Below, one piece after another: positions 1 to 64,000 of a stretch of DNA of 64,000 nt. The translations under genes were made by a program, and so were the position numbers. Source of the stretch: Parcubacteria group bacterium (GTDB taxonomy: Bacteria > Patescibacteriota > Minisyncoccia > 2-02-FULL-40-12). Position 1 is the first letter of the stretch; every line of letters starts with the position of its first letter. The notes beneath the pieces are model-generated. The model searched no databases. It saw only the letters and a program-made list of their open reading frames with translations, and was not told the origin of the DNA. Where the stretch lies: contig JACPLU010000003.1 of NCBI GenBank assembly GCA_016186395.1, positions 76,289-140,288 on the forward strand, written 5' to 3'.

Positions 1-1
1 T

Positions 2-616
2 GCGTGGTGGTTTTATTTTAAGTTAGATCGAGACACAATTAATATTCCATTTTTGGGGGATCTTTATATCGGCTGGTGGTATCTGTTGTATTTTATATTT
101 ATTATGATAGGAACGGCTTTTTCAATGAATGAAACAGATGGTTTAGACGGGTTGTCTGGTGGAGTATTTTTGACTATTTTCGGGGCTTTAGCGGCGATTG
201 CTTTTGACCAAGGAAGAATGGATTTGGTTGTTTTTCTTGTGGCTATAATGGGTGCTTTGACCGGTTTTTTGTGGTTTAATATTTATCCAGCCAAGTTTTT
301 TATGGGAGATACTGGAGTTATGGCGTTAGGTTTTATGGTTGGTGTGGTTGCACTGCTTACTAATACTGCTTTGCTTTTACCAATTATAGCTATTATTCCT
401 CTTATTGAGTCTACTTCCGTTATAATTCAGACTCTTTCAAAGAAAATAAGAAAAAAGAAAATATTTCCCTCAACCCCGATTCACCATACTTTTGAAGCTC
501 TTGGTTGGCCGGAAAGTCAAATCACAATGCGTTTTTGGATGATAAACGCCATTGGTGCTGTTTTGGGTTTAATTATATTTTTAGTAGATTCTAAAATACC
601 GGCGCTTTTCAAGTAA
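2..616 (+). CDS. mraY: Phospho-N-acetylmuramoyl-pentapeptide transferase MraY, C-terminal part; 5' end lies outside the window
   Basis: Frame is open from the window edge. Multi-TM sequence ending GDTGVMALGF...HHTFEALGWPESQITMRFW is a typical MraY C-terminus. ftsW follows 1 nt later. Confidence 0.8.
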   Translation, partial: AWWFYFKLDRDTINIPFLGDLYIGWWYLLYFIFIMIGTAFSMNETDGLDGLSGGVFLTIFGALAAIAFDQGRMDLVVFLVAIMGALTGFLWFNIYPAKFFMGDTGVMALGFMVGVVALLTNTALLLPIIAIIPLIESTSVIIQTLSKKIRKKKIFPSTPIHHTFEALGWPESQITMRFWMINAIGAVLGLIIFLVDSKIPALFK

Positions 617-617
617 G

Positions 618-1712
618 ATGGCGAAACGTATTTCAATTCTTACTTTTATGTTGATTGCTTTTGGGTTGATCATGATTTCATCTGCCGGGATTTTTGAGTC
701 AAAAAAAGATTTTAACTCCGATTATTATTATTTTTACCATCAGCTTTTATATGGTGTTTTGCCGGCAGTCGGAGCTTTCTTAATTTTTAGCCGCGTGCCT
801 TATAGATATTGGAAAAAGTTTTCTCTTCCTCTTTTAATAATTTCTTTGAGTTTTCTCGTTCTCATTTTTGTCCCCAGTCTGGGTATAAGTGCTAAGGGTG
901 CGACGCGTTGGTTGAACCTTCATTATGTTTCCTTTCAGCCGGCTGAAGTTTTTAAATTTACTTTTATTATTTATCTTGCCTCTTGGCTTAGCGTTCGTGC
1001 AAAAGGCATTAACAATTTAACCCTTGAGTCCATAGCACCTTTGTTGATAGTCCTTGGAATGGTTGGTTTTATTTTGGTGGCTCAACCTGACTTAGGTACA
1101 GCAATTGTTATTGGTGGAATAGCAATGTTTATGTTTTTTTTGGCAAACATTCGGTTACGATATATTACAGCTTTAATTCTAGTGGCTACTTTATTGGTAG
1201 GCGGGCTGTCAGTGGTTTCGCCCTACAGACTCCAACGTCTTACTGCGTTTTTAAATCCAAATCTTGATGTTCAAGGTTCAAGTTATCAGTTGAATCAAGG
1301 ATTGATTGCGATTGGGACTGGCGGATTATTTGGAGTTGGTTTTGGCAAGTCTCAACAAAAACTTGGATTATTGCCAGAACCCATAACCGATTCCATATTT
1401 GCTATTATTGGTGAAGAATTAGGTTTAGTTGGAATTGGCTTTTTATTGCTTCTTTTTATTTGGTTAACATTTTTTATGTTCCAGGTTGCAAAAAACACTA
1501 GAGATTCTTTTGCCAGCTTTATAGTTTCTGGAGTTGCATCATGGATTATAATACAGGTTTTTATAAATGTAGGCGCTATTTCCGGACTTTTACCTTTTAC
1601 TGGGATTACCTTGCCATTTATAAGTTATGGCGGAACGTCTTTAGTAATTTTGACTGCCAGTATGGGTATTGTTGTAAATATTGCAAAGAATTACAATTTA
1701 CGCATAAGTTAA
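618..1712 (+). CDS. ftsW: SEDS-family cell-division protein FtsW/RodA
   Basis: Polytopic membrane protein with the PDLGTA and GLLPEP segments typical of FtsW/RodA. It sits directly downstream of mraY. Confidence 0.8.
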   Translation: MAKRISILTFMLIAFGLIMISSAGIFESKKDFNSDYYYFYHQLLYGVLPAVGAFLIFSRVPYRYWKKFSLPLLIISLSFLVLIFVPSLGISAKGATRWLNLHYVSFQPAEVFKFTFIIYLASWLSVRAKGINNLTLESIAPLLIVLGMVGFILVAQPDLGTAIVIGGIAMFMFFLANIRLRYITALILVATLLVGGLSVVSPYRLQRLTAFLNPNLDVQGSSYQLNQGLIAIGTGGLFGVGFGKSQQKLGLLPEPITDSIFAIIGEELGLVGIGFLLLLFIWLTFFMFQVAKNTRDSFASFIVSGVASWIIIQVFINVGAISGLLPFTGITLPFISYGGTSLVILTASMGIVVNIAKNYNLRIS

Positions 1713-1739
1713 CGTTCTTTAATAACGGAGTGGGTTACT

Positions 1740-2021
1740 ATGTTAGAGTCAGAGAAAGTTAAAGAGGAAAAGAAACCCGCTTATATTTTACAACTAAAAT
1801 TGCCGTCGCATAATATTTTCGGCAAATATTCTGAAGGCGAGAGTATGTCAGAAGATCCACCAACGGACGATGGGGATGCAAAAGTAAAAGCTGAAATAAT
1901 GTATAGAAGAATAAAAAGAAGAGATAATTACATTGGTTATAGGGTTTTAAGAATAATTGATAGTTTCACCGAGCCAAGATTAAAAGATCTAAAAAATAAA
2001 GAACCAAAACAATTCCGCTAA
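1740..2021 (+). CDS. hypothetical small acidic/basic protein
   Basis: ORF only; no motif recognised. Confidence 0.35.
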   Translation: MLESEKVKEEKKPAYILQLKLPSHNIFGKYSEGESMSEDPPTDDGDAKVKAEIMYRRIKRRDNYIGYRVLRIIDSFTEPRLKDLKNKEPKQFR

Positions 2022-2048
2022 TAGCGGATTTTTAAATATAGGATTAGC

Positions 2049-2270
2049 CCCCACCTAACTTTTATTTTAATAGATAGAATTACTAAATATTAATTAGGAC
2101 TATTATGTAGTTAAACTAACCAAGTTTCCACAAAAGTTAGATGGGGGTTGACCCCGCCCTTTCATTTGGTAGCTTATCTTAATTTAAGAACCATAACATT
2201 AGTGGCCATTGCATTCTATTCATCATTATCAATCCAAACTTACCGGGAGAAAGGGCGGGGTTGACTCTTA
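2049..2270. other. nested inverted-repeat region between ORF 1740 and groES
   Basis: CCCCCACCTAACTTTT (2049-2064) pairs with AAAAGTTAGATGGGGG (2133-2148). GGGGGTTGACCCCGCCCTTTC (~2145-2165) pairs with GAAAGGGCGGGGTTGAC (~2250-2266). No CIRCE consensus is present. Confidence 0.4.
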
Positions 2271-2380
2271 AATTTGTTTGGATATAATATCTTTGCATCT
2301 TTAGAGGTAAATGACGCTAACAATCAATTCCGATGACCGTGGGGTATTAGGAATTAAAGATAGTTTGCGACTGTTATTCT

Positions 2381-2671
2381 ATGGTTAAGATTAAACCATT
2401 ACGTGATCATGTTCTATTAGAACCAATTAAAAAGGAGTTTAAGAGAGGGAGTATTTTGCTTCCAGAAACTGTTGAAAAGGAACGTCCTGAACAAGGAAAA
2501 GTGGTAGCCGTTGGTCAGGGTCGTATAGATAAGGATGGGAAAAAGGTTCCGATGGAGATAAAGAAAGGGGATGTGGTTTTATTCACTAAATACGGTCCAA
2601 ATGAGATTAAGATAGAAGATAAAGAATATTTAATCGCAAGAGAAGAAGATATACTAGCGATTATTGACTAA
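2381..2671 (+). CDS. groES: co-chaperonin GroES
   Basis: 96 aa, MVKIKPLRDHVLLEP...GDVVLFTKYG...; full-length GroES signature. Confidence 0.95.
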   Translation: MVKIKPLRDHVLLEPIKKEFKRGSILLPETVEKERPEQGKVVAVGQGRIDKDGKKVPMEIKKGDVVLFTKYGPNEIKIEDKEYLIAREEDILAIID

Positions 2672-2714
2672 AGCTTAAGGACTAAAGACTAAAGCATTGA
2701 GCCTTAGACTTTAG

Positions 2715-4352
<1,638 letters not shown>

Positions 4353-4486
4353 GTCTTAAATCTTGAAACATAAACTATAAATCATTTAAGTCCCGACAAA
4401 ATGTCGGGACTTAAATTTTTAATAACCAATTTAATTCAATTTAATTGAAAAAATAGATAAAAAAAGCTAGAATAATAAAGTTTTAA

Positions 4487-4572
4487 GGAAGGGTGCCTGA
4501 GCGGTCTAAAGGAACGGCTTGGAAAGCCGTGCCCCTTTTGGGGGCCCGTGGGTTCGAATCCCACCCCTTCCG
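4487..4572 (+). tRNA. tRNA-Ser (anticodon GGA), type II with long variable arm
   Basis: Acceptor GGAAGGG/CCCTTCC, anticodon stem ACGGC/GCCGT with loop TTGGAAA, variable arm GCCCCTTTTGGGGGC, T arm GTGGG-TTCGAAT-CCCAC, discriminator G. CCA is not encoded. Confidence 0.85.
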
Positions 4573-4576
4573 TATT

Positions 4577-4612
4577 GACAACTTATAACACCAAAAGGTG
4601 TTATAAGTTGTC
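4577..4612. other. perfect 16-bp stem hairpin directly after tRNA-Ser
   Basis: GACAACTTATAACACC-AAAA-GGTGTTATAAGTTGTC with no U tract. It may be a processing or termination structure. Confidence 0.4.
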
Positions 4613-4655
4613 ACTTCGAAGGGAGCGATGAGAACGGAGCAAACGATTTTGCTCC

Positions 4656-4889
4656 ATGGGATTTTCCAGAAGAAAATTGAATCCCACTCTTTACGGCTGG
4701 GTTCAACAAGTTATGAATTTAATATTTATTTTCAGTATTTTAATCAGTATATTTTTTCTAGGTTTAGTATTGATCGGCTTACCTGCGCAGATCGTAAAAA
4801 ACTATAGAGAGAAACGATCTAGTCAGCCTTTACTAACTATTTTAATTGCTTTGGGATTTTATGCGTCTCAAATCATTTTTTCTATATAA
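4656..4889 (+). CDS. hypothetical small membrane protein
   Basis: 77-aa ORF with two hydrophobic helices. Confidence 0.35.
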   Translation: MGFSRRKLNPTLYGWVQQVMNLIFIFSILISIFFLGLVLIGLPAQIVKNYREKRSSQPLLTILIALGFYASQIIFSI

Positions 4890-5017
4890 CACAAACGTAT
4901 TTTCCTCTAATTTCTTTTGTTGTGGGTATTCTGATGTGGGGAACAACTTTAGTACAGTTTTTGCTCTACCGTAATAACTTTTGATTTTAAAACCCATTTA
5001 TATTAAAGTTAAGTTAA

Positions 5018-5272
5018 ATGTTTTCACATTATTATTTTAGTGAGCGCTTTTTTGACCATTGGTGGTTGCCATTTGGAGGGTTGTTTTTGTTTATAGGCGG
5101 TTTGATCTTTGTTGTTTTAGTAGTTTGGTCGCTTATTTGGAAGGGGATGGCTTTATGGAAAGCGGCGCGGGCGGGTCACAAGGGTTGGTTTGTTGCTTTA
5201 TTAGTTATTAATACCCTTGGGATTTTGGATATTCTCTATATCTATATTTTCAGTAAGAGATCCAAGAAATAG
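5018..5272 (+). CDS. hypothetical small membrane protein
   Basis: 84-aa ORF with hydrophobic helices. Confidence 0.4.
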   Translation: MFSHYYFSERFFDHWWLPFGGLFLFIGGLIFVVLVVWSLIWKGMALWKAARAGHKGWFVALLVINTLGILDILYIYIFSKRSKK

Positions 5273-5362
5273 CAAAAGGTTGGGTTTTAATTTTTTTAAT
5301 TTCTTGCAATTTGTATCAGTTTTAGCTAGTGTAAAAATAAGTTTTTTAATAAGAGGAAAATT

Positions 5363-5704
5363 ATGGCAGATAGTTATGAGAGAGAAGTTATCTTCGATGA
5401 TGGAATTTCTGAAATTGTACGTATTAAATGGCCACCTTGTTCTAAGAGTGAACCCCACGATCATGGAGTCTCTGTCGGGTTAATTAAAGTTATTGGGGGT
5501 TTAGTTTTTGAAAGAATCTATGATAGAACTCGGAGAGATTTTACAATACAAAATATTTATGTTGCTGGCGACACATTTAGTGAATGGAAGGATACAATTC
5601 ATATAATGGGTAATTTTTCGAATACAGAATGGGCTGAAACTTATCATATTTATACACCACCGCTTCAAATGAGGAAGTACAAGCTGGAAGAACTTTGCAA
5701 TTAA
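5363..5704 (+). CDS. hypothetical protein, possibly cupin-like
   Basis: 113-aa ORF with His-rich segment PHDHGVSVG; fold assignment is tentative. Confidence 0.45.
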   Translation: MADSYEREVIFDDGISEIVRIKWPPCSKSEPHDHGVSVGLIKVIGGLVFERIYDRTRRDFTIQNIYVAGDTFSEWKDTIHIMGNFSNTEWAETYHIYTPPLQMRKYKLEELCN

Positions 5705-5711
5705 CGACTAT

Positions 5712-5733
5712 CCGCTGAAAAGCGGCTTTTTTT
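5712..5733 (+). terminator. intrinsic terminator
   Basis: CCGCTGAAAAGCGG stem-loop followed by TTTTTTTT. Confidence 0.7.
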
Positions 5734-5781
5734 ATTTCTTCGCCTGTTTAAAAAAGCAAAATACTAAAATTAATTCGAATC

Positions 5782-5810
5782 TTGCCAAAATGGGGAGTTT
5801 TTTCTATACT
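5782..5810 (+). promoter_or_regulatory. sigma70-like promoter of rpsB
   Basis: TTGCCA-N17-TATACT. The -10 box ends 8 nt before the rpsB ATG, which implies a leaderless or near-leaderless transcript. Confidence 0.5.
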
Positions 5811-5818
5811 ATTAGAAC

Positions 5819-6511
5819 ATGTCAGAAATACAGTGGGCTAACATTATGCCCAGTTACGATGATATGCTTGCGGCTGGAATGCACTATGGCCGCAAAAAGA
5901 CTGTATTCCATCCAAAGATGGAGCGTTTTGTGTATGCGTTGCGTGAGTCAATCCATATTATAGATTTATTAAAAACCGAGGAAAGATTAAAAGAAGCATG
6001 CGAAGCTCTTAAATCATTTAAAGATTCCAGCAAATTAATTCTTTGGGTAGCTTCGACAAAGCAATCAGAAGTTAAAATAGAGGAAATAGCAAAAGAATTT
6101 GCTTTGCCTTATGTTTTAAATCGTTGGCTTGGCGGAACTCTTACTAATTTTAAGACAATAAGAAGCAGGGTCAATTACTTTGAACAGATAGAGGAAAAGT
6201 TAAAGAAAGAACAAAGCAGTCCACAAATGATTAAAAAGGAAAGGGTTAAACTGGAGAAACAGTATCAAGATATGAAAGAAAAATTTGATGGTTTGCGAAG
6301 CCTTAATAGAGTTCCTGAAGCAATATTTATAACCTCATTAAAAGAGGGTGTCTCTGCGGCTAAAGAAGCTAAAAGATTAGGCGTTAAGACTTTTGCTATT
6401 GTAAACACCGAAAGTGACCCAACGTCCGTTGATTATCCGATTCCTGCTAACGATAATGCAAAAGGTTCGGTTGAGCTTATTTTAGATACGATTCGAAAAG
6501 CACTCATATAA
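5819..6511 (+). CDS. rpsB: 30S ribosomal protein S2
   Basis: LAAGMHYGRKKTVFHPKMERFVY...; S2 family, followed by tsf. Confidence 0.92.
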   Translation: MSEIQWANIMPSYDDMLAAGMHYGRKKTVFHPKMERFVYALRESIHIIDLLKTEERLKEACEALKSFKDSSKLILWVASTKQSEVKIEEIAKEFALPYVLNRWLGGTLTNFKTIRSRVNYFEQIEEKLKKEQSSPQMIKKERVKLEKQYQDMKEKFDGLRSLNRVPEAIFITSLKEGVSAAKEAKRLGVKTFAIVNTESDPTSVDYPIPANDNAKGSVELILDTIRKALI

Positions 6512-6514
6512 CCA

Positions 6515-6591
6515 ATGCAAATATACGAATTGATACTAATGATACGAATCTTATTAGTATAATTAGTATGCATTAGTATATTGGTATCGCG
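6515..6591. repeat. palindromic ~78-bp intergenic element, family A copy 1
   Basis: AATATACGAATTGATACTAATGATACGAAT...ATTAGTATAATTAGTATGCATTAGTATATTGGTATCGCG. The left half is approximately the reverse complement of the right half. It ends 1 nt before the tsf TTG start. Confidence 0.8.
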
Positions 6592-7170
6592 TTGCTTGAT
6601 TTAATTAAAAAACTAAGAGAAATAACTGGTGTTTCTATTGCTGAAATTAAAAAAGCCTTAGAAGATGCTAATCAAGATGAGCAGAAAGCCAAAGAACTTT
6701 TGCGTGCAAGGGGATCAACAAAAGCTGAAAAAAGATTTACTCGAGAAACAAAAGCAGGTGTGGTTGCTTCTTATGTTCACTCAAACTATAAAGTGGGAGT
6801 ACTTGTAGAACTGTTGTGTGAAACAGATTTTGTTGCAAGGAGTGACAAGTTTAAAGAATTAGCTCACGAAATAGCTTTACAAATTGCTTCAATGAATCCT
6901 GAATTTTTATCTTCAGAAGAAATACCAAAAGAAATAGCGGATCATGAAAAGTCTATTTATCGCGAAGAATTAATTAAAAGTGGGAAGCCTATGCAGATTA
7001 TAGATCAAATAATTGAAGGCCGATTTAAGAAACATTGTGAAGAAATTTGTTTATTAGACCAAAAATACGTTAAAGATCAAGATTTAACCGTCAGAGAATT
7101 AGTTAATCAATTTGTTGGTCAAATTGGAGAAAATATAAAGATAGGCAGGTTTGTCAGATTCGAGATATAA
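6592..7170 (+). CDS. tsf: elongation factor Ts
   Basis: TTG start, LIKKLREITGVSIAEIKKALEDANQDEQKAKELLRARG (UBA-like N-terminus). It forms the classic rpsB-tsf pair. Confidence 0.92.
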   Translation: MLDLIKKLREITGVSIAEIKKALEDANQDEQKAKELLRARGSTKAEKRFTRETKAGVVASYVHSNYKVGVLVELLCETDFVARSDKFKELAHEIALQIASMNPEFLSSEEIPKEIADHEKSIYREELIKSGKPMQIIDQIIEGRFKKHCEEICLLDQKYVKDQDLTVRELVNQFVGQIGENIKIGRFVRFEI

Positions 7171-7762
7171 GAATATGTTTATAATATTTCCACTCATTTT
7201 GATTCTTGGATCAATTGTCGCCATATTTGCGATAGTTTGGAGAAAACGTATCTATTTACGAAAGCTCGATGCTTTAGAATTTGAGAATGGAATAAGTTTT
7301 TGGGTTTCTATGTATCCAGAATTGAATGAGGTTTTTAACAAAGTTCAGCTGTCTAAATATAAGGACCATTTGTTGACCGAGTTAGAAAAGGCTCTTCGCA
7401 GATTAAGAATTGTTTCATTAAAGATTGAAAATAAAGTAAGTCATTGGCTTGAAAGAATGCCGAAGGTTCTAGAATCAACTGCAGTTGAGACAAATACAGG
7501 CAATGGTACCACAAAGGAAACAACTTTGGTTAATCTGGTTGTTAACGGAGATGATTGGAAAAAACAAGAACAAGAATTTGTAATGGAGATTGCTAAGTCT
7601 CCAAAAAATGCTCAGCTTTACAGAAAACTCGGGGCTTTGTATATGAAACAAAAATTATGGGAAGATGCCTTGGAGTCTTTAAAGACTGCAGTCAATCTTG
7701 ACCCAGAGGATCTTGAATCTAAGGCAAGATTAGAAAAAGTTGTCCAAAAAGTTTCTCTATAA
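7151..7762 (+). CDS. membrane-anchored TPR-like protein
   Basis: N-terminal TM followed by C-terminal TPR-like helices (YRKLGALYMKQKLWEDALESLKTAVNLDPED). Confidence 0.45.
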   Translation: MSDSRYKNMFIIFPLILILGSIVAIFAIVWRKRIYLRKLDALEFENGISFWVSMYPELNEVFNKVQLSKYKDHLLTELEKALRRLRIVSLKIENKVSHWLERMPKVLESTAVETNTGNGTTKETTLVNLVVNGDDWKKQEQEFVMEIAKSPKNAQLYRKLGALYMKQKLWEDALESLKTAVNLDPEDLESKARLEKVVQKVSL

Positions 7763-7818
7763 AAAAGAGGTGATATTTGTGGTGGTTGGTAGAGTGGTCA
7801 ATTTATTGATATAATTAT

Positions 7819-8622
7819 GTGATGCCAAAGAAGTGGAGTAAGAGAGAGGAGCAACAACAGCTCAACTTATTAAGGGAATTATATATTGAGAAAAATTTAA
7901 CAATTTTTCAGGTAGCCAAGAAGTTAAATATTGCTTACCAAACTGTTTATGACCGTTTAAAAAGAGTTGGCATCAAAACAATACCTTATTTAAAACCTAA
8001 CTATACGAACAAAAAGATTTTAAAGTGTATACCGTATAGTAAAGAGTTGAGCGAATTTATAGGTATAATGTGTGGTGACGGACACATTAGCGACGAACAA
8101 GTTTTTGTATTTTTAGGAAACAAATCCGATGATTATGGAAGATATATAATTGATTTATTTAGAAAACTTTTTGACAATGACTTAAAAGTTGTTAAAAGAG
8201 ATAAAAAATATTTAATTTTGTATTTAGGTTTTAGAGAATTATCCCGTTTTTTAATGGATATGGGGTTGGTAAAAAATAAAGTAAAAGAACAAGTAAGGGT
8301 TCCAAAATGGATTTTAACAGATAAAGATTTTATGCGAGCATTTATAAGGGGATTCTTTGATACAGACGGCTCGATATATAAATTACGATGGGGTGCACAA
8401 ATATCTTTTTGTAATCGTTCAGTCCAACTGTTAAAAGATGCAAGAAAAATGTTAAGTTTGTTAGGTTTTCATCCCTCAAAAATTAGTGTATGCCATTTAT
8501 ACCTTACTCAGAAGTCAGATTTGAAAAGGTTTTTAGATGAAATTGGGTCAAACAACACAATTAAATTTAATAAGTTAAAAAATTGGGTAGGTACGGAAGT
8601 AGACAAACCGGGTGCGCTGTAG
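7819..8622 (+). CDS. HTH plus double-motif LAGLIDADG homing-endonuclease-like protein
   Basis: N-terminal HTH (IFQVAKKLNIAYQTVYDRLKRVG). Two LAGLIDADG-type motifs, FIGIMCGDGHIS and FIRGFFDTDGSI, lie about 100 aa apart. The reading frame runs into the downstream tRNA, so the true stop is likely earlier. Confidence 0.7.
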   Translation: MMPKKWSKREEQQQLNLLRELYIEKNLTIFQVAKKLNIAYQTVYDRLKRVGIKTIPYLKPNYTNKKILKCIPYSKELSEFIGIMCGDGHISDEQVFVFLGNKSDDYGRYIIDLFRKLFDNDLKVVKRDKKYLILYLGFRELSRFLMDMGLVKNKVKEQVRVPKWILTDKDFMRAFIRGFFDTDGSIYKLRWGAQISFCNRSVQLLKDARKMLSLLGFHPSKISVCHLYLTQKSDLKRFLDEIGSNNTIKFNKLKNWVGTEVDKPGAL

Positions 8623-8672
8623 ACGCACCGACCGTTCGGTCTTCGGGGGTGCAAATCCCTCCCTACCCACCA
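8585..8672 (+). tRNA. tRNA-Tyr (anticodon GTA)-like, type II, CCA encoded, atypical D and T loops
   Basis: Acceptor GGGTAGG/CCTACCC, 3-bp D stem CGG/CCG, anticodon stem GTGCG/CGCAC with loop CTGTAGA, variable arm GACCG-TT-CGGTC, T arm GGGGG-TGCAAAT-CCCTC, then ACCA. The D loop lacks GG and the T loop has G at position 55, so it could be a tRNA-like mimic. Confidence 0.6.
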
Positions 8673-8728
8673 GAATAGAACTTAACGATTTTGAAGAAAA
8701 TGTTGATTCTAGAAAGTGCCGAAAATTA

Positions 8729-8947
8729 ATGATCAAAAAAATCGGATTAAAATATGTTGTTGTAGCTGAAAGCGGAAGAAAGATGGGCTCTTACGCGACT
8801 AAAAAAGAAGCAACTAGACGATTAAAGCAAATTGAGTTTTTCAAGCATTTATCGGAAAATAGAAGCCTGCGTCAAACATTAGGAAAAAAGACATTAATAG
8901 AAGTCCACGGACATAAGCCCGTGGTACTCCAAGGAGTACGGGATTGA
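8729..8947 (+). CDS. hypothetical small basic protein
   Basis: ORF trimmed to the first ATG after the tRNA (MIKKIGLKYVVVAESGRKMGSY...). Confidence 0.3.
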   Translation: MIKKIGLKYVVVAESGRKMGSYATKKEATRRLKQIEFFKHLSENRSLRQTLGKKTLIEVHGHKPVVLQGVRD

Positions 8948-8982
8948 TTTTGAAAAGATATTGGTGCTTTTCAAAATCAATC
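8942..8982. other. perfect 16-bp inverted repeat hairpin
   Basis: GATTGATTTTGAAAAG-N9-CTTTTCAAAATCAATC. Confidence 0.4.
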
Positions 8983-9038
8983 CCGACTTATATAATTTCC
9001 CTTTGCTCGCTTGCGCTCGCTTCGGGGCTGTCATTCAT

Positions 9039-9062
9039 CCCCGAGCTGACGCTCGGGGTTTT
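9039..9062 (+). terminator. intrinsic terminator
   Basis: CCCCGAGC-TGAC-GCTCGGGG followed by TTTT. Confidence 0.6.
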
Positions 9063-9145
9063 CTGACAGGAATTATAAAATAATTAATACTGACTTTCTG
9101 AAGGTGTTGTGTTAAACAACAGGCTTTAGAAAATCGGGAATAACG

Positions 9146-9802
9146 ATGGAACAAGAAAAACCATTGCATCCTTTAACTAAAGATGAGTCAGGAGACGAAT
9201 ATGGTGCAAGACCAGAGACACAAGAGGAATTAGAAGAAGGTAAAGAACTGGCCGGAGTCACTAATGAGCATGAAGCTGCTGTTAGAGGAGTAAGGTATGC
9301 TAGAGAGGTAAATGACAATATTTTAGAACTTAATTTTTTAGCTATTCTGCAGGAAGAAACTTCTCGTTTAGTCAGCTATTTGATCCAAGAAGGAAAAGTT
9401 GACGAAGCCATGCAGAAACTTCGAGAATTACAGGAATTAAAAGGCGCAACTAGCAAAGAAACTTTAAAAACAGAGTCAGTCATTAATAATAGTGTTCAGG
9501 CCATAGACAAAATGAGTCTCTTAAAAGTTTTGGAAGTTGGTTTAGATCTTGACGAAAGACATTTGATTAAGAAATTGGCTATGCGATTAGTTGAACAAAG
9601 TGGTGGCGATATGTCTGCGGAAGACGCAGTAAAAGAAGCATATAAACAAAGACAGGATGCAAAAAATGGTTTGCAACCAGTAATACTTGTAGGAGATAAT
9701 AAAGGAAACATAGTTAGAGCTTCAAATTCTCAAGAAATTCTTGATAAGGTGCGCGATATTAAAGGTTCCAAGTTTAGGGGGATTGAACCATCTTCGAAGT
9801 AA
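9146..9802 (+). CDS. hypothetical acidic coiled-coil protein
   Basis: 218-aa ORF with no recognised domain. Confidence 0.45.
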   Translation: MEQEKPLHPLTKDESGDEYGARPETQEELEEGKELAGVTNEHEAAVRGVRYAREVNDNILELNFLAILQEETSRLVSYLIQEGKVDEAMQKLRELQELKGATSKETLKTESVINNSVQAIDKMSLLKVLEVGLDLDERHLIKKLAMRLVEQSGGDMSAEDAVKEAYKQRQDAKNGLQPVILVGDNKGNIVRASNSQEILDKVRDIKGSKFRGIEPSSK

Positions 9803-9850
9803 GTTTTACATTTTTTGGCGCTACGAAGCTTAAAAAAATACTAGACAATA

Positions 9851-9945
9851 TGCTTGCCGACGTAGCTCAGAGGCTCTGCACAAATCACTTTGTGATTATG
9901 CGGGGTAACCGCCGCAATTCCCATGGTAAGTTTGGGTATTTTATA
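9851..9945 (+). other. tRNA-like remnant or small structured RNA upstream of tRNA-Thr
   Basis: Starts GCCGACGTAGCTCAGAGG (tRNA 5'-like) and contains CCCATGGTAAG, which resembles the tRNA-Thr anticodon arm. No acceptor-stem partner or T arm is present. Three hairpins: CACAAATCAC/GTGATT, GCGGGG-TAA-CCGCCGC and CCCATGG. Confidence 0.25.
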
Positions 9946-9951
9946 AATTTT

Positions 9952-10023
9952 GCCCGAGTAGCTCAGTGGTAGAGCAACTCCATGGTAAGGAGTAGGTCGC
10001 CAGTTCAATCCTGGCCTCGGGCT
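9952..10023 (+). tRNA. tRNA-Thr (anticodon GGT)
   Basis: Acceptor GCCCGAG/CTCGGGC, D arm GCTC-AGTGGTA-GAGC, anticodon arm ACTCC-ATGGTAA-GGAGT, T arm GCCAG-TTCAATC-CTGGC. Confidence 0.9.
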
Positions 10024-10345
10024 TACGGTTTAGGTTGGAGTTGTTATCCGTTCAATTTTTGTATATACTGCGGCTGGTTGGTGAGTTAGCGAATTTTTGT
10101 ATGTCATCCCGCACCAATTTTTTGGTATGCGGGAGTAAGATTAGAAAAATAATATTGAATAGTTAACAAAAGAGCTTAGGAATTAATTCAAAATTGATGC
10201 GGGATAATCAATTTTGCAGCTATTCTCTCTATTCATAGGCAAAATTTAAAGATTGAACAAAAGATTGTTGGTAATGTCATCTGCCTTCGTTAAAACTTCG
10301 GCAAGATGACATATTCACAACTAATCATTTCATTCTTAGGTAAAT

Positions 10346-10525
10346 ATGTCACAAGAAAATTTAATTAGATTACAATGCGGAGTTTGTAAACGCGCCAATT
10401 ATTATGTTAACAAAAGTGTTGGCAAAAAGAGCGGCGAGAAAAAAGAAAAGAAGTTAGCTTTGAATAAGTTTTGTAAATGGTGCCGTAAACACACCATACA
10501 TAAAGAACTAAAAATTACCGGTTAA
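10346..10525 (+). CDS. rpmG: 50S ribosomal protein L33; 59 aa, below the ORF-track length cutoff
   Basis: MSQENLIRLQCGVCKRANYYVNKSVGKKSGEKKEKKLALNKFCKWCRKHTIHKELKITG. CxxC...CxxC zinc ribbon with an L33-like C-terminus. Confidence 0.75.
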   Translation: MSQENLIRLQCGVCKRANYYVNKSVGKKSGEKKEKKLALNKFCKWCRKHTIHKELKITG

Positions 10526-10604
10526 TCTGTCCACAGTTTATATATTTACTTTACAGCATATAGGTTATATAATCTACTCAATGAGTTCAGAGACTCGTTG
10601 ATTT

Positions 10605-11273
10605 ATGTCTAGATTACCTATATTAGTTAAAGAAAGAGCGCAAAAATTAAGAAGAAAAGGATATTCTATTCGGGAGATTACTAAGAAACTCAATATTGGC
10701 CAGGGCACCGCATCGGTATGGTTGCGTAATATTAGATTATCTCCTAGTGCCCAAAAACGACTTTTATCTCGCATTAAAAAAGGTCAATTTGTATCTGCTC
10801 AGAATAAAAAAGCAAGAACCGTGGCCTTGAATGAAAGTTTATTTTTAGACGCATTAAAGGATTTTAGAAATCTGAAATTATCTCGGGACATTAGAAGATT
10901 AATTTGTGCTATGCTTTATTGGTGTGAGGGAGCAAAGGATTATAGCTATATAAGTTTTACAAATTCAGACCCGAAACTAGTTAGGAGATTTATAGATTTA
11001 TTAGTTAATGATTTTGGAGTTACTAGGAGGAAAATATGGGCCCGTTTGCATTTACATAAGTATCATAATTCTAGAAAGCAACTTAAATTTTGGTCGAGGG
11101 CGTTAGATTTAGATCTGGGTCAGTTTAGGCAGCCTTTCATAAAGCCAAATACGGGTAAACGCATCAGAGAGAATTATCCTGGTTGTGTAAATATTTCTTA
11201 CTATGATAGTATCTTAGCAAGGAAAATTTTATATTTAAGTCGTGCATATTTAGGTTATGGGGGTGTAAGCTAA
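10605..11273 (+). CDS. HTH plus single-motif LAGLIDADG-like protein
   Basis: N-terminal HTH (GYSIREITKKLNIGQGTASVWLRNI) and a degenerate LAGLIDADG motif (LICAMLYWCEGAKDYS) with I-CreI-like downstream spacing. The frame overlaps the 5' end of tRNA-Trp. Confidence 0.55.
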   Translation: MSRLPILVKERAQKLRRKGYSIREITKKLNIGQGTASVWLRNIRLSPSAQKRLLSRIKKGQFVSAQNKKARTVALNESLFLDALKDFRNLKLSRDIRRLICAMLYWCEGAKDYSYISFTNSDPKLVRRFIDLLVNDFGVTRRKIWARLHLHKYHNSRKQLKFWSRALDLDLGQFRQPFIKPNTGKRIRENYPGCVNISYYDSILARKILYLSRAYLGYGGVS

Positions 11274-11329
11274 TGGTAAACTGTCCGCCTCCAGAGCGGA
11301 ACTTCCGGGTTCAAGTCCTGGCGCCCCCG
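11259..11329 (+). tRNA. tRNA-Trp (anticodon CCA)
   Basis: Acceptor GGGGGTG/CGCCCCC, anticodon arm TCCGC-CTCCAGA-GCGGA, T arm CCGGG-TTCAAGT-CCTGG, D loop with GG. The D stem has one C-A mismatch. Confidence 0.65.
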
Positions 11330-11369
11330 CCTTCGCTAAAGCTTCGGCGGGCAAGCCCGCACAAATAAA

Positions 11370-11390
11370 AAATTGCCGTAGGGCAATTTT
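11370..11390 (+). terminator. intrinsic terminator after tRNA-Trp
   Basis: ATTGCC-GTAG-GGCAAT followed by TTTTT, preceded by the GCGGGCAAGCCCGC hairpin. Confidence 0.5.
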
Positions 11391-11487
11391 TATCGTGGAA
11401 ACGCAATAGTTTTGATATTTTAGCAATATTCTCTGAAAAACAATTTGTTATCATACTAAAAAGTCCGTTAACAACAGGAGGATTTAT

Positions 11488-12201
11488 ATGGAAAAAGAGG
11501 CTTTGATATTTGATTTTGACGGGGTTATTAACGATTCTGGAAAACCTGGTTGTGAAAGAATCATTGAAATAGTTCGACGTGATTGTCATCGTGTTCCAAA
11601 TAATATTTGGGAAAGGTTTACCGGTATTTGGGATTCTAATGGAGTTCAAGTAAAAGAAGGTGCTTGGGGGCATCCGGGCGTTGAAATGATGACGATGGCT
11701 TTTGATTTGGACCCTGAAACTGCAGGTTTTTTATACAAAGAGTGGGAAAGAATAGATGCAACCAGCTTTTTTCCATTGGTAGATGGCGCAGCAGAGATTT
11801 TAGAAGTTCTTAGATCAAGTGGATTTAATATTTGTATGCTAACAAGTAGGAATAGGGATAATTTATTTAAAGTTTTGGAATATCATGATATTCTTAGATT
11901 TTTTGACCATATTCAAGCTCGTGATGATTGGTCTTTTCGTAAACCGGATCCTCATGCATTTTGTTTATTACTGGACAAACTGAAGAAGAATTCAGACATT
12001 TCAATCGAAGAGTGTATCTATGTGGGCGATACTCCTGAAGATCTTAAGGCGGCTAGAGATAGGGGAATAGAAAATGTTAGTGTTCTTAGTGGTATTTTTA
12101 CTAGAGAGCAATTTATTGCTTTAGGACAAAAACCAGAAAACATACTTCTTTCAATTAAGTATTTACCAGGATGGCTTAATTCTTTTGGGGAGGCAATATG
12201 A
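11488..12201 (+). CDS. HAD-superfamily hydrolase/phosphatase
   Basis: FDFDGVINDS (motif I) and YVGDTPEDLKAARDRG (motif III-IV). Confidence 0.75.
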   Translation: MEKEALIFDFDGVINDSGKPGCERIIEIVRRDCHRVPNNIWERFTGIWDSNGVQVKEGAWGHPGVEMMTMAFDLDPETAGFLYKEWERIDATSFFPLVDGAAEILEVLRSSGFNICMLTSRNRDNLFKVLEYHDILRFFDHIQARDDWSFRKPDPHAFCLLLDKLKKNSDISIEECIYVGDTPEDLKAARDRGIENVSVLSGIFTREQFIALGQKPENILLSIKYLPGWLNSFGEAI

Positions 12202-12569
12202 GTGAATCATGCGTTTTATGTTTTGCAAGAGAATTGGAAAATGAAACCTGGTTTTCTGCATGGGAGCCATTTCCTGTCGGGATAGGACATAGAAAGCTGA
12301 TGCCCAAAAGACATGATGCTGATTTTTTTAATTTGACTGACCAAGAAAAGGTAGATTTTTGGGATTTACTGCAAAAGAATAAAGATTATTTAAATAATTC
12401 TTTGGGTAGTCACAAGCCGGATGGTTATAATATCGGTATAAATTATGGAGAAGCGGCCGGCCAAACAATAGGTCATTTACATGTTCATTTAATCCCAAGG
12501 TATAAGGGTGATGTTGAGAATCCAAGGGGCGGAGTTAGGAATATAAAACCATCGTTAGTAAGCTGGTAA
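12198..12569 (+). CDS. HIT-family (histidine triad) protein
   Basis: GQTIGHLHVHLIPR histidine triad. The start overlaps the HAD gene stop by 4 nt. Confidence 0.8.
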   Translation: MSESCVLCFARELENETWFSAWEPFPVGIGHRKLMPKRHDADFFNLTDQEKVDFWDLLQKNKDYLNNSLGSHKPDGYNIGINYGEAAGQTIGHLHVHLIPRYKGDVENPRGGVRNIKPSLVSW

Positions 12570-12595
12570 CAGTTATAAGACAATATCTTTTTAGT

Positions 12596-12619
12596 CGGCG
12601 CAATGTTTGCGCTTTTTTT
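12596..12619 (+). terminator. intrinsic terminator
   Basis: GCGCA-ATGTT-TGCGC followed by TTTTTTT. Confidence 0.6.
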
Positions 12620-12670
12620 ATTTTAATAGAATTTAATTACAGTTCGTTACAAATTAATGAGGAGATAGCT

Positions 12671-15600
12671 ATGCTAAATAGAAGTTTTTGGTCTAAAAAC
12701 GACATCGAAAAATTAAAAGATATTTGGGAGAAGTCTGGTCAGGACAGAGACAAATTCAAAGTTTTTGTTTTGATGGACACTTCTTTTGAGACCAAGCGTT
12801 CATGGTCCGCCTATTATAATAAGATAAGAGAGCTTGGATTATATCAGGGGTCTAAGCCTTCAAAACGGTATGCTTTTACTCAGCTTGAGCCGGTGCGATT
12901 TGAGCGGCTAAAGGCAGTTCTTCAAGATGATACTGTTAGTTGGGGTGATGTATTCAAAGAATTTCGAGAATTCACTCGAAAACAATTAAGAAATTTTGCT
13001 TTAAATCAGAATATCAAGCTTCACAAATATAAAACGGCACGCCCTCCCAAAAATGCTAATTTTAAAGCCTCGGCGCTACCAAAAGGGTTATTGAAAAAAT
13101 CGTCAAAGTCCGAAATAACAGAAAAAGAAGAGGAAACTGTTAATAATATAGACAAAAATTCTGATAATGAATTAACCTTAACTCAACAAGAAGCAATGCT
13201 TAGAGAAGGTTCTATTGCGGCAAAACGTTTTGAGATGCTTTTTGGTGATCTCAAGAAAATACCGGAAGTAGATATTCCCAGAAGTAATGGTGGATCGCCG
13301 ATTATCATTAAAGTCAAAGACGAGAATAACCCCAAGGTAACTATTATTAATTCACCACTGGTCGGAACCTTGGCGGCCAAAAAAGAGTCGATGGACATTT
13401 TCCGTAATGCACTGCGTTTGGCGCAAGCTGACAACAGTGATGCAGTCATTATTACTGGTAATCTTATTTATTGTTTGGTTGAGAAATACGGGAAACAACG
13501 TCCTTACAGAACACAAGTTATTGGACTTGAGCCAGACCCCGAGTTACTTGAGTCAAGCTATCCAAAAACGGTGCTGGATGAGATCGGGCCGCTCTATAAA
13601 AGAATTAAAGAAGGCAAACTTGTTTTCATGACAATTAAGGTTTATCTAGATCATGTTTTCAAGCTTATCCGCCAGAAGTTTCTAGATTCTAATGGACAGC
13701 CTATATTAAAATGTAATATTTATGTTTCTTTGGGTGAAATCGAAGAGTCGATTGCAATGTTTTATGCGAATGAATCATTGCGGGTTGAGGTTTTTCAAGA
13801 GAAAGCCTTTGCTCACCAAAAGATTCGTGAATTAAGAAGCGGGTTAAGCAAGGATAAGGCCGAGTTAAAGTATATGCGGTTACACACAGAAGATGAAAGC
13901 GGCGAAAACGATGAAGATGTTGAAGTTTTTGAACCCAAGGATATTCAGGAAAAAGAAAAAGAGGTTAATTCTTTAATTGAACAAATCAACGATTGGCAAA
14001 TTTACGATCGTTTATTGGTTTTGATGGGAAATGCGGCAACTAAGCAAGTAGATGCTTTGGGTAAATTGATGATTAACTATTTGGCTTATCGTATTGAATT
14101 AGATATTCCCAACGCAAAAGTTATTGGTGTTGGAGACACTTATTTAAAAATTGGCAAACAACTTGCTGCAATTGTTAGTGATAAAACTATAGATTCGGTT
14201 CGTGGCGGGTTGGCCGGTCGTCTTCGCGAAAAACTTTATAACTTTGTTAAAGCCAATCCTGGTGACAGGGTTCCAGCTGTTATTTTAGGTGCTGGGCTTA
14301 ATCCGTGGGGTACTGGTCTTTATGGAAGTTATAGGATTCGCGAACAGCGCTCTACGCTTGATGATTTGCGTATGACCGAGATTGATCAGCTTTTACCGTG
14401 TATTGATTCTCAATTGTATCGGGAAACGGTTCAAAGAATGCTTAAAGCTAAGGAGCGTTTGGCTAAATTAGCCAGTACACCGAATTTCCAGTCAGGAGTA
14501 ATGCAGCTCTCATTTTTTGAGCCGGCACCGGTTCCAGTTATTGAATGGTATACCAGTGCTTTTCTGACAAACCAGGCAATTTTTGGTTCAGAACAAGGAC
14601 TTACAAACTATGTCTCTGGCACAGAACCAAGATCCAAACGCCTGTATTTATATAAGGAAGGCTGTACTCACTATGGAGCCGCTTTTGTGGCACGTTATGA
14701 ATCGTTGGATGACCCAAATGGCCGATATATAAAACATCATAATCAGGTTTTATTTGAAGCATTTATGAAACACAATGTGCCGATTCACATGTATTTTATT
14801 GATGGCGACATCCAACACTGGTTAAATTATCAGACTTATAAAGAAGTCAATAAACAGTTATTAGATCCCGAAGACATGCTTGTTGAAATGACGCGGATTG
14901 AAAAGAATGCAGACATGACTTCGACAGGAAAAATCAAGGCATTAAAGATTTTAGCAATGACTAATACATTGGTCGCCGGAGTGCTTCAGCCTGAAGAGCA
15001 GATTGAACTTTACGGTAAGGCGATGGCTCCATATGCCGACTTTTTTATAGGAGTAATTGAGCGAGCAAAGAAAGCCGGTATTACAATGACCGGAAAACCA
15101 GGAGATCTTGGGATTATTAATATTGGTCAAGGCAATCATAATGAAAACAGTTGGAAATATAGTGATATCAAGTTTTCTGAAGCCAAAATTACCAGAAAGG
15201 AACTGATTAATATTCTTCTGCGTGCCGGTTATAACCCCCTAGAGCTTGAACGGGACGTCATTGCATGTGAAACCGGTGGTGTTGGTATAGCTGAAGGCAC
15301 ATTTATAGTCGGTACTTTGGGTAAAGATGCATATGAGTACTGCGTTTTTATGAAACATAAGCATGGGAGCAGTAAGACGCAGGATAATATGCGAACGATG
15401 ATTAAGAATTTTTCTACGCGTGGTACAACTGGAAATTACGGTGTTGGCCGATTTACCGTTAATCTTGGCGGAGATGATCATATGGGAGGCCATGCGGTCA
15501 CTAGAAACGCTTTTCATATGAAAACCGGTGGTCAAATGTTTGATGGGCCATTTGGGCACAAGCTTGATTTTCCGAAACAAAATCTTTTTTCAGCGGTAGC

Positions 15601-15727
15601 GAGTATCCCTAGTGGCGGACCTTCCTGGGGTCCATTTACAGTCATTAGGTTTGATTTTCGCATTACAAGAAAACTCGCGGCATATAAAATTATGTTGCCG
15701 GAAAAACTTTTTCCCAATCCAGCATAA
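12671..15727 (+). CDS. large (1018 aa) hypothetical protein
   Basis: Long uninterrupted ORF with a good SD (GAGGAG). No catalytic motif confidently recognised, apart from a possible metallophosphoesterase-like VIITGNLIY segment. Confidence 0.55.
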   Translation: MLNRSFWSKNDIEKLKDIWEKSGQDRDKFKVFVLMDTSFETKRSWSAYYNKIRELGLYQGSKPSKRYAFTQLEPVRFERLKAVLQDDTVSWGDVFKEFREFTRKQLRNFALNQNIKLHKYKTARPPKNANFKASALPKGLLKKSSKSEITEKEEETVNNIDKNSDNELTLTQQEAMLREGSIAAKRFEMLFGDLKKIPEVDIPRSNGGSPIIIKVKDENNPKVTIINSPLVGTLAAKKESMDIFRNALRLAQADNSDAVIITGNLIYCLVEKYGKQRPYRTQVIGLEPDPELLESSYPKTVLDEIGPLYKRIKEGKLVFMTIKVYLDHVFKLIRQKFLDSNGQPILKCNIYVSLGEIEESIAMFYANESLRVEVFQEKAFAHQKIRELRSGLSKDKAELKYMRLHTEDESGENDEDVEVFEPKDIQEKEKEVNSLIEQINDWQIYDRLLVLMGNAATKQVDALGKLMINYLAYRIELDIPNAKVIGVGDTYLKIGKQLAAIVSDKTIDSVRGGLAGRLREKLYNFVKANPGDRVPAVILGAGLNPWGTGLYGSYRIREQRSTLDDLRMTEIDQLLPCIDSQLYRETVQRMLKAKERLAKLASTPNFQSGVMQLSFFEPAPVPVIEWYTSAFLTNQAIFGSEQGLTNYVSGTEPRSKRLYLYKEGCTHYGAAFVARYESLDDPNGRYIKHHNQVLFEAFMKHNVPIHMYFIDGDIQHWLNYQTYKEVNKQLLDPEDMLVEMTRIEKNADMTSTGKIKALKILAMTNTLVAGVLQPEEQIELYGKAMAPYADFFIGVIERAKKAGITMTGKPGDLGIINIGQGNHNENSWKYSDIKFSEAKITRKELINILLRAGYNPLELERDVIACETGGVGIAEGTFIVGTLGKDAYEYCVFMKHKHGSSKTQDNMRTMIKNFSTRGTTGNYGVGRFTVNLGGDDHMGGHAVTRNAFHMKTGGQMFDGPFGHKLDFPKQNLFSAVASIPSGGPSWGPFTVIRFDFRITRKLAAYKIMLPEKLFPNPA

Positions 15728-15781
15728 TAAATATTTTGTTGCTAGTGGAAGAAAAAAATTTGAAAAATTATTTATTTTTTA

Positions 15782-15804
15782 GACCGAGCTGAGCTCGGTT
15801 TTTG
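15782..15804 (+). terminator. intrinsic terminator
   Basis: ACCGAGC-TGA-GCTCGGT followed by TTTTT. Confidence 0.7.
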
Positions 15805-15818
15805 TTTAGTTTAATTCT

Positions 15819-16847
15819 ATGTTACCCTATAAAACAATTATGTTAGCATACTTCGGAACTAAAAATAGTTTGTTTTTTGTAGTATGTGTAATAATATTGG
15901 TTATTTTATTCCAAGGTCTTTTTTCGATCTTTTGGCCTAAAAATATATCTGCGGTATTATTTGAGGTTAAAAAAGGGGAATCGTTTAATCAGATCTCAAA
16001 AGATCTAAAAGTAAATGGAATAATACTTAGTCCTTTCTGGTTTAAATTTTACAGCGCCTTAAGAGGAGATCAGGCTTATATTAAGGCCGGTAGTTATCAA
16101 TTGGAAGGACTTTTAAATGGAAAAGATGTGCTAAACATTTTAATTGAAGGAAAAGCGATTAGTGATGATGTCGAGGTTATAATACAAGAAGGACTAAATG
16201 TTTGGGAAATAGATAAAAAATTAACTGAATCGGGATTAATAAAAAAAGGATTGTTTACCAAATCAGCTACTGACTTAGAAGGTTATTTGTTCCCAGATAC
16301 TTACCGCTTTGAGAAGGATTCCTCGGCGGAAGAAATAATACAAAAAATGAAGGCTAATTTTTCAAAAAAGATTCAAGACGCTCATATAAAATTTACTAAT
16401 GAAGATATTATTCTGGCTTCAATTTTAGAGAAAGAAGTAAAAACCACGGAAGATATGCAAGTCGTAGTTGGTATTTTAAAAAAACGTTTAGTCAGAGAAA
16501 TACCACTAGAAGTTGATGCAACTTTGGCTTATGGAGTGTGTAAGGGTGGAACTTCTTTAGCCAAAACAAAGTTATTATCTACTTTTTTCGATGGTACTTT
16601 GTGTGACGTTTCTCTGGTGCCGATTAAAGATTACCTAAATTTTGAATCATCGTTTAATACTTATAAAAAACTTGGGTTACCACTATCGTCAATTTCAAAT
16701 CCTGGGATTAGGGCAATTCAAGCGGCTTTGAATCCAGTTGATAGTCCTTATTTTTATTATCTTTCTCCTCGCGATGGAGGGCCTACGGTATTCAGTAAAA
16801 CCTACCAAGAGCATTTAGCTGCCAGAAAAAAATATTTAGGTTTGTAA
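15819..16847 (+). CDS. mltG: endolytic murein transglycosylase MltG/YceG family
   Basis: N-terminal TM; YceG-like core (ASILEKEVKTTEDMQVVVGILKKRLVREIPLEVDATLAYG). Confidence 0.75.
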   Translation: MLPYKTIMLAYFGTKNSLFFVVCVIILVILFQGLFSIFWPKNISAVLFEVKKGESFNQISKDLKVNGIILSPFWFKFYSALRGDQAYIKAGSYQLEGLLNGKDVLNILIEGKAISDDVEVIIQEGLNVWEIDKKLTESGLIKKGLFTKSATDLEGYLFPDTYRFEKDSSAEEIIQKMKANFSKKIQDAHIKFTNEDIILASILEKEVKTTEDMQVVVGILKKRLVREIPLEVDATLAYGVCKGGTSLAKTKLLSTFFDGTLCDVSLVPIKDYLNFESSFNTYKKLGLPLSSISNPGIRAIQAALNPVDSPYFYYLSPRDGGPTVFSKTYQEHLAARKKYLGL

Positions 16848-16941
16848 CTTTAAATTGAATCGAGTGGGATCTTGATCAAATTAAATATTTGTCCTATATT
16901 CAACTTGCATTAGGGGTTCTTTTAAAATCTAATCTTTAAGT

Positions 16942-18264
16942 TTGGGAGAGGAGAAAAACATGAGTCAGGTAGATAATGTTTTAGTCAGGATTGAAAATGC
17001 AGCTAAAACTATAAATCTTGATAGTGAAACACTGGATACGCTAAAAAGTTTTAAACTTGTTTGGACCTGCGACTTGGAAGCAAGGATGGATAATGGAATA
17101 TTAAAAAGATTTAAAGCTATTAGGATTTGGCATCGTTCACCTCACGTTGATCAGCCTCACAAAGGTGGCTTGCGTTATCACCAAGATATTAATGAAGATA
17201 TTATGAAGGCGCATGCGGCTGAGATGAGTCTGAAGTCATGGATTATGGGTCTTGGTTGGGGCGGAGCGAAAGGGGGTATAGCAATAGATCCAACGAAGTA
17301 TTCAAGACAGGAGCTCAAGAACATTACAGAAAAACTTGTGGACGAAATGGATGAAAGAACTATTCTAGGGCCTTTTCGAGATGTTCCCGCACCAGACGTT
17401 GGAACCAATCCTGAAGTTATGAATTGGATTCGCCAACGTTATGCCCAGAGGCGTCGTTCTTTTGAGGATGCTCGATTTGCGGCTGTAGTTACGGGTAAGC
17501 CAGTAGGTTACGGTTTTGATGGAATTCCTGGTCGTAACGAGGCTACGGGTTGCGGTTTGGTGGCTGTTTTAGAAAAAATTTTAGAGGACCATAAAGTTCC
17601 AATTAATGGTTTTAATGCTGATAATGTGACCTTAGCTATTATGGGATTTGGTAACGTAGGTTCTCATGTGGCGGAGTTTGTTGGAAAACAATGTCCCAGT
17701 TTGAAAATAGTGGCGGTGAGTGATGTTCGGGGTGGTATCTACAATAAGAATGGTTTGGATGTGCCGCGGTTGATAGAATATGTAAATTCTGAAAAAAGCG
17801 TTGTAGGTCTGCCCGGTTCAACTCCAATTACCAACGATGAATTACTGGAGATTAATTGCGATATATTGGTGCCAGCTGCACTTGAAAATGTAATCAAAGT
17901 TGATAACGCCAGTAGAGTTAAAGCTAAAGTTATTTTAGAAGGAGCAAATGGACCAACTACTCCAGAGGCAGATGAGGTATTAGAATCTAAAAACATTTTG
18001 GTCATTCCAGATATCTTAGCTAATGCTGGTGGAGTAACGGTTTCATTTTTTGAATGGGCCAGAAACGTCAGCATAAAAGATGAGAGAGTGCCTTTGTCAC
18101 GAATAGACAAAGTCTTAAAAGCTCTCCAAAAAATGATTACTCATTCAGTAGATGAAGTTTTTGAAACCGCTAGGGTTTATAGAACCAATTTGAGAAATGC
18201 TGCTTATATTACAGCTATTAAAAGAGCTACACCTTTATTTAAAGCTAAGCATTTAGTTGATTAG
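16942..18264 (+). CDS. gdh: Glu/Leu/Phe/Val dehydrogenase family (glutamate dehydrogenase)
   Basis: GGAKGGI catalytic-lysine region and Rossmann segment MGFGNVGSHVAEF. Confidence 0.85.
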   Translation: MGEEKNMSQVDNVLVRIENAAKTINLDSETLDTLKSFKLVWTCDLEARMDNGILKRFKAIRIWHRSPHVDQPHKGGLRYHQDINEDIMKAHAAEMSLKSWIMGLGWGGAKGGIAIDPTKYSRQELKNITEKLVDEMDERTILGPFRDVPAPDVGTNPEVMNWIRQRYAQRRRSFEDARFAAVVTGKPVGYGFDGIPGRNEATGCGLVAVLEKILEDHKVPINGFNADNVTLAIMGFGNVGSHVAEFVGKQCPSLKIVAVSDVRGGIYNKNGLDVPRLIEYVNSEKSVVGLPGSTPITNDELLEINCDILVPAALENVIKVDNASRVKAKVILEGANGPTTPEADEVLESKNILVIPDILANAGGVTVSFFEWARNVSIKDERVPLSRIDKVLKALQKMITHSVDEVFETARVYRTNLRNAAYITAIKRATPLFKAKHLVD

Positions 18265-18291
18265 CTTTCATTTAATTAATTTGATTATCTT

Positions 18292-18316
18292 CGTCATCTC
18301 ATCAGGTGACGTTTTT
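18292..18316 (+). terminator. intrinsic terminator after gdh
   Basis: CGTCATC-TCATCAG-GTGACG followed by TTTTTG. Further hairpins at 18340-18432 include an 11-bp stem (AATCCCGCATA...TATGCGGGATT) at the 3' end of the convergent gene. Confidence 0.5.
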
Positions 18317-18420
18317 GTTAGTTTTTTTCCAAGAGGGGAGCGACCGCGCCCGACTTCGCTTTGACGAAGTCAAGGCGGGCGGGTTGGCTACAAAAAATAA
18401 TCCCGCATATATTTTACCAT

Positions 18421-19293
18421 TCAATACGTAAAATGTATGCGGGATTGTTTTATGATTTCTATGACTTCTGTAATCTTTCCAGGCGATGTTTTAGTAACGA
18501 GTCCTCTATGAGTAATAGAAGGAAGTTCATCGCGGCCAATAATTTGCTTATTGTTAATCCAAATAAGTTCTAAATCTAAATAAGTATTTTTATTCCAAAA
18601 TGTGGCTTGTTCAGGCGGGTCAAAGTAAAATATCATTCCGTCATATTCTTTAGCTTCTCGTATTTTCGAAAGACCTTGAGCTTTTTCCCATGGAGTTTTT
18701 GCCGTGCGAAGAATATAGATTTTACCGTCTAAATTAAGATTTAAAGTTTCGGGTTTACGTAATGTAAAAAGAGATATCCAAACAACTCCAACTAAAACTG
18801 GAATTATTAAAAATTTCCATGAAACACGCCTATATTTTAAAAGAACAAGAAAGATTATTGAAATCGCTATATAGTTTAAAATCATAAACCAAGTTTGGCC
18901 CCAGCTTATACCATGTATTTTTATATTGCTGATTGGCCACAAAAACGGGGTGGTATAGAAATTGGTATGTGTTGGAATGTCAAAAAGAACATGTAAGGGC
19001 CAAGCCAGGAATTCTAGTTTATATTTTGGTAAGAATCGCCAAACAGTGAAGGAAAGTAGAATTGCCAAGATTAAACTATGAGTTATATTGTAAAGGTTGT
19101 TTACATAGGAAGGAATATTAAATACGGGAACGTTAAAAGAAGAGCCATTAAGAATAAATGAATTTATAAAATGTGGACCAAAGGAGATTACATCCGGTAA
19201 AACACCAAAGAGAACTGCAATCCAAAATGAGGTTTTGGGCTTTATGATTCGACTAAAGGCCCCACCATATAACCCATGTGCAAATACATCCAT
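18421..19293 (-). CDS. membrane metal-dependent-hydrolase-like (DUF457-like) N-terminus fused to a DUF192/COG1430-like C-terminal domain
   Basis: N-terminus MDVFAHGLYGG with 5-6 TM helices. The C-terminus (TAKTPWEKAQGLSKIRE...DGMIFYFDPPEQATFWNKNTYLDLELIW) resembles DUF192. Confidence 0.5.
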   Translation of the reverse strand: MDVFAHGLYGGAFSRIIKPKTSFWIAVLFGVLPDVISFGPHFINSFILNGSSFNVPVFNIPSYVNNLYNITHSLILAILLSFTVWRFLPKYKLEFLAWPLHVLFDIPTHTNFYTTPFLWPISNIKIHGISWGQTWFMILNYIAISIIFLVLLKYRRVSWKFLIIPVLVGVVWISLFTLRKPETLNLNLDGKIYILRTAKTPWEKAQGLSKIREAKEYDGMIFYFDPPEQATFWNKNTYLDLELIWINNKQIIGRDELPSITHRGLVTKTSPGKITEVIEIIKQSRIHFTY

Positions 19294-19384
19294 GTTTTCA
19301 ATATAATGGAAGGAGAATAAGTAGACTGATTGACAATATTAGGTTAGCGTATTACTGTAAAGATGATACAGGTGGAAATAGAAA

Positions 19385-19828
19385 TTGGAGGAAGATATGA
19401 GTCCGAATATTTTAGCTATATTAGTGGCGTTTGGACTTGGATTAGTGTTGATACCTTGGAAGATTGCTTTGCAAAAGATAGGCAATGATAACTTCTTTAT
19501 GGTATTGGGAGCAGTTCTTTTTACCGGAGGATTAATAAATAGTTTATTTAAAAAAATAGAAAAAGATTTTTCTTTTGACTTTAGTGCTGTGGCATGGGCT
19601 ATTATTGCCGGCGTAATTTACTTTGTAACTATGACAATTTTTAACAAAGCATTAAACCATCCTCTGGCTAAGCTGGGTATAATAGCAGCAATAAGCGCAA
19701 CCTATCCAGTTATTGCAGGAATTGCCAGTATGATCATTTTTAAACAAACTCTAAGTCTCAAGGAAATACTTTTTATGTTAGTTTCGATAGCAGGTATAGT
19801 GGGGTTAAGTGTTGTCGGTAAGCGTTAG
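19385..19828 (+). CDS. small 4-TM membrane protein (EamA/DMT-like half)
   Basis: Hydrophobicity pattern only. Confidence 0.4.
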   Translation: MEEDMSPNILAILVAFGLGLVLIPWKIALQKIGNDNFFMVLGAVLFTGGLINSLFKKIEKDFSFDFSAVAWAIIAGVIYFVTMTIFNKALNHPLAKLGIIAAISATYPVIAGIASMIIFKQTLSLKEILFMLVSIAGIVGLSVVGKR

Positions 19829-19904
19829 AATTGGAAATGATGGGTCGTTTAAGCGATCCTTTTTTGATAAAAAATAGGAGCGGGGGCTCCTGTTTATATA
19901 ACTA

Positions 19905-20357
19905 CTAGCTTTTCATTCCAGCTGCTTTTTCTAATTCTCTAACACTGTTTTCAAGATTCCTATGTGCCTGGTCAACGATTGGTTCCAGAATCTCTCTGTT
20001 TATCAGGTTCAGGTGCACGCATTGCCATGGGCAAACTAAAACAGTAGTTGTGTATTCGTTTGGTTTAAGCGAGTATTTTCTTTTGAATTCGTCGTCTGGT
20101 TCTATGAGGTTTTTCCCACATACGGGACATTTTAAAACTTTTTGTTTGGAATCAAAAATGATTTTAGCAAACCCAAGAAGTTTGGGGAAAGAAGTTGCTA
20201 GTACATGATTGACGTTTTCTTCGCTTACCCAAGCATTTCCATCAATGTGAAGTTCAAAACTACCATCGTCGCTTACCATAACCATAAAATCTAGTTTTGA
20301 AAGTAACCTTTGGTATGTGTTTTTCTGTGCTTCACTAGGCACATAAAGTGTTCGCAT
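19905..20357 (-). CDS. hypothetical protein with Cys-rich zinc-ribbon-like motif
   Basis: KCPVCGKN...VCPWQC. Confidence 0.4.
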   Translation of the reverse strand: MRTLYVPSEAQKNTYQRLLSKLDFMVMVSDDGSFELHIDGNAWVSEENVNHVLATSFPKLLGFAKIIFDSKQKVLKCPVCGKNLIEPDDEFKRKYSLKPNEYTTTVLVCPWQCVHLNLINREILEPIVDQAHRNLENSVRELEKAAGMKS

Positions 20358-20399
20358 AAAGGTCTCCTTTTTAAAGAGCGGATTTAAGAATGGTGTTTG

Positions 20400-20613
20400 A
20401 ATACTAGGGTTTTCTTATTGTTGTGTCAATGTTTGACATATTTTAAGCTTTTGATATATTTATGAAATTAGTGCCGAAGACGGCGAGTTGCCCTAAAAGC
20501 ATAAATCTCGTTTAGGTCGAAAATCAATCAAAAGATTGATTTGGGTTTATTATGGTTGACGGCTTATTAGGCCGTCGTTTTATTAGCAAATCTGCAGGTA
20601 TGAGGGTGATCAT
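20400..20613 (+). promoter_or_regulatory. candidate ribosomal L10 leader (autoregulatory 5' UTR)
   Basis: Hairpins GCCG-AAGA-CGGC and AATCAATC-AAAAG-ATTGATTT, then GACGGC-TTATTAG-GCCGTC followed by GTTTT directly before rplJ, which is attenuator-like. Confidence 0.35.
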
Positions 20614-21186
20614 TTGTATCATTCGAATGCATTTGTAGATTGGCATTATATTTTGGCAAAGTCAAAACAAAGGAAACAAGAAGAATTAAGCGTTTTTTCT
20701 AAGAAATTAAAAGACGCAAAAATGGTTTTATTTACATCTTTTGCTGAACAGTCCAAGAAGGGGATTAATGTGGCAAATATGAGAAAGCTAAAAAGGGGAC
20801 TGCGAAACTTAGATTCAGAGTATGTGGTTATTAAAAAAACTCTGGCCAAAAAAGCATTTGATGATGTTACAAAGGATATCCAGATAGATACTAAAAAACT
20901 TTCAGGTTCGGTTGGTTTTATTTTGGGTTTTGGCGATCAAATAGCGCCGACTCAATTTATATATAAATTTTCAAGAGAAAACGAAGCATTGAAAATTTTG
21001 GGTGGTCTTTTAGACACTAAGATACTTTCAGGCAAAGAGGTTATTGAACTTGCTAAATTACCGGGTAGAGAAGTTATTTTAGCTCAACTAGCCTGTACAA
21101 TTAAAGCACCGTTACAGGGTTTGCATAATGTATTACAAGCCAATCTAAAGAATCTTGTTGTGGTTTTGGGTCAAATTAGAAAATAA
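20614..21186 (+). CDS. rplJ: 50S ribosomal protein L10; true start probably downstream of the annotated ATG
   Basis: L10 family similarity from ~residue 15. Followed by rplL. Confidence 0.8.
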   Translation: MYHSNAFVDWHYILAKSKQRKQEELSVFSKKLKDAKMVLFTSFAEQSKKGINVANMRKLKRGLRNLDSEYVVIKKTLAKKAFDDVTKDIQIDTKKLSGSVGFILGFGDQIAPTQFIYKFSRENEALKILGGLLDTKILSGKEVIELAKLPGREVILAQLACTIKAPLQGLHNVLQANLKNLVVVLGQIRK

Positions 21187-21194
21187 TCCGATTC

Positions 21195-21267
21195 TAATAT
21201 ACGAATTAATGCGAATGATACGAATAATATTTGTATAATTAGTATGTATTAGTATATTGGTATCGCG
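21195..21267. repeat. palindromic intergenic element, family A copy 2
   Basis: CTAATATACGAATTAATGCGAATGATACGAAT...ATAATTAGTATGTATTAGTATATTGGTATCGCG. It ends 5 nt before the rplL ATG. Confidence 0.8.
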
Positions 21268-21272
21268 AATAA

Positions 21273-21653
21273 ATGGATGAAAAATTTAATGATCTTTTAT
21301 CAAAGATTGAATCAATGACAGTATTAGAGCTTTCACAGTTTGTTAAAGCTCTTGAAGAAAAGTTCGGCGTATCTGCCGCGGCATTTACTATGCCAATGGC
21401 TGGTGGCGGAGGCGCATCAGAAGATGTTAAGGCAGAAGAAAAATCTACTTTCAATGTAGTCTTAAATTCTACAGGTGATAATAAAATTCAGGTCATTAAG
21501 ACAGTTAAAGAAGTTACTGGTCTTGGTCTGAAGGAAGCTAAGGATTTAGTTGACGGAGCACCTAAGGCCGTAAGGGAGAACGTTTCAAAGACCGAGGCAG
21601 ATGAGGTAAAATCAAAATTGGAAGCCGCTGGAGCGAGTGTGGAACTTAAATAG
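21273..21653 (+). CDS. rplL: 50S ribosomal protein L7/L12
   Basis: Ala/Gly hinge [14 protein letters not shown] plus C-terminal [18 protein letters not shown]. Confidence 0.93.
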
Positions 21654-21740
21654 AATATTTAAGCGAGACCCTGAGGTACTCGAAGAGTTAAACTCAAGTA
21701 GTTACGACATAATCTAAAAAAGAATCCTTTGGGGTCTTTT

Positions 21741-23654
21741 TTAGATTTCTATAGTCAGTTTCCAAAGTTTTTCTTTAGAGAGAATATAAATATTTTTTGT
21801 TAGTGGATCAAAGTATGTGTTGAGAATTTCGCCTGTGTCAGATAAATCCCAGGTTCTTTGTAGTATACCAGTTGAATTCATTAGTCTCGCCTTTTTTTGT
21901 TCTCTGTCAACTAAAATGAAGTCTGCGCCGATTGGATAGAGGACGCTGTTGTTTGAATAACTGAAATCTACTGGTCTGTCATCTATTTTGTCTCCTTTAA
22001 AGTAGCGGAGTAAACGACCGTCTTTTGTTAGAACAAATATATTTTGATCAACAGTGAAAGATACTGCGTCGAATTCACCTTCGTTCTTAAGCCATTTTTG
22101 TTGTTGAGTCTGCCCTTTGGTGACATCAGATACTTTGGAAATAGTGGAAGTTAAGATATAAACATTTTCTTGATAAAAGCGCATGTCTCTGGGAATCTCG
22201 TTGCTTGTTATAGTTAAAGAAGAGATGGTTTTTTGGGCAGGACTTACTTTCCAGAAAAGTTTTTGCCCATCATAAAAGTATAACAATTTATCATAAATAG
22301 CTGATATTTTTATAGGGTTTTCAAGGTTAATTTTCAAAAGATCATTAAATTTTTGTGACGTTGAATCAAGTTTTTTTATCAACCCGTCTAATCCTAACAT
22401 GAAGGTTCCGTCTTCATTGGATAGAGTGAGACCTTCACTGATTGGTTCGGGAAGTTCTGCGATGAGCTCCGGCTTTTTAGAGTCAAAGAATTCTGTAGCC
22501 ACAACTTTTTCTTGTACGGAATTAATTAAATTGATTTTTTCTTCGCCGTCATTAATTCCGAAAGCGGCTGTGAGTGCTTGACCTAAATACTCCCGTGCTT
22601 TTTTGTTATTACCCAAAGCTATTTCTGACTCGGAAAGTTTTACGATTTCTTCTATCTTGGCTGTGGCTTTTTTTAGATCTGCTTTTTTTTGTTGGCTTGA
22701 GATTAGCCCTCTAACGCTGAAGAATACTATTATTACTATAAGTATTCCTAAGCCCATTAATGTCCTTTTTCCAGGAATACGTAGTTTTTTTGTTGAAAAG
22801 GGCATTGTTCTTGCTAGTGAGGCGCCTAATTTTTTAAAAAGGTCTTTTTTAGGAATTCTTGATATTTCTGCAGGATTTGGAGTTGCCAGGTCCATAATAG
22901 TTGGGGGTTCCTTTTTTTCTTCTTTGGTCAAAAGTACCTGTGGTTGATCCGGTGCTGGTATTATTTCTTTTTCTTCTTTTGATAGATTGATATGTATTGC
23001 ACAACAGGTGAGAGGACTTTTGGTAGCATCTTCTTCCGGCTGGTTTAGATTTTTAATATATTCAAAAAATTCTTCCTGGCCCATTTTTACAAGTGAAGCC
23101 TTAAGAGAGTTTTCGCGGGCGCTTAGGCGGCGGTTGGGTATAAAGAATAAAAGTTTATCGCTTTCTTGTATTTTCCCGGAAATGATATTTGAAAACTCTC
23201 TTTCACCGGTTGTAGTTTTTCCGAATAGATCAACGTTTGAAAATACATCGGTTGTATTTCCTTCTCTTGCGAGAAGAAGTTTGGCCCGTCCGACGCGCGA
23301 AGTCATTAGTTTATCGCCTGCTAAAACTGTAATGGCCATATTGAGTTTAACATTATTATTTTCTGCAAGGTCGAAGGTTAGTTCATTGGCCTTTTTTAGC
23401 GCTCTTTCAAATTGGGTTTGAGGGTCTGGGTCGTCTCCGGCGGTTTCAAAATATTCTCTTTTAAGAAAAGAAGCCAGAAGGTTTGGGACATAAGAAAGAG
23501 CTTCGTCATCGGTCAGCACTTGAGCTACAACAAATAGGTGGCCCAATTCAGGGTTTTTGTCAAAAGGATAGTGAAAGACCTCAAAAAAGGTGGTGTCTGA
23601 TTTTGGGCCAATAAGGATTTCTCGAGCTATTGGAGAAAGAAAGTTTTTAGTCAT
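21741..23654 (-). CDS. hypothetical 637-aa membrane-anchored protein with a C-terminal beta-repeat region
   Basis: One central TM (GLGILIVIIVFF). The C-terminal half has repeated beta-strand-like motifs. The N-terminal half is possibly PP2C/SpoIIE-like, which is weak. Confidence 0.5.
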   Translation of the reverse strand: MTKNFLSPIAREILIGPKSDTTFFEVFHYPFDKNPELGHLFVVAQVLTDDEALSYVPNLLASFLKREYFETAGDDPDPQTQFERALKKANELTFDLAENNNVKLNMAITVLAGDKLMTSRVGRAKLLLAREGNTTDVFSNVDLFGKTTTGEREFSNIISGKIQESDKLLFFIPNRRLSARENSLKASLVKMGQEEFFEYIKNLNQPEEDATKSPLTCCAIHINLSKEEKEIIPAPDQPQVLLTKEEKKEPPTIMDLATPNPAEISRIPKKDLFKKLGASLARTMPFSTKKLRIPGKRTLMGLGILIVIIVFFSVRGLISSQQKKADLKKATAKIEEIVKLSESEIALGNNKKAREYLGQALTAAFGINDGEEKINLINSVQEKVVATEFFDSKKPELIAELPEPISEGLTLSNEDGTFMLGLDGLIKKLDSTSQKFNDLLKINLENPIKISAIYDKLLYFYDGQKLFWKVSPAQKTISSLTITSNEIPRDMRFYQENVYILTSTISKVSDVTKGQTQQQKWLKNEGEFDAVSFTVDQNIFVLTKDGRLLRYFKGDKIDDRPVDFSYSNNSVLYPIGADFILVDREQKKARLMNSTGILQRTWDLSDTGEILNTYFDPLTKNIYILSKEKLWKLTIEI

Positions 23655-23702
23655 GCGAAATTAGTTGCAATTTCTGCCTCTTTTATTATATAGTAGGCTC
23701 AA

Positions 23703-23915
23703 ATGGCTAAGCAAGTTCTCGAAGGTTTATTTGATTCTAAGGTTCGGGTTAGGGTTTTGCGTTTCTTATTCCGTAATTTCCCGGGTTTTTTTACCGTTAT
23801 AGCTATTGCTAGGCACTCACAATCTAGTACAAGAGAGGTAAAACGAGAATTGGCAAGATTGGGAGAAATTGGTCTTGTAAAGATTAAGACCCTAAAAGTT
23901 AGAAGCTCAAGATAA
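23703..23915 (+). CDS. small winged-helix-like protein
   Basis: 70-aa ORF with a basic, helix-rich sequence. Confidence 0.35.
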   Translation: MAKQVLEGLFDSKVRVRVLRFLFRNFPGFFTVIAIARHSQSSTREVKRELARLGEIGLVKIKTLKVRSSR

Positions 23916-23935
23916 CTAAGCTTCTGAATTCAACT

Positions 23936-24565
23936 ATGATAAAAATTAAATCAAAACGCAAGAGGAAAACTCGAATCAACAAATTATCTTCTAAAAGAAG
24001 GAAGTTCAGAAAGTTAAGAAAAAACAAAATGCATTCAAGAAAAGTCAGAAAAGGAAAAGTAAAAAACAAAAAGAAACAGTTGAAAATACAGAGATTGTTG
24101 AAAAAAGAAAGTTTCAAAAGAGTTAAACCAAAGAAATCTAAAAAAAGACGTATCAAATTTAAAAAGAAAATAAGTTTTAAATCTATTTCTCGTTATGGGC
24201 TAAATTCAAATTTTATATTTTTCGATGAATTAAGAAATTTAGTTCTCAAATCATCGCCTTCTTCAAGAAGCAAAATGATTAAAAGAATTACAAGTTTAGG
24301 CAGAGTAAAGCTTGCAGTTGTGTCTGGGATATTTTTAAATCTTGAAACTCCTGCAGCCGCTGATCTTTTAGTCGTTGGGGAGGATATAGATAGAAGGAGA
24401 CTAAGAACCTTTCTTAGAGATTTAGAGTCTGAAGTTGGTACAGAAGTTGCTTTCTCTTTAATGGATGGAGAAGAATTTGAATATCGTCGTCGGATGTTTG
24501 ATCGATTTTTACGTGTACTATTAGAGGGTCCACATGAAGTGTTAATAGATAAGATTGGTCTTTAA
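23936..24565 (+). CDS. protein with ~100-aa poly-Lys/Arg N-terminus and a conserved-looking C-terminal domain
   Basis: KRKRKTRINKLSSKRRKFRKLRKNK...; C-terminus AVVSGIFLNLETPAAADLLVVGEDID.... Confidence 0.45.
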   Translation: MIKIKSKRKRKTRINKLSSKRRKFRKLRKNKMHSRKVRKGKVKNKKKQLKIQRLLKKESFKRVKPKKSKKRRIKFKKKISFKSISRYGLNSNFIFFDELRNLVLKSSPSSRSKMIKRITSLGRVKLAVVSGIFLNLETPAAADLLVVGEDIDRRRLRTFLRDLESEVGTEVAFSLMDGEEFEYRRRMFDRFLRVLLEGPHEVLIDKIGL

Positions 24566-24573
24566 TATTATTT

Positions 24574-24645
24574 GCACCCTTAGCTCAGTGGTAGAGCGTT
24601 CGATTCACATTCGAAAGGCCGTAGGTCCAATCCCTACAGGGTGCA
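24574..24645 (+). tRNA. tRNA-Val (anticodon CAC)
   Basis: Acceptor GCACCCT/AGGGTGC, D arm GCTC-AGTGGTA-GAGC, anticodon arm TTCGA-TTCACAT-TCGAA, T arm GTAGG-TCCAATC-CCTAC. Confidence 0.92.
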
Positions 24646-24865
24646 TCACGTAGTTTTTTGTAACGTGGTACAGATTGTATGTAGTCCGCCAAGATACCGG
24701 CGGACATGTCCTACCTGATTTTTTAACAGCAGGCCGTGCTTACGCACAGGGCCAGTCTAAAATCAGGGATCAAAACAAAGCAGTTTGTTTTGATCGCTTA
24801 GTGCGCCCACTAAAAAGGAATTTTGTTAGTTTTTATCTGGACAATGTTAGAGTTATAATTTAGCT

Positions 24866-25564
24866 ATGGCTAGAAGAGATAAATTTAAAGAGACTCTAGA
24901 ATTTAATGCTTCTGAAACTAGAAGGTTTCAAATACAAGAGTCGGAAGATAGTTTTAGAGAATTGTTAGCTGAACATCTTAGAGTGCCATCTGATCGGCAA
25001 GATTTGATTAATTTGTCACATGGATTATTGGAACTTGCGAAAAGTATAGACCGGATAATAGATTATTTACAAAGAAAATTTACACTTATTTTAAAACACA
25101 ATGGTTTAGCTTTTTGGATTTATAAGAATACGCTTAGAGAAAATGAAATTATTATGCCGGATGGTCTGCGTCTTTTTGAGAGCCTTCAGTCCGATCTTAA
25201 AGACGGCGTTTTAGATGACCTTTTTGATGGTTGGCCAAGAGGAGGAGAGGCTAAAATATTAGGGTGGATTAAACATGCTTATATTGAAGAAAATTTAAAG
25301 CATTTATTTAGATATTTGTTACAGTCAGGAGTCAAATTTAGAGAATTACAAATTGTTAAAGACAGTTTGGAAAGAGAATTTGCTATATATATTGAATTCC
25401 AGCCTGATAAAAAAACAGTAGATACAACGCTTAAATTTGTTGAGAAAGAAACTAAGGAAAGTCAGGATGGAATTGAATCCCGACCTCGACCCAATAAACG
25501 AGAGGTAGACAAAATCCTAAAACTTGTTGAAAAAGAAACTAAAAATAGTGAAGATGCAAGCTGA
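24866..25564 (+). CDS. hypothetical protein
   Basis: 232-aa ORF. TATAAT lies 6 nt upstream of the ATG, which suggests a leaderless transcript. Confidence 0.45.
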   Translation: MARRDKFKETLEFNASETRRFQIQESEDSFRELLAEHLRVPSDRQDLINLSHGLLELAKSIDRIIDYLQRKFTLILKHNGLAFWIYKNTLRENEIIMPDGLRLFESLQSDLKDGVLDDLFDGWPRGGEAKILGWIKHAYIEENLKHLFRYLLQSGVKFRELQIVKDSLEREFAIYIEFQPDKKTVDTTLKFVEKETKESQDGIESRPRPNKREVDKILKLVEKETKNSEDAS

Positions 25565-25605
25565 ACTGATTTGAAAAATATATTTAAATGTGAGAAGATG
25601 ACGCC

Positions 25606-26766
25606 ATGAAAAGTCTTATTATTGTAGTTTTAGTTCTCTTGGGCTTAGGTACTGGTGTTTATTTACTCTCAACTTCTAAAACCAGTACTACTGTTACACC
25701 GGAAGCCACAATCTCTAATAATGACGGGTCAGGTTTATCTGATCTTATTGTTTTAGCATCAGAAGTTTTTATTAAGAACCCGGGAGATGCAGATTTTGTA
25801 AGGATTGAAAAGCAGGCCAAAATTAAAGAGGGTAGCGAGATTAAAACTTCTTCAACTGGCCGTGCTACTGTTCGTTTCCCAAATGGAACAATTTCTAATC
25901 TTACAAGGGATACCAGTATAATTTTAAAAGAACTTTCTACTGATGGTAATAAATCAAGAATTCAGATTTTAGCCGGTGGCATATGGTCAAAGATAGAAAA
26001 TATTTTAGGAAAAGGTGACGTGTATGAAATTGAGACAGAAAATATGGTGGCTTCGGTTAGGGGGACAATTTTTGCTTCTAAACTTATTGATCACATTTCC
26101 TCTATTTACGTGCTTGAGAATAAAGTTGGAGTAAAAGTTAAAAATCCAAAAACGAATGAAATACTTGAAGACGTTTTTAATTTTATTCAAGTTGAAGAAG
26201 GCGAAAAAACTTCAGTTAATACAAATAAACTTCCCACTAAAGCCAATCCCCTTAAAAAATCTTTAATTACAAAAGATGATCTTGATCAGGAATTGATTAA
26301 AGAAAATTTGGGAGGAGAATATCTTGAACGCGAGTCAATTCAAAAACTTTTTTTGAAATTAATTCAGGCCATAAGTCCAAATCCAACATCATCAAATAAC
26401 ACACTTAAGCCTTTAACCAGTTCCAGTGTTACCAGTTCACCATCTTCGGTCTTAATTCAGCCAGTTTCTACTCCAACCCCCACCCCCACCCCTGTTCCTA
26501 AGCCAGAGTCAACCATAGAGTCGGTTACCCCTGACATGATTGAGGCGTCAAGCGCTAGTGGGGCGGAGCTTGCCGTAAACGGCAGTAATCTTTTTGGGAC
26601 AAAAAAAGTTTTGTTAAATCAAATCAGTCTTGATTTTTTTGTTGTTGATACTTCTACAATTTTTGCTTCTCTGCCGGAAAATGTTGAGCCTGGCGTTTAT
26701 GATGTTTCAATTGTAACTTCTTCCAATAAAACATTAACTCTAAATCAAGCCCTCCAGGTTAGATGA
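25606..26766 (+). CDS. secreted/membrane-anchored FecR-like domain protein with Pro/Thr linker
   Basis: Signal/TM at the N-terminus. FecR-like beta region (ATVRFPNGTISNLTRDTSIILKEL). PTPTPTPVP linker. Confidence 0.5.
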   Translation: MKSLIIVVLVLLGLGTGVYLLSTSKTSTTVTPEATISNNDGSGLSDLIVLASEVFIKNPGDADFVRIEKQAKIKEGSEIKTSSTGRATVRFPNGTISNLTRDTSIILKELSTDGNKSRIQILAGGIWSKIENILGKGDVYEIETENMVASVRGTIFASKLIDHISSIYVLENKVGVKVKNPKTNEILEDVFNFIQVEEGEKTSVNTNKLPTKANPLKKSLITKDDLDQELIKENLGGEYLERESIQKLFLKLIQAISPNPTSSNNTLKPLTSSSVTSSPSSVLIQPVSTPTPTPTPVPKPESTIESVTPDMIEASSASGAELAVNGSNLFGTKKVLLNQISLDFFVVDTSTIFASLPENVEPGVYDVSIVTSSNKTLTLNQALQVR

Positions 26767-28709
26767 AATTAAAAAACAAAAAGCCAGCTTTTTTGATTGG
26801 ACTTTTTGTTGCGATATTGCTTAGCGCCATGTTTTTGGCAGGATTTTTGATGCCTTGGAGGGAAAAGTTGATTGATCTTTTATTTTCTAAACAAATGCCG
26901 CCGGATAACATTGTTCTTTTGGCGATAGACGATGAAAGTATCAGTAAAATTGGTCAATGGCCGTGGCCTCGTAAAGTTTTCGGAGAAATAATTCAAAAGC
27001 TGGGTTCAGCAGCGGTTATAGGTATAGATGTAAATTTTAAAGAACCGTCTTCTTTGGGCATTGAAGATGATTTAATTTTTTCTGAATCTTTAAAAAAGGC
27101 TTCAAAGTCTGTGGTTTTGTCTGCTCCTATAAATCAGGAAGGTGATATTGGTTATCCTATTAAGTTGCTAGCGGACGTTACCAGACAAGGATTTACAAAT
27201 ATTGATACTAGTTACGATGGCATAGCCAGAAGATTCAGGTTGAATATAAATAATTTAGACAGTTTTGCGTTTCAAGTTCATAAGTTATACGAAGAAAAGA
27301 TAAATAATACAGTACCAAGATTTTCTCAAGAAATGATACGCATTAAATATTATGGTTCTTCTGGTACATTTCAATCATTTTCTTTTTACGATATTTATAA
27401 AGATAAATTACCTGTTGAACTTTCAGAAGACATTTTTAAAGATAGAATCGTTTTAATTGGTGCAACAGCTCCGGATTTACACGATTATCATCAAACTCCG
27501 ATTGGAACTTTAAGCGGGGTTGAATTGCAGGCAAATGCAATTTCTACTCTAATTGAAGGAGCTATTTTTAGAACCAACAAACCGTTAGATTTATTTTTAA
27601 TAATATTTCTAGCTTTTCTTACTGTAACTTTAAGTTTTTATATTAAAAAGTTTTTTTCTTTAATTTTAAGTATTTTGGTTCTTCTAATAATCTTTAACTC
27701 GGCTATATTCCTATTGTTTGACGCATTTTTAATTGTTGATCTTCTTTATCCAAACGTTGCAATTATTTTGACTTTAGCGATTAGCGTGGTTTATCAGTAC
27801 TTTTCGACCAGAAAAGAAAAAAAACTTATTCAAGACTCTTTTTCTCGCTATCTTTCGCCGGTAGTTATAGACCAGATTCTTGAAGATCCGAGTAAATTAC
27901 GTTTAGGGGGTGAAAAAAGAGAATTAACTATTTTATTTTCGGATATCAGGAATTTTACAACTATTTCGGAATCTATGGATCCGGAGAGATTAACTCATTT
28001 TTTGAATCGTTATTTAACCGCAATGACGGAAATAGTTTTAGAAAATAACGGCTTGATAGATAAATATATTGGAGATGCAATCATGGCTTTTTGGGGCGCG
28101 CCTCTTTCAGACAAAGATCATATTTTAAATGCTCTTTTAACAGCAAAGAGAATGATTGATAAGCTGGAAGAGTTTAATCGTCAGAGTAAAGAAAAAAATG
28201 AACCAGAGATTCAAATAGGAATAGGAATTAATTCTGGACTTGCGACGGTCGGTAACTTGGGATCGGAAAACCGTTTTGACTATACGGCTATAGGGGATAG
28301 TGTAAATCTGGCTTCCCGATTGGAGGGATTAAATAAATTTTATGGAACTTCAATTATTGTAAGCGGAGCAACTTTTCAAGTTATTAGTCAGGTTCAAAAA
28401 ACAAATCACCGTTTACTATTTAGAGAAATTGATACCGTAAAAGTGAAAGGGAAAAAAGAAGCGATTAAAATTTTTGAGTTGATACCGGAAGCTAAACAAG
28501 AAAAAACGATTTCCATTATTAGTATTTTTGAAGCTGGTCTGAACTTTTATTATGAAGGTAGATGGCAGGAAGCAGTAGAAAACTTTAATCGTGTTTTAAA
28601 TAATCTTTCCGATGATGAACCGTCAATATTGCTTAAACAAAGATGTGAAGAATTTAGCAATAACCAACCTCAAAATTGGCAAGGGGTATTTGAACTGACA
28701 AATAAATAG
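26763..28709 (+). CDS. CHASE2-sensor class III adenylate/guanylate cyclase
   Basis: CHASE2 N-terminal domain (IVLLAIDDESISKIGQWPWPR). TM block. Cyclase core LTILFSDIRNFTTISE...IGDAIMAFWGAP...AIGDSVNLASRLE. Confidence 0.8.
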   Translation: MKLKNKKPAFLIGLFVAILLSAMFLAGFLMPWREKLIDLLFSKQMPPDNIVLLAIDDESISKIGQWPWPRKVFGEIIQKLGSAAVIGIDVNFKEPSSLGIEDDLIFSESLKKASKSVVLSAPINQEGDIGYPIKLLADVTRQGFTNIDTSYDGIARRFRLNINNLDSFAFQVHKLYEEKINNTVPRFSQEMIRIKYYGSSGTFQSFSFYDIYKDKLPVELSEDIFKDRIVLIGATAPDLHDYHQTPIGTLSGVELQANAISTLIEGAIFRTNKPLDLFLIIFLAFLTVTLSFYIKKFFSLILSILVLLIIFNSAIFLLFDAFLIVDLLYPNVAIILTLAISVVYQYFSTRKEKKLIQDSFSRYLSPVVIDQILEDPSKLRLGGEKRELTILFSDIRNFTTISESMDPERLTHFLNRYLTAMTEIVLENNGLIDKYIGDAIMAFWGAPLSDKDHILNALLTAKRMIDKLEEFNRQSKEKNEPEIQIGIGINSGLATVGNLGSENRFDYTAIGDSVNLASRLEGLNKFYGTSIIVSGATFQVISQVQKTNHRLLFREIDTVKVKGKKEAIKIFELIPEAKQEKTISIISIFEAGLNFYYEGRWQEAVENFNRVLNNLSDDEPSILLKQRCEEFSNNQPQNWQGVFELTNK

Positions 28710-28766
28710 CTTAGCTTAAGATATGGGTGGTCTTTTTAGTATCTCAAGTCGGAGTTATTTGATTGT

Positions 28767-28899
28767 GCTTGGCTTCTATGCATATTCGGCACGCAATTTT
28801 TCTCCAGCGTGAAAAATTGTTAAGTGAGAGTTTACTTTTCGCCTTTGGCGAACCATGCAAAGTAAACTCTCAATTACCTTATATGCATAGTAGCCAAGC
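28767..28899. repeat. structured repeat family C copy 1 (nested hairpins)
   Basis: Outer stem GCTTGGCTTCTATGCATAT/ATATGCATAGTAGCCAAGC. Inner stem GTGAGAGTTTACTTT/AAAGTAAACTCTCAA. Conserved core TTCGCCTTTGGCGAACCATGCA. Confidence 0.7.
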
Positions 28900-28984
28900 G
28901 CAGTTACTATTTGCGTTGACAGAATACCTCTAATCTGTTAATCTTTTATCGTTCCTTACAAATAGATTCTAATAGGAGGCCCGC

Positions 28985-29554
28985 GTGCGATCAGATGACG
29001 ATAAACTCGGGGTTTTGGTTTGCGGTTATGGGACGGATCTAACAGCTAATGGGTATTATTTATACTTTATCTTGTTTGAACTGATAAAGTTATCCAAACA
29101 ACACAAAGAAATAGTGGTTATTGCGAGTGGCGGGGAAACAAATAAAAAGTCTAGACCCGGTAAAACCGAAGCCGACATGATAGCAGATTATCTGGATAAA
29201 AATTTAGTATATCATGGGATAAATAATGTAAAGATTCTTAGAGAAAGAATTGCTTATACAATAAGGCAGAATCTGGAAGAATCTTCTCATGGTTTTAAAT
29301 TTGAATTTAGAATGCGGCATTTGCCAAGAAATATCGTTGTAATTTGTAAACAGAGTCATGTTCTGAAGGTGAAATTATTATCAAGTGCACTGTGGGGATT
29401 TATACCTAGGATAATTCATTTTGAGGAAAGGCTTAACTTTAAGGAGACTATAAAACAAAAGATTGCCGCATTTTTATCTTTAGCCGGAGTTTGGATACCC
29501 CCGATAGCCAATATGGAATTGGAACGAAAAGAAAGAATTATTAACGAATCATAA
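28985..29554 (+). CDS. DUF218 (YdcF/ElyC-like) domain protein
   Basis: GTG start; IVVIASGGETN core. Confidence 0.5.
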   Translation: MRSDDDKLGVLVCGYGTDLTANGYYLYFILFELIKLSKQHKEIVVIASGGETNKKSRPGKTEADMIADYLDKNLVYHGINNVKILRERIAYTIRQNLEESSHGFKFEFRMRHLPRNIVVICKQSHVLKVKLLSSALWGFIPRIIHFEERLNFKETIKQKIAAFLSLAGVWIPPIANMELERKERIINES

Positions 29555-29567
29555 AAAGGAGGAATTT

Positions 29568-30650
29568 ATGCAAGAACAAGTTTTAAGAGAAGGACTAGAA
29601 ATACTACAAAAAGATTCTGGATTTAGAACTAATAATCAGCCAGCTTATTTGGTTAAATCCGGTCCTGACAACTATAGAGCTTTGATACAAGATGGTTTTT
29701 GCAATGGACCCGAAGGCACGGAATTGTGTATAAAGTTATATTTAAGTTGCAATGAGTTAGAGGGAATAAATTTTACTGAAGTAGCTAAACAACATAGATT
29801 TTATAACCAATCTATTAGTCCCGTTAGTTACAAAGATTTAGTGGTCAGGTATCCGATTGTGTATAACGACGGTATTATGGTTAGACGTGATGTAATGTTT
29901 ACCTGGATGATAGAGCAAAGAATACCAGAAGGTTTAAGGCTGTTGCTTAATTATCCGGATTCCACTTTGGAAGAAAAAGTTCGGGTTGCAAAAGTTTATT
30001 GGCACACGGCGGTAAACTTTCCTCAAGTTTTTGAAACAGACCCTAGCGAGGCAACTACTGCCCAGGGTTATTTTATGGGGAAACTTAGAGAGTGGACTAA
30101 AATTGGAGAATATATAGCGCCCGAAGTTACAAAAAGAAGAGGTATGGTTCAAAAAGGAATTTTAAATAATATTGAAAGCCTGCCAATGTTTTGGTTCTTT
30201 AGATTGTTTCAAAATACCGACATAATTTTAGCTGACAACCGTGGTTATATGCTTGATTTTTACCCAGCACTTAAGCCAAAATACTTTGGAATTGCATGTT
30301 GGCTATGGGGCTGGTCGCTTTTTTGGTCAGTCAATAACAAGCTTAATCAACTCGGTATTTTGAACGAATGGGAATTGGAATTTGATAGTTGGATAAATAT
30401 CTTTTTTGGAGTTCAATTAGAGATAGCTAGAATAAGTACTGGGAATTTGCCGGTTTTTGAGGAAAATTATTTTAGATTCAGAAGGTTAATTTGGGCTAAT
30501 TTTTTGGAAAGAGTCTATGCTACCTTATGTGTTGATTTGCCGCTTAGGCGTTCACCATTTAATGATATAAATGATGATCAGGTTCGGAGTGTTCAAGAGT
30601 TTTGGCTTTCTATATTAAATAATGTTCTATTCAAATTGGGAGTTTCATAA
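29568..30650 (+). CDS. hypothetical protein
   Basis: 360-aa ORF with SD AGGAGG; no domain recognised. Confidence 0.45.
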   Translation: MQEQVLREGLEILQKDSGFRTNNQPAYLVKSGPDNYRALIQDGFCNGPEGTELCIKLYLSCNELEGINFTEVAKQHRFYNQSISPVSYKDLVVRYPIVYNDGIMVRRDVMFTWMIEQRIPEGLRLLLNYPDSTLEEKVRVAKVYWHTAVNFPQVFETDPSEATTAQGYFMGKLREWTKIGEYIAPEVTKRRGMVQKGILNNIESLPMFWFFRLFQNTDIILADNRGYMLDFYPALKPKYFGIACWLWGWSLFWSVNNKLNQLGILNEWELEFDSWINIFFGVQLEIARISTGNLPVFEENYFRFRRLIWANFLERVYATLCVDLPLRRSPFNDINDDQVRSVQEFWLSILNNVLFKLGVS

Positions 30651-30723
30651 TTAAGATTGTAGAATAAAGTCAGAATAGTAATTGTGCATAAACTGTTTAT
30701 CACTTGTTGGTTTCAAATAGTCT

Positions 30724-30747
30724 ATCGGCTTAAATGGCCGATTTTTT
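30724..30747 (+). terminator. intrinsic terminator upstream of the mraZ operon
   Basis: ATCGGC-TTAAATG-GCCGAT followed by TTTTTT. Confidence 0.65.
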
Positions 30748-30875
30748 GTTTATCTAAAAAAAGTGTTGCGTAGAGTACGCTAAGTGGTATAGAATAACAC
30801 TGTGGTGGTAAGAAGTGGATGTATTTGTGGATAACTAAGTAAAAAAGTTGATAAATCCCAAATAGAAAATGACAA

Positions 30876-31310
30876 ATGTTAATAGGAGAATTTATTCATT
30901 CTATAGATGTAAAGAAAAGGTTGGCCATACCTGCTCGTTTGAGAAAAGAAATAGGAGAGCGGTCTTTTTTAACAAAAGGATTAGACAAATGTTTGTTTTT
31001 GCATCCAGCTAAAGAATGGGAAGGGTTTACGGATAAACTTACTTCTTTATCTGTTGGTCAATCCGATACCAGGAGTTTGGTGAGACAATTTTTAGCGGGA
31101 GCAGTAGAAGTAGAATTTGATGGCTTGGGAAGAATTTTGATTCCTGACTATTTAAAAGAATTTGCCGAGTTGAAAAAGAATATAGCGATAGTCGGCGTGC
31201 TGAACAGATTAGAGATTTGGGATTTAGATAATTGGAATAAATACAAAATTAATGCTGACAAAAATGCAGAAATGATCGCAGAAAAATTAGGAGAATTAGG
31301 ACTCATATAA
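30876..31310 (+). CDS. mraZ: transcriptional regulator MraZ
   Basis: Duplicated SpoVT/AbrB-like halves (FIHSIDVKKRLAIPARLR; GRILIPDYL). First gene of the dcw cluster. Confidence 0.85.
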   Translation: MLIGEFIHSIDVKKRLAIPARLRKEIGERSFLTKGLDKCLFLHPAKEWEGFTDKLTSLSVGQSDTRSLVRQFLAGAVEVEFDGLGRILIPDYLKEFAELKKNIAIVGVLNRLEIWDLDNWNKYKINADKNAEMIAEKLGELGLI

Positions 31311-31394
31311 ATCAAAAGTAAAAACACAAAATGCAAAATTACAAATTAAAATTTAAAATTTTGGATTTTGAACTGAAATTTTGATTTTTGATTT

Positions 31395-32306
31395 TTGAAT
31401 TCTGAATTTATTCATAGGCCGGTTCTTTTGGAAGAAGTAATAAAATTTTTAGATTTAAGAGAGGGCGATAAAGTAATTGATGCAACTGTTAATGGTGGCG
31501 GTCACGCAAAAAAGATTTTGGAGATAGTCGGAGATTCGGGAAGCTTACTTGGAATTGAATTAGATTCGGAACTTTATAATTTAGCCAAAATGTCATTTCC
31601 GCAAAGTCATAATTCACGAATTAAACTTGTAAATGATAATTTTGCAGAAATTGATCGGATAGCTGAAGAAAATGGTTTTAATGAAGTAAATGGAATATTG
31701 TTTGACTTTGGAGTTTCGAGTTTTCATTTTGATCAATCAGGCAGGGGATTTACTTTTCAGAAGGACGAGCCTCTGGATATGAGAATTACAAGTAATGGAT
31801 TTTTGTCGGCCAAAGAGATAGTTAATACTTATAGCGAGGAGGAGTTATATAAAATTTTAAAGGATTACGGAGAAGAAAGATTTGCTAAAAGTATATCTGG
31901 AAATATTGTTCAACAAAGGAAAAATAAGTTAATAGAGTCAACCAAAGAATTATCGGCGCTTATTGAAAAATCAGTACCAGATTGGTATAGGCATCAAAAA
32001 ATTAATCCGGCAACTAAAACCTTTCAAGCATTAAGAATTGCGGTAAATCAAGAATTAAAGAATATAGAACAAGGGCTTAAGGGTGCAATAAGGATTTTGG
32101 TTCGAGGAGGAAGGATTATAGCGATTTCTTTTCATGGCCTTGAAGATAAGATTGTAAAAAAAAAATTTAAGGAATGGGAGAAAGAAGGTTTAGGAAAAGT
32201 TTTAACAAAAAAACCAATAGTGCCTTCATCAGATGAGATTTTGATAAATGTGCGTTCCCGAAGCGCAAAAATGAGGGTTTTTCAGAAGATTTCTATACTT
32301 GCATAG
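31395..32306 (+). CDS. rsmH: 16S rRNA m4C1402 methyltransferase RsmH
   Basis: TTG start; HRPVLLEEV; SAM-binding GGGHA; FDFGVSSFHFD. Confidence 0.9.
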   Translation: MNSEFIHRPVLLEEVIKFLDLREGDKVIDATVNGGGHAKKILEIVGDSGSLLGIELDSELYNLAKMSFPQSHNSRIKLVNDNFAEIDRIAEENGFNEVNGILFDFGVSSFHFDQSGRGFTFQKDEPLDMRITSNGFLSAKEIVNTYSEEELYKILKDYGEERFAKSISGNIVQQRKNKLIESTKELSALIEKSVPDWYRHQKINPATKTFQALRIAVNQELKNIEQGLKGAIRILVRGGRIIAISFHGLEDKIVKKKFKEWEKEGLGKVLTKKPIVPSSDEILINVRSRSAKMRVFQKISILA

Positions 32307-32311
32307 TATTC

Positions 32312-32713
32312 GTGGCAAGAATGCGGCTGCGATACTCTTTGTCGGTTAAATTTATTCTACTAGCTCGGTCACCAAAATATCAACCAAAGTTAATCTCAAA
32401 AGAGAGGAGTTTTGTTTTAGAAAGTCAATCTCTCGGACTTTTTAACCTTTTGCTTCTGGGAGTTTTAATAGTTAGTGTTTTATATTTTGTTGTTCAATCG
32501 AATTTAGTTGCATCTAAAAAACTTTTATTACAAAATTTAAATCAATCTATGGAGGGAATCTATGTGGATAATATTTTTAAGCACCCTTTGATAAGCGGAA
32601 ATATTCAAGAGTTAAAATCTGCTTTAAATATGATAGATGTGGATATTTTACACTCTATAACTTTAGATCCAAACGCTTTTGCTTTGGGATCTACTGAAAA
32701 TCTAACCAGGTAG
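32312..32713 (+). CDS. FtsL-like small bitopic division protein
   Basis: Single TM, located between rsmH and ftsI. Confidence 0.4.
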   Translation: MARMRLRYSLSVKFILLARSPKYQPKLISKERSFVLESQSLGLFNLLLLGVLIVSVLYFVVQSNLVASKKLLLQNLNQSMEGIYVDNIFKHPLISGNIQELKSALNMIDVDILHSITLDPNAFALGSTENLTR

Positions 32714-32794
32714 ATTCTGGTATAAATTAAATTCATATATGCTATATTCTTTTTATACCGCTTTATAGCGGGGTTTAGTTTGTAATATAACGGG

Positions 32795-34453
32795 ATGGGT
32801 AACGCAAAAAGGTTTTTTTCTTTGGGTTTTATAATTCTTGTTGCTTTTGTCTTGATAGGCTGGCGGCTTTTTCATGTTGGTTATCTTAGGCACACCTACT
32901 ATCAGGCGCTTAAAGAACAACAAATTGTTTTTCAAAATGATGCTTCTTCAAGGGGGAGTATATTGATTAAGGACTTGCCGAGCAATAATCTTATTTTATC
33001 TGCAGTTTCGGAAAAAGAATATAAAATTGAGCTTAGTAAGAAAAAACCTGTTCAGATTGATCGGGTTTTAAATTTGCTTTCTGGGATTGTAAGTTTTGAT
33101 GTAGACAGGGTTTTGAACGATTTTTTGGATTCATCGAAGAGTAAAGTTGTAATTATTGGAGGATTAAATCAAGATCAAATTTCAAAAATTCGCAGTCTTG
33201 GGTTAGATAGTTTAAATATCATTGCTTCTCCAAAACGCATATATCCGTTGGGTTCATTAGCTGCCCATGTTTTTGGTTTTTTAGGTTTTCAGGGTCAAGA
33301 TAGGGTGGGTCAATACGGGATAGAAGCTCAATATGAGGATTTACTTTCTGGTAAGAACTCGTCAAAAAATTCATCAGACCCCAGTGATAAAATTCAAAAT
33401 GCCAATTTAATTTTAACCATTGATAAAAATATACAAAGTTATGTTGAGGAGGTTATGAATGAGATCTATAAAAAATGGGAAGCATCTGGAGCAAGTGTAA
33501 TAGTTCAAGATCCAGGAAGCGGTGCCATATTAGCTATGGCTGCTACGCCGAGTTTTGATCCCAACAATTATTCAACATCACCAACCTCAAGATTTATTAA
33601 TCCGACTGTGCAGGAAGTTTTTGAACCCGGGTCATCTTTTAAACCTATTACTATGGCGGCAGGACTGGACTTGGGGGAGATAACTCCTAAGACTACATAT
33701 GTGGATCCTGGTATGGTAAGAATAGGCAGTTATACCATTACCAACTTTAACGGTAAGAACTTTGGTGTTCAAACCATGACTCAAGTTTTGGAAAAATCTT
33801 TAAATACTGGAGCGATATTTGTGGAACGTAAAATAGGTGATGAAAATTTTCTCAGTTACGTTGAACGTTTTGGTTTTGGTCGAAAAACTGGAATTGACCT
33901 TTTTGGAGAAACCTCCGGAGACATACAAAATTTATACTCAAAACGACCGGTCAACTTTGCCACTGCTGCTTTTGGTCAGGGAGTTGCTGTAACTCCGATT
34001 CAGTTAATTACCGCTTATTCAGCCATTGCTAATGGTGGTAAATTAATGAAACCCTATTTAGTTGATAAGATAATTTTTTCTGATGGGAAGGAAGAAATAG
34101 CAAAGTCATCAATAGTTGGAAGGCCCATTTCTGAAACAACTGCATTGACCCTTCAACAAATGTTAGTTTCGGCCGTAGATAATGGTTTTGATAAGGCGCG
34201 AGTTAAGGGTTATGATGTTGCAGGTAAGACTGGCACGGCCCAGATACCAGATGGTAAGGGTGGTTATTCTGATGAATTTATTCACAACTTTTTGGGGTTT
34301 GCCCCAGCGTATAATGCAAAATTTACGGTTTTGTTAAAGTTAGACCGTCCAAAGGGGATTAAATTTTCATCAGATAGCCTTTCACCGCCGTTTGCTAAGA
34401 TTTCAAGGTTTTTAGTAAATTATTTTAGCGTATCGCCGACAAGACCGAATTAA
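32795..34453 (+). CDS. ftsI: penicillin-binding protein (FtsI-type transpeptidase)
   Basis: N-terminal TM; SxxK (GSSFKP), SxN (SLN) and KTGT motifs. Confidence 0.85.
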   Translation: MGNAKRFFSLGFIILVAFVLIGWRLFHVGYLRHTYYQALKEQQIVFQNDASSRGSILIKDLPSNNLILSAVSEKEYKIELSKKKPVQIDRVLNLLSGIVSFDVDRVLNDFLDSSKSKVVIIGGLNQDQISKIRSLGLDSLNIIASPKRIYPLGSLAAHVFGFLGFQGQDRVGQYGIEAQYEDLLSGKNSSKNSSDPSDKIQNANLILTIDKNIQSYVEEVMNEIYKKWEASGASVIVQDPGSGAILAMAATPSFDPNNYSTSPTSRFINPTVQEVFEPGSSFKPITMAAGLDLGEITPKTTYVDPGMVRIGSYTITNFNGKNFGVQTMTQVLEKSLNTGAIFVERKIGDENFLSYVERFGFGRKTGIDLFGETSGDIQNLYSKRPVNFATAAFGQGVAVTPIQLITAYSAIANGGKLMKPYLVDKIIFSDGKEEIAKSSIVGRPISETTALTLQQMLVSAVDNGFDKARVKGYDVAGKTGTAQIPDGKGGYSDEFIHNFLGFAPAYNAKFTVLLKLDRPKGIKFSSDSLSPPFAKISRFLVNYFSVSPTRPN

Positions 34454-34560
34454 ATTTAAAAGTCCCACCAGAGGCGAAGACCGCCAAAGGCGGCAAAAAG
34501 TGAAATGCAAAAATTAAAGCCAAAATTTAAAATTTTTTGATTTTTGAATTCTAAATTATA

Positions 34561-34650
34561 ATTACTTGCAGAACACCGCGGCCGTAAGGCCGCGGATGAA
34601 TGCAAGCCCTGAAGTGAGTCGAGTTTGACTCGACGAACGAAAGGTAAATA
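34561..34650. repeat. hairpin repeat family B copy 1
   Basis: CCGCGGCC-GTAA-GGCCGCGG, GATGAATGCAAGCCC and GAGTCGAG...CTCGAC. It is followed (34650-34735) by three further perfect palindromes before murF. Confidence 0.6.
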
Positions 34651-34743
34651 TATAAATCAAATTTCAGCAAAAATCATTAATGTATTTTTGCTGAAATTGT
34701 ACTCGCCCGAGTACCACGGGCGTACGCCCGTGGATATCTATTT

Positions 34744-36051
34744 ATGAAGTCTATTCTAGAGTTTATACTCAAAATATTGGCTAAAGCTGTTTTAAGAAAA
34801 TATAAACCCCAAGTAGTTGGGATTACTGGTTCGGTTGGAAAAACTTCGGCTAAAGAAGCGATTTATGCAGTGTTAAAAACCAAATATAAGGTAAGACGTG
34901 GGATGGGAAACTTAAATAATTCTCTCGGTGTTCCTTTAACTATTTTAAGCGGTTACTACGAAGATTATAAAGAAGTAAGTCCATGGTTTTTTTGGCCGAA
35001 AGTTGTTTTAGGGTCTTTAAGTTTATTATTTACTAAAGCTGACTATCCAGAGATTTTGATTCTTGAGTTAGGCGCAGATCACCCTGGCGATATTGGTTAT
35101 TTAGTTAAAATGGTAAAGCCATTTATCGGAGTGGTTACGGAAATAGGAGATATTCCTGTTCATGTAGAGTTTTATTCAGGACCCAAACATTTAGCCGAAG
35201 AAAAATCAAGGTTAATTTCTAGTTTGCCGTCAAACGGTTTTGCAATATTAAATACTGATGACGATTTAGTTTTAGATATGAAGAATCAATCTAGGGCCAA
35301 GGTGATGACTTACGGATTTGGCCGATCAGCCGATATGATTATTTCGGATTTAAATTATAATCAAACCGCGAACTTAGTGGATACAGAAATGACGTTTAAA
35401 ATTTCTTATGCCGGGAGTTTTGTACCCTTTAGACTTCATGCGTTTGGTAAATCCCAGGCTTATGCCACTGTCGCCGCGGCATCTGTTGGCGTTTCTTTAG
35501 GAATGAATCTGGTTGAAGTTGCTCAAGCAATGAAAGAATTTAAACCACCCATTGGTAGATTGAACTTAATAAGGGGTATTAAAAACACAGTAATTTTAGA
35601 TGATACGTACAATGCATCACCATCGTCTATGCATTTGGCCTTAGATATTCTTGGTCAGTTGCAAGCCAAAAGAAAGGTGGCAATTTTAGCTGATATGTTG
35701 GAATTAGGTGAATATACAGAAGAGGCTCATAGAAGTACGGGAAATTTAGCAGCTGAGTCTGCTGATGTCTTAATTTGTGTTGGAAGCCGAGCAATGTTTA
35801 TTGCAGATTCCGCCGGAAATCAACTTGCCCCGAGCGTAGTTGAGGGGATGTCTAAAGAAAATATTCTTAGATTTTCGAATGTTGGTGAAGCCTTAAAGCA
35901 AATAGACGGGTTAATAAAAGAAGGGGACTTAGTTTTAGTTAAAGGTTCGCAAAGCATGAGAATGGAGAAGCTAGTAGAATCAATAATGGCTGAACCGGAA
36001 AAAGCAGGTGAATTGTTAGTAAGGCAAGGAAAGAATTGGAAAAAGCAATGA
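34744..36051 (+). CDS. murF: UDP-N-acetylmuramoyl-tripeptide--D-alanyl-D-alanine ligase MurF
   Basis: GITGSVGKTS P-loop and Mur ligase C-terminal domain. Confidence 0.85.
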   Translation: MKSILEFILKILAKAVLRKYKPQVVGITGSVGKTSAKEAIYAVLKTKYKVRRGMGNLNNSLGVPLTILSGYYEDYKEVSPWFFWPKVVLGSLSLLFTKADYPEILILELGADHPGDIGYLVKMVKPFIGVVTEIGDIPVHVEFYSGPKHLAEEKSRLISSLPSNGFAILNTDDDLVLDMKNQSRAKVMTYGFGRSADMIISDLNYNQTANLVDTEMTFKISYAGSFVPFRLHAFGKSQAYATVAAASVGVSLGMNLVEVAQAMKEFKPPIGRLNLIRGIKNTVILDDTYNASPSSMHLALDILGQLQAKRKVAILADMLELGEYTEEAHRSTGNLAAESADVLICVGSRAMFIADSAGNQLAPSVVEGMSKENILRFSNVGEALKQIDGLIKEGDLVLVKGSQSMRMEKLVESIMAEPEKAGELLVRQGKNWKKQ

Positions 36052-36057
36052 ACGGTT

Positions 36058-36184
36058 GAGTCAATGTACTTTTTAGGCACGTAATTTTTATCCAGCGATA
36101 AAAATTACTAAGTGGCATTGTAAAATTCGCCTGAGGCGAACCGTGCATTTTCCAATGCCAATTACCTAAAAAATACATTGACTC
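36058..36184. repeat. structured repeat family C copy 2
   Basis: Outer stem GAGTCAATGTACTTTTTAGG/CCTAAAAAATACATTGACTC. Inner stem GGCATTGTAAAAT/ATTTTCCAATGCC. Conserved core TTCGCCTGAGGCGAACCGTGCA. The stems differ from copy 1 but stay complementary. Confidence 0.7.
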
Positions 36185-36344
36185 AATCCTGCAAAGACAG
36201 TATGAATAGAAAATAATGCCCCTGTTGTCTCCTCCTTCGCTCAAATGATATTTGAGCTTCGGACGGACAAAGAAGTTTGGTCTAATTCCGATTTCTTTAA
36301 ATCTCTGTTGGCGCATTCGTTTCCGATTTATATAAAAATTTGTT

Positions 36345-36422
36345 GGCCTTATCGTCTAGCTTGGTCCAGGACACTTGGTTCTCATCCAAGAAACTCGGGT
36401 TCAAATCCCGATGAGGCCGCCA
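36345..36422 (+). tRNA. tRNA-Glu (anticodon CTC), CCA encoded
   Basis: Acceptor GGCCTTA/TGAGGCC, D region GTCTAGCTTGGTCCAGGAC (Glu-type), anticodon arm CTTGG-TTCTCAT-CCAAG, T arm TCGGG-TTCAAAT-CCCGA. Confidence 0.88.
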
Positions 36423-36443
36423 AATTTTTATTAATAAATCGAG
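36403..36443 (+). repeat. 41-bp direct repeat, copy 1 (tRNA-Glu 3' end plus 22 nt downstream)
   Basis: AAATCCCGATGAGGCCGCCAAATTTTTATTAATAAATCGAG, identical to 37443-37483. Confidence 0.9.
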
Positions 36444-36488
36444 AATCCACGATTGTTAGTTGCGCTTAGCACAAAACAATCGGGACTA

Positions 36489-36541
36489 GTCTGGTCTAGG
36501 ACACGACGTTCTCAACGCTGGAACACGGGTTCGATTCCCGT
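36489..36541 (+). pseudogene. tRNA-Glu-like fragment with D arm and T arm but no acceptor stem
   Basis: GTCTGGTCTAGGACAC...TTCTCAA...ACGGGTTCGATTCCCGT parallels tRNA-Glu. The anticodon stem and acceptor stem do not pair. Confidence 0.4.
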
Positions 36542-36763
36542 ATGCGTTGCGAGCGAACGAAGGTGAGTGAATACTGAGATCAGCAGATCGAAGTGCGCTC
36601 TATATTTTACTAACTAACTTTATGCAGGGCCAGGAGATATGTGAATAAAATGGTGCCTGACACCTTTTTCCAACACCTTTTTCCAACGGTGCTCTTGACT
36701 TAAAAAACCGGTTATGCTACATTAGTCAACGTAATCAGGCTTAATGCTTGATACCTATACGGC

Positions 36764-37177
36764 ATGGTGTCGTATAGAACTTGTAGATTGAAAATTAAAA
36801 AAGGAGAAACGGATATGAAAAAGACTTTCGCAGTTTTCGCTTCGACCGTCGTGCTCAGTTTCCTCGTCCCGATTATTGGTTGTTCTACACCCGTGGATTC
36901 TCAGCACCCATCCCAAAAGTGTGTAGAGGGAATAGTAGAGAGAGTAGAATATACACAGACGGAAAATGGTTTTATGAACCCAGGACATCAGAATAACCAT
37001 ATATATTTTTCTGATGGAAGATCTATTTCTCTGCCAGGGACATTGCGAGCACCAAAGGCAATAGTTGTAGGAAAATTCAATAGGATTTGGTTTGATGACA
37101 CCAGTAGCTACCGTAACCACACCCCTTGGATAAGAGATGTCGAAATACTTCAACAGCCTGAGACAAATTCGAAGTAG
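36764..37177 (+). CDS. predicted lipoprotein
   Basis: Signal peptide with lipobox PIIGC; SD AAGGAG. Confidence 0.5.
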   Translation: MVSYRTCRLKIKKGETDMKKTFAVFASTVVLSFLVPIIGCSTPVDSQHPSQKCVEGIVERVEYTQTENGFMNPGHQNNHIYFSDGRSISLPGTLRAPKAIVVGKFNRIWFDDTSSYRNHTPWIRDVEILQQPETNSK

Positions 37178-37442
37178 CGCGAGCCATAGCTTGCTCATCA
37201 GCGCCTTGCGGAATTCGTGAACAACGAATCAATCCGCAAGGCGCTTTCTTTTTCTCAAATCTCAAAGAACAAACTTTGCGAAAACAAATGCTTTCAGCTG
37301 TTCTTTATTTGTATTTGTTTTCGCAACAACGGCGAAATGCGCTCGAACTATTTTAAGTATTCTGCGCAAAATATGTATAAATTATTGTGCTGGGTCATCC
37401 AAGATTGAGTTCTCCGCCAAAGGCGGATCATCCTCAGGCTGA

Positions 37443-37483
37443 AAATCCCGATGAGGCCGCCAAATTTTTATTAATAAATCGAG
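37443..37483 (+). repeat. 41-bp direct repeat, copy 2 (att-like)
   Basis: Identical to 36403-36443, about 1 kb downstream. Confidence 0.9.
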
Positions 37484-37507
37484 GGTTCTAAGTATCAGTC
37501 GTCTTTG

Positions 37508-37942
37508 CTACTTTTTTTGATTTAAATTTTTGACATTAGCTTTTAGGAACGCCTGGATATGATTTAAAATTGGTTCTTTTTTATGCGGTCTGCTTCCAGC
37601 GATATGCTTGGCGAATCTATAAAGTCTATCATTGCTAATATAAATCCATGACCCGTTCTTATACAGAAAGTATAGTAAACACATGATAGCAATTCTTTTA
37701 TTTCCATTTTGAAATGGGTGGTTTTTTATTAAAAGATAAAATAAAACACTCCCTTTGCCAATAAGACCTCTATAGAAATCTGTTTTATCAAAACTTGCAA
37801 AAGGGACGGCAAGACAACTTTCAAGTATATTAGGGAATCTTGAACCAAAATTGGGAATAGGTTCATTCCATGTCATTAACTTTTCTGCTAAACGGAAGGC
37901 TGTGTATTCTACCTCGGCAATTGTTAGTTGTTTTGGTCTCAT
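37508..37942 (-). CDS. Doc/Fic-family toxin
   Basis: HPFQNGNKR matches the Doc-type Fic motif HxFx(D/N)GNKR. Confidence 0.75.
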   Translation of the reverse strand: MRPKQLTIAEVEYTAFRLAEKLMTWNEPIPNFGSRFPNILESCLAVPFASFDKTDFYRGLIGKGSVLFYLLIKNHPFQNGNKRIAIMCLLYFLYKNGSWIYISNDRLYRFAKHIAGSRPHKKEPILNHIQAFLKANVKNLNQKK

Positions 37943-38193
37943 TCCTTTCCAAGTAATTTAAAAACTTCACCATAGTCTGCAATGGCTTTATTGAGGGCTT
38001 TTTCAATATTATCTTTTTTTTCTTGACCAATTGATTTTCCCAAAGCTTCTAATAGATTTTCGTGGCTGACTATATAGTTTCTTCCAACCTTCTCGGCTTT
38101 TAGTTTCCCTTTTTTGATACGGTTGAATACCCCCACTCTGCTTATATGTAATATATGTGCTACTTCAGTTGTAGAATAGTATTTTTTTGTCAT
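37939..38193 (-). CDS. HTH (excisionase/MerR-like) DNA-binding protein, putative antitoxin/regulator of the Doc gene
   Basis: TTEVAHILHISRVGVFNRIKKGKL helix-turn-helix. Its stop overlaps the Doc start by 4 nt. Confidence 0.6.
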   Translation of the reverse strand: MTKKYYSTTEVAHILHISRVGVFNRIKKGKLKAEKVGRNYIVSHENLLEALGKSIGQEKKDNIEKALNKAIADYGEVFKLLGKE

Positions 38194-38225
38194 ATTCGTA
38201 TGTTAACATATGTTAACATACGAAT
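38194..38225. promoter_or_regulatory. 32-bp perfect palindrome (putative operator) abutting the HTH gene start
   Basis: ATTCGTATGTTAACATATGTTAACATACGAAT is its own reverse complement. It lies immediately 5' of the ATG at 38193. Confidence 0.6.
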
Positions 38226-38264
38226 AAAGTCCATTTTCTATAGTGACACAGGGCTTTCTGTTTT

Positions 38265-38526
38265 TATTATTTCTTGTAGAATACCCCGCGGTTTGCCCCG
38301 TCACCAGACCCAGCACAGCAATGCCAGAATGTTTTGGGTTTAAGTGCACTTCAGTCCGTAGAGTACACTTACTTTAGTAAGAACCGTTCTAATAAAGCAT
38401 TGGTACAGAAAACCAGTGCTGGGCTCGGTGCGGGGCTTGCCACGGAGATGAATGTAAGCCCGAAGCGAAGCCAAGTCAGACTTGGCGAAGCGGAGGAAAT
38501 AACATAAATCCAGCAATTTTTGAAAT
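38265..38526. repeat. hairpin repeat family B copy 2, with a long internal stem insertion
   Basis: Shares the 5' end TATTATTTCTTGTAGAATACCCCGCGG and the 3' end GATGAATGTAAGCCCGAAGCGAAG...GCGGAGGAAATAACATAAATCCAGCAATTTTTGAAA with copy 3. Confidence 0.65.
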
Positions 38527-38683
38527 ATTTAAAAAATACTAATTCTTTTCAAAAATTGCGTAGGGTACTCTTTTTAAGAGTACCTCACAGCTTGCTGTGA
38601 GGATTTCTATTAATTTGTTTTGATATGCTGATTTTCTTCTCTTTCAAACATGCAGGGTGGAGTAAATAAAAAGCCCTTGTGGG

Positions 38684-38890
38684 CTAAAAAAATCTTATTT
38701 TAGAACGAAGAGTATCCCAAGCTTTACTTTTAGACATTCTAAGACGTTTCCTTTCTTTTTCTAACTCATCGCGGTTTTCTGCCAAAAGCACTAGAAGATT
38801 CCAGGCTCTCCACTTAGGCATATTGTGGGTTTTTCTAATTTTTTCTAAGCTGGGATATCCAGTTTTTATTAAAACCTTTTTCCTGGGCAT
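38684..38890 (-). CDS. hypothetical small basic protein
   Basis: ORF only. Confidence 0.3.
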   Translation of the reverse strand: MPRKKVLIKTGYPSLEKIRKTHNMPKWRAWNLLVLLAENRDELEKERKRLRMSKSKAWDTLRSKIRFF

Positions 38891-39106
38891 TTTATTCTCC
38901 TAGTAAGTTTATGATGTGCTGTTAATAAAATTATTCCTATGGCAAATTAATGTCAAACCCTGCCGTTGATCCCGCTCTTAAGTTTAAGGGCTGGGTTGAG
39001 CTCAAGGGTGGAGGCAAACAATATAAAATATGATTGACAGTTGGAGTACTCTATGCTAAGTTGTTTTTACTTAGGTTTTGTCATTTAACAAAAAGGGGGA
39101 ATAAAA

Positions 39107-39232
39107 ATGTGGATTAAGATTAATTGGAGTACTGTATTCTTGGATTTTTTTGGAGTACTCGCCTGTATTTTTATTCTATTATCATCTGTTTTTTCCCACA
39201 GAATATGCAGTCGAACTGGGAAGAGTAAATAA
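39107..39232 (+). CDS. candidate 41-aa hydrophobic peptide; not in the ORF track
   Basis: SD AAGGGGG 8 nt upstream. MWIKINWSTVFLDFFGVLACIFILLSSVFSHRICSRTGKSK. The stop lies 3 nt before the next start. Confidence 0.3.
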   Translation: MWIKINWSTVFLDFFGVLACIFILLSSVFSHRICSRTGKSK

Positions 39233-39235
39233 AAT

Positions 39236-39652
39236 ATGCGAGTTTTTCTAGTTCGACATGGAGATGCTAGGGGCAGTTTAACAGAAAATGGAAGAATGCA
39301 AATTTCAGCAACAGCTAACTTTTTGGAGTCATTAAAACTAGATCCTTTGAAAACTGTATTACTTACATCTGAACGTCAAATGGCAGTTGAGACCGCGGAA
39401 ATCATTCGAGAAAGGTTTGGGTTTAATAATTGTTTACAAAAATCTTGGTTAACGTGTGGAACAGATGAACATACTAAATTTTGTTTGGAAAATTTCATCA
39501 GAGATAATCCTCAATTTGAGACGGTTATCTGTGTGAGTCATGAACCAGAACTTGAAGAAGTTCTTCGAGCGCTTGGATTTTATAAGACTGTTCCCAAGGG
39601 TTCTGTACATGAGATTCAGCTTAGTACCGGAACCGCATCGCGTCTCTATTAA
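39236..39652 (+). CDS. sixA: histidine phosphatase superfamily (SixA-like phosphohistidine phosphatase)
   Basis: MRVFLVRHGDA (RHG motif) and a downstream SHEPE segment. Confidence 0.65.
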   Translation: MRVFLVRHGDARGSLTENGRMQISATANFLESLKLDPLKTVLLTSERQMAVETAEIIRERFGFNNCLQKSWLTCGTDEHTKFCLENFIRDNPQFETVICVSHEPELEEVLRALGFYKTVPKGSVHEIQLSTGTASRLY

Positions 39653-39778
39653 TCACGCTGGTCATTTCGGCCAGTTTTTTTGTTTACCAAAAGTTTTTGT
39701 ATCTTTACAAATTGTTTGATATCTATTACATTTTTTTCACTATTTTTACTATTGGCAAAGAGTACAAAGTGATGTATT

Positions 39779-40093
39779 TTGCCAATAAAGATCTTTTCCA
39801 ATACGGAGCTAAAGATGGAAAAAATAGTTTGTAATCGAGCCAAACATCCGGGTCATCCGCTAGAAAATATCGAGGCTAGATACAGAACTGTAACAAGATA
39901 TGGTAAAGAGCAACTTTGCGAAAAATGCGCTACTCCGATGTTGATAGCAAGGCAGATGCTCATAAACGATTTTAACGACGGGGCATTGTTGTCGATCGTA
40001 GATTTGAGTAATAATCTGGATATTTTAAAAGAGCTGGTTAAAAATAATGCTAAAAATGGCCTATTACACCAGAGCACTGATGAAGATATTTGA
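39779..40093 (+). CDS. hypothetical protein
   Basis: ORF only. Confidence 0.35.
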   Translation: MPIKIFSNTELKMEKIVCNRAKHPGHPLENIEARYRTVTRYGKEQLCEKCATPMLIARQMLINDFNDGALLSIVDLSNNLDILKELVKNNAKNGLLHQSTDEDI

Positions 40094-40158
40094 TGCTGTT
40101 TTAATTGAAAGTACGCGCCTATTGCGCGTTTTTTAAATTTTAGGTAGTATTTCCAGTA

Positions 40159-40476
40159 ATGCATTTTGCTATAATTCTAACTGGTGGCAAACAATATTTA
40201 GTAAAAGAAGGGGATTTACTTAAAGTTGAGAAATTAAACCCAAAAGAGGGTGAGGATTTAGTATTTGATAAAGTTCTTCTTTTTTCAGATGGTGAAGCCG
40301 TTAAATTAGGCAAACCATATTTGGAAGGGGCATCTGTTAGGGCCAGTATTTTAGAGCAGGGAAAGGATAAAAAGAAGATTGTTTTTAGGTTTAAGTCAAA
40401 GACTCGTTATAAAAAGAAAAAAGGCCATAGACAGCCTTTCACAAAAGTTAAGATTGAGAAAATAATCTTTGGCTAA
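40159..40476 (+). CDS. rplU: 50S ribosomal protein L21
   Basis: [23 protein letters not shown]...; L21 family. Confidence 0.9.
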
Positions 40477-40480
40477 TTTT

Positions 40481-40616
40481 TATTATTTCTTGCAGAATAC
40501 CCCGCGGCCTGTCTGCCGATAGGCAGGCTTGCCGTGGGGATGAATGCAAGCCCGAAGCAAAGTCGAGCTTAGCTCGACGAAGCGGAGGAAATAACATAAA
40601 TCCAGCAATTTTTGAA
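40481..40616. repeat. hairpin repeat family B copy 3
   Basis: TATTATTTCTTGCAGAATACCCCGCGGCC..., GATGAATGCAAGCCCGAAGC, AGTCGAGCTTAGCTCGAC, GCGGAGGAAATAACATAAATCCAGCAATTTTTGAAA. Confidence 0.65.
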
Positions 40617-40647
40617 AGGTTTTAACTCGGATATATCAACCCGTTGA

Positions 40648-40806
40648 GCTTGCTGAATAATACTCTTTCTCTTTCTTCGCAAACCCCAGCGTGGTTTGCT
40701 CAGGGGTTGAGTCTTTCGCTCTTACCCGGCTCTTTCAAAAGAAAGAGCCGGGTAAACCATGCCCGCTACAGGCTCAAAACCCGTTCAAGAGTATTATTTC
40801 AGCAAG
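40648..40806. repeat. MITE-like element family E copy 1 with ~19-bp terminal inverted repeats
   Basis: Begins CTTGCTGAATAATACTCTT and ends AAGAGTATTATTTCAGCAAG. Internal hairpins CGCAAACCCC/GGTTTGC and ACCCGGCTCTTTC-AAAA-GAAAGAGCCGGGT. Confidence 0.7.
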
Positions 40807-40817
40807 AGTTTATTATT

Positions 40818-41429
40818 TTAGTTTCTTCTTTCCAACGCATCTTTCAACGTTATTTCGTCAACATATTCCAAAGATGTACCAAAGGATATGCCTCTACCTA
40901 AACGAGTAATTTGAATTTGATCTTGAAGTTTTTTTAATTTGTCCTCGATGTATATGGCAGTGGTGTTGCCAAAAGGCGTGGGGCTTAGTGCCAGAATGAT
41001 TTCCGGTTTTTTATTCTTTTGACTTAGAATATTTTTAATTCTTTGGTTAAGTTGACTGATTGTTAATCTCTCGGCATTTATACCGTCTATAGGATTTATT
41101 GCTCCTCCCAATACGTGATAGTGGCCCTGGTAATGTCCGGTTCTCTCAACTGATTCCAGGTCGCTAATCTTTTCTACAACCATAATTTTAGAAGCGTCTC
41201 TTTTGGGATTTAAGCATATATAACAGCGGTCAGTTTCCCCAACATAAAAACATTGGGTGCAAAGTTTAATTTCTTGTTTCAGGTTGGCAATTAATCTTGC
41301 AAATTCAACAAGTTCCGTTTCGTCGCGGTTTAAAAGCGATAAAACAAAACGGGTCGCTTGACGTGGCCCCACCCCGGGTAAAATCGTAAAAAGTTTTTTT
41401 AGCTTTGTGAAAGATTTCATACGATGCAA
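40818..41429 (-). CDS. recR: recombination protein RecR
   Basis: HhH N-terminus, C4 zinc finger (CTQCFYVGETDRCYIC) and Toprim domain. Confidence 0.9.
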   Translation of the reverse strand: MHRMKSFTKLKKLFTILPGVGPRQATRFVLSLLNRDETELVEFARLIANLKQEIKLCTQCFYVGETDRCYICLNPKRDASKIMVVEKISDLESVERTGHYQGHYHVLGGAINPIDGINAERLTISQLNQRIKNILSQKNKKPEIILALSPTPFGNTTAIYIEDKLKKLQDQIQITRLGRGISFGTSLEYVDEITLKDALERRN

Positions 41430-41872
41430 ATATACGAATTGATACTAATTATACGAATTTAGTTTTTACATCAGTATCAATTTTTACTATTCTTAGCGGT
41501 TTGAGATAGCGACTTCTAAAGTTTATTAATAACCCTAACTTTTTACCCAATGTTTGAAGATATCGCTGAGTTTGGTAGTAGTCTTCCTTTAGTATATATG
41601 TTTTAGCTTTTACTTCTAAAATTATTTTGTTATCTATTAAGAAATCTAATTTATTTCCTGTGTTTTGAATTGTGAACTCTCTCTTATAAGTTATAGACTG
41701 TTCTTTTAGTTCTTTTTCTATTTGATCGCAATATTGTTTTTCCCTATTAAATCTTCCTAATTTATTATGGATGTCAAAGCATATTCCTGTGATGACATAA
41801 GATAATTCTGGATAAATTATCTTATGTTTTTTATTTGTATGATTAGTATGCATTAGTATATTAGTATCGCCT
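41423..41872. mobile_element. family A element copy 3, split by a ~375-bp insert carrying a GxxExxY gene
   Basis: Left half GATGCAAATATACGAATTGATACTAATTATACGAATTT (41423-41460). Right half TGTATGATTAGTATGCATTAGTATATTAGTATCGCC (41836-41872). Both are in the same orientation as copies 1 and 2, and the ORF lies between them. Confidence 0.6.
41449..41853 (-). CDS. GxxExxY-family (PD-(D/E)XK-like) small protein
   Basis: YPELSYVITGICFDIHNKLGRFNREKQY...IILEVKAK...LGLLINFR matches the GxxExxY family layout. The annotated N-terminus MHTNHTN is encoded by the repeat, so the real start is probably downstream. Confidence 0.65.
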   Translation of the reverse strand: MHTNHTNKKHKIIYPELSYVITGICFDIHNKLGRFNREKQYCDQIEKELKEQSITYKREFTIQNTGNKLDFLIDNKIILEVKAKTYILKEDYYQTQRYLQTLGKKLGLLINFRSRYLKPLRIVKIDTDVKTKFV

Positions 41873-43215
41873 TAAACATTTTTTGCTAAGTTTTTAAAAC
41901 TGGCTTGTTCTTCGTCAAAATATAGTTCTAGAAATCCAGTTGGTCCGTTTCTGTGTTTAGCGATTATTATTTCAGCAATATTTTGTTTGTCGGTATCCCG
42001 GCGGACTTTGTCTTCGCGGTAAATAAATATTACCAAATCAGCGTCCTGTTCAATAGAACCGGAAGATCGTAGGTCAGATAATTTCGGTCTTTGATCTGGT
42101 CTGGCTTCTGTAGCACGGGATAACTGGGATATGGCAAGGACTGGGATATTTAATTCTCTTGCCAAGGCTTTTAAGTTTCTTGAAATTTCGGTAATCTGTT
42201 GAACTTCGCTATCATAGTTTCTTTGTGATCTAATTAGTTGAAGATAATCAACAATAATCATTCCAAGGCCATGTTCGGCTTGTAAACGTCTGGCCATTGC
42301 CCGCATTTGTAAAACCGTAGGGGACGGGGAATCGTCAATAAAGATTGGAGTCTGTGCCAAGCTACCTAATGCGACACTGATTCTACTGAAGTCACTTGTT
42401 TCACCGTCCATTGAAAGTTTTCCGGTTCTTAATTTCCAAAGGCTTATTCCTGCTTCTGAAGAAATAAGTCTGTCGATAACCTGTTCTTTAGACATTTCTA
42501 GACTAAATATTCCAACTGGTACGTTTTCTTTTTTCGAGGCATTGCGGGCGATGTCCATAGCCATAGAAGTTTTACCTAATGACGGTCTGGCTGCTAGGAC
42601 GACTAAATCAGATTTTTGAAAACCAGCAGTTAATGAGTCAAGGTCATAAAATCCAGTTGAAATACCTCTAAGAGCGCCGTCTCCTTTGTGCAGTCGATCT
42701 AGTCTTTCAAAGGCGTCATCCAGTGTGTGTTTTATGTGCACAAATTCCTGGGAAAGAGATTTTTGAGAAACAGAAAAAAGTTTTTGTTCGGCAAGGTCTA
42801 AAATATTTTCTATTTCTTCCTCCTCTTGAAATCCAAGCTCTATTATTTGATGGGAGACATTTATTAGCTCTCTAAGAATTCTTTTACGCTGAACTATTTT
42901 TGAGTACTGAACTATGTGAGCAGATGTGGGAACCAAAGACAGAAGATTGGTGACATAGGTTACACCCCCCGCATCTTTCAGAAAACTAAGCTCCTCCAGT
43001 TTATTGGTTAGGGTTACAACATCAATTGGTTCTCTTTTTTGGTAAAGTTGAACTATTGCTTCAAAGATCAGCTGGTGTGAACGGTTATAGAAGTCGTCAG
43101 GAGTAAGGGTATCTATAACTCGGTGAATTGAGTCCGGATCAATTAAAATAGAACCAAGAAGAGATTTCTCGGCATCAATGTTTTGTGGAGGAAGTTTGTC
43201 TAGAGGATTGGTCAC
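41872..43215 (-). CDS. dnaB: replicative DNA helicase DnaB
   Basis: GTG start; Walker A GARPSLGKTS; DnaB N- and C-terminal domains. Confidence 0.92.
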   Translation of the reverse strand: MTNPLDKLPPQNIDAEKSLLGSILIDPDSIHRVIDTLTPDDFYNRSHQLIFEAIVQLYQKREPIDVVTLTNKLEELSFLKDAGGVTYVTNLLSLVPTSAHIVQYSKIVQRKRILRELINVSHQIIELGFQEEEEIENILDLAEQKLFSVSQKSLSQEFVHIKHTLDDAFERLDRLHKGDGALRGISTGFYDLDSLTAGFQKSDLVVLAARPSLGKTSMAMDIARNASKKENVPVGIFSLEMSKEQVIDRLISSEAGISLWKLRTGKLSMDGETSDFSRISVALGSLAQTPIFIDDSPSPTVLQMRAMARRLQAEHGLGMIIVDYLQLIRSQRNYDSEVQQITEISRNLKALARELNIPVLAISQLSRATEARPDQRPKLSDLRSSGSIEQDADLVIFIYREDKVRRDTDKQNIAEIIIAKHRNGPTGFLELYFDEEQASFKNLAKNV

Positions 43216-43387
43216 GAATAATTCAAAAGTTAAAAGTCAAAAATCAAAATTACAAGTTAAAACTTAAAATTACTTAAAATTAATTTAACTTTCATTATTA
43301 ACTATAATTTTTAAAATTTCGATTGCCAAGCAGGTAAATTGCTGGTAAGGTGTTGATAAATTAGTACTTTTAAGGAGGGGAGAAGAA

Positions 43388-43693
43388 ATGGAACATATAA
43401 GGGGACATAGTTCTCGCGATATAAGGGACGAAATGAATGATGAGGTCGATAGTTTAAGAGCAAAAATTCAAAGCCTAGAGGCAGAAAATGCAGAATTGAA
43501 AAAAGATAAAGAAAGATTGGATTTTATTGATAAATATAAGCTTCCAATAGAAAGAATATCTTTGGGGGTAAGAAGCTCATTTTGGAGAATATATTTTATC
43601 GATAGTTTTATTTACGAGTTTAATTTAAGAGAATGTATTGATTCGCAAATAAGAAAAGAGGTTAGTATTATTAAACCAGTTGAGGGTAAGTAG
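43388..43693 (+). CDS. hypothetical coiled-coil protein
   Basis: ORF with SD AAGGAGGGG. Confidence 0.4.
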   Translation: MEHIRGHSSRDIRDEMNDEVDSLRAKIQSLEAENAELKKDKERLDFIDKYKLPIERISLGVRSSFWRIYFIDSFIYEFNLRECIDSQIRKEVSIIKPVEGK

Positions 43694-43694
43694 T

Positions 43695-45143
43695 TTATTT
43701 TCTCACTAATGGTCCATAAGGAGTGTCGTCAATTTTGTAACCCTTTGTGAGTATTTGTTTTCGTAATTCGTCGGCTTCGGCGAATTTTTTTTCGTTTCTG
43801 GCGGTCTCGCGTAAATCAACTAAGTTTTGAATTTCATCTGGTAGGGGTATAGATTTTTCGGGGATAAAGCCAAAAATTCCATTTATTTCCTTAAGTAAAT
43901 CAAGCACTTGATTTGCGACTGTTTTACTTATTAACCCCGAATGAAGGGGAGCATTAAACTCTCTAATCAGATTGAATAATTCTGCAATTGCTATCGGGGC
44001 GTTAAAATCATCATCTAGAGCTTCAAAAATAGATTTTCTGTGTGTCTCAAAAAAATTGGTATAATCTGATTTTTTTTCTTCGTCTGCCTGACTGGTAGGC
44101 AGGTCTGCTTTGCCGTCGGCTTTTTCAAGATTTAAGACAAACTCTCTAAGGCGCATAACAGCGGCTTCGGCTTGATTCATTAAGTTGTCGTTGAAATCAA
44201 TCGGGGATCTATAATGGGTGCTTAAAACCATAAAACGTACTGCTTCTGGGCTTTGGTCTTTAAGCAAGTCCCTTATGGTTATGAAGTTACCTAGAGATTT
44301 AGACATTTTTTGTCCATTTAGTGTTAAAAAACCGGTATGCATCCAAAGTTTAACAAAAGGTTTTTTGCCTGATAAAGATTCCATTTGAGCAATCTCGGCC
44401 TCATGATGGGGAAAGATTAAATCACGTGATCCGCCGTGGATTTCGTATTGGGGTGAGTCAAACTCCTTTTCAGTAATAGCCGTATCTTCTATGTGCCAGC
44501 CAGGACGTCCTGCACCAAGTTCGCTTTGCCAAGACGGTTCGCTTGGTTTTGCCGTTCCTTCGGAGCGAGCCTCGTCCTCTGGGCGGGAAAACTTCCATAA
44601 AGCAAAATCACCTTTGTTTCTTTTAAGCGTGCTTTCGTCTATTCGGCTTACCGCATCCTCGGCATCTTCTACTGTTCTACCGGAAAGCTTTCCATAATCT
44701 GGAAATCTTTTAAGATCAAAATAGTAACCCTCATCCGGTATTAAATAGGCAATATTTTTTTCTTTTAGTCTTTTGACCTGATCTACAATTTGTTTAATAT
44801 ATTCTGTTGCCGGAGCATATTTAGTAACACTGGTTATGCCAAGATTTTCCATATCCTCCATATATTTTTCTTGAAATTCTTTGGCTAAACCAAGCGGGTC
44901 TTTGTTTTCTGATTTTGCCCGATCAATGATTTTGTCATCAATATCGGTGATATTTTGAAGATAAAAAACTTCATAGCCTAGGTAACGTAAATATTTGGCA
45001 ATCATATCAAAGGCAATATAAGTTCTGGCATGGCCGATATGGGAATAATCATAAACAGTTGGTCCGCAGACAAACATCCGAATTTTTTTATCGAGAAAGT
45101 TTAATTCTTCTTTTTGTTTTGTAAGAGTATTAAATATTTTCAA
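43695..45143 (-). CDS. cysS: cysteinyl-tRNA synthetase; start trimmed to TTG giving (M)KIFNTLTKQKEE
   Basis: HIGH (HIGHARTY) and KMSKS motifs. The N-terminus aligns with canonical MLKIFNTLTRQKEE. The ORF-track extension to 45302 is probably not translated. Confidence 0.9.
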   Translation of the reverse strand: MKIFNTLTKQKEELNFLDKKIRMFVCGPTVYDYSHIGHARTYIAFDMIAKYLRYLGYEVFYLQNITDIDDKIIDRAKSENKDPLGLAKEFQEKYMEDMENLGITSVTKYAPATEYIKQIVDQVKRLKEKNIAYLIPDEGYYFDLKRFPDYGKLSGRTVEDAEDAVSRIDESTLKRNKGDFALWKFSRPEDEARSEGTAKPSEPSWQSELGAGRPGWHIEDTAITEKEFDSPQYEIHGGSRDLIFPHHEAEIAQMESLSGKKPFVKLWMHTGFLTLNGQKMSKSLGNFITIRDLLKDQSPEAVRFMVLSTHYRSPIDFNDNLMNQAEAAVMRLREFVLNLEKADGKADLPTSQADEEKKSDYTNFFETHRKSIFEALDDDFNAPIAIAELFNLIREFNAPLHSGLISKTVANQVLDLLKEINGIFGFIPEKSIPLPDEIQNLVDLRETARNEKKFAEADELRKQILTKGYKIDDTPYGPLVRK

Positions 45144-45185
45144 CCTAAAAGAATTGTAGCAAATACGGGGTTTATTTGGAAATTT
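45099..45185. repeat. 87-bp direct repeat copy 1 (functional cysS promoter plus first 13 codons)
   Basis: Identical to 46329-46415. On the minus strand it contains TTCCAA-N17-TACAAT followed by the TTG start of cysS. Confidence 0.9.
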
Positions 45186-45195
45186 CTGTAGATAG

Positions 45196-45223
45196 TTGAC
45201 AGAATCTATCCATCTGTTATAAT
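45196..45223 (+). promoter_or_regulatory. near-consensus sigma70 promoter
   Basis: TTGACA-N16-TATAAT. Confidence 0.6.
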
Positions 45224-45229
45224 ATAAGA

Positions 45230-45366
45230 GTACTCGGAATTCAGAGTGCAAGGGGGTGGAGCTCACGGGCTCCACCAAACCCGCATTGTGGCGGAAAGCC
45301 ACAGTGTGATTCCAGCCCGGCGTAGACCGGTGACTGGGGGGTGGTGCTCCGGCGCCACCCTTTTTC
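45230..45366 (+). ncRNA. candidate ~135-nt small RNA (promoter-to-terminator unit U1)
   Basis: Starts about 7 nt after the -10 box. Hairpins GGTGGAGC-TCACG-GGCTCCACC and GTGGC-GGAAA-GCCAC. 3' module CCAGCCCGGCGTAGACCGGTGACTGGGGGG. Terminator GGTGGTGC-TCC-GGCGCCACC followed by CTTTTTCC. Confidence 0.45.
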
Positions 45367-45444
45367 CTTTATATATTGACATAAGTTGAGGAGTAGTTTA
45401 TATTAATTAACATTGGGGTACCTTAAATTAAAAGGAGGGAATAA

Positions 45445-45816
45445 ATGAGCCAATGTTCTGGTACAGTTAAACTTGCTAAATTGGTCAATAGACGAATGAG
45501 GGGTAAGACGCTAAAAGAAGTGGCTAATGCTGCTGGAATATCGCCAACATCATTATGTCTTATTAGGTCTGGTTGTCGTGGAATTTCTATCAAGATGGCA
45601 AAAAAACTGGCGAAAGGTCTAAACGAGGATCCAGCCAATTTAAGTCGAGAGATTGAGGAATTAGTTCTGGCTGGGAAAGGTGAACGTAACAAGTTAAAAT
45701 TTTGTTACGTTAGGCAATCACAGGTGGAATTTACAATTCGGGTTCCTCTGAACCTCGCAAAAAGAGTTACAGATTTTGTTATGGAAATTGAGAAAGAAGT
45801 CAACAAGGAGGTGTAG
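45445..45816 (+). CDS. HTH_XRE-family transcriptional regulator
   Basis: LKEVANAAGISPTSLCLIRSGCRGISIKMAKKLAKGL; SD AGGAGG. Local GC is clearly higher than the surroundings. Confidence 0.6.
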   Translation: MSQCSGTVKLAKLVNRRMRGKTLKEVANAAGISPTSLCLIRSGCRGISIKMAKKLAKGLNEDPANLSREIEELVLAGKGERNKLKFCYVRQSQVEFTIRVPLNLAKRVTDFVMEIEKEVNKEV

Positions 45817-45819
45817 ACA

Positions 45820-46263
45820 ATGCAAGTAGAACGAATTACGTTTCGACGAGATCATCCACGCCCGGCGTTCCAATCGGAACATGAGTATCCTCATAACGAG
45901 GAGGAAACCCAGATGCTAACGGAATGGAGCATTGGGTGGATAGATGATCTCATCGATGAATCAGTACGATTCATCGATAGTGAACTTAATCTTCTTAACT
46001 TAAATCCCCAGCAGAGGGAAAATGTGAGGGAGAAGATTAAGATCGGGGTAATTTCTGTGTGGGCAGAGTGGCACCTTGATATGGAAGATGAGGTGCCGAT
46101 CGACCAAGAGGTGATTGCCCAGTATCTTAAGCACAAGTTTAATATCGATGTGCCGGTTTGTAACGAGTGTAACTTCAACTTGTTAACTGAGGTTGAAGCA
46201 ACCGCACTCGGTTTGGAAGAAGTTGTCTTAGAGCCACTAGAATCGGACTTGTCTGGTTCTTAG
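45820..46263 (+). CDS. hypothetical acidic protein encoded by the cassette
   Basis: SD GGAGG. Followed by a strong terminator (GCGGGCGGGGGG...CCCCGCCCG followed by TTTTT) at 46264-46318. Confidence 0.5.
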   Translation: MQVERITFRRDHPRPAFQSEHEYPHNEEETQMLTEWSIGWIDDLIDESVRFIDSELNLLNLNPQQRENVREKIKIGVISVWAEWHLDMEDEVPIDQEVIAQYLKHKFNIDVPVCNECNFNLLTEVEATALGLEEVVLEPLESDLSGS

Positions 46264-46328
46264 GTACTTTCTTCAGCGGGCGGGGGGAATGTCATAATTT
46301 GTCCCCGCCCGTTTTTCTTATTCGGAAT

Positions 46329-46415
46329 GTTTAATTCTTCTTTTTGTTTTGTAAGAGTATTAAATATTTTCAACCTAAAAGAATTGTAGCAAATACGGGG
46401 TTTATTTGGAAATTT
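46329..46415. repeat. 87-bp direct repeat copy 2 (orphan cysS 5' stub)
   Basis: Identical to 45099-45185, with no downstream cysS body. Confidence 0.9.
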
Positions 46416-46425
46416 AGCAAGGCTA

Positions 46426-46453
46426 TTGACAAAGTATGTCAGTTTGTTATACT
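46426..46453 (+). promoter_or_regulatory. sigma70-like promoter, homologous to the one at 45196
   Basis: TTGACA-N16-TATACT. Confidence 0.55.
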
Positions 46454-46459
46454 TATAAA

Positions 46460-46595
46460 TAGTCTCGGGTCAGGTCAAAAACCGAGTTTTAAAAAGGGAC
46501 GAAGCTTAAGCTTGACCAAGCAATAGTCCCAACCATCATCCAGCCCGGCGTAGACCGGTGTCTGGGGGCCAGTGCTCTTGCGCTGGCCTTTTTCG
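46460..46595 (+). ncRNA. candidate ~135-nt small RNA (unit U3, paralog of U1)
   Basis: CTCGGGTCAGGTCAAAAACCGAG hairpin and AAGCTTAAGCTT palindrome. Same 3' module CCAGCCCGGCGTAGACCGGTGTCTGGGGG. Terminator GCCAGTGC-TCTT-GCGCTGGC followed by CTTTTTCG. Confidence 0.45.
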
Positions 46596-46669
46596 TTTAA
46601 ATAGCTTTTACTGTTGATGATTGGATATTTATATTTATGCTATACTCTAAATTATTGAAACTTCGTATT

Positions 46670-46805
46670 TTATTAATGCTTTTGAGACAATAGGAGGCAC
46701 GGTTTGCTTGGATCTCGATCCGTCCTGGGCGGAGAGGGAAAATCGTGCCGACTCTTAATAAGTGTGCCGCAGGAGCACACGAATGTGTCTAAAAAGCATT
46801 AATAA
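46670..46805 (+). repeat. structured element family F copy 1 (5' of a membrane-protein gene)
   Basis: Outer stem TTATTAATGCTTTTGAGACA/TGTCTAAAAAGCATTAATAA. Inner stems GGCACGGTTT/AAATCGTGCC and GTGTGC-CGCAGGA-GCACAC. Confidence 0.65.
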
Positions 46806-46828
46806 AATATTTAATCCAGAGCCTACTT

Positions 46829-47647
46829 ATGAATAAAAGAGTTATTTTGCCGATAATAGTTTTGGTAACGAGTTTAATTTTTTGGGGCGTGGTTCAAAGA
46901 AGTATTCAAAGCCCCAATTTAAAAGAAGTGATCTTTTGGGTTAAGGTCGCTTTATCGTTCGGACTTTTTAGCGGAAGTTTGGCCTTTGGATTACTTTTAT
47001 CCAATTCTAAATATTGGGCGGCATTGAACATCTTTATTCCAATTCTAGTTTTTTGGTTTTTAACTAATTTAGGTCTGATTACTTTAGTTCTTGGCTTGCT
47101 CGTATTTTTAATACAGTTTTCCTACTACACAACTATTAAGAGTGAACAAGAGCAAAGGCTTAAAGTTTCAATCAAGAAATTTTTAGAAAAAGGCATTTAT
47201 GGTTTTATTGCCGGGATAATAATTCTCGTAACTTTATTTTATTATTTCACTCCCTCTGTCCAGGAAAAAAGTCGTCAAATAACCATACCAAAAAGTCTAG
47301 AGACTTTTGTTCAGGAATTTACTACTCAAACCTTACTTCGCAACGCATCTCCCGAAGTTAGGGCTCAAATTCAAACTCCCGAATTTCAAACTCAACTGGG
47401 ACAAGAAGTGCAAAGAACTACAAAAGAACTTTTACGTCAGCTTGATTCATGGGCCGGCCCTTATAAAAAGTTTTTCCCCTTGGTTTTAAGTATTGGTTTT
47501 TATTTAACTTTGACTGCATTTACGTTTTTGTGGAATTGGCTTACGTTGCTTTTTGCATCGCTTTTTCTGTTTATATTCAAGCAGTTAGGATTAGTTAAAA
47601 TTAATTCAGTCCAAAAAGAAGCAGAAGAATTAGAATTAGTTAATTAG
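46829..47647 (+). CDS. hypothetical polytopic membrane protein
   Basis: Several TM helices; no family assigned. Confidence 0.45.
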   Translation: MNKRVILPIIVLVTSLIFWGVVQRSIQSPNLKEVIFWVKVALSFGLFSGSLAFGLLLSNSKYWAALNIFIPILVFWFLTNLGLITLVLGLLVFLIQFSYYTTIKSEQEQRLKVSIKKFLEKGIYGFIAGIIILVTLFYYFTPSVQEKSRQITIPKSLETFVQEFTTQTLLRNASPEVRAQIQTPEFQTQLGQEVQRTTKELLRQLDSWAGPYKKFFPLVLSIGFYLTLTAFTFLWNWLTLLFASLFLFIFKQLGLVKINSVQKEAEELELVN

Positions 47648-47658
47648 TCTTTAGAAAG

Positions 47659-47784
47659 TTATTAATGCTTTTGAGACAATAGGAGGCACGATTTGCTTGG
47701 TCCCGAGTTTATCGAGGGAAATCGTGCCGACTCTTAATGAGTGTGCCGCAGGAGCACACGAATGTGTCTCAAAAGCATTAATAA
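47659..47784 (+). repeat. structured element family F copy 2
   Basis: Same outer and inner stems as copy 1 with a variable central segment. It directly precedes the next membrane-protein gene. Confidence 0.65.
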
Positions 47785-47791
47785 CTAGATT

Positions 47792-48385
47792 TTGGTGAAT
47801 AAGATATCAGAGATTTTATCAAATTTAATACTTAAATTAGCTGACTTCTCACAAAATTTTGGCAACCTTAATTCTGGTGCCAAACTAAATTGGGATATTT
47901 TTGTGGTTTTATTTATATTTTTGGCCTTTTTTCTTTATGGTATAACTGCCGGTAGAAATAAATTAACCCTTTTTTTCTTTAGTATTTATGTAAGCTTTCT
48001 TTTGGTGGAAATTTTTCCATACTGGTCGTTAGTTGAGAAACAGGCGGCAATTAACAAGTCATATATTTCTTATTCAATAGGATTTGTTATTTTAACTATT
48101 TTAATATTTTTGTTATTTTCTCATTCTGGAATTAAAACATTTTTTGCTTTGTCTTCAATTGAAAAAGGATCATGGTTTCAGATTTTTATATTTAGTATTA
48201 TCGGAGTCGGTTTGTTGACTAGTTTTTTGTTGTCGTTTTTTTCTCAATCCGAGCTTGAGATTTTGTCTCCGCGGATTATTAGATTTTTTGGTGTAGATAC
48301 GCGCTTTGGTTGGCTGGCAGCTTCTTTAATTGTTATGTCATTTGTACATAGACACCATCGACACAGAAGAGAAGGTAGTATATAA
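47792..48385 (+). CDS. hypothetical membrane protein (CvpA-like?) with His/Arg-rich tail
   Basis: Four TM helices; HRHHRHRR tail. Confidence 0.4.
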   Translation: MVNKISEILSNLILKLADFSQNFGNLNSGAKLNWDIFVVLFIFLAFFLYGITAGRNKLTLFFFSIYVSFLLVEIFPYWSLVEKQAAINKSYISYSIGFVILTILIFLLFSHSGIKTFFALSSIEKGSWFQIFIFSIIGVGLLTSFLLSFFSQSELEILSPRIIRFFGVDTRFGWLAASLIVMSFVHRHHRHRREGSI

Positions 48386-48434
48386 AGAAGATATAATATC
48401 CTAGTTCTTTAAAATTAAGGTAGAGGGGGAACTA

Positions 48435-49367
48435 ATGTACTGGAAAGCGTTTTTTATTTTTTTGATCCTCATTTTTAATACAAACTTTTCATATCAATGG
48501 TGGCCTAAGCAACCCAATTCAAATTCGGGAGATCAAAAAATTCAGGTTGGTGAGTCAGCTTCTTTATTACCACAGTTTCTAATTTTATATTTTCCCAGCA
48601 CAATTAGGGATGACCAAATTAAATTAGTTCTTTTGAGTATTGATAAGAGTCTTAAACAAATTAGAAAATCCAGAAAAGATGATTTTTTCGGCTTTATTTC
48701 AAAGGTTAGTAGGAATATTATTCATAAATATCCGGATAAACCAGAGGTTCCTGGTTATATAGCAGTTGAAGTTGTTTTAGTGGTCCCAATCACTAAAGAT
48801 CAGAAAAAATTTGATTTAAGCTCTTTCCTAGCTGGTTTCAGTTCGCTGGCCAAAGAAGGTAAAAGTCTAAATTTAATTCCTTTTGCCGGGCAATTTCATT
48901 TTAACTCTTTCATAGAAGAAAGATTTGATAACGTTACTCAAAGTAAATATTTTTGGCTCAAGCCTTTGTGTTTTTATGCAGAATTCAAGGTTGTTACCAA
49001 CGAATTTTTACATTCAAGGTTAAGCAGTTTAAGTGAGTATACTGATAAAAAAGATTGGAATACAGAAGATACAACTTCAGATGAAAAAAACGAGGCCGAA
49101 ACGCTATCAAGAGAAACTCTTTATGTGGATTGCTATTTTAGAATTTCGGACCAGGATCTGATTGTAATGGATAAAACAAGAAATTTTCAAGCAGAAGTAA
49201 ATATTCTAAGTGATATAGAAGTTAAAAAGGTTTTTACTGTGGTTATTAAGGCCAAAACTCAAAAACAAGAAGAATCTTCGCAGACAGACCCACTATTAAA
49301 TCCCGCCACGGCGGGATTTATCTGCTTTTTTCTACTCTCTCGGTATATTGGCCTGTTTGGGTATTAA
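48435..49367 (+). CDS. hypothetical secreted protein
   Basis: N-terminal hydrophobic segment; no domain recognised. Confidence 0.45.
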   Translation: MYWKAFFIFLILIFNTNFSYQWWPKQPNSNSGDQKIQVGESASLLPQFLILYFPSTIRDDQIKLVLLSIDKSLKQIRKSRKDDFFGFISKVSRNIIHKYPDKPEVPGYIAVEVVLVVPITKDQKKFDLSSFLAGFSSLAKEGKSLNLIPFAGQFHFNSFIEERFDNVTQSKYFWLKPLCFYAEFKVVTNEFLHSRLSSLSEYTDKKDWNTEDTTSDEKNEAETLSRETLYVDCYFRISDQDLIVMDKTRNFQAEVNILSDIEVKKVFTVVIKAKTQKQEESSQTDPLLNPATAGFICFFLLSRYIGLFGY

Positions 49368-49890
49368 TTCTTATTGTGTCGCCCTCATTTATAAAGAGTG
49401 GAACGTTAATGGTTGCACCACTTTCTATTTTGACTTGTTTGGTGCCTCCTTGGGCGGTATCGCCTTTAATTCCCGGAGGAGATTCGGTAACTAGAAAATC
49501 CATTTTGACTGGAAGTTCTACGTTAATTATGTCACCGTTAAATTTTAATGCTTCTAAAACAGTATTGGCTTTGAGGAAGTTTTTAATGTGTTCTACGGTA
49601 GATTCTTCGAGTCTGAATCTTTTTGATGGGTCGTTTTGATCAGAAAACCAAAATTCAACTCGATGATTGTAAAGATATTTCACTTTTGTCTTTTCAATAT
49701 CAGCTTCTTCAAACGTGTCAGATTGTTGAAAGTTTTGTTCTAGTATCTTTCCATTTAGAAGGTTTCTAAATCTGGTTTGTAAAACTGGTCTTCGTTGTTG
49801 CATCTTAAGATGGTGCGTTTCAAGCACTTCATGGGGTTGACCATTTAAAATAAAATAAACTCCCGATTTTAGATCAGAAATGGAAAGCAT
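49318..49890 (-). CDS. efp: elongation factor P
   Basis: MLSISDLKSGVYFILNGQPHEVLE... with KOW and OB domains and a GDTAQGGTK region. Confidence 0.9.
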   Translation of the reverse strand: MLSISDLKSGVYFILNGQPHEVLETHHLKMQQRRPVLQTRFRNLLNGKILEQNFQQSDTFEEADIEKTKVKYLYNHRVEFWFSDQNDPSKRFRLEESTVEHIKNFLKANTVLEALKFNGDIINVELPVKMDFLVTESPPGIKGDTAQGGTKQVKIESGATINVPLFINEGDTIRINTQTGQYTERVEKSR

Positions 49891-49914
49891 AACTATAGAA
49901 ATTTAGCATAAATC

Positions 49915-51075
49915 ATGGGCCTTTCAGTATTGACACAAATCCGACTAAGTAGTATAATAGAGGATATGGAAAATAATATAGAAAAACAAATTAATTTGGC
50001 TGGAAACGTTGATACTCAAGGAGTTAGTACAAAAGTTGATATCAAACCGGTAATTGATCCGGAAACTAAGAAAAAACTTGAAGAATTGGAGGAAAAAAGA
50101 CAGAAAAGAATAAAAACCCTAAGAAACACTGTTTGGGGTGTTGCTGCTATTCTCGGAATAATCATTTTGGCTGTCATCATTTTTTCTTCAGGTAATGACA
50201 AAATAGAAACAACTAACAAAGTCCAGACCGATAAAGAAGGAGCTTTTGCTTTTGAGTCAATCAAGGGATTTTTTATTAGTAATCCAAGTTCTACTACTTC
50301 TAATTCAAATATTGTTAGTCAGCAAAGCAATACCGTCTCTAACCAAAGTCAGACACAAAGTAATCAGTCTACAACTCAAACAACAAGAACATATAGTAGA
50401 GAGGAAATACTGGTAGCTAAGGTTTTGGATAGTCTTTACGGATTTGGTCCATCTACTGGAACTACTACAAGTGTAAATAGTTCAACTTCAACTGTCAGCA
50501 ATTCCGGCCAGGTAGCTGGCGCACAAATTATCCAGAACGGTTTTGGTTTTGTGCAGGGAGCAAGTGGAAACGGGTTAAGAAATTCGTTTTTGGTAAAAGT
50601 GAAGGGAGATGCGCGAGTTTATGAAATTATTCAGGGTCAAAAACACTTAATTCCAAATAATGTTATTTTTGAGGATTATGGTTTTGATTCAAGGACTATT
50701 CGTTTAGTTACTCAAAGAGAGTTGAATCTTTGGCCGAGAGCAAAGATTTTACATCAAATAGGAGATACAAAAATTTGGTATTTGACTGAAGTCGGTTACG
50801 TGAGACTGGTTCCAAATAGAGAGGTATTTATATCTTATGGAGATAGAATTGAGGATGTTATTCAGGTTAGTCCTTTGGAATTAGCTTTTTACCCAAGGGT
50901 TAAATATATTCATTTGGAAGATGGGGAGGACAATAGAATTTGGCTGATTGAGGGCGCAACAAAATATCCTATTAACCCATTAGCCTTTTTACGATTAAGA
51001 ATTAAATTTATTGAGATTGCTCCAGTTAATCAAAAGGAATTCGACTTTTATAAAGTTGGCCCGGAGATAAATTAG
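49915..51075 (+). CDS. hypothetical membrane-anchored protein with Ser/Thr-rich linker
   Basis: One TM; low-complexity STQ-rich region. Confidence 0.45.
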   Translation: MGLSVLTQIRLSSIIEDMENNIEKQINLAGNVDTQGVSTKVDIKPVIDPETKKKLEELEEKRQKRIKTLRNTVWGVAAILGIIILAVIIFSSGNDKIETTNKVQTDKEGAFAFESIKGFFISNPSSTTSNSNIVSQQSNTVSNQSQTQSNQSTTQTTRTYSREEILVAKVLDSLYGFGPSTGTTTSVNSSTSTVSNSGQVAGAQIIQNGFGFVQGASGNGLRNSFLVKVKGDARVYEIIQGQKHLIPNNVIFEDYGFDSRTIRLVTQRELNLWPRAKILHQIGDTKIWYLTEVGYVRLVPNREVFISYGDRIEDVIQVSPLELAFYPRVKYIHLEDGEDNRIWLIEGATKYPINPLAFLRLRIKFIEIAPVNQKEFDFYKVGPEIN

Positions 51076-51168
51076 GAAATATTAAAGGTTAGAAGCCAAA
51101 AGCGCCATTTAAATGGCGCTTTTAGTTTGACTCAATTAAAAAGCACCAAGTTGAACTTGGTGCCAATA

Positions 51169-51834
51169 TTAATAAATAGGTCTAAGCATTATTTTGCAGT
51201 AAGTATAAACCCGGACAGAAATTTGTTTAATTTTCTGATAAATCAAGAATCCAAAATAGGAAGTGTAAAAAAATAGTGAAATTAAAGTTATGTAAGTGTC
51301 AATCGATAGAAACTTTTTATTGCCGTGGGATATAAAGCCTGATATTGATTCGTTGTATATTGGCCAAAGATAAACGTGGCTTGAAACTTCATGAGTGAAA
51401 ATATCCGGTAAAATTCCAAATACTGCCCAAGCAGTACAAAAGTGTATTGGATATCTTAGCCAATCTAGTTTAAGGGTTTTTTTAAGAACAATCAGAACTA
51501 TTAAGACTAAGATTACTGGCGGCAAGCGGTTAAGATATTCTGTTTGTTCGCGCAATATCTGAACAGGTATGGATTGATAATTATGGGCAAAGTGTTCATT
51601 TATGGTCCAGGGGTTTAAATCCCACAGATCCCAACTGAAGAATTTGCTACTTGCATACTGAAATAGTTCTTTGGGGTAAAGTCGGGCTACTTTTGAAAGT
51701 CGGAATGCCCCATCAATTAAAAGCGGAATATCAGGCAGGATTGAACCGCTAAAATATACCCAAAAATATCTCTTTCTCCATTTTTGTTTTAATAAGAAAA
51801 AAAGAGCCGGTACTGCGTGGGTCGGTGTTAACAT
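51169..51834 (-). CDS. hypothetical polytopic membrane protein
   Basis: Hydrophobicity only. Confidence 0.4.
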   Translation of the reverse strand: MLTPTHAVPALFFLLKQKWRKRYFWVYFSGSILPDIPLLIDGAFRLSKVARLYPKELFQYASSKFFSWDLWDLNPWTINEHFAHNYQSIPVQILREQTEYLNRLPPVILVLIVLIVLKKTLKLDWLRYPIHFCTAWAVFGILPDIFTHEVSSHVYLWPIYNESISGFISHGNKKFLSIDTYITLISLFFYTSYFGFLIYQKIKQISVRVYTYCKIMLRPIY

Positions 51835-51882
51835 GTATCACCTTCCTTTATTAAGGATCAGATTTTGTTTTATGATAGCAAA

Positions 51883-52875
51883 TTAAGTAGTGTTTAGTCG
51901 AGAACCGATGAAATATTTGTGGCCGTTTACGAATTCTTGAATAGATGATATTTTCCCACCCCCTTTTTGTAAGGAAAGAAGTACGAGTGAGCCTATTTTA
52001 CATTGTACCGCAATTTGGCCTTTTGAATTTTTGAACACTGTACCAACAAGTAAACCACTTTCTTCGTTATCTGATTCTGCTTGTATAATTTTAATAATAA
52101 TTTCTTTTTTGTCACTATCTTTTGCCTTTTGATTTTTAACTTTTGATTTTGTCGTTATCCATGTGCCGGGTTCCGGGTTTAATGCTCTAATTTGTCTATC
52201 TAAATACTCGGCCGGTTTTAAGAAATCTAAATGTCCGTCTTCTCTGGAGAATTTTTTTGTGAATGTTGCTTGAGTGTGATCTTGTTCAACTGGTTTAATC
52301 TCATTTTTAACCCATTTGGGTATTGTTTTGATCAATAATTCAGCTCCTATTTTTGCCAATTTATCATGTAGCAATTCGTAAGTATCATGTTCCATGATCC
52401 ATGTTTTATGTTTCACGATTGTTGGTCCATGGTCCATTAGTTCATCCACTAACATAATCGTTACGCCAGTTTGGGTTTCGCCATTTAAAATTGATGTTTG
52501 AATTGGAGTTGGACCGCGGTATTTTGGGAGTAGTGATGGGTGAACATTTATAAAACCAAATTTTGGGATTTCTAAAATCTCTTTAGGAATAATTTTTCCG
52601 TAAGAAGCGACGATACAAAGGTCAGGTCGTAAATCTTGAAACTTGAAACGTAAATCATTAGTCAACTTTTCTGGCTGTAATATTTCTATGTCCCATGATT
52701 CATGTTTTATGATCCATGATTTAAGTAATGGTGGAGTGAATGTTTGTTTCCTTCCTGTTGGTTTATCTGGTGTCGTAATAATAGCCAAGATTTGATAGCC
52801 ACTTTTAATAAGTGAATCTAAAATGGGAATACTGAAATTGTCTGTTCCCCAGAATATAATTTTTGAATTTTGCAT
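51883..52875 (-). CDS. fmt: methionyl-tRNA formyltransferase
   Basis: N-terminal formyltransferase domain (HPSLLPKYRGPTPIQ). Downstream of def. Confidence 0.85.
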   Translation of the reverse strand: MQNSKIIFWGTDNFSIPILDSLIKSGYQILAIITTPDKPTGRKQTFTPPLLKSWIIKHESWDIEILQPEKLTNDLRFKFQDLRPDLCIVASYGKIIPKEILEIPKFGFINVHPSLLPKYRGPTPIQTSILNGETQTGVTIMLVDELMDHGPTIVKHKTWIMEHDTYELLHDKLAKIGAELLIKTIPKWVKNEIKPVEQDHTQATFTKKFSREDGHLDFLKPAEYLDRQIRALNPEPGTWITTKSKVKNQKAKDSDKKEIIIKIIQAESDNEESGLLVGTVFKNSKGQIAVQCKIGSLVLLSLQKGGGKISSIQEFVNGHKYFIGSRLNTT

Positions 52876-52887
52876 AGTGCGATAAGT

Positions 52888-53337
52888 TTAACTCTGTTTT
52901 TGTTTTTCTATAATAAGAGTTCCTTGGAGATGATCAAATTCATGTTGCAAAACTCTGGCAAGCATGCCCTTGGCGATAAATTTAATTTTATCGCCTTTTT
53001 CATTAAGGGCTTTTACTTTTACTTTTTTGGTCCTTTTTATTTTGAGCCAGGTTCCAGGAATGCTCAAACAACCTTCTTCCATAATATCTTCCTGTTTTGA
53101 GTAGGGTTCAATTTCTGGATTTAAGTAAACATCGGGGGCGTTATTTTCTTTTGCAAGAGACTCGTCTATAACAAAAAGAGCCAAATCTTTGTTTACTTGA
53201 TTGGCTGCTAGTCCTACACCCCGAAACTCTATCATGGTTTTTTTCATGTCTTTAATAAGTTGGTCAATTTGGTCTTCGGGTCTAACATTTTCTAGCTTTT
53301 TATGCAGTATTGGGTTTGGGTTTTTTATTATTTCCAT
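52888..53337 (-). CDS. def: peptide deformylase
   Basis: GVGLAANQV, EGCLSIPG and HEFDHLQG motifs. Confidence 0.9.
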   Translation of the reverse strand: MEIIKNPNPILHKKLENVRPEDQIDQLIKDMKKTMIEFRGVGLAANQVNKDLALFVIDESLAKENNAPDVYLNPEIEPYSKQEDIMEEGCLSIPGTWLKIKRTKKVKVKALNEKGDKIKFIAKGMLARVLQHEFDHLQGTLIIEKQKQS

Positions 53338-53397
53338 CTTTACTAACTTATCATGATAATTTGATTTTTTGAAGTCAGTAAGTCACAGGAATTGTAT

Positions 53398-53526
53398 GGT
53401 ATCGCCCCTTACTGGTAATAGGAAACGAAGTTTGATAGGTCCTGAGACTTGAGTCGAAGGAAACTTCGTTTCCTCTTAGCGAGGCATCCGCTGGAGATGC
53501 TGAGCGTGCCAGTAAGGGGCGATACC
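53398..53526. other. single-copy 129-nt structured element with an 18-bp closing helix and a three-way junction
   Basis: GGTATCGCCCCTTACTGG...CCAGTAAGGGGCGATACC encloses hairpins AGGAAACGAAGTTT/AAACTTCGTTTCCT and GCATC-CGCTGGA-GATGC. It lies between the divergent def and 53577 genes. Confidence 0.5.
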
Positions 53527-53576
53527 ACGAGCTGTGTTGATAAAGTTAATTTTTCCGCAGTGTATAATTTTATTAA

Positions 53577-56273
53577 GTGTCCAAACAGAAAATCTATTCT
53601 GTTCTTTTTGATGTCCTACCAGTTAATCGAAAAACTGGAGATATTGAAATTCAAAAAATAGAGTCGGTTCAGCAAAATCTTGATTTGGCTCAATTCAGGG
53701 ATCCTATTTATTGTGACGTTGTTGACTTAGCTTTTGCAGACCATATTGTGCCGATTGAAACAACTCCTCCCGCGGTAAGCGAAGTAAAATGGAATGCTCA
53801 TCAACAATTAGAAGAAGCTTTGAAAAAAACAACCACTCCATTAAATTTAAATTTTTCTAGTAGTCAAAAGCCGAGGGGAACAATACCCATCCGACAAAGT
53901 CACAAAAACAAAGAGGTTATTAAATCAAAGACGGATTTACCAAATGGAATTTGGGAGATTGGTAGGATTGAAACGCATGCGTCAACCCATTCTTTTTTTC
54001 CAGAACCGATATTGGCAAACGACAGAAACACAAAAAGTTATTTAACGGGGTCAATCCCGTTAGAGGCCCAATTCACGGACTTGAATTGGCAGAAATCGAC
54101 AGATTTCTTGCCTTTAACGGGATCAACAATTTCCAATGAACTAGAAAAGAAACTAAAAGAGCTTAGAGAAGTTAAAATTGAGCCGATTAAGAAGGAAGGG
54201 GTTATTATAAATCTTGGTCCAGCCACAGAAGCAATTCCAGTATCCCCACCAATTGTAGAGAAAGTGACAGTTACAAAAGCAAATTTATCTGAACAAGATC
54301 TTCTGGTGTGTCCGCCTCAAGTAACCAAATTTCAGTGGGGTAAGCTATTAACCGTTGGAATTATTGCAAATATTCTTTTCATAGGAGGACTTAACTTTTT
54401 TCAAAAGGGTATTCAAATCAAGAATGAAGTTACAAAGAAAGGAAACAATGCTTTAGCTAGTTTAGAAAGAGCAAAAGATGCTTTTTTAGGTTTTCGTTTT
54501 GATGACGCTAATCACGAATTTATATTTGCCGAAAAGAATTTTCAATCAGCACAACAGGAATTAAACAATTTTAGTTCTTCATTTCTGGGGTTGATAACTG
54601 CTTTGCCCGGTTTAAATAAAACTAAAGATGCGGAACAACTTAGCGAAGCGGGAAAGCTAATATCGGAATCCGGAGCTGATATAGCTTCAGCTTTTGACGG
54701 GTTAAAGAATGCGAACATTTTATCTTCAATTATACCCGGTGGTTCCAAGAAGCAATCTACCATAGATATGTTTTCTTTATTAAGGACTTTTCGGGTCGCG
54801 CTCATAGGGGCTGATCGAAATGTAGTAAGGGCGGGCAGGCTTTTAGCTGATGTTGATTCATCTTTGATACCTGAAGAAAAAAGAGAAACTTTTATAGATT
54901 TTCAAAATAAAATTCCGGAGTTTTCAAAATTTTTAAATGCGGCAATTGACTATTCGGGGGTTTTAATGGAAGCAATGGGTCAGAATGGTCCTATGCGTTA
55001 TCTTGTTTTGTTGCAAAATACGAGCGAACTTAGGCCGACTGGAGGATTCCCTGGAACTTATGCAGTTGTGGAATTTGATCAGGGAGTAATGAAAAGCTTT
55101 TTTGTGGATGACATATATAATCCTGATGGGCAGTTAAAAGAATTAATTATTCCGCCCAAACCTCTTCAAAAGATTACTCCTACGTGGGGCATGAGAGACT
55201 CGGCTTGGTGGGCGGATTTTCCGACCTCCGCGTATAAGGTTTACGAATTTTATAAGAAAGAACGAAAAGAAGAAATTGACGGTGTTATTGCTTTGAATGT
55301 AGATATGATTCTAAAACTTCTTAAATTCGTTGAGCCAATAAAATTATCTAAATACGGCACTGTTATAAATCCGGAAAATTTTCTGGAAGAGATACAGTCG
55401 GAGGTTGAGTATGGGTCTAACAGAATTCAACCCAAAACAGTCTTAAAAGATTTTGCGCCGTTATTTTTAGATTCAATTACACACATCAGCGAAGATAAGT
55501 GGGCCGATGTATTTTTGTCGATTGTTGAATCCATTCAGCAAAAAGATTTAATGGTTTATTTTTTGGAACCGTCTTTGGAAAAATTTGTTAAGGAAAGCGG
55601 TTTAGCTGGAGAAATCCGTGATTTTGATGGGGACTTTTTAATGATTAATCACACAAACGTGATGGGTTCTAAAACAGACGCTGTTATAGATAATAAAGTA
55701 ACTTTGAAGTTAAACATTAGTCAGGATGTAGTGGAACACGAGTTAACTGTTCAGCGTATCCATAATGGGGGAGACAGTAAATATGGTTTTTTCAATAAGA
55801 AAAATAACGACTACATGAGAGTTTTTGTTCCGAAAGACGCAGAACTTATATCTATTGATGGGAACTCGGACTTTTCTTTTAATCCATTGATTGATTATTC
55901 GGACGGCGAATTTAAAGAAGACCCGGATTTAGAAGACTTGGAATCAGCTCAAAAGGATACTAACGGGATTAAAGAATGGGAAGAAAACGGGAAAAAAGTA
56001 TTTGGTTTTTGGTTAGTACTTGAGCCAAAAACCACAAAGGCGGTTACCATAAGATATAAAACAAATACAATTAAAAATGGTAATTTAATAGATTATTCAC
56101 TTTTAGTTCAAAAACAGCCCGGAGTTAAGAGTAATATAAATATTTCAATAGATTCAGATCGTGACTTAAGTTTGACAGGAAGATTTCCAGAAAGCCTGAA
56201 TGCAATAGGTGATACTCTGGTAATGGATCAGGTTTTTGAAAAAGATATTTTGGTGGGAGCTTCTTTCAAATAG
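53577..56273 (+). CDS. large (898 aa) hypothetical protein with an internal TM segment
   Basis: Long ORF with no family recognised. The true start may be internal. Confidence 0.5.
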   Translation: MSKQKIYSVLFDVLPVNRKTGDIEIQKIESVQQNLDLAQFRDPIYCDVVDLAFADHIVPIETTPPAVSEVKWNAHQQLEEALKKTTTPLNLNFSSSQKPRGTIPIRQSHKNKEVIKSKTDLPNGIWEIGRIETHASTHSFFPEPILANDRNTKSYLTGSIPLEAQFTDLNWQKSTDFLPLTGSTISNELEKKLKELREVKIEPIKKEGVIINLGPATEAIPVSPPIVEKVTVTKANLSEQDLLVCPPQVTKFQWGKLLTVGIIANILFIGGLNFFQKGIQIKNEVTKKGNNALASLERAKDAFLGFRFDDANHEFIFAEKNFQSAQQELNNFSSSFLGLITALPGLNKTKDAEQLSEAGKLISESGADIASAFDGLKNANILSSIIPGGSKKQSTIDMFSLLRTFRVALIGADRNVVRAGRLLADVDSSLIPEEKRETFIDFQNKIPEFSKFLNAAIDYSGVLMEAMGQNGPMRYLVLLQNTSELRPTGGFPGTYAVVEFDQGVMKSFFVDDIYNPDGQLKELIIPPKPLQKITPTWGMRDSAWWADFPTSAYKVYEFYKKERKEEIDGVIALNVDMILKLLKFVEPIKLSKYGTVINPENFLEEIQSEVEYGSNRIQPKTVLKDFAPLFLDSITHISEDKWADVFLSIVESIQQKDLMVYFLEPSLEKFVKESGLAGEIRDFDGDFLMINHTNVMGSKTDAVIDNKVTLKLNISQDVVEHELTVQRIHNGGDSKYGFFNKKNNDYMRVFVPKDAELISIDGNSDFSFNPLIDYSDGEFKEDPDLEDLESAQKDTNGIKEWEENGKKVFGFWLVLEPKTTKAVTIRYKTNTIKNGNLIDYSLLVQKQPGVKSNINISIDSDRDLSLTGRFPESLNAIGDTLVMDQVFEKDILVGASFK

Positions 56274-56284
56274 ATAAGCTTACT

Positions 56285-56467
56285 AAACAATACTCTTTCT
56301 CTTTCTTCGCAAACCCCGGCGTGGTTTGCTTAGGGGTTGAGCCCTTGCGCCACCGCTAAAGCTAAGGCGGCACGCGGTCGCTCTTACCCAGCTCTTTCAA
56401 AAGAAAGAGCTGGGTAAACCGTGCCCGCTACGGACTCAAAAACCGTTCAAGAGTATTATTTAGCAAG
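56285..56467. repeat. MITE-like element family E copy 2, with a 36-bp internal insertion
   Basis: AAACAATACTCTTTCTCTTTCTTCGCAAACCCCGGCGTGGTTTGC...ACCCAGCTCTTTCAAAAGAAAGAGCTGGGT...AAGAGTATTATTTAGCAAG. Confidence 0.7.
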
Positions 56468-56476
56468 CCTTTAGTC

Positions 56477-58435
56477 TTAAAGTGGATTTTTTGGGTCAAC
56501 TAATATTTCAAAATTTGATCCGATCATGTTGAGAATTTGATTTCTGGTTATTATTTCATTCTCAAACTGTTCTTCGGATTCTTTAAATGGGATTCTAATC
56601 AGAACATTGAAAATATATTTATCTTTTTCTTTACTAATTAAGGCTGGTACAGGACCGAGTATTTGACCATTATTGATCAAATCTGGTTTTAATTTTTTCA
56701 GTGCGTAAGTTAGATTTCGGGCTTGATGAAGCGCTTGTCCTTCGTTTATATTTTTAGATTCTATTTTAATAATTTGTCCAAAAGGAGGGTAGTTCATTAT
56801 TTGTCTGTTTTCCAAATCTTTTTTTAAAAATTCATTATAAGTTTGAGTATCCAGAGCATTTATTATTTCAGTTTTACTGTCAATTGTTTGTAAAATGGTT
56901 TGGTCGCTTAGTTTCCTTATTGAATATACCTCTTTTAAGATTTTATTGTTCATTCTAAAATCGGGAAATTGCATTAACTGGTCAAGGCCTATAATTCCTG
57001 AAACAATTTTTAATTTTTTTCTTTCCTCGCGGATAAAATCTTTAAAAGAAAAAAGCATTGAAGTGGCAATTAATATAGAAGGAGTTTCTAACCACTTTTT
57101 AATAACGGAAAGCCCGTTTTCTTCTTTAACGTTGTCTTGATCCAGTAAAAATATTTTTGATTCGGGTAATAGCTTTTGAATTTCTTTTGCAATTCTTTCG
57201 GAGCCAAAGCCGTAAGGTTTTAAAGCGTAATTTTCGCATGAGGGACAAAATTGAGGAACAGGTTTTTGAGCTTGGCATCGATGACATAGAAGATATGTTT
57301 TAGCGTCTCCGTGGTGAATTGTCATTGCAACTGAACAGTTATCGCAACTAACGGTTTTACCGCAGGCTCTGCAAATGTATAGTGAGTAACCTCGTCTATG
57401 AGAAAAAAGAATTACCCGATCATTATTAATTATGTAATCTTTTATCTTTTCTGTAAGTGTTTGGCTTAAAAACGAAAAATTTCCATGTTGGATTTCTTTA
57501 ACCATGTCAACCACTTCTAAATTTGAAGCCAATTTTTTTATTTGTGGAATTTTTTTACTTATAGCTTTCGGTAGAAGATCAGGAAAGGGAAAACCGGCAA
57601 GGACAATGTTGGCATTGTTTAGTTGAGCGAGTTTTTTAACAATTTTAGGTGCAAAGTATTTTGGCGTCATATCTGAATAGTAATTTTCGCTACCGGCGTC
57701 ATGAACGATAATAGATTTCAGATTTGGGTAATTGTAAAATAATGCTGTGCGTGTGCCTATTATTAACGATATGCCATTTTGTATTTCTTGATGTGTTTTA
57801 AATTGCTCTTTTATTGTTAAATTTCCGTGAATACCAACGCTTTTATATTCTGAAAGCACTTTTTGAATTATCGGAATTGAAATTTTCTGCGGGACTAAAA
57901 TGAGTGTTTGACCGTTTGGGTCAATATAGTTGAAATACTTTTTGATATCACCATCAATAAAAAAATCTTCTTTGATATTTTCCTTTTTGGGTTTATTTTG
58001 GTTTGCGCTATAACCCTCATCTTTCTTTGGGGATAGCCCTTCCGAAGCTCCATAGGAGCGAAGGAGGGTATTTTTCCAGAATTTGGGAAGTACTAATTTC
58101 ATACAAAGTCCTAGCGGTGCAAAATAGTAATTTGAAAGCCAAATTGCAAACTCAATTTGTTTTTTAGTTATAACATCCGCTTTTTTTAAACCAAGCAGTT
58201 TTTTTAAGGCAAAGCCGGCCATCTTTTTGAGCATAATTTTTTGTTTAGCTAGGGGAGTAGAACGCAGGACTACAGCTAAGGTTTTTTTATTTCTAACTGG
58301 AGCAAAAACCAAATCGCCGGCATTTAAAGATTCCGGCCAAAAATAGCTGAAAGTCTGGTTTTGAGATTTTGGAATAGAGACTAAAGGCGTGACTTCAATA
58401 ACATGCATTAATTGCAGTTTAGCACGGTATAACAA
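56477..58435 (-). CDS. priA: PriA-like primosomal protein with degenerate helicase motifs
   Basis: N-terminal 3'-DNA-binding-like domain. LILVPQ and LIIGTRTALF align to PriA. Walker A is absent and DEEH is replaced by VHDAG. The C-terminal Cys-rich zinc region is CRACGKTVSCDNCSVAMTIHH...CHRCQ...CPSC. Confidence 0.75.
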   Translation of the reverse strand: MLYRAKLQLMHVIEVTPLVSIPKSQNQTFSYFWPESLNAGDLVFAPVRNKKTLAVVLRSTPLAKQKIMLKKMAGFALKKLLGLKKADVITKKQIEFAIWLSNYYFAPLGLCMKLVLPKFWKNTLLRSYGASEGLSPKKDEGYSANQNKPKKENIKEDFFIDGDIKKYFNYIDPNGQTLILVPQKISIPIIQKVLSEYKSVGIHGNLTIKEQFKTHQEIQNGISLIIGTRTALFYNYPNLKSIIVHDAGSENYYSDMTPKYFAPKIVKKLAQLNNANIVLAGFPFPDLLPKAISKKIPQIKKLASNLEVVDMVKEIQHGNFSFLSQTLTEKIKDYIINNDRVILFSHRRGYSLYICRACGKTVSCDNCSVAMTIHHGDAKTYLLCHRCQAQKPVPQFCPSCENYALKPYGFGSERIAKEIQKLLPESKIFLLDQDNVKEENGLSVIKKWLETPSILIATSMLFSFKDFIREERKKLKIVSGIIGLDQLMQFPDFRMNNKILKEVYSIRKLSDQTILQTIDSKTEIINALDTQTYNEFLKKDLENRQIMNYPPFGQIIKIESKNINEGQALHQARNLTYALKKLKPDLINNGQILGPVPALISKEKDKYIFNVLIRIPFKESEEQFENEIITRNQILNMIGSNFEILVDPKNPL

Positions 58436-58462
58436 ATAGTTTCTAGCATTTAGTGTCTAGAA

Positions 58463-59938
58463 ATGTATAATTTAATTATGGTTAAAGACGTAAGGGTGCG
58501 AATTGCTCCGTCGCCAACCGGGTTTTTGCATATTGGTACAGCTCGGACTGCACTTTTTAATTTTTTATTTGCCCAGCATTACAAGGGCGGTTTTGTGTTG
58601 AGAATTGAAGATACGGATCTTGAACGGTCAGAAAAAAAATATGAAGAAGATATTATTGAAGGATTACAGTGGCTTGGTATTGAGTGGGACGAGTTTTATA
58701 GGCAAAGCGAGCGTTTGGATATTTATAAAAAATATATTCAAAAACTTTTAGATGAAGGCAAGGCATTTTGGTGTTATCACAGTATTGAGGAGCTAGAGGC
58801 AGAAAAACAAGAACAAATGAAGCGAAAAGAGGCACCAAGACATATTTGTGAATATAAAGTCAAAAGTCAAAAGTCAAAAGTCAAAAGTAAGGAAGGCATT
58901 ATCCGTTTGGCGGTGGATGAGAACTCGACAAGAATAATTAGTTTTGAAGATTTGATTCGAGGAACGGTTGAGTGGGAACAAAAACTAGTAGGAGATTTAA
59001 GTATTGCAAAAGATGAAAATACGCCTTTGTATAATTTGGCAGTTGTAGTGGATGATTATGAGATGAAGATTAGCCATGTGATTCGTGGGGAAGACCATAT
59101 TTCCAATACTCCCAAACAAATTTTAATCCAGGAGGCGTTGGGTTTTAATGCTTTAGAATATGCTCACATGCCTCTAATTTTGGGGATAGATCGTTCTAAA
59201 CTTTCAAAAAGACACGGAGCAACTTCTTTAATAGAATTTCGAGAGCAAGGTTATTTACCAGAAGCAATGATAAATTTTATGGCGTTGCTTGGATGGAAGC
59301 CAAAACATGAAACATGGAACATAGAACATGAAGCACAAAAAGGAAGACAAGAAGATGTATTTAACTTGGATGAGTTAGTTCATCACTTTGATATCCATCG
59401 GGTACATAAATCCGGAGCAGTATTTGATATTAAAAAATTGAACTGGATGAATAATCAATATATTCGTGGATTGCCGTCGGAGCAATTTGAGAGTGCTGTA
59501 GTACCTTTTGTATTGAGGGAAATACAGCCAGAAAAAGTTGAAGACGACTTTGTGGAAAAAATAAAACCGATTTTAATCGAGCGTCTTGAAAAATTATCTG
59601 ACGTAAAAGAGTTTGAGTATTTATTTAAAGCCCCAGAGTATGATAAAAGTTTATTAGTTTGGAGAAAATCTGACTTAAATGGTGCTAAAAAAGCGCTTGA
59701 GTTAATAAATGGAAAGTTATCTTTAGAAGATTTAGAAAACAAAGATACTGTAAAAAATAAACTTGATGAAATTGCCAATCAAGAATTTGGCGGAGATAGG
59801 GGAGCAGTGTATTGGCCATTGCGTGTTGCTTTAACCGGTAAAGAAAAATCCCCGGATCCAGTTGTTATTACGTCGGTATTGACAAAAGAACAGACCCTTA
59901 TTAGGATAAACCATGCTCTTAAAAAATTAAACTCTTAA
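58463..59938 (+). CDS. gltX: glutamyl-tRNA synthetase
   Basis: HIGH motif (PSPTGFLHIGTARTALFN), KMSKS (KLSKRHG) and an anticodon-binding C-terminus. Confidence 0.9.
   Translation: MYNLIMVKDVRVRIAPSPTGFLHIGTARTALFNFLFAQHYKGGFVLRIEDTDLERSEKKYEEDIIEGLQWLGIEWDEFYRQSERLDIYKKYIQKLLDEGKAFWCYHSIEELEAEKQEQMKRKEAPRHICEYKVKSQKSKVKSKEGIIRLAVDENSTRIISFEDLIRGTVEWEQKLVGDLSIAKDENTPLYNLAVVVDDYEMKISHVIRGEDHISNTPKQILIQEALGFNALEYAHMPLILGIDRSKLSKRHGATSLIEFREQGYLPEAMINFMALLGWKPKHETWNIEHEAQKGRQEDVFNLDELVHHFDIHRVHKSGAVFDIKKLNWMNNQYIRGLPSEQFESAVVPFVLREIQPEKVEDDFVEKIKPILIERLEKLSDVKEFEYLFKAPEYDKSLLVWRKSDLNGAKKALELINGKLSLEDLENKDTVKNKLDEIANQEFGGDRGAVYWPLRVALTGKEKSPDPVVITSVLTKEQTLIRINHALKKLNS
58859..58890 (+). repeat. 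heptanucleotide tandem repeat (GTCAAAA x4.5) inside gltX coding sequence
   Basis: Encodes the KVKSQKSKVKSK insertion. Confidence 0.85.
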
Positions 59939-59958
59939 ACATAAGGAGGGAGAAAACA

Positions 59959-60309
59959 ATGGCACTAGGACCAAAAGACATTTTAAAGAACAGAAGTCAA
60001 GAATTTGCTGATTTACTTGAAGGGGAAATAGACAATGAACTAGAAAGACTTGCACTTCAAGAAATAACAGATTTAAGAAGACTTGGGAGAATAGAATTAA
60101 GCATAAATCCATCACTGGGTAATATTTTTGAAGAATTCGGTGATGAAGCGGAGGGCTTTTTTCTAGATAAGAAAACCCAAAAACTAATCCGTTCAAAGTA
60201 TGTTAGGGTTGTAGTTGGTTGGAGTTCAGTCTCTTTTAAAATTGATTATGGGCTATTTATAGTTATTTTAAAAAGTACAGTTCAAAAGAAAAATAAAAAA
60301 CGGAGTTAG
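59959..60309 (+). CDS. hypothetical protein
   Basis: ORF with SD AAGGAGGGAG. Confidence 0.4.
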   Translation: MALGPKDILKNRSQEFADLLEGEIDNELERLALQEITDLRRLGRIELSINPSLGNIFEEFGDEAEGFFLDKKTQKLIRSKYVRVVVGWSSVSFKIDYGLFIVILKSTVQKKNKKRS

Positions 60310-60392
60310 TTAAATAATTCACGTGGCGTCTGTAGAGGACGCTTTTTGATTTCCGAGGGTCTTTTTTATAGAATACGTACGATCTTTAAAAA

Positions 60393-60848
60393 ATGAAAGA
60401 GGTCTGTATGATTGATTTTTGGTTCGTCTTAATTTTATTAAGCTTGATTTTTACGCGTTTTTTCAGCCACAGAATTTTAAAAAGTAAAGCCGGCACAAAT
60501 TTAGAAATTTACGCAACTTTTATTGGAAGCATTCTTTTACTATTTTATGGGGCGCAATTAATTTCCGAAAATAAAGTGGTTATTCTAATTTTGATAGGCG
60601 TTAGTCTAAATTTGATAGTTTGTGTTATAAACAAGTTTAGAATGCCGGTGAGGCGACCCGAAGAACAGGGGAGGCTTATCGGCGTTATTCATAAATTTGT
60701 TGAACCTGAAACAAGGTTATTAAAATTAGCTGATATTATTTCTATCCCTTTTGAGTTCAAAGCAGTTAATAAGATATTAATAGTAAATTTAAGCATTGGT
60801 GACATATTTATGATTGTGGGGTGGGTTGTCTTTATTCTAGTAACCTAA
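60393..60848 (+). CDS. hypothetical membrane protein
   Basis: Four hydrophobic helices. Confidence 0.4.
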   Translation: MKEVCMIDFWFVLILLSLIFTRFFSHRILKSKAGTNLEIYATFIGSILLLFYGAQLISENKVVILILIGVSLNLIVCVINKFRMPVRRPEEQGRLIGVIHKFVEPETRLLKLADIISIPFEFKAVNKILIVNLSIGDIFMIVGWVVFILVT

Positions 60849-60876
60849 AAACTAAATGCCCTTATGGGCGCTTTCC

Positions 60877-60953
60877 CCGTAGTGAAAATTTGGAAAGCTA
60901 CGCCAGATGATGCTTTCAGCATCATATTCCAAATTTCTACTACGGGGTTTTTT
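60877..60953 (+). terminator. long-stem terminator hairpin, family D copy 1
   Basis: CCCCGTAGTGAAAATTTGGAA...TTCCAAATTTCTACTACGGGG followed by TTTTTTG, with inner hairpin GATGATGC-TTTC-AGCATCAT. Confidence 0.7.
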
Positions 60954-60973
60954 GTTATCTAATTTAGAGTTAA

Positions 60974-61053
60974 CCCCGTAGTAGAAATTTAACTTTTTGA
61001 GGGTGAAAATTGCTTTGTTTACAAAGCAATGGTCAAAGTTTCACTACGGGGTT
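60974..61053 (+). repeat. family D copy 2 (variant hairpin, no clear U tract)
   Basis: AACCCCGTAGTAGAAATTT...AAAGTTTCACTACGGGGTT with inner TTGCTTTG-TTTA-CAAAGCAA. Confidence 0.6.
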
Positions 61054-61064
61054 AAAATAAGAAT

Positions 61065-62306
61065 ATGCTTAGGAAAGTTTCCTTTTTCCTTATTTTTTGT
61101 TTTCTTGTTTATATTTTATTTTTTAGTTTGGTTTCAGCTGATCAAGTTCAGGATCGAATTGACCAGTTAAGGCAACAAATTCAGGCTCTAGAGGAGCAGT
61201 CTCAAAAATATAGGCAAGATATAAATCGGACTCGCCAGGAAGGAGAAAGTTTAAAGCAGGAAATAGCGAGTTTAAACAGTCAGCTTAATCAGCTTTTGGT
61301 TCAGATCAGGATTACTTCAAATAAAATAACAACCAAGGAATTGGAGATTCAACAACTTCAGTCGCAGATGGGCGATCTTTTATTAAAGATAGACGAATCA
61401 AAATTAACCATTAGTCAGTTGATTAGAGAAATTAATGAACTTGATAATGTTTCTTTGTTAGCAATGCTTTTTAAATATGCCCAATTGTCAGAAATTTTTA
61501 ATCAATATGAACAAACATCGAATATTCAACAAGAACTTTTAACTAAGATTGAAGAGTTAAAAGATTTCCGTGACGAATTAAATGTTAAAAAGGGAGACGC
61601 AGAAGTGAAACAACAAGATCTTGAAAATCTTAAATCCCAACAGCAAGCGGAAAGATCAACGGTTAACGGTGCAAAGTCCCAAAAAGATAATTTGCTTAAG
61701 ATAACTAAAGGTCAAGAAGTCCAGTATCAAAAACTTTTGGTTGACATAGAAAAAAAGAAAACCGAGTTCTTTAAAGAATTACAACAATTAGAGTTGCAAG
61801 CTCGGGGTAAGGGAGAGTTTATAGTTCATGTAACCGCAAAATCAATACCACCTAGGGGAACAAAAATCTTTCAGTGGCCGGAAGCTGTCAAGCGCTTGAC
61901 TCAAGGTTATGGAATGACGGCTTTTGCCCGTCGCGGAGCATATGGTGGCGCCCCGCATAATGGGATTGATATGGCTATTGGTTTTGGTTCAGAACTTAAA
62001 GCAATTGGGTCTGGTGTAATCTTAGCAAGCGGTAACAATAATGGATGGGGAAATTGGGTGGCAGTAAGGCATGATAATGATTTAGTGAGTTTGTATGGCC
62101 ACATGAGTACTCCAACCTTTTTGAAAGTCGGACAGCGTGTATCTCCTGGGACAGTCATTGGATATGAGGGAGCAACAGGAAATGTGACTGGCTCGCATCT
62201 TCATCTTAGTTTATATAGAGATTTTTTCACCTATATAAGTGAGAAAACCGGACAGCTTTATTTTAACTATTTTGAAGGGACGCTTAACCCCCTTGACTAC
62301 TTATAG
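61065..62306 (+). CDS. M23-family peptidase with N-terminal coiled coil (EnvC/LytM-like)
   Basis: Signal/TM, a long coiled coil, then the M23 core GAPHNGIDMAIGFGSEL...GNWVAVRHDNDLVSLYGHMS...TGSHLHLSLY. Confidence 0.8.
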   Translation: MLRKVSFFLIFCFLVYILFFSLVSADQVQDRIDQLRQQIQALEEQSQKYRQDINRTRQEGESLKQEIASLNSQLNQLLVQIRITSNKITTKELEIQQLQSQMGDLLLKIDESKLTISQLIREINELDNVSLLAMLFKYAQLSEIFNQYEQTSNIQQELLTKIEELKDFRDELNVKKGDAEVKQQDLENLKSQQQAERSTVNGAKSQKDNLLKITKGQEVQYQKLLVDIEKKKTEFFKELQQLELQARGKGEFIVHVTAKSIPPRGTKIFQWPEAVKRLTQGYGMTAFARRGAYGGAPHNGIDMAIGFGSELKAIGSGVILASGNNNGWGNWVAVRHDNDLVSLYGHMSTPTFLKVGQRVSPGTVIGYEGATGNVTGSHLHLSLYRDFFTYISEKTGQLYFNYFEGTLNPLDYL

Positions 62307-62361
62307 AATAAATGATAGTTTAGCCAATAGATTTTAGTAGATTAACAAAAGAATAGGGAGG

Positions 62362-62736
62362 ATGGTTATGCTAAGAAGGGCTATAATTTTGGTGTCTATG
62401 TTTTTATGTTTATGTTTCTTTTCTGCTCACTCTAGACTAGTCTTTGATTCAGGGCTGATATTTAATATGGTTATTCAGCTTAGCCAAGGTAGGGAACCGG
62501 GAGCAAGGTTGTTTGTTGAACAAAATCTTGTTGATATAATGAGGCTTCAAGAAAAAGAATTTAAGATTAAATATTCTGGTGTACCAAATGTGGAATATAG
62601 ATTATCCGAAGATTCATCTAGCTCTATTCTCAGTAGTTATAAACCTGGTACCAAAACAATATATTTAAATATCCCGTTTTTCGCTGAAGTTTCTCTATTT
62701 TCAGATTTGTCCTTAAAATGGAATACGGTAAACTGA
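62362..62736 (+). CDS. hypothetical secreted protein
   Basis: Signal-like N-terminus; SD GGGAGG. Confidence 0.4.
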   Translation: MVMLRRAIILVSMFLCLCFFSAHSRLVFDSGLIFNMVIQLSQGREPGARLFVEQNLVDIMRLQEKEFKIKYSGVPNVEYRLSEDSSSSILSSYKPGTKTIYLNIPFFAEVSLFSDLSLKWNTVN

Positions 62737-63275
62737 TTTTACCCAACGAATCAGATTTTTTAGTAGATAATGATTTAATGAGGGTAATTAAGTTTGTGTA
62801 TCTCTTTGAGCCATTAACCAGTGATTATTTTACTAAATTTTCTTTAAGACGATCTGAATATTTAAAACGATTACTAGAACATGAAATGGGACATTTTTAT
62901 CAAGATCAAATCTCATCATATAAAATATATAATGGGAGTGAATTTTTACAACCAGTTGGTACCTTTGATACCTGGGTAAATAAGATAATAAGAGAGGGTA
63001 TAGCCGAATATTTTGATTGGCATTTGAATGGCCCCCACAATATACAATCGAAATTAGATCGAAATACGATGAATCCAGAGAATTTAGCTACATATATTTT
63101 CTATCGCGATGATATCGATGTGTATGACGAAGGCTATATTTTTGTCAGGCCAATATTGGAAGATTCAGTAGAATATGGGGTTATATATTTAACCCGATAC
63201 CCTCCAAAAGCCCATGATTTATTTTATCCAGATAAGTACTATGAGCGTTTCAGATCTTTTTTAAATAAGAAATGA
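62718..63275 (+). CDS. hypothetical protein with HExxH zinc-metallopeptidase-like motif
   Basis: LLEHEMGHFYQD. Confidence 0.45.
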   Translation: MEYGKLILPNESDFLVDNDLMRVIKFVYLFEPLTSDYFTKFSLRRSEYLKRLLEHEMGHFYQDQISSYKIYNGSEFLQPVGTFDTWVNKIIREGIAEYFDWHLNGPHNIQSKLDRNTMNPENLATYIFYRDDIDVYDEGYIFVRPILEDSVEYGVIYLTRYPPKAHDLFYPDKYYERFRSFLNKK

Positions 63276-63308
63276 TTTTGTAGACTCTTTAGCGGTTACA
63301 GCCGTTTT

Positions 63309-63387
63309 CCCCATAGTGAAAATTTGGAAAGCTTCGCTAGATGATGCTTTTAGCATCATATTCCAAATTTCTACTACGGGGTTTTTT
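63309..63387 (+). terminator. long-stem terminator hairpin, family D copy 3
   Basis: CCCCATAGTGAAAATTTGGAAAGCTTCGCTAGATGATGCTTTTAGCATCATATTCCAAATTTCTACTACGGGG followed by TTTTTTG. Confidence 0.7.
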
Positions 63388-63419
63388 GTTTTTAGAAAAT
63401 ATATTAAAGTAAGGATACC

Positions 63420-64000
63420 ATGCAAAATATATTAGTTTTAGGCGGTGGATTTGGAGGTATAAGAGTTGCTTTGGACTTAGAAAGAAAATTACGTCACGTG
63501 ATAAACCACGAAAAAAATTGGCGTGTCGTTTTAATTGATAGAAATGCAAACCATACCTTCACGCCAAATCTTTATGAGGTGGCATCGGCTTATGGGGTTA
63601 AAAAAGAGCCATATCAAATTAAATTGCGCGGCTCGATTTGTATTCCTTACGGGATAATTTTTGCCAATCATAAAATAGATTTTATTCAGGCGGAGATCTC
63701 AAAAATTGATATTGAAAACAGAAAAATTATAACTGGCGGGGGAGAAGAAATTGATTTTGATTACTTAGTTTTAGGACTTGGCGCCGAGGTAAATGACTAT
63801 GGAATCCCCGGAGTTAGTGAATATGCTTATCAGATGAAAACCATTGACGATGGAATTGCAATAAATGAAAAGTTGAACCAGATATTTAAAGAGGGGAAAG
63901 AAGGAGTAAAAGAATTACCGGTTCGTATTATTATTGGCGGCGGTGGATTTACTGGGGTTGAAACAGCCGCCGAAATCGCTTGCTGTGTGGAAAATTTAAG
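63420..64000 (+). CDS. FAD/NAD(P)-binding oxidoreductase (type II NADH dehydrogenase-like); 3' end lies outside the window
   Basis: ILVLGGGFGGIRVAL dinucleotide-binding motif and a second GGGGFTGVETAAEIA motif. Confidence 0.7.
   Translation, partial: MQNILVLGGGFGGIRVALDLERKLRHVINHEKNWRVVLIDRNANHTFTPNLYEVASAYGVKKEPYQIKLRGSICIPYGIIFANHKIDFIQAEISKIDIENRKIITGGGEEIDFDYLVLGLGAEVNDYGIPGVSEYAYQMKTIDDGIAINEKLNQIFKEGKEGVKELPVRIIIGGGGFTGVETAAEIACCVENL

Follow-up and report, generated by a model that had tools for sequence, protein, structure and literature searches.

Small circular DNA can enter a chromosome by Campbell-type integration, a single crossover via a homologous segment, and IMEX elements exploit host XerCD at dif. 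SXT (~100 kb), which carries its own Int and Xis, targets a housekeeping gene with a role in translation, at its 5' end. CIMEs keep attL and attR and have no integration or transfer genes (PMC5704250). In a groundwater plasmid survey, few plasmids were linked to CPR bacteria, a group rarely studied for plasmids (PMC12023590). Here, we describe a cassette bounded by a perfect direct repeat at the 5' end of cysS in a groundwater Parcubacteria (CPR) bacterium; the insertion is of a familiar type and unusually small. It was analysed within a 64-kb window, the whole stretch of DNA under study, and its features are collected in Table 1.

Direct sequence comparison showed that the two repeat copies, R1 and R2, are identical over exactly 87 bp with a period of 1230 bp, confirming the repeat that a sequence-only reading of this DNA had reported. 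The exact match is extendable on neither side and identity stops sharply at both borders; beyond R, weaker similarity runs 16 nt leftward and 36 nt rightward, forming a 139-nt family that is 86% identical. The minus strand of R holds the TTG start of cysS at 45143, 15 cysS codons (MKIFNTLTKQKEELN) and a promoter-like site, TTTCCA-N18-TACAAT with a TG extension. The promoter call is uncertain, since the leader ahead of the TTG start would be only ~2 nt or less, which is unusual. The sequence-only reading had also placed a promoter and the TTG start in R; its count of 13 cysS codons has to be corrected to 15. In relatives, cysS begins with an ATG that aligns with this TTG, and their cysS 5' ends share 75–87% identity with the coding portion of R. 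Reading through R1, cysS has the N-terminus expected from relatives and stays intact. R2 proved to be the orphan 5' stub for which it had been taken, its cysS codons running into unrelated ones and a stop. Transcription from the R2 promoter copy, if any, would run antisense into ORF147.

Table 1 Coordinates of the features at the cysS locus (positions in the window).
Feature	Position	Strand	Remarks
cysS, cysteine--tRNA ligase, 482 aa	43695..45143	-	TTG start, intact; 100% identity to NCBI MBI2626904.1
R1, repeat copy 1	45099..45185	.	cysS codons 1-15 and 42 nt upstream with promoter-like site; 24% GC
U1 promoter, TTGACA-N16-TATAAT with TG	45196..45223	+	12/12 consensus positions
U1 candidate small RNA, ~137 nt	45230..45366	+	5' hairpin, two G+C-rich hairpins, shared 3' hairpin (45312-45337), terminator (45338-45361 and T-run)
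HTH-ORF147 operon promoter, TTGACA-N17-TATATT	45376..45404	+	-10 overlapped by TTAATTAA palindrome
XRE/lambda-repressor-type HTH protein, 123 aa	45445..45816	+	pI 9.9; NCBI MBI2626905.1
ORF147, acidic helical protein, 147 aa	45820..46263	+	pI 4.3; small uncharacterised family
Orphan stub ORF	46260..46373	-	15 cysS codons and 22 unrelated codons, then stop
Operon terminator	46277..46317	+	9-bp G+C stem (46277-46311), then T-run
R2, repeat copy 2	46329..46415	.	orphan cysS promoter and 5' stub
U3 promoter, TTGACA-N16-TATACT with TG	46426..46453	+	11/12 consensus positions
U3 candidate small RNA, ~136 nt	46460..46595	+	shared 3' hairpin (46540-46565), terminator (46566-46589 and T-run)

The insert between the R copies measures 1,143 bp, or 1,230 bp together with one R, and contains the small-RNA candidate U1, an XRE-type HTH gene and ORF147. 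The two genes have the Shine-Dalgarno sequences AAGGAGG and AGGAGGTG, and the palindrome at the -10 of their promoter may be an operator. The HTH protein matches Pfam HTH_3 over residues 16-63 (E = 8e-6; 26.2 bits, cut-off 23) and, weakly, a lambda-repressor-like PDB protein; a word-index search returned no homologue. These results bear out the early description of an HTH_XRE regulator and an acidic 147-aa ORF with Shine-Dalgarno sequences and a strong terminator. For the function of ORF147, the sole match in Pfam, PHROGs, PADLOC and NCBIfam was to DUF7479/DVU_1557, below threshold and shown by this family member alone, and its AlphaFold model (pLDDT 80) had no structural neighbour in PDB or BFVD. 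Two loci with ORF147 homologues showed no mobile-element or HTH context; the family, in another CPR-like contig, also looks horizontally acquired. The GC content is 43.8% in the insert versus 35.9% in the window, in line with the original claim that the cassette exceeds its flanks. GC3 of ORF147 (0.486) is the highest of 53 ORFs (z = +6.2; background 0.28 +/- 0.03), and none of the 52 background ORFs fits the codon usage of the window as poorly as the two cassette genes do. On GC3 and codon usage, both genes are compositionally foreign; the neighbouring genes are core housekeeping genes.

U1 has a homologue, U3, beyond R2. Similarity extends along the whole length of the two units, with conserved ends and a strongly diverged middle. 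Sigma-70-type sites scoring at least 11/12 number six in both strands of the window (128 kb), and three of these six best matches sit inside this 1.3-kb feature. The predicted fold of U1 has -81 kcal/mol (z = -6.7) and that of U3 a z of -3.1; their GC is 0.56 and 0.48, respectively. A 29-nt module, CCAGCCCGGCGTAGACCGGTGNCTGGGGG, occurs in the window only at 45312 and 46540, and none is expected by chance. The 3' stem-loop has 9 bp, two 1-nt bulges and the loop CGUAGA. Its only difference between the copies is one base in a bulge, and this near-invariance makes it uninformative for or against RNA structure. In the terminator helices, on the other hand, U1 and U3 differ by three compensatory pairs and no disruptive changes. 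These features suggest that U1 and U3 are independently transcribed structured RNAs of ~137 nt, and they uphold the earlier view of two homologous, diverged promoter-to-terminator units sharing a module. In their stand-alone promoters, length, several hairpins and 3' stem-loop with intrinsic terminator, U1 and U3 are like bacterial trans-acting small RNAs; they differ in matching no Rfam family, in occurring in a single genome and in having no target or partner protein found.

The placement of the RNA outside known families was likewise supported. An Rfam search of the whole window at gathering thresholds gave no match on the feature. With Rfam 15 and permissive filters, inputs of 3 kb, 148 nt and 376 nt yielded only terminator-like matches (4–15 bits against cut-offs of 36–88), and the best scores for U1 and U3 (14–15 bits against 36–45) were confined to the terminator. 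SRP, tmRNA, 6S, RNase P, riboswitches, ribozymes and group II intron domains were rejected, since none reached its gathering threshold. A 21-mer of the module had a Streptomyces coding gene as its sole match in GTDB genomes, a 26-nt pattern had no match in JGI metagenomes or IMG/VR, and a degenerate-loop pattern met only high-GC phage contigs, in chance matches. A covariance model of the 3' hairpin and terminator, run on the window and seven loci, recovered only U1 and U3; a match at one of these loci (E = 0.21) falls within a coding region. Low-stringency BLAST for U homologues returned nothing. Since U1 and U3 are known from this genome only, comparative support is limited to the pair. RNA-target duplex scans over start regions and the whole window, which ignore intramolecular structure, gave only G+C-driven hits (the best being tRNA-Ser, z = -5.5) and nothing in cysS or the cassette.

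The cysS-dnaB-recR synteny is common to relatives, and both the cassette and U are absent from the relatives that share it. In three relatives, the four loci compared have other genes upstream and show neither an R-U unit nor a duplication at cysS. A search for an empty site found none, the closest database CysS being only about 62% identical, and exact-protein lookups of CysS, the stub and an R2-U3 ORF with the same aim found nothing on record. We also searched for recombinase, integrase, transposase and Rep genes and found none in the cassette or among the 20 ORFs of at least 110 aa scanned across 30.8–60.8 kb, so that the recombinase-free character noted at the outset holds over this range.

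The best explanation for these findings is that the insert is horizontally acquired DNA in the divergent promoter region between cysS and U3. With moderate confidence, we propose that a 1230-bp circular DNA entered by one crossover inside the 87-bp segment, via host recombination or a recombinase supplied in trans. In such an event, a chromosome arranged as cysS-R-U3 and a 1,230-bp circle arranged as R-U1-HTH-ORF147-terminator would undergo one reciprocal crossover in R, by which cysS would keep its promoter and 5' end and an orphan R would come to lie on the far side. Because the unit encodes no recombinase, the crossover would fall to host homologous recombination, for which 87 bp of identity would be available and recR lies within the window, or to a site-specific recombinase acting in trans. 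The R repeats would in turn permit loop-out or tandem amplification. U1, the HTH gene and ORF147 would be the cargo, with promoters and terminators of their own. The geometry and the higher GC of U1 suggest that U3 is the native and U1 the imported copy. The 3' stem-loop most likely would serve as a recognition handle and the diverged middle as a specificity part, and U1 could then be the incoming element's version of a host RNA. The earlier proposal of an integrative element at the cysS 5' end is thus upheld in part, by the foreign cassette, the perfect bounding duplication and the intact cysS. A caveat is that a 1.2-kb element with neither a recombinase nor a replication gene has no obvious means to persist or move.

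The full-length homology of U1 and U3 with its strongly diverged middle, the weak similarity past R on both sides and the nearby recombination genes (recR) would also fit a history without any circle, in which the cysS 5' end and U were duplicated earlier as a segment and then diverged, a foreign two-gene fragment was inserted separately and a recent gene conversion made R identical again. We regard this history as unlikely: it needs three separate events versus one crossover, the perfect identity ends sharply at both borders, the GC of U1 groups with the foreign genes and not with U3, and relatives carry no duplication at cysS. A simple tandem segmental duplication was rejected, since only R (100%) and U (diverged) are shared and nothing past U3 matches HTH-ORF147.

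Assembly records bear on the proposed circle. Lookups of ORF147 led to four contigs from related samples, all shorter than 2 kb. The two examined, from independent k=31 assemblies, are each 1260 bp long, which corresponds to 1230 bp and an overlap of 30 nt between the ends; one is a circular permutation of the other, and both match 45099-46328 at 100% identity. In sister samples, chromosome contigs stop exactly 30 nt into R, and no short-read contig crosses R. Since an 87-bp repeat at k=31 gives the same graph for a unit integrated once, a circle with an empty site and a tandem array, the closure of the 1230-bp cycle is consistent with a circle or a tandem array and at this k indistinguishable from a single integrated copy. 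Closure therefore fits the integrative-element reading and is no proof of a free circle.

The same contigs could indicate that the unit exists mainly as a free multicopy circular replicon or tandem array, with reversible recombination via R and the integrated copy as one coexisting state. One 1260-bp contig closes into a cycle that begins at an arbitrary position; the second passes R into U1 with no break where R branches to U3, in a sample that also contains the chromosome. Branches are pruned when contigs are built in the manner of Minia, and a lost branch implies higher coverage of the cycle than of its flanks, as the pruned R-to-U3 branch would here. This coverage argument is indirect, however, as low depth can lose branches by chance. 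The strongly promoted, G+C-rich U1, with a G-run and beside a 24% GC stretch, could speculatively prime replication by RNA, but the unit has no Rep gene, iterons or recognisable origin, plasmid and phage records in PLSDB and INPHARED showed no similarity to it by blastn or tblastn, and the chromosomal homologue U3 argues against a replicon-specific function. We consider this state of the unit a doubtful possibility. An autonomous plasmid was rejected, for want of a Rep domain, iterons and similarity to PLSDB plasmids.

Conversely, the true chromosome could be cysS-R-U3, and the assembler could have joined into its contig an independent circle that also contains R. Below k = 87 the two arrangements give one and the same graph topology, and the cycle contigs occur by themselves. 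The default k list of MEGAHIT, however, reaches 141. The sister genome JACPNK comes from the groundwater project of He et al. 2021, and this, with a shared SRR run series, suggests the same origin for this MAG, which would then have been assembled by MEGAHIT at default settings. The supplements of He et al. list JACPNK, and a search there for the run numbers found none of them. If so, joins across R should rest on reads, as k would exceed 87. Furthermore, the region has no Ns, and the NCBI accessions of cysS, the HTH gene and ORF147 are consecutive (MBI2626904-906). Such an artefact is quite improbable.

The module itself has a dif-like layout of arm, 6 nt and arm, in which inverted arms of 9-11 nt surround a 6-nt spacer (CCAGCCCGG-CGTAGA-CCGGTGNCTGG), and its only two copies form a direct repeat with a spacing of 1228 bp. 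This raises the question of whether the conserved 28-nt module is a DNA recombination site, with a host Xer-type tyrosine recombinase having inserted the element between two modules. IMEX elements are likewise small, without a recombinase and bounded by short inverted-arm sites. The GC skew, however, is positive across all 64 kb (0.04-0.26) with no switch, so that no terminus lies here; an origin or terminus (dif) at the locus was rejected on this basis, as was an IMEX or Xer-dif element. The candidate site is also part of a promoter-to-terminator unit and immediately precedes a terminator helix with compensatory changes, and the perfect 87-bp repeat, foreign to the IMEX model, would be left unexplained. 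We therefore hold an Xer-mediated origin to be very improbable.

The preferred reading, insertion of a circle by one crossover, has the layout of Campbell-type integration, with which the locus shares the order gene-R-insert-R-flank, the identical duplicated segment and an insert that makes a circle with one R; it differs in that the donor circle is only putative and has no recognisable replication function. As in an integrative element, the insert is repeat-bounded and its target intact, cysS being completed through R1 and R2 left as a stub, but there is no integrase or recombinase of its own, the only proteins being the HTH protein and ORF147. The cassette resembles a CIME in keeping its attL- and attR-like repeats around foreign cargo with no recombinase or transfer genes. 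It differs in its size of 1.14 kb with no sign of decay from a larger ICE or IME, in its perfect 87-bp repeat, in its CPR host and in that no partner element using its site is known; searches of metagenome, viral, plasmid and phage collections found no related element. With SXT it has in common the kind of target, which in both cases stays functional because the repeat supplies the 5' end, whereas here the unit is 1.23 kb and has no integrase.

Mobile elements and regulatory RNAs have been little characterised in CPR/Patescibacteria, and this locus provides a concrete case, in which a very small insert without a recombinase sits at an essential gene and adds a further, diverged version of a strongly promoted, structured RNA candidate. 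Should the unit exist solely as one integrated copy, the locus would be a small genomic islet of an ordinary kind, whose value lies in the small-RNA candidate pair and the ORF147 family. If the circle is real and multicopy, the question is how 1.2 kb of DNA can be maintained when it encodes only an RNA and two proteins, one repressor-like and one small and acidic. One rather unlikely answer is that a 1,230-bp CPR circle with no recombinase or replication protein shuttles between a free multicopy state and the chromosome via R, its own small-RNA allele serving its maintenance, for example in replication priming or immunity. If true, such a free-and-integrated 1,230-bp circle would rank with the smallest bacterial mobile elements known to maintain themselves.

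An 87-bp perfect direct repeat, with one copy at the start of cysS (R1) and the other standing alone (R2), encloses a candidate small RNA (U1), an HTH regulator gene and ORF147; a second candidate RNA (U3) lies beyond R2. The two copies are identical over exactly 87 bp, as the sequence-only reading had stated, and exact matching stops at these limits, although weaker similarity continues for 16 nt leftward and 36 nt rightward. On the minus strand, the repeat contains a promoter-like site (TTTCCA-N18-TACAAT with a TG extension), followed by a TTG start at 45143 and 15 cysS codons, MKIFNTLTKQKEELN, rather than the 13 counted earlier. The TTG falls opposite the ATG start when cysS is aligned with that of relatives, whose cysS 5' ends are 75-87% identical to the coding part of the repeat. 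Since the -10 element ends just 9 nt upstream of the TTG, a cysS mRNA from this site would be nearly leaderless, and its assignment as the putative cysS promoter is therefore treated as uncertain. R2 is an orphan cysS stub, in agreement with the previous description: past the repeat, its frame stays open for a further 22 unrelated codons, crossing the opposite-strand ORF147 terminator before it reaches a stop. On the cysS side beyond the repeat (46313-46328 versus 45083-45098), the stub and the real gene match at 13/21 nt, and the encoded peptides are IPNKKN and FLDKKI, respectively; this likeness may be a remnant of homology to a diverged 5' end of cysS, or a chance result of the A+T-rich sequence.

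Features of the cysS locus and the inserted cassette (window coordinates)
Feature	Position	Characteristics	GC3 and codon usage	NCBI record
Repeat copy R1	45099-45185	87 bp, cysS start		
Candidate RNA U1	45230-45366	promoter TTGACA-N16-TATAAT, extended -10 TG		
HTH-ORF147 common promoter	45376-45404	11/12 match to consensus		
HTH regulator	45445-45816	XRE/lambda-repressor type, basic, 123 aa; Pfam HTH_3 26.2 bits (cut-off 23)	GC3 0.331, z = +1.6; codon-usage fit poorer than all 52	MBI2626905.1, Parcubacteria group bacterium MAG
ORF147	45820-46263	hypothetical protein, acidic, pI 4.3, 147 aa	GC3 0.486, z = +6.2, top of 53 ORFs; codon-usage fit poorer than all 52	MBI2626906.1, locus tag HYW77_01565
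HTH-ORF147 operon terminator	46277-46317	G+C stem and T-run		
Repeat copy R2	46329-46415	87 bp, orphan stub		
Candidate RNA U3	46460-46595	promoter TTGACA-N16-TATACT, extended -10 TG		
cysS product		cysteine--tRNA ligase		MBI2626904.1, Parcubacteria group bacterium MAG, 239,152-bp contig

The cassette is foreign by composition. Against a background of 52 ORFs (GC3 0.278 +/- 0.034), ORF147 deviates strongly in GC3 and both genes misfit the background codon usage, which upholds the foreign insert proposed from the sequence alone. Strong Shine-Dalgarno sequences precede the HTH and ORF147 genes alike, and a TTAATTAA palindrome (45403-45410), which could be an operator, overlaps the -10 element of their common promoter. 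The HTH protein showed weak matches to repressors in PDB and PHROG, and a word-indexed search of 5.8 billion clusters returned no homologue of either protein. Sites matching the sigma-70 consensus at 11/12 or better number only six on both strands of the 64-kb window, and half of them fall in the feature: 45196 (U1), 45376 (HTH) and 46426 (U3). The others are at 2261, preceding groES-groEL, and at 20433 and 49930. The site at 20433 precedes a leader of about 180 nt ahead of an ORF at 20614. Because the site at 49930 falls just within the called ORF 49915-51075, the start of this ORF may have been miscalled.

Exhaustive phmmer searching identified 12 distant relatives of ORF147 with 29-43% identity, sharing the motifs HPRPF, W.IG.VDDLVDDS..FI.EEL, S.WA and FL..KFG; the family is small and uncharacterised. 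The AlphaFold model of ORF147 (pLDDT 80) consists of two long helices and shorter ones, and it had no structural neighbour in PDB or BFVD. Two homologue loci were recovered. In one of them, a CPR-like groundwater contig (OBEQ012645402.1), the homologue (5947-6462) stands alone under a strong promoter of its own, and neither an HTH partner nor a U-like RNA was found at the locus. Its GC of about 0.50-0.53, compared with about 0.35 in the flanks, makes it look horizontally acquired too. Three copies of an element of about 140 nt with inverted-repeat ends (4870-5010, 6480-6630 and 7340-7460) flank this gene. Different inverted-repeat elements occur in the window itself, where two copies of about 130-144 nt (46666-46809 and 47657-47786), about 96% identical, carry a 20-24-bp near-perfect terminal inverted repeat, TTATTAATGCTTTTGAGACA ... 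TGTCTCAAAAGCATTAATAA, and end 8-24 nt upstream of membrane-protein ORFs (46829-47647 and 47792-48385). They fold into three-way junctions (z = -8.0 and -8.6), have no Rfam hit and coincide with the ends of short-read contigs; MITE-like repeats and cis-regulatory leaders are both possible identities.

U1 and U3 are each a discrete promoter-to-terminator unit ending in a 10-bp terminator helix and a T-run. The fold of U1 reaches -81 kcal/mol (z = -6.7), and that of U3 has z = -3.1. The two are alignable over their whole length; the 5' ends resemble each other, the central part has diverged, and the 3' module, a stem of 9 bp interrupted by two 1-nt bulges and capped by the loop CGUAGA, is identical bar one bulged base. 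As this 3' hairpin is invariant between U1 and U3, it provides no evidence for or against RNA structure. In the terminator helices, three base pairs differ, and all three changes are compensatory, with none broken; coming from just two sequences, this evidence is weak. Neither RNA matched an Rfam family at any setting tried, and the pair, left unclassified by the sequence-only reading, belongs to no known RNA family in Rfam. Exact-pattern scans of three public collections and a covariance model detected no further copy, and predicting targets from duplex energies yielded nothing informative. These features make U1 and U3 good candidates for expressed structured RNAs.

The locus is embedded in core housekeeping genes, with mraZ, mraW, PBP, Mur ligase, Fic, recR, PDDEXK_3 nuclease, dnaB and cysS on one side and efp, fmt, def, priA and gltX on the other, and the cysS-dnaB-recR-...-mur-PBP-mraW synteny is common to relatives whose CysS is about 60% identical. 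A PDDEXK_3 gene (41449-41853) between recR and dnaB is missing at that position in both relatives with a visible dnaB-recR (L018 and L020), and a 101-aa coiled-coil ORF (43388-43693) lies between dnaB and cysS, a gap that holds an unannotated 171-174-aa gene in the relatives' loci L020, L021 and L022 and none in L018. These genes have the appearance of small insertions, specific to a lineage, within a conserved gene block. Next to the Fic/DOC gene (37508-37942), two stretches of 1.2-1.3 kb (37942-39236 and 39652-40818) lack any ORF of at least 110 aa and gave no hit to Rfam at gathering thresholds. In L021, a 570-nt, G+C-rich and apparently structured intergenic region (3967-4537), with no sequence relationship to U1 or U3, lies directly upstream of cysS.

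The simplest reading of the locus is a single reciprocal crossover within the repeat, in which a 1230-bp circle (R-U1-HTH-ORF147-terminator) would have joined a chromosome arranged as cysS-R-U3. This event would explain why the repeat copies are perfectly identical and sharply bordered, why cysS is intact and a stub is left orphaned, why the genes are foreign and why a second, diverged U directly adjoins the repeat; a rival is an old duplication combined with a separate insertion and gene conversion of the repeat. Nothing able to catalyse a crossover was found in the unit or in ORFs scanned across 30.8-60.8 kb, consistent with the recombinase already reported as missing, and the agent would therefore be the host's homologous recombination or a recombinase supplied in trans. 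Xer-type recombination at a 28-nt inverted-arm module is disfavoured, since the module sits within a transcription unit and the GC skew shows no switch. The computed skew is positive over the whole window (GC 35.9%), which indicates that neither origin nor terminus lies here.

When ORF147 was looked up by exact protein match, four contigs, each shorter than 2 kb, came up in Logan assemblies of the run series SRR121133xx-121134xx, which also contains a sister Parcubacteria genome from the groundwater project of He et al. 2021. The two contigs that were read are 1260 bp each, and in each the two ends overlap directly by 30 nt; the pair are mutual circular permutations, 100% identical to the 1230-bp repeat unit (45099-46328). 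Chromosome contigs of sister samples end at 45128, exactly 30 nt into the repeat. Logan assemblies use k=31, and a 30-nt overlap is the product expected of such a de Bruijn assembly. With this k and an 87-bp repeat, a single integrated copy, a free circle with an empty site and a tandem array give the same graph cycle; the cycle alone therefore proves nothing. One contig (L001) stands isolated as a cycle whose start point is arbitrary, and the other (L002) runs from R into U1 unbroken at the R-to-U3 branch, with the neighbouring chromosome contig (L011) in the same sample. Judged by the behaviour of Minia-type pipelines, this lost branch suggests that coverage of the cycle exceeds that of the flanks. 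A multicopy free circle or an amplified array alongside the integrated copy is another rival reading, as is an assembly artefact. The default k list of MEGAHIT reaches 141, longer than the repeat. MEGAHIT at default settings was used for assembly by the source study (He et al. 2021), to which the MAG probably belongs, judging by the sister genome and by the run series, and the integrated junctions should therefore rest on reads.

The locus shares the defining layout of CIMEs, att repeats without recombination genes (PMC5704250), and parallels SXT/R391, which targets the prfC 5' end (PMC4344509), in being integrated at the 5' end of a gene. In contrast to both, it is about 100 times smaller and has no known partner element. 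The earlier interpretation is upheld in part: the insert is foreign, the duplication is real, no recombinase was found in the unit or the scanned ORFs, and the RNA pair matches no Rfam family. The locus is a very small variant of the repeat-flanked integrated islet at a gene end, with an RNA pair in addition.
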